Notes: generated by a model not told the origin, from the sequence alone. A DNA stretch of 10,994 bases from Candidatus Eiseniibacteriota bacterium (GCA_034440375.1 JAWXBZ010000175.1:1-10994); one strand, 5' to 3'; counted from the first letter of the stretch, positions 1-10,994 are shown. Translations and numbers: made by a program.

Positions 1-1610
1 GAATCCCCTCCCCCTTCGACGACACCGGGCCGCACCCGCTGGCCCGCGAGGCGGCACTGGCCCAGCAGGAGGAGCTGCGCTCCGGCTGGATTGCGCCGGG
101 CGTCTCGACCGACATCCTCGATCGTCCCGAGGGTGGCAAGATGTTCGGGGTCCTGATCGTGACCGACGACTCAAACAAGGTTGGCGTGATGAGGGCCTTC
201 TCGGGTCAGCTCGGTGCCAGCTGGGAACTTCCGGGGTGGGCACCACCCCTGTTCGACGCAGCGGCGCGGGGGATGGTGGAACCGGAATCCATTGCGCGGA
301 TCAAGATGTTGACCGATGCCATGGACGATCTCGCACGAGGTTCCCTGATGCGGGAGGAGCGCCAGGCCACCGAGGCGGAGCGCCTGGCCTGCGCCGCCGC
401 GCGGGCCGAACTGAAACTGCCCTTCGAGGAGCGTCGCCGGGAGCGACAGGCTCGCCGGGCAGCGATTCCAATCGATGACCGACCGGCCCGTCGTCACCTC
501 GACAACGAGAGCCGTCGCGATGACATCGAACTCCGCGGAGAGCTCCTGATGCTCCGGGAGTCGCACGCCGGCCGGCTGCGTGTGCTTGGGCGCCTTGATC
601 GGCGCCTCCAGGCAATGGAACGCCTGCGACGGGCGATCTCCCGACGGGTGATGCAGCATATCCATGACACCTATCGCCTGACGAACCGACTCGGGCAATC
701 CATCACGCTGCGCGAACTGTTCGCGCCGGGCGAACCGCCGTGGGGCTCGGGGGACTGTGCGGCGCCGAAGTTGATCGCTGCCGCGCTGCGGGAAAAACTC
801 ACGCCGATCGCGCTGGCCGAGTTCTGGTGGGGCGCGCCGCCGCCGGGCGGTGGGCGGGTGGAGGGGGCGTTCTATCCCGCCTGCACGCCGAAGTGCGGGC
901 CGATCCTCCCCTTTCTGCTCGACGGGCTCGACGTGGCGCCCCGCCGGACCTGGAAGCCGGCGGTGGCCGCGGCCGACCATCTCGACATCCGATACGATGA
1001 CGGCCGCGTCGTCATTCTCTCGAAGCCGGTCGGGCTCCTTTCCGTGCCCGCCCGCGACGAATCCATTTCCGATTCAGTGTTCGCGCGCCTCCAGCGGCGC
1101 TACCCCGCCGCTGCCGGCCCTCTGCTCGTCCACCGACTCGACCTGGATACGTCCGGCCTGCTCGTGGCGGCGCTCGACGCGATCACGCACCGCGATCTGC
1201 AAGCGCAGTTCGAGGCGCGCACCGTTCGGAAACGCTACGTGGCCTGGCTGGACGGCGAACCCGGCCCCGACCGCGGGACGATCTCCCTGCCGATCCGCGT
1301 TGACCTGGACCAGCGGCCGCGGCAGATCGTCGACTTCGTCCATGGCAAGGAGGCGATCACCGATTGGAAGGTGCTCGAGCGGCGCGGCGGTCGGACGAAG
1401 GTGGCCCTTTTCCCGCGCACCGGCCGGACGCACCAGCTCCGCGTGCACGCGGCGCACCGGGACGGCCTCAACGCGCCGATTGTCGGCGATCGCCTTTACG
1501 GGACGGCCGGCGAGCGGTTGATGCTCCACGCGGAATCGCTGATACTCCGGCGCCCGGACGGCCGCCGGCTCACGGTGACCGATCCGGCGCCGTTCGACGA
1601 CCGTCTCTGA
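1..1610 (+). CDS. rluA: RluA-family RNA pseudouridine synthase, long form with N-terminal extension (5'-partial)
   Basis: The C-terminal domain has KPVGLLSVP, catalytic [10 protein letters not shown] (His codon at 1131), [24 protein letters not shown] and RLMLHA. The frame is open from base 3 ([18 protein letters not shown]...GGKMFGVL), so ATG 141 is probably internal and the true start lies upstream of the window. Confidence 0.93.
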
Positions 1611-1624
1611 TCGGAGAGCACTCC

Positions 1625-2197
1625 ATGCCCGACTGGCTTCGCGACCCCTGGCCCTGGTACGTGGCCGGCCCGCTGCTTGGCCTCATCGCCCCGCTGCTCC
1701 TGTGGCTGGACAACAAACTGTTCGGCATCTCCAGCAACCTCCGGCACGTGTGCGCGGCGATCCTTCCCGGCCGGATGGATTATTTCCGCTACGACTGGCG
1801 GCGCGAGGGAGGCTGGAACCTGGCCTTCGCGCTCGGCATCGTTGCCGGCGGATACCTGGCAGGCAATCTGCTGGCGAACCCGGAACCCGTGGGCATCAGC
1901 ACGCTGACCAGGGCCACGCTGACACGGCTCGGTGTGACCGATTTCAGCGGTCTCGTGCCGGCCGATCACTTCGCCTGGGTCAACCTGTTGTCGTTACAGG
2001 GTCTCGTCCTGATCGTCGGCGGTGGCCTCCTGGTCGGCTTCGGCACAGCCTGGGCCGGCGGTTGCACGTCGGGCCACGGGATCACCGGCGTGGCCGATCT
2101 ACAGCCGGCCTCGTTCCTGGCGCTGATCGGATTTTTCGCGGGAGGGATCGCGGCCACGTTCCTCGTCCTGCCGTGGCTGATGGGGAGCGGGACGTGA
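1625..2197 (+). CDS. YeeE/YedE-family sulfur (thiosulfate-type) transporter subunit, 190 aa
   Basis: [19 protein letters not shown] and [18 protein letters not shown] motifs plus several hydrophobic helices. GGAGAG RBS at 1613-1618 precedes ATG 1625. The ORF-track start at 1364 overlaps rluA and is not credible. Confidence 0.9.
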
Positions 2198-2691
2198 GGG
2201 GCATGCGATCTCTTTCCGCATCAGGCCCGGCGAGCCGCACGACGACCCAGACTAACGCGGACCGCCCCCGCGGCCCCGGCCTCGCCATCTATTTCCTGGT
2301 AGGCCTTGCCTTCGGCGTCATCCTCGTCAAGGGCGAAGTGATTTCCTGGTTTCGCATTCAGGAAATGTTCCGCTTCCAGGGCTTTCACATGTTCGGCATC
2401 TTCATGACCGCGCTGCCGGTGGCCATCCTGAGCGTTCAGTTCCTGAAGCGCACCGGCGCCCGCACCACCACGGGAGCGCGGATCACACTGCCGCCGAAGA
2501 AACTTGGCTCGGGCGTCCGCTACCTGGCCGGCGGCTCGGTCTTCGGCCTCGGCTGGGCCCTGACCGGTGCCTGCCCCGGGCCTCTCTTCGCGCTCCTCGG
2601 GAGCGGCGTCGGAGTCATCGCGGTGGCGATCGTGTCGGCGCTGGCGGGGACGTGGCTCTACGGGTGGATGAGGCCGCGGCTGCCGCACTGA
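2194..2691 (+). CDS. Second YeeE/YedE-family membrane protein (partner subunit)
   Basis: SWFRIQEMFRFQGFHMFG and FGLGWALTGACPGP motifs. Start is either GTG 2194 (GTGA overlap with the upstream stop, GGGAG at 2183-2187) or ATG 2203. Confidence 0.88.
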   Translation: MRGMRSLSASGPASRTTTQTNADRPRGPGLAIYFLVGLAFGVILVKGEVISWFRIQEMFRFQGFHMFGIFMTALPVAILSVQFLKRTGARTTTGARITLPPKKLGSGVRYLAGGSVFGLGWALTGACPGPLFALLGSGVGVIAVAIVSALAGTWLYGWMRPRLPH

Positions 2692-3839
2692 GTTGCCACC
2701 AGCTCCGCCAGGGCCCAGAACATCCACGCCTGCCCCCATCGGATCTGTTTCACGTCGTTCCGCCACCATGCCCCGCGCTGAAAGGTGAAGTGCCGGCCGT
2801 TCCACATGTGGCGCATCGTCCACTCGGCCGTGCGGTGAGCCTTGGCGCGGGCACCGGGGTCGAGGCGCTCGAGGGCGAGCCAGGTGAGGATGGCCTGGGC
2901 GCAGCAGTGGATGTCGATCGGCCAGTGACTGTTGTCGTAATAGGATGGCGCGCCGTCGGACTTGAAGAAGGTCGCATCCCAGTAGCGGTAGGCCCGCTCG
3001 AGGGCGGCGTCCATCGACGTGTCGCCGGTCGTCCGGCGGTAGTCTTCGAGGGCCACCAGGTTGTAGCCGGTGTGGAAATTATCAACCCAGGCCTGGTTGG
3101 CTGATTCGCCGTAGGGCCACGAGCCGTTCGGCAGGAGGCGATTGACCGAGAAGCCCATCGACTCGGCCGCGAAGGCCCCCAGCCGGGTGTCGTTCGTCCG
3201 CATCGCGGAGCGTGCCAGGAGCGCGGCGCCGAGCATGTTCACGTTGTGCACGCGCGTGTTCGTCGTCGGGGTGTAAGTGATGTAGCCGGTTCCACCCTCG
3301 GTGCGCGACAGCGCCCCCATCACAAAGCGTGACACCTCGTCCGGCACGGCCGCGGCCGGCCCCCCATCCGTGCGCCGCTCGAAGGCCATCGCGCCGAAGA
3401 CCGAGCAGATGAGATTGGGACAATCACGCGGCTGGAAGAAGGCGCGGCTCTGCCAGTCGTAGGGGTAGCCCCAGCAGATCTCGTCCCAGCCGGGCGAACG
3501 GAGCGCGGTCAGCCGTTCGAGGAGATCGGCCCCGCGGCGGTGCCAGGCCTCACGCGCCGGGCCTTCCGCCGTGGCGGCCAGCCGCCACGCCCCCAGAGCA
3601 AAGAGCGACACCCCCTTCGCCAGCACTTCCGGCTTCTGGAAGGTGAGCGGCCGCAGGTTGATCGGCGTCCGCTTGACCAGCTGGATCCAGGCCTGGCGAG
3701 CCAGCGGAATTCGGAAGAAGGGCGTGGCGCGGAAGAGCCGACCGTTCAGGCCGTCATACGGATCCCACCCGGCGAAGCCCGATCGCTCGGCGTCGGCCCA
3801 GACGGTGTCGAGGACGCGGCGGAAATCCGTGTCAGCCAT
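2658..3839 (-). CDS. Conserved hypothetical protein of polysaccharide loci, predicted (alpha/alpha) helical-barrel fold (six-hairpin glycosidase / C5-epimerase-like), 393 aa
   Basis: Aromatic/His/Asp-rich motifs GWDPYDGLN, CWGYPYDWQSRAF, RVHNVN, GSWPYG, WVDNFHTGYNL, PIDIHCCAQ and IRWGQAWM, separated by amphipathic helices. It starts 3 bp after the oxidoreductase stop. The CDS is secure; fold and function are inferred. Confidence 0.75.
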   Translation of the reverse strand: MADTDFRRVLDTVWADAERSGFAGWDPYDGLNGRLFRATPFFRIPLARQAWIQLVKRTPINLRPLTFQKPEVLAKGVSLFALGAWRLAATAEGPAREAWHRRGADLLERLTALRSPGWDEICWGYPYDWQSRAFFQPRDCPNLICSVFGAMAFERRTDGGPAAAVPDEVSRFVMGALSRTEGGTGYITYTPTTNTRVHNVNMLGAALLARSAMRTNDTRLGAFAAESMGFSVNRLLPNGSWPYGESANQAWVDNFHTGYNLVALEDYRRTTGDTSMDAALERAYRYWDATFFKSDGAPSYYDNSHWPIDIHCCAQAILTWLALERLDPGARAKAHRTAEWTMRHMWNGRHFTFQRGAWWRNDVKQIRWGQAWMFWALAELVATQCGSRGLIHP

Positions 3840-3842
3840 TCA

Positions 3843-5999
3843 CTACCAGCGAACCTCGATTTCGCGCCCCTCGCGCATCGATTCGAGCGCGCCGAACATG
3901 GTCGAAGCCCCCGCCAGCAGTTGATCCCTCGGAATCGGCATCGGGGTTCTCTTCGCCACCATGTCGAGGAACGCGCCCACCTGCGGAGCCTGCCCCTTGT
4001 CCTGGCTCGAACTGCCGATCGACTTCCGGTTTCCGCCGCTCATGACGAATCCAGTCTTGAAGTCATCGATGACGGCGACTCGCCCCGCCCCGAACGATTC
4101 GACACGTTCCTTGGGAAAGGCCGGATCGCCGGTGGCGGTATAAAGGATCGAGCCGATGGATCCGTTCTGAAACCCCATGTCCAGGATCCAGGAGTCGCTC
4201 GCATCCTGCGCCCCACCGCCCAGCCCACGCGCATGCACGCGCTCGGGCAGTGAACCGGCCAGGTAGATGAGGAAGTCGATGAAGTGACATCCCTCGCCGA
4301 TCAACCGCCCGCCTCCCTGCTCCGGATCACGCGTCCAGTGGTTGGCCGGCAGGGGTCCGGCGTTGACGCGATAGATCATCGTCTGGGTGGCCGCGCTTTG
4401 CATGAACTCGCGGGCGGCGATGGCGGTTGGCGCGAAGCGGCGATTGAAGCCGACCTGAACCCTCGCACTTGCGTCAGCAAGTGCGAGCGCCACCTGTTCC
4501 AGTTCGCCCCGATTCATGACGAGGGGTTTCTCGACAAAGACCGCCTTGCCCTTCGCCAACGCTGCCAGCACATACTTCGCATGCAGATGATGCCGCGTCG
4601 CGATGATCACCGCGTTGATTCGATCATTGTTGATGATCTCGTCCGGATCAGTGGCGGCGATGGCGAAGCCGCTCCGCTCGGCCACCTTGCGCGCGGTAAC
4701 GCCGCTGGAAGTAGCAACGGCGGCCAGCTCAACATCGGTCCGCCCCTTCAGGTGCGGCAGCAGCATCGCCTGGGCGTAGTTGCCGGCGCCGATGACGCCA
4801 AGGACAACCTTTCCGGAAGTGGAACCAGTGCCGACCGTCCCGACGGCAATCGACCGCTGCATCCGCGAGGCCGCATCCGGGTATTCGATCAGCACCGCGA
4901 GGAAGCGCTCGCCCGTCTTTCCGGTGATGACGTCATAAGCCTTCAGCGCATCGTCGATCTTGAACGCATGGGTCGTCAGCAGATCCAGGTTGAGCCGCTT
5001 CGCGGCCAGTAGATCAAGAAACGCCTCGAAATTTCGTCCCTCGGTCCATCGGACGTAGCCGATCGGATAATCGACGCCGGCCTCTTCATACAACGCGTCG
5101 TAACGCCCCGGCCCGTAGGATCGGCTGAGCCGGAACTGGAGATCCTTGGCAAAATAGAGATCGCGCGGAAGGTCCATGCCGGTGACGCCGACCATGACGA
5201 CCGTGGCCCGATCGCGGGCGATTCTCGCGGCCAGTTCGACCGGATCGTTGGTCGACGCGGCGGCGGTGATGAGAATTGCATCGACGCCGAATCCGTCGGT
5301 CATGGCAGCGGATATGGCCTCGACATCATCGATCGTGCGGTTCGCCACGCGATCGGCACCACTCTGGAGCGCCAGCTCACACGCCGCTGGATTCACATCG
5401 ATTCCAAGCACCTTGCAGCCGGCCGCCTTCAACAGCTGCACCGTCAACTGTCCAACCAGCCCGAGCCCGATGACCGCCACCCGCTCGCCGAGCTTCACGT
5501 CCGCCTGGCGAACTCCCTGCAGCGCAATGACGCCGACCGTCGTGAAGCAGGCATGCTTCAATTCCACGCCGTCCGGCACGCGGGCGCACAGGTTGGCCGG
5601 CACGACGACATAGTCGGCGTGACTGGCCTTGTCCTGACCACCGCAGGCAACCTGATCGCCCACCTGAAAGCCCTCAACTCCCTCGCCGACTTCAATCATC
5701 ACACCGGCCGTCGAATAGCCGAGCGTCTTCCAGTTGTCGAGACGCGTCTGCACCTTCTGCCAGGCCGCGACGATACCTTCCTTGCGGGCGGAGTCGATGA
5801 CCTTCTTCACGAGATCGGGGCGGGCCCTGGCCTTGCCGATCAGGCTCTTCTGCCCGGTCGAAACCGTGGAGCGTTCTGTGCCGGCGGAGACCAGGCTCCA
5901 GGCATTGCGTACGAGAACATGCCCGGCCCTGGCGCGCGGCGTCGGCACATCGACAATCTTGATCTCGCCCGTCTTGAAATCCTGAATGAGCTGTTTCAT
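3843..5999 (-). CDS. Bi-domain oxidoreductase: N-terminal MDR (zinc-binding ADH superfamily) + C-terminal Gfo/Idh/MocA domain, 718 aa
   Basis: Start MKQLIQD at ATG 5999 (ATGA overlap with the asnB stop). MDR part has SLVSAGTE, LGYSTAG, GDQVAC, Rossmann GLGLVG and SRSYGPGRYD. Gfo/Idh/MocA part has GAGNYA, TRHHLH, VFVEKP, VGFNRRF and GGGRLIGEGCHFID. Confidence 0.92.
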   Translation of the reverse strand: MKQLIQDFKTGEIKIVDVPTPRARAGHVLVRNAWSLVSAGTERSTVSTGQKSLIGKARARPDLVKKVIDSARKEGIVAAWQKVQTRLDNWKTLGYSTAGVMIEVGEGVEGFQVGDQVACGGQDKASHADYVVVPANLCARVPDGVELKHACFTTVGVIALQGVRQADVKLGERVAVIGLGLVGQLTVQLLKAAGCKVLGIDVNPAACELALQSGADRVANRTIDDVEAISAAMTDGFGVDAILITAAASTNDPVELAARIARDRATVVMVGVTGMDLPRDLYFAKDLQFRLSRSYGPGRYDALYEEAGVDYPIGYVRWTEGRNFEAFLDLLAAKRLNLDLLTTHAFKIDDALKAYDVITGKTGERFLAVLIEYPDAASRMQRSIAVGTVGTGSTSGKVVLGVIGAGNYAQAMLLPHLKGRTDVELAAVATSSGVTARKVAERSGFAIAATDPDEIINNDRINAVIIATRHHLHAKYVLAALAKGKAVFVEKPLVMNRGELEQVALALADASARVQVGFNRRFAPTAIAAREFMQSAATQTMIYRVNAGPLPANHWTRDPEQGGGRLIGEGCHFIDFLIYLAGSLPERVHARGLGGGAQDASDSWILDMGFQNGSIGSILYTATGDPAFPKERVESFGAGRVAVIDDFKTGFVMSGGNRKSIGSSSQDKGQAPQVGAFLDMVAKRTPMPIPRDQLLAGASTMFGALESMREGREIEVRW
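4462..4487. repeat. Perfect 11-bp inverted repeat with 4-nt loop inside the oxidoreductase CDS
   Basis: CTCGCACTTGC-gtca-GCAAGTGCGAG read directly from the sequence. Confidence 0.9.
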
Positions 6000-7936
6000 G
6001 CACCCCCAAGCGGCGAGCCGGAATCGGGACGATCGATGAACGTCCGCATCCAGAGTTCCAGCGTCATGAATGTCCAGATTCGATAGGCATGGTCGCGCCG
6101 GCCGGAACGGTCCTCGTCGATGAGGCGCCGCACTTCCGCCGGATTCAGCAGGCCGCGTTTTTTCAGTGTTGATTCGGACAGGAGATCGTCGACCATCTCC
6201 CGGAGATCGTTCTTGACCCATGAGCGGGTCGGGCCGCCGAAGCCGGTTTTCGGCCGTTTCACGACCGCTTCCGGGACCCAGGGCGCCACTGCCTGCTTGA
6301 AGACCCATTTCGAGCGGCTGCCCCGCACCTTCAAGTCCGGCGGCATCGTAGCGGCCAGCTCGACAATCCGGTAGTCGAGAACCGGCACGCGGACTTCCGT
6401 CCCTGCCGCCATCGATGCCTTGTCCGAATAGGTCAGATTGAGGCATGGCAGGAACGTCTTGAGATCAACGTAGAGCAGCCGATTCAGGGGATCGCGCGCG
6501 CCCGCCTCGGCCAGGTGATGCTCGTGTTCGATCAAGACGTCCTCGGTCGGCAGATGAGGTGCCACGACGGCGCGCAGTTCCGCCGACGTGTAGTAGCCGC
6601 AATAGCCGAAGTAGCGATGGGCGTACGGCAACTCGGCCGACGCGGTAAATTTCTGGAGATTGCGCCGAAGCGCGAGTCCCGGCCCCGGCGCGGAACCCGG
6701 CAGCGCATCCGACAGCGTTCGCACACCCCGTCGCAGCAACCCGGGCCAGCGCAAGTACTCCTCGGCAAGCTGAACGGCATGATGCCGCCGATAGCCGCCG
6801 AACACTTCTTCCGCGCCGACACCGGAGAGCATCACCGTGGCCTTCTCGCGCGAGGCGCGGCAGATCAGGTACGTGGAAATGGCCGCCGCATCCGCCACCG
6901 GCTCGTCCATGTGCCAGACGATCTTCGGCAACAGTTCCGCCACGTTCGGCTCGACGATGATTTCGTGGTAGTCGAGGTCCGGCGTCTGGCCGGCCACCAT
7001 GCGGGCGTAGGTGAGATCATCCGGCGCAAACTCGTAGCGCTGGTCCTGCCCGCGGAAACCGACGGCATAGGCGATGAGTTTTCCCTGCGTGTGACGACGC
7101 ATCGCCGCGAGAATCGCGCTGGAATCAACGCCTCCCGAAAGGAACGCGCCGACCGGCACATCCGACACCAGCCGCAGCCGGACGCTGTCGTCCATCAAGG
7201 CACGCAATTCCTCGATCCAGGCCGATTCCGACTTCGCATGATCCTCGGCCGCCGGCACATCCCACCAGCGGAGGATTTCGGTTCGGCCGTTCTGCCGCAC
7301 CAGGCGATGACCGGGTTCGAGTTTGTATATCCCCTCGAAAAGCGTCTCCGGGCCGGGCACCCAGAGGAAGTTGAGGAAGTGGGCCAGCCGGCGTTCATTC
7401 AGCCGGCGCGGCACGCCGGGAATTGCCAGCAACGACTTGACCTCGGAAGCGAAGGCCAGCCCCCACGCCCCTTCCGTCCAGTAAAGCGGCTTCACGCCCA
7501 CGCGATCGCGGACGAGATGAAGCGCCTTCGCCGCCTCGTCCCACATGCCGAAGGCAAACATCCCGTTGAAGCGATGGAGCGACGAGGGCCCCCATTCCAG
7601 CCAGGCCTCGAGCATCACCTCGGTGTCCGAATCGCTGTTGAAGCGATACCCCTTCCCTTCCAGTTCGCGGCGAACGTCATGAAAATTGAAGACCTCGCCG
7701 TTGTAGGTCATCGTCCGCTGGTTGTCGTGGCTGGTCATCGGCTGATGGCCGCGCGGGGAGAGATCGAGGATGGAGAGCCGTCGATGGCCGAGGGCCAGTT
7801 CGCCTCCATTGCCGTCGACCGGGGCATACCAGGAGCCCCGATCATCGGGGCCACGATGGCTCATCAAGTCGAGGGCCGTCTCGAACAAAGGCCGATCGAT
7901 CGGGCCGGGGCGAATCCAGCCCAGAATGCCGCACAT
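5996..7936 (-). CDS. asnB: Asparagine synthase (glutamine-hydrolysing) family amidotransferase, probably glycan-modifying, 646 aa
   Basis: N-terminal MCGI (Ntn Cys), HRGPD, GHRRLSILDLS, QPM, YNGEVFN, DTEV, RDRVGVKPLY, PP-loop LSGGVDSS, LSGVGAEEVFGGY, DKASMA, EVRVP and RPKTGF. The polysaccharide-locus context suggests a non-aspartate substrate. Confidence 0.95.
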   Translation of the reverse strand: MCGILGWIRPGPIDRPLFETALDLMSHRGPDDRGSWYAPVDGNGGELALGHRRLSILDLSPRGHQPMTSHDNQRTMTYNGEVFNFHDVRRELEGKGYRFNSDSDTEVMLEAWLEWGPSSLHRFNGMFAFGMWDEAAKALHLVRDRVGVKPLYWTEGAWGLAFASEVKSLLAIPGVPRRLNERRLAHFLNFLWVPGPETLFEGIYKLEPGHRLVRQNGRTEILRWWDVPAAEDHAKSESAWIEELRALMDDSVRLRLVSDVPVGAFLSGGVDSSAILAAMRRHTQGKLIAYAVGFRGQDQRYEFAPDDLTYARMVAGQTPDLDYHEIIVEPNVAELLPKIVWHMDEPVADAAAISTYLICRASREKATVMLSGVGAEEVFGGYRRHHAVQLAEEYLRWPGLLRRGVRTLSDALPGSAPGPGLALRRNLQKFTASAELPYAHRYFGYCGYYTSAELRAVVAPHLPTEDVLIEHEHHLAEAGARDPLNRLLYVDLKTFLPCLNLTYSDKASMAAGTEVRVPVLDYRIVELAATMPPDLKVRGSRSKWVFKQAVAPWVPEAVVKRPKTGFGGPTRSWVKNDLREMVDDLLSESTLKKRGLLNPAEVRRLIDEDRSGRRDHAYRIWTFMTLELWMRTFIDRPDSGSPLGGA

Positions 7937-7978
7937 GGGGGTTTATCGATCTCCGTGAGCGCCGTTTAAGAAGACGCT

Positions 7979-8006
7979 TTGAATCAGACGCATAAGTCGC
8001 TAAACT
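7979..8006 (+). promoter_or_regulatory. Putative sigma70-type promoter for the GT-C/flippase pair
   Basis: TTGAAT (7979-7984), 16-nt spacer, TAAACT (8001-8006) in the AT-richer intergenic gap. The predicted TSS near 8012-8013 is only a few nt before ATG 8017, which has no Shine-Dalgarno. Confidence 0.5.
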
Positions 8007-8019
8007 GTTTCGACTTATG
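7991..8019. repeat. 29-bp inverted repeat (operator-like or 5'-UTR hairpin)
   Basis: CATAAGTCG-ctaaactgttt-CGACTTATG: perfect 9-bp arms, with further internal dyad AAAC-t-GTTT. The right arm includes the ATG at 8017. Confidence 0.85.
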
Positions 8020-9372
8020 GAGCACGCAAGTCTACGCCGCCTTCCGGTTGACGTCAACCGAATCCAGATTGATGCCCCGCCCCGCGACTTCCGGCTGGCC
8101 TGGGCCCTCTTCCTCGGAGCCCTGATCGTTCGGCTGGCCTATATCGCACTCAGGGACCTGGGCAACGCGGTACCGACCGGCACCGACGCCGTCTCTTACG
8201 ATGTCTTCGCCCGGGCCATCCTCGCCGGCAGCAGCTGGCTTACCCACCCGGGCGCCGAGCTGTTCCGACCTCCCGGCTTTCCGGTGATACTGGCCGCTCA
8301 GTACGCCCTCTTTTGCGGCAACATGGATGTCGTCCAGCTGAGCCAGGCCTTCGTCGGCGCCGCGTCGGTGGTCTTGCTCTTCGAATTCGGGCGCCGCCAC
8401 GTCGATCGAAAGGCGGCGCTCCTGGCCGCCGCCTGGCTGATGATCAATCCGCTCCACCTCGACTTCGCCGGCAAACTCCTGCGCGAAAACTGGCTGGTGC
8501 TGCTGAATATCGCTGTCATCGCGTCCTTGCTCGCCAAGGACGGCCTGGCGACGAAGGGGCTGATCCGAACCGCCCTCCTGTTCACGCTCCTCATGCACAT
8601 CGACTCACGCTACGTCTTCCACCTCCCGTTTTTCGCCCTCTATATCTCATTGGCGAAGCCATCCAAACAGGCACTCCTCGGCTGGTCACGCCTCACCGCC
8701 TCCATCAAACCAACCGCCCTCTTTCTACTGGTAGTCCTCGCCGCCAGCGCCCCCTGGGCGATCCGCAATGCGGTGGCGTATGACCGCTTCGTGTTGATCG
8801 ACCCGCGCGCGCTCGACCGCTGGGCAAACAAGGCGAAAGCCAGCGTGGCCAGGGAAGCCGAATCAAGGGCCCTGCCGATGGCCGGCTTTGAAGCCCGGAA
8901 GACCGCGCAGTTCGATTCACTGACGACCGAGGAACAGGCTGCCTTCCGCGCCGGCATCCGGCCCGGCTCCGGCGCGTTGACCAAGGCCACATTCAACCTG
9001 ACTGAATTCTGGCGCCTCTACCACAATCACAGCGAGTATCGCCCATTCCCCGACGCCCGATTCGCCAGCCGCTGGAGCCTCGAGCACAACGTGTCGAGCC
9101 TTGTCTTCATGGGTCTGCTCCTGCCGTTCTTCGTTATCGGCGTTGTCCGCGGCGTCCAAACGGCGGACCGGGTCATCCTCGTCATGACCGCCTTTATCAT
9201 TGTCCACACGCTGTTGCATGTCGTCGTCCACAGCGTCACGCGCTATCGTCTGCCCGTGGAGCCCTTCTACGCGCTGATCGCCATGCAGTCGATCGTCAAG
9301 CAGTCGCGCGTCATGCAGTCGCTCCTCGCAAAGGGACGTGCGACACCCCCGGCACCGGAAGTGGCCGCATGA
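8017..9372 (+). CDS. GT-C fold integral membrane glycosyltransferase (ArnT / PMT-like, GT83/GT39-type), 451 aa
   Basis: First TM helix is followed by loop GTDAVSYD and FRPPGFP. It has many TM segments plus LLRENW, PWAIRNA and C-terminal RYRLPVEP, the pattern typical of lipid-phosphate-sugar-dependent transferases. Confidence 0.82.
   Translation: MEHASLRRLPVDVNRIQIDAPPRDFRLAWALFLGALIVRLAYIALRDLGNAVPTGTDAVSYDVFARAILAGSSWLTHPGAELFRPPGFPVILAAQYALFCGNMDVVQLSQAFVGAASVVLLFEFGRRHVDRKAALLAAAWLMINPLHLDFAGKLLRENWLVLLNIAVIASLLAKDGLATKGLIRTALLFTLLMHIDSRYVFHLPFFALYISLAKPSKQALLGWSRLTASIKPTALFLLVVLAASAPWAIRNAVAYDRFVLIDPRALDRWANKAKASVAREAESRALPMAGFEARKTAQFDSLTTEEQAAFRAGIRPGSGALTKATFNLTEFWRLYHNHSEYRPFPDARFASRWSLEHNVSSLVFMGLLLPFFVIGVVRGVQTADRVILVMTAFIIVHTLLHVVVHSVTRYRLPVEPFYALIAMQSIVKQSRVMQSLLAKGRATPPAPEVAA
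8029..8057 (-). promoter_or_regulatory. Putative sigma70-type promoter for the asnB-oxidoreductase-barrel operon
   Basis: Minus strand reads TTGACG (8057-8052), exactly 17 nt, then TAGACT (8034-8029). This is a near-consensus match in high-GC DNA; predicted TSS near 8022. Confidence 0.65.
8045..8060. repeat. Perfect 16-bp palindrome overlapping the predicted -35 box
   Basis: CGGTTGACGTCAACCG is its own reverse complement. Confidence 0.9.
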
Positions 9373-10400
9373 CCACCGCCCTGAAGCCCACGAGAAACCG
9401 GATGCCCCGCCGACTCATCCTGACCGCCGTCCTCACCATCGGCCTCGTCGCACTCCTCCTCACCCAGGTCTCGATCGGCAGGATCGTTGACATGATCAAG
9501 GGCGCCGACATCAAACTGTTTCTGCTGGCTGTCTTCGCGTATGCCCTCTCCTACGTCGGCCGCACGTGGCGCTGGAAGCTCCTGACGCCGGGCCACGACC
9601 TTGGATGGGGCACGCTGTTCGGCATCTCGACCGTGCACAACTTCATGCTCCGCGCCCTCCCATCCAAGCTGGGCGAAGCCAGCTACCTGGTCCTCATGCG
9701 CGCCCGCGGCGTCTCCGGCACCGAAGCGCTGGCCGCGCTGGTCGTCGCCCGCATCTACGACACGATCGCCGCACTTCTCTTTTTTGGACTGTCGATCTTC
9801 CTGGCCCACACCACCCTGGCCGGTTCGACTGCCGCCACGTTGGCCGTCACCCTGATCATCCTGTTGATTTCCGGCTTCGCCGTGCTCAAGGGCAGCCTGA
9901 TGATTCGGTGGATCACCACCCTGGCGCATCGACTGGTCGCCTCGAATCGCCTCCCGGCCTTCCTGACCGGTCACGGCATCCGCCGCCGAATGGCCAGCCT
10001 CGAGCAACATCTCGAGTCCATTCAATCCGGAAGGCAAGCCCCCCTGATCCTGGCCAACACCCTCCTGATCTGGACCCCGTCATTCGCCATGACCTGGTGG
10101 CTCCTCGATGCCTTCGGCCACCCTCAGAGCTTCTGGGGAACGGTGTTCGCCTCCACGCTGGGAATCGTGGCCACGCTCCTGCCGGTGGGAACGCTGGGCA
10201 ACTTCGGCACGCAGGAAATGGGTTGGGCCCTGGGGATGACCCTCCTCGGCGTCGACCGCGAGACCGCGCTGGCCACCGGCTTCTCGACTCACCTGGTGGG
10301 TTTCGTCCTGGCGGGATTGTTCGCGCTGATCGGCGCGCCGTTCAATGCGGTAGGAGGGCGGAACTCTGCCGGGAATCCTCAGCCAATAACGCGGGCGTAG
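9369..10400 (+). CDS. Lysylphosphatidylglycerol-synthase TM domain (UPF0104/YbhN-like) flippase-like membrane protein, 343 aa
   Basis: RTWRWKLL, LPSKLGEA, ARIYD and LPVGTLGNFGTQE motifs with about 8 hydrophobic segments. ATGA overlap with the GT-C gene. No cytoplasmic aminoacyl-transferase domain. Confidence 0.85.
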   Translation: MTTALKPTRNRMPRRLILTAVLTIGLVALLLTQVSIGRIVDMIKGADIKLFLLAVFAYALSYVGRTWRWKLLTPGHDLGWGTLFGISTVHNFMLRALPSKLGEASYLVLMRARGVSGTEALAALVVARIYDTIAALLFFGLSIFLAHTTLAGSTAATLAVTLIILLISGFAVLKGSLMIRWITTLAHRLVASNRLPAFLTGHGIRRRMASLEQHLESIQSGRQAPLILANTLLIWTPSFAMTWWLLDAFGHPQSFWGTVFASTLGIVATLLPVGTLGNFGTQEMGWALGMTLLGVDRETALATGFSTHLVGFVLAGLFALIGAPFNAVGGRNSAGNPQPITRA

Positions 10401-10994
10401 AGCGCTTCCAGCGACTCCAGCGCCGGCCTCGCCGCGAATTCGGCCTCCATCTTCTTCCGACCACGCAATCCCAGATCCCGCGCCGTCGCCGCATCCTTGT
10501 GAGCCTCATCCATCGCCCAGGCCAGCATCTCGGCATCCCCATTCGGCACCAGCCACCCCGTCTGATTCGGCAGGACCAGTTCCGGCAGCCCACCGATGGC
10601 CGACGCCACCACCGGCACTCCAAGCGCAAACGATTCCAGCACCGCATAGGGCTGATTCTCGTACCACTCGCTCGGTACGACCACCGCTCGTGCCGCACGA
10701 ATCGCTTCGTGAAGCGCCTCTTCCGCAAGATGTCCCAGAAATTCGACATGAAGGTTTTCCGCGCGCGCCCGCGCACGGAGTTCCGCTTCGAGCGGCCCGG
10801 TCCCGGCCACTCGAAGCCGAAGATGCGGTCGCCGCCCCAGAGCGTTGAACAGTGTCGACAACCCCTTCTCTTTCGAGAGGCGCCCCGCATACAACAGGTG
10901 CTCCCCCGACTCCCCCGCCGCCACCCGATACCGCTCCAGGTTCAGGAAGTAAGGCCGCACTTGAACCCGGTCCGCCGGCAACCCATGCGCCACC
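10379..10994 (-). CDS. GT4-family (GT-B) glycosyltransferase, C-terminal part (5'-partial)
   Basis: YAGRLSKEKGL, VAGTGP, VVVPSEWYENQPYAVLESFALGVPVVASAIGGLPE (EX7E motif) and TGWLV. The frame runs off the window end. Confidence 0.93.
   Translation of the reverse strand, partial: VAHGLPADRVQVRPYFLNLERYRVAAGESGEHLLYAGRLSKEKGLSTLFNALGRRPHLRLRVAGTGPLEAELRARARAENLHVEFLGHLAEEALHEAIRAARAVVVPSEWYENQPYAVLESFALGVPVVASAIGGLPELVLPNQTGWLVPNGDAEMLAWAMDEAHKDAATARDLGLRGRKKMEAEFAARPALESLEALYARVIG

Follow-up and report, generated by a model that had tools for sequence, protein, structure and literature searches.

What would a bacterium make with three coupled genes that encode a glutamine-dependent amidotransferase, a bi-domain oxidoreductase and a helical-barrel protein? 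This question is raised by a contig of Candidatus Eiseniibacteriota, the source organism being known only as a metagenome-assembled genome. In the present study, the whole stretch of 10,994 nt (hereafter the window) was analysed; the contig is only 11 kb long, so that the remainder of the locus lies outside the view. The original prediction took the trio for a candidate undescribed module that could tailor a sugar into, for example, an L-hexosaminuronamide. On balance, we favour the reading that the trio converts a D-HexNAc-uronic acid in a surface polysaccharide to an L-HexNAc-uronamide, with the barrel acting at C5, the bi-domain enzyme at C3 and the AsnB-type enzyme by amidation. The homologies of the barrel to VpsJ and of the oxidoreductase to a protein of the Ralstonia EPS I locus point the same way, while the chemistry is what we infer. 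The word undescribed has to be narrowed, because roles have been proposed for WeeE/WeeF (PMC9676051) and for VpsJ (PMC13463779) in the available text of these papers, although only separately; the trio unites the two enzyme families concerned.

Results

The three open reading frames lie on the minus strand. The gene at 5996-7936 encodes an AsnB-type glutamine-dependent amidotransferase of 646 aa, identified by Pfam and NCBIfam matches. The gene at 3843-5999 encodes an oxidoreductase of 718 aa with a zinc-less MDR/ADH-like N-terminal half and a Gfo/Idh/MocA C-terminal half, and the gene at 2658-3839 a protein of 393 aa, assigned by VpsJ homology and predicted fold to the VpsJ-family (alpha/alpha)6 barrels. 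The AsnB and oxidoreductase genes share an ATGA overlap (5996-5999), and the 718 aa are counted from the ATG inside it; the longest frame for the oxidoreductase (3843-6446) was rejected as an over-extension in DNA of 63-69% GC. Only 3 bp (TAG-tga-ATG, 3840-3842) separate the oxidoreductase and barrel genes. The tight coupling that had been predicted was thus borne out by the reading frames and the sequence.

The near-consensus promoter that had been placed in front of these genes was not supported. The sole sigma-70-like site (TTGACG-17-TAGACT, 8057-8029, minus strand) matches at 9/12 positions, where shuffles led us to expect 0.8 such sites, and it falls beyond the divergent intergenic region (7937-8016), within the start of the gene at 8017-9372 (plus strand). 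This gene, divergent from the operon, encodes a polytopic membrane protein that is possibly GT-C-like, the GT-C neighbour of the original prediction being represented by a sub-threshold PMT_2 match (20.8 bits, cut-off 26.1). The other two expected neighbours were recovered above cut-off, namely a flippase-like LPG_synthase_TM/TIGR00374 membrane protein (9369-10400, plus strand; PF03706 105.7 bits against a cut-off of 33.4, TIGR00374 62.8 bits, above its cut-off) and the C-terminal part of a GT4 glycosyltransferase (10379-10993, minus strand; Glycos_transf_1, 2e-34), which runs off the contig end.

The barrel protein gave no sequence match in Pfam, NCBIfam or PDB. It was predicted by AF2 as an (alpha/alpha)6 barrel (pLDDT 93.7), for which the Foldseek top matches were cellobiose 2-epimerases, and in VIA structural matching a GH76 mannanase scored highest (Z 31), with cellobiose 2-epimerases at Z 28-29. 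As modelled, the barrel is left by these fold matches without one clear family, and the epimerases are not singled out. For the homology to VpsJ, the reference was the protein that occupies the VpsJ position in the vps-I/rbm cluster of V. mimicus (L187:9001-10149), to which the barrel is 33% identical over 367 aa (E 7e-57). By Pfam, the order of that locus is UGDH-family, GT4, AMP-binding (VpsH-like), GT4, barrel, WecG-type GT26, RbmA, beta-helix protein and beta-prism lectin. The counterpart at that position in a vps-like cluster of Pseudoalteromonas was 31% identical over 98% of the length. Judged from its sequence, the barrel is a full-length VpsJ-family homologue. It resembles VpsJ of the Vibrio VPS cluster in size, fold and conserved residues, 39 positions reaching 95% conservation or more among 153 family members and the conserved residues being common to VpsJ. 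The surroundings differ: Vibrio VpsJ adjoins the GT26 protein VpsK and the glycine-adding VpsH and has no bi-domain oxidoreductase beside it, whereas here the barrel follows a bi-domain oxidoreductase and AsnB in a genome without a GT26 gene. The Pseudoalteromonas homologue is annotated as 'aspartate-semialdehyde dehydrogenase', and the VpsJ paper, in its available text, notes the same link to this name (PMC13463779).

VpsJ was proposed in 2026 (mBio) to represent a novel class of C5-epimerases that convert ManNAcA to L-GulNAcA. According to the available text, an unmodified lipid-linked Glc-ManNAcA disaccharide accumulates upon vpsJ deletion, this disaccharide is the proposed substrate of the enzyme, and the predicted fold of VpsJ resembles 2-epimerases (PMC13463779). 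The proposed role rests on genetics and elimination.

In the oxidoreductase, Pfam recognised ADH_N/ADH_zinc_N and the N- and C-terminal domains of GFO_IDH_MocA. The catalytic motifs are intact in both halves; both Rossmann motifs, EKP and GGGR..GE.CH..D are kept by no fewer than 95% of 203 relatives. A protein of the Ralstonia solanacearum eps operon (EPS I) is built from the same two domains, with 41% identity over 99-100% of the length. In the Ralstonia and Sphingobium records, wecB-wecC is followed by the bi-domain gene and then by a heparinase II/III-family gene, and a heparinase II/III-like partner stood beside the bi-domain gene in 55/78 and about 62/79 loci of two samples; the pairing, which had been named in the original prediction, is therefore real. 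Equally right was its remark that the heparinase-like protein is missing here, as none of the three operon proteins matched PF07940 or PF16889 in Pfam. The barrel alignment had no detectable sequence relation to the Ralstonia heparinase-like protein (hhalign probability 0.1%).

In a tree built from 203 bi-domain proteins, the 71 heparinase-linked and 56 barrel-linked rows are split by a single change (branch support 92). The oxidoreductase of the operon sits in the barrel-partner clade, separate from the heparinase-linked proteins of the Ralstonia eps type. The oxidoreductase co-evolves with its partner, and the barrel occupies the place of the heparinase-like protein and is not an extra component. 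Two published systems bear on the product of the pair. EPS I contains galactosaminuronic acid, according to the available text (PMC3759889), and WeeE/WeeF (GnlA/GnlB) of Acinetobacter have been postulated to make UDP-L-GalNAcA (PMC9676051, available text). GnlB is heparinase-like, and a K-locus preprint, in the part available, holds that its fold suggests 'a different functional role' (bioRxiv 10.64898/2026.07.20.739706). WeeE/WeeF are likely the Acinetobacter counterparts of the bi-domain/heparinase-like pair, WeeE being presumed to be the bi-domain protein; in these and the Ralstonia pair the partner is heparinase II/III-like, whereas here it is a VpsJ-type barrel.

The recurrence of the genes was followed in four locus samples, two of which were gathered through the barrel itself (79 and 80, or 159 barrel loci), and the following locus counts are not phylogenetically independent. 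A bi-domain gene lay upstream of the barrel in 24/79 loci; in the second sample it was present in 40/80, within 300 bp upstream in 23. The ordered trio of AsnB, bi-domain and barrel genes was found in eight of the 159 loci, from six named phyla. In addition, the orthologous trio stands in G001, a genome from the same family, together with GT-C-like and flippase-like genes: a 61%-identical homologue of the 8017-9372 membrane protein adjoins the AsnB orthologue there, and a 60%-identical homologue of the 9369-10400 protein occupies the same position as here. This shared order in other phyla and in the same family agrees with the expectation that the genes co-occur beyond chance. The barrel genes are embedded among nucleotide-sugar and glycosyltransferase genes, including a GT26 ManNAc(A)-type transferase (76/79 and 37/80 loci), WecB (26/79 and 32/80) and a wecC-like gene (45/79 and 9/80). 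Strong VpsH homologues were present in none of the 64 barrel loci with a bi-domain gene and in 21 of the 95 without. This separation from loci of the VpsH type, which in Vibrio yield L-GulNAcA-Gly, we count in favour of the reading given below.

In the genome of the window, which is 93.7% complete, GT26 (PF03808) gave no match, although such a gene goes with the majority of barrel genes; this speaks against the favoured reading. Two wecB genes and a WecC/TviB-like dehydrogenase gene are located away from the operon. A clear UDP-ManNAc dehydrogenase was not found in this genome, the C47 gene scoring nearly equally as WecC (282 bits) and TviB (242 bits) and being followed by a gene for a TviC-like epimerase. 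Because of this ambiguity and the adjoining epimerase gene, the substrate could be GlcNAcA or GalNAcA instead of ManNAcA.

The amidotransferase matched Asn_synthase (2e-97) and GATase_7 (9e-42) in Pfam, and asparagine synthase TIGR01536 (445.5 bits, cut-off 267.1) was the sole NCBIfam model that it passed; the XrtA/PEP-CTERM amidotransferase model TIGR03108 was rejected at 505.9 bits, below its cut-off of 816.9. Its catalytic motifs are intact, the N-terminal MCGI with the Cys2 nucleophile and the SGGVDSS loop being visible in the sequence. The genome has three AsnB paralogues, of which the operon copy is one. AsnB was found in 14/64 barrel loci with a bi-domain gene against 4/95 without, and in 21/80 loci of the Ralstonia-anchored bi-domain sample, listed ahead of the bi-domain gene; it is also directly upstream in some heparinase-type bi-domain loci (e.g. 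L262 and L283). It was absent from all 78 loci of a sample consisting mostly of Anaerolineae/Chloroflexota, and in genome G006 it does not adjoin the oxidoreductase-barrel pair. On the bi-domain tree, its presence accounts for 19 changes among 21 carriers. AsnB is thus an accessory in a minority of loci, outside the core, and joins either kind of pair repeatedly.

Discussion

In the favoured reading, the substrate would most likely be D-ManNAcA, which WecB and a nucleotide-sugar 6-dehydrogenase, both encoded outside the operon, would supply. The VpsJ-family barrel would remove the proton next to the carboxylate and add it back, inverting C5 and converting D-ManNAcA to L-GulNAcA. The bi-domain enzyme would then invert a ring hydroxyl, most likely at C3, to give L-GalNAcA, one NAD(P) domain oxidising the hydroxyl to a ketone and the other reducing it from the opposite face. 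Finally, AsnB would amidate the carboxyl at C6, a primary amide being formed at the expense of glutamine and ATP. From the observed homologies, coupling, synteny and co-evolution we infer these steps, their order and the form of the substrate, whether nucleotide sugar or lipid-linked. The same net stereochemical change, D-manno to L-galacto, is brought about by GDP-mannose 3,5-epimerase and by RmlC-type 3,5-epimerisation, but those are single SDR or cupin enzymes working on neutral or 4-keto sugars, whereas here two unrelated proteins would work on a uronic acid. The role of AsnB may be compared with that of VpsH in Vibrio VPS, an AMP-binding/CapK-like functional analogue that acts on the same carboxyl after the VpsJ step; its fold is unrelated to AsnB, and it adds glycine to L-GulNAcA, not ammonia.

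The closest competitor, which we regard as unlikely, is a concerted 3,5-epimerase like GDP-mannose 3,5-epimerase. The Gfo/Idh/MocA half would oxidise C4, thereby acidifying the protons at C3 and C5, the barrel (in other loci the heparinase-like partner) would serve as acid/base catalyst only, and the MDR half would re-reduce C4; the product and the AsnB step would be unchanged, and the barrel would be no independent C5-epimerase. Several observations are in keeping with it: oxidoreductase and partner are strictly coupled one to one and co-evolve, the genes are translationally coupled across 3 bp, the two separate redox domains suit an oxidise-then-reduce cycle, and the VpsJ authors speculate, in the available text, that oxidation at C4 could aid C5 proton removal (PMC13463779). 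Its regiochemistry is not readable from sequence, and it is opposed by the barrels that have no bi-domain gene at all (55/79 and 40/80 loci), among them the vps cluster of Vibrio, in whose product C5 has already been epimerised. Because such loci lack the bi-domain gene, the barrel seems to work without that oxidoreductase.

For the third step, the AsnB-like proteins of O-antigen loci (WbpS, WbtH and similar), which we take to be implicated in uronamide formation, offer a parallel. They share with the operon protein the Ntn-glutaminase and Asn_synthase architecture inside a glycan locus, and they differ in that the acceptor sugar proposed here is L-configured. An AsnB that makes asparagine, or that amidates or ligates another part of the glycan pathway and leaves the tailoring to the pair, appears improbable to us. 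TIGR01536 as the only NCBIfam model passed, the absence of AsnB from most pairs, including all loci of the mostly Anaerolineae/Chloroflexota sample, and its scattered changes on the tree would suit such a role. The ATGA overlap with the oxidoreductase gene, the recurrent trio order and the share of Ralstonia-anchored loci with AsnB argue for a common task, and the two further paralogues could cover asparagine synthesis.

The weak Pfam matches among 50 relatives of the barrel scatter over lyase, epimerase and hydrolase families: Pec_lyase 33, GH88 9, GH127 9 and GH76 7, and PF06662 (D-glucuronyl C5-epimerase C-terminal) in 10/50 (best 6.4e-6), with none to PF06662 in the operon's barrel. The lyase and hydrolase matches, together with the GH76 mannanase as best fold match, could speak for a barrel that trims or degrades polysaccharide (GH76, GH88, GH105 or pectate lyase-like), in which case the cluster would be no precursor-tailoring pathway. 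We consider this very improbable, as the gene sits among precursor and transferase genes and the protein, which has no hydrophobic N-terminal stretch in a reading by eye, is for that reason probably cytoplasmic. Furthermore, according to the available text, repeat-unit assembly stops at the ManNAcA stage when VpsJ, the barrel's homologue, is deleted (PMC13463779). That the three genes are chance neighbours of unrelated function is scarcely credible: the poor promoter is in its favour, but the synteny counts contradict it, with pair and trio recurring across phyla, and so do the overlap, the 3-bp spacing and the single partner switch on the tree.

Conclusion

Beyond this operon, we tentatively suggest, as a conceivable generalisation, that bacteria may make L-galacto- and L-gulo-HexNAc-uronic acids by a two-protein system instead of a single SDR-type epimerase. 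Such a system would combine a bi-domain oxidise-then-reduce C3 epimerase with a cofactor-free C5-epimerase recruited twice from unrelated alpha-helical carbohydrate-enzyme folds, namely the heparinase II/III lyase fold (GnlB/WeeF type) and the VpsJ barrel, and AsnB would be a plug-in third step that leads to L-HexNAc-uronamides. If true, this two-protein reading would settle the roles of VpsJ, GnlA and GnlB, and it would provide a gene signature by which rare L-uronic sugars could be predicted for thousands of bacteria not yet in culture.

Results

The three genes under study lie on the minus strand of the window, which is the entire contig C175 (10,994 bp) of a 3.96 Mb genome in 264 contigs, 93.7% complete. 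The open reading frames encode an AsnB-type amidotransferase (P0003, 5996-7936), a bi-domain oxidoreductase (P0001, 3843-5999) and a helical-barrel protein (P0002, 2658-3839). The first two share an ATGA overlap and 3 bp lie between the last two, as the original prediction had described in calling them tightly coupled. The longest frame for the bi-domain gene, of 867 aa, was rejected as an over-extension of the kind common in the 63-69% GC DNA here. The near-consensus promoter that had been placed ahead of the trio is unsupported, because the sole sigma-70-like site upstream (9 of 12 positions matching) compares with 0.8 sites expected from shuffles.

Among the neighbours named earlier, a flippase-like LPG_synthase_TM protein (9369-10400, plus strand; Pfam/NCBIfam) and the C-terminal part of a GT4 enzyme (10379-10993, minus strand; Pfam) were borne out, but the supposed GT-C gene is a membrane protein (8017-9372, plus strand) with only a sub-threshold PMT_2 match. 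On the other side, a gene for a small Sulf_transp/DUF6691 membrane protein (about 2230-2691, plus strand) is convergent with the barrel gene. The 3' ends of these two genes overlap by 34 bp (2658-2691), and no terminator-like site was found between them. Beyond lies an RluA-type pseudouridine synthase (141-1610, plus strand; Pfam/NCBIfam), whose catalytic domain occupies residues about 280-485 only, preceded by an Arg/Glu-rich extension of ~280 aa without family match in Pfam or NCBIfam.

P0003 is a glutamine-hydrolysing enzyme of the asparagine-synthase family (Asn_synthase 2e-97, GATase_7 9e-42), and its sequence shows the nucleophile Cys2 and the loop SGGVDSS. Its score exceeds the cut-off of TIGR01536 and falls under that of the PEP-CTERM amidotransferase model TIGR03108.

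P0001 is made up of two halves, one MDR/ADH-like and one of the Gfo/Idh/MocA type. At least 95% of 203 relatives keep both Rossmann motifs, the EKP motif (lysine K491 in P0001) and the GGGR..GE.CH..D motif, and the family-specific stretch S292-N323 is likewise conserved. At the positions that we take to be the metal ligands of zinc-ADH enzymes, P0001 has S38-x-G-T-E and G-Y, and we read its MDR half as zinc-less. The solved structures nearest to either half (best E about 1e-15) are too remote in sequence to indicate regiochemistry. In a tblastn search of plasmid and megaplasmid records, 140 records covered at least 80% of P0001. The match in the Ralstonia solanacearum eps operon (41% identity over 99-100%) follows wecB and wecC and has a 'heparinase II/III-family protein' gene directly downstream; a Sphingobium plasmid has the identical gene order (wecB, wecC, bi-domain, heparinase II/III-family). 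The idea that the bi-domain enzyme substitutes for WecC as the C6 dehydrogenase was ruled out, because wecC and the bi-domain gene coexist in Ralstonia, in Sphingobium and in several barrel loci.

The galactosaminuronic acid of EPS I is L-configured. Its presence as a component of EPS I is stated in one paper (PMC3759889). In Acinetobacter, the adjacent WeeE and WeeF, renamed GnlA and GnlB, 'have previously been postulated' for UDP-L-GalNAcA, according to a second (PMC9676051), and a 2026 preprint describes GnlB as structurally heparinase-like, 'suggesting a different functional role' (bioRxiv 10.64898/2026.07.20.739706). From the Ralstonia and Sphingobium records together with the Acinetobacter papers, we infer that WeeE/GnlA is the bi-domain protein.

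P0002 had no match in Pfam or NCBIfam, and a sequence search of PDB chains gave none at E <= 10. Its family is large, with 1575 proteins at E <= 0.001 among 8000 candidates scored, nearly all unnamed, and at least 586 confirmed stretches in species-representative genomes. Present annotations read 'hypothetical' or even 'aspartate-semialdehyde dehydrogenase'. Full-length homologues (25-34% identity) also occur on archaeal megaplasmids (Haloferax, Halomarina, Methanosarcina, others), some under the name 'antibiotic ABC transporter permease', apparently a further misannotation. The protein is predicted to be an (alpha/alpha)6 barrel (pLDDT 93.7, pTM 0.93, from a 50-sequence alignment). With this model, the best-ranked Foldseek matches were GH76 and the 2-epimerases of cellobiose and GlcNAc (TM 0.5-0.63), and an exhaustive structural search gave GH76 at Z 31, cellobiose 2-epimerases at Z 28-29 and GH88/GH105 at Z 25; no single family stands out among the fold matches of the predicted model. 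Weak Pfam matches in 50 relatives were to Pec_lyase (33), the D-glucuronyl C5-epimerase C-terminus (10), GH88 (9), GH127 (9) and GH76 (7), and P0002 itself matches none of these. The idea of a truncated heparinase N-domain was dropped, since comparison of the barrel-family profile with the Ralstonia heparinase-like protein showed no relation (probability 0.1%). Two gene calls were also set aside. P0031, a 506-aa call holding a Gfo C-terminal part and a barrel, contains low-complexity, out-of-frame-looking stretches and is probably a call across frameshifts or a frameshifted assembly instead of a natural fusion. In G006, a genome of the same order, the barrel sits within an open frame of 1132 aa that is an over-extension, the bi-domain gene lying in another frame.

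In Vibrio cholerae VPS assembly, VpsJ has been proposed as 'a new class of epimerase'; in that 2026 study, its predicted fold is similar to 2-epimerases and its deletion leads to accumulation of an unmodified lipid-linked Glc-ManNAcA disaccharide (PMC13463779). In a vps-like cluster of Pseudoalteromonas, the protein at the VpsJ position is 31% identical to P0002 over 98% of its length; it is annotated 'aspartate-semialdehyde dehydrogenase', a name that the VpsJ study also links with this protein type. With a Vibrio sp. barrel homologue as the query, 79 loci were returned, including the V. mimicus vps-I/rbm region. By Pfam, the order there is UGDH-family, GT4, AMP-binding VpsH-like, GT4 and barrel, followed by a WecG-type GT26, RbmA, a beta-helix protein and a beta-prism lectin. 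The alignment of P0002 with the V. mimicus barrel spans 367 residues, of which 33% are identical (E 7e-57). V. cholerae VpsJ itself is absent among the 79 loci returned, and the link is made through the V. mimicus and Pseudoalteromonas proteins at the VpsJ position. In 153 members of the barrel family, at least 95% of sequences agree at 39 positions, where Asp, His, Tyr, Arg and Trp are frequent. Judged by these alignments, P0002 is a VpsJ homologue.

Four samples of loci were compared. Sample 1, anchored on the barrel alignment, consists of the best 80 of at least 586 confirmed loci; among these best 80, 40 had a true bi-domain gene, and in 23 it lay no more than 300 bp upstream (one further close upstream gene was missed through ORF over-extension); GT26 was present in 37, WecB in 32, a wecC-like gene in 9, a weak heparinase-like match in 2 and AsnB in 10, 8 of these with a bi-domain gene. 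Sample 2, the 79 loci found with the Vibrio sp. VpsJ-like protein and mostly from Proteobacteria, held GT26 in 76, wecC-like genes in 45, VpsH/CapK-like genes in 44, WecB in 26 and AsnB in 8; the bi-domain gene occurred in 24, always immediately upstream of the barrel. In sample 3 (anchor P0001; 78 loci, mostly Anaerolineae/Chloroflexota), a heparinase-like gene lay downstream in 55 loci, a barrel in 2, which were the two closest relatives, and neither in 21; AsnB was found in 0 of the 78. Sample 4, anchored on the Ralstonia bi-domain protein, gave 80 loci (79 rows in the tree), with a barrel in 0/80 and AsnB in 21/80, listed ahead of the bi-domain gene. A clear heparinase-like partner was seen in 27 of the 79 rows and a downstream protein of ~548 aa in a further 35; its representative (L332:6893-8569) matches Hepar_II_III_C at 3e-45 and Hepar_II_III_N at 6e-19. 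The pairing of this bi-domain type with a heparinase II/III-like protein, which the original prediction had mentioned, is seen in Ralstonia, in Sphingobium and in samples 3 and 4. The ~548-aa partners (35 loci, L260-L337) form a second, divergent heparinase II/III-like subfamily, barely detected by phmmer with the Ralstonia and Sphingobium proteins and strongly by Pfam.

Nowhere in the four samples did both partner types stand beside one bi-domain oxidoreductase. A tree of the bi-domain proteins built with FastTree has 203 rows: 71 are assigned a heparinase-like partner and 56 a barrel, and of the 76 left unlabelled many carry the divergent heparinase-like partner. Partner type needed one change on this tree, and the separating branch had SH-like support of 92. 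Of the 60 rows on the barrel side, four are unlabelled, and in three of these a barrel lies at another place in the locus. Samples 1 and 2 hold a barrel by construction, but their oxidoreductases could have intermixed with the heparinase-linked ones on the tree, and did not. AsnB linkage is scattered on the same tree, with 19 changes for 21 carriers.

In seven loci (L304, L309, L318, L321, L328, L336, L258), a UDP-GlcNAc 2-epimerase gene directly follows the bi-domain gene (representative L336, Epimerase_2 9e-98), and in 4 others a methyltransferase gene does; their partner genes may lie farther off. In eight loci of Blastocatellia and others (L015, L016, L017, L019, L022, L026, L027, L061), a gene for a ~160-aa protein with a DsbD_N-like domain is inserted between the bi-domain and barrel genes, and a Bac_transf gene follows in most.

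Within the barrel loci of samples 1 and 2, AsnB was present in 14 of 64 with a bi-domain gene vs 4 of 95 without (Fisher p = 0.0008), and strong homologues of VpsH, the AMP-binding, glycine-adding enzyme of VPS, in 0 of 64 vs 21 of 95 (p = 1e-5), p-values that overstate the case because the loci are related to each other. No barrel locus had both a strong VpsH-type gene and a bi-domain gene, which suggests that tailoring follows one of two alternative routes once the barrel has acted. The ordered trio of AsnB, bi-domain and barrel genes was found in 8 of the 159 loci, the phyla named for these being Thermodesulfobacteriota, Verrucomicrobiota, Chloroflexota, Bacteroidota, Pseudomonadota and Nitrospirota. 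Cultured, non-pathogenic carriers include Polaromonas jejuensis NBRC 106434 (L226) and Pollutibacter soli JS81 (L070) for the trio, and Pseudomonas psychrophila DSM 17535 (L220), Pontibacter aquaedesilientis JH31 (L053) and Marinobacter maroccanus N4 (L234) for the pair alone.

Closer to the source genome, 7 of the 41 genomes searched (its own included) had a barrel match, 3 of them strong (62-65% identity), and among named records the nearest carry the label Candidatus Eisenbacteria. In G001, of the same family, the barrel and bi-domain genes take up a whole 3.2-kb contig, whose end cuts the bi-domain gene; AsnB (78% identical) begins another contig, and after it, in divergent orientation, come homologues of the GT-C-like gene (61%) and the flippase-like gene (60%). 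With the matching pieces on these two contigs, the arrangement as a whole appears conserved in the family. G006 has the pair only, and its best AsnB match (36% identity) lies elsewhere in the genome. The pair there (L088, contig C3, 13478-16076) is preceded upstream by genes for an MBOAT (AlgI-like) O-acyltransferase and for a 388-aa protein without family match; the MBOAT gene hints at O-acetylation of the same glycan.

For precursor supply, the source genome has a TuaD-like UDP-glucose dehydrogenase and two wecB genes, of which the copy on contig C235 exceeds the TIGR00236 cut-off. On its contig C47 (L254), a HexNAc 6-dehydrogenase that resembles WecC (282 bits) and TviB (242 bits) to about the same degree is followed by a TviC-like C4-epimerase, and the genome is probably also able to make UDP-GalNAcA-type sugars. 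No GT26 gene was found in this genome (93.7% complete), and GT26 is present in G006 and in a further related genome, G009. The starting uronic acid is uncertain because of the WecC/TviB-ambiguous dehydrogenase, the TviC-like epimerase and the lack of GT26; ManNAcA is favoured by the family-wide context, and GlcNAcA or GalNAcA is possible.

Discussion

In the present study, the operon is recognized as a variant of the bi-domain-oxidoreductase pair, with a VpsJ-family barrel in place of the heparinase-like protein and with AsnB as an additional amidotransferase. The finding of the original prediction is real, and it is more specific than its author could know. L-GalNAcA, L-GulNAcA and their amides occur in emulsan, Ralstonia EPS I, Pseudomonas O-antigens and the Vibrio biofilm matrix, and to our knowledge no enzyme that sets the L-configuration of L-GalNAcA or L-GulNAcA has been characterised.

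We propose that the barrel would invert C5, the bi-domain enzyme would invert C3 through a 3-keto intermediate, and AsnB would amidate the carboxyl afterwards, by analogy with glycine addition in VPS, which needs the VpsJ step first. Carriers of the pair would then contain L-GalNAcA, and carriers of the trio its amide. This mechanism is proposed for four reasons. Where VpsJ-type loci lack the oxidoreductase, the product is L-GulNAcA, the C5 epimer of D-ManNAcA. L-GalNAcA, whose only difference from L-GulNAcA is at C3, is the sugar associated with loci that combine the oxidoreductase with a heparinase-like protein. Both NAD(P) domains of the bi-domain enzyme are intact and come from families that oxidise and reduce ring hydroxyls. 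Finally, both partner folds are known among enzymes that take the C5 proton from uronates, lyases for example, and glucuronyl C5-epimerase is related to heparinase II. The main rival is a concerted 4-keto route in place of separate C5 and C3 steps. The clean separation of partner types on the tree gives independent comparative support to the stepwise mechanism, with both partners as C5-epimerases and the oxidoreductase making the second inversion, at C3.

The original prediction knew of no biochemical description of this combination, and the non-subscription literature searched likewise yielded none of the trio or of the clean partner dichotomy, though the parts already have published functional proposals, which are unproven. 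Overall, the operon indicates that a WeeE/GnlA-type oxidoreductase is able to pair with a VpsJ-type barrel in place of a heparinase-like protein. A vague barrel annotation thereby becomes a defined set of in vitro tests, and a correct functional label for this large barrel family would widely improve glycan prediction.
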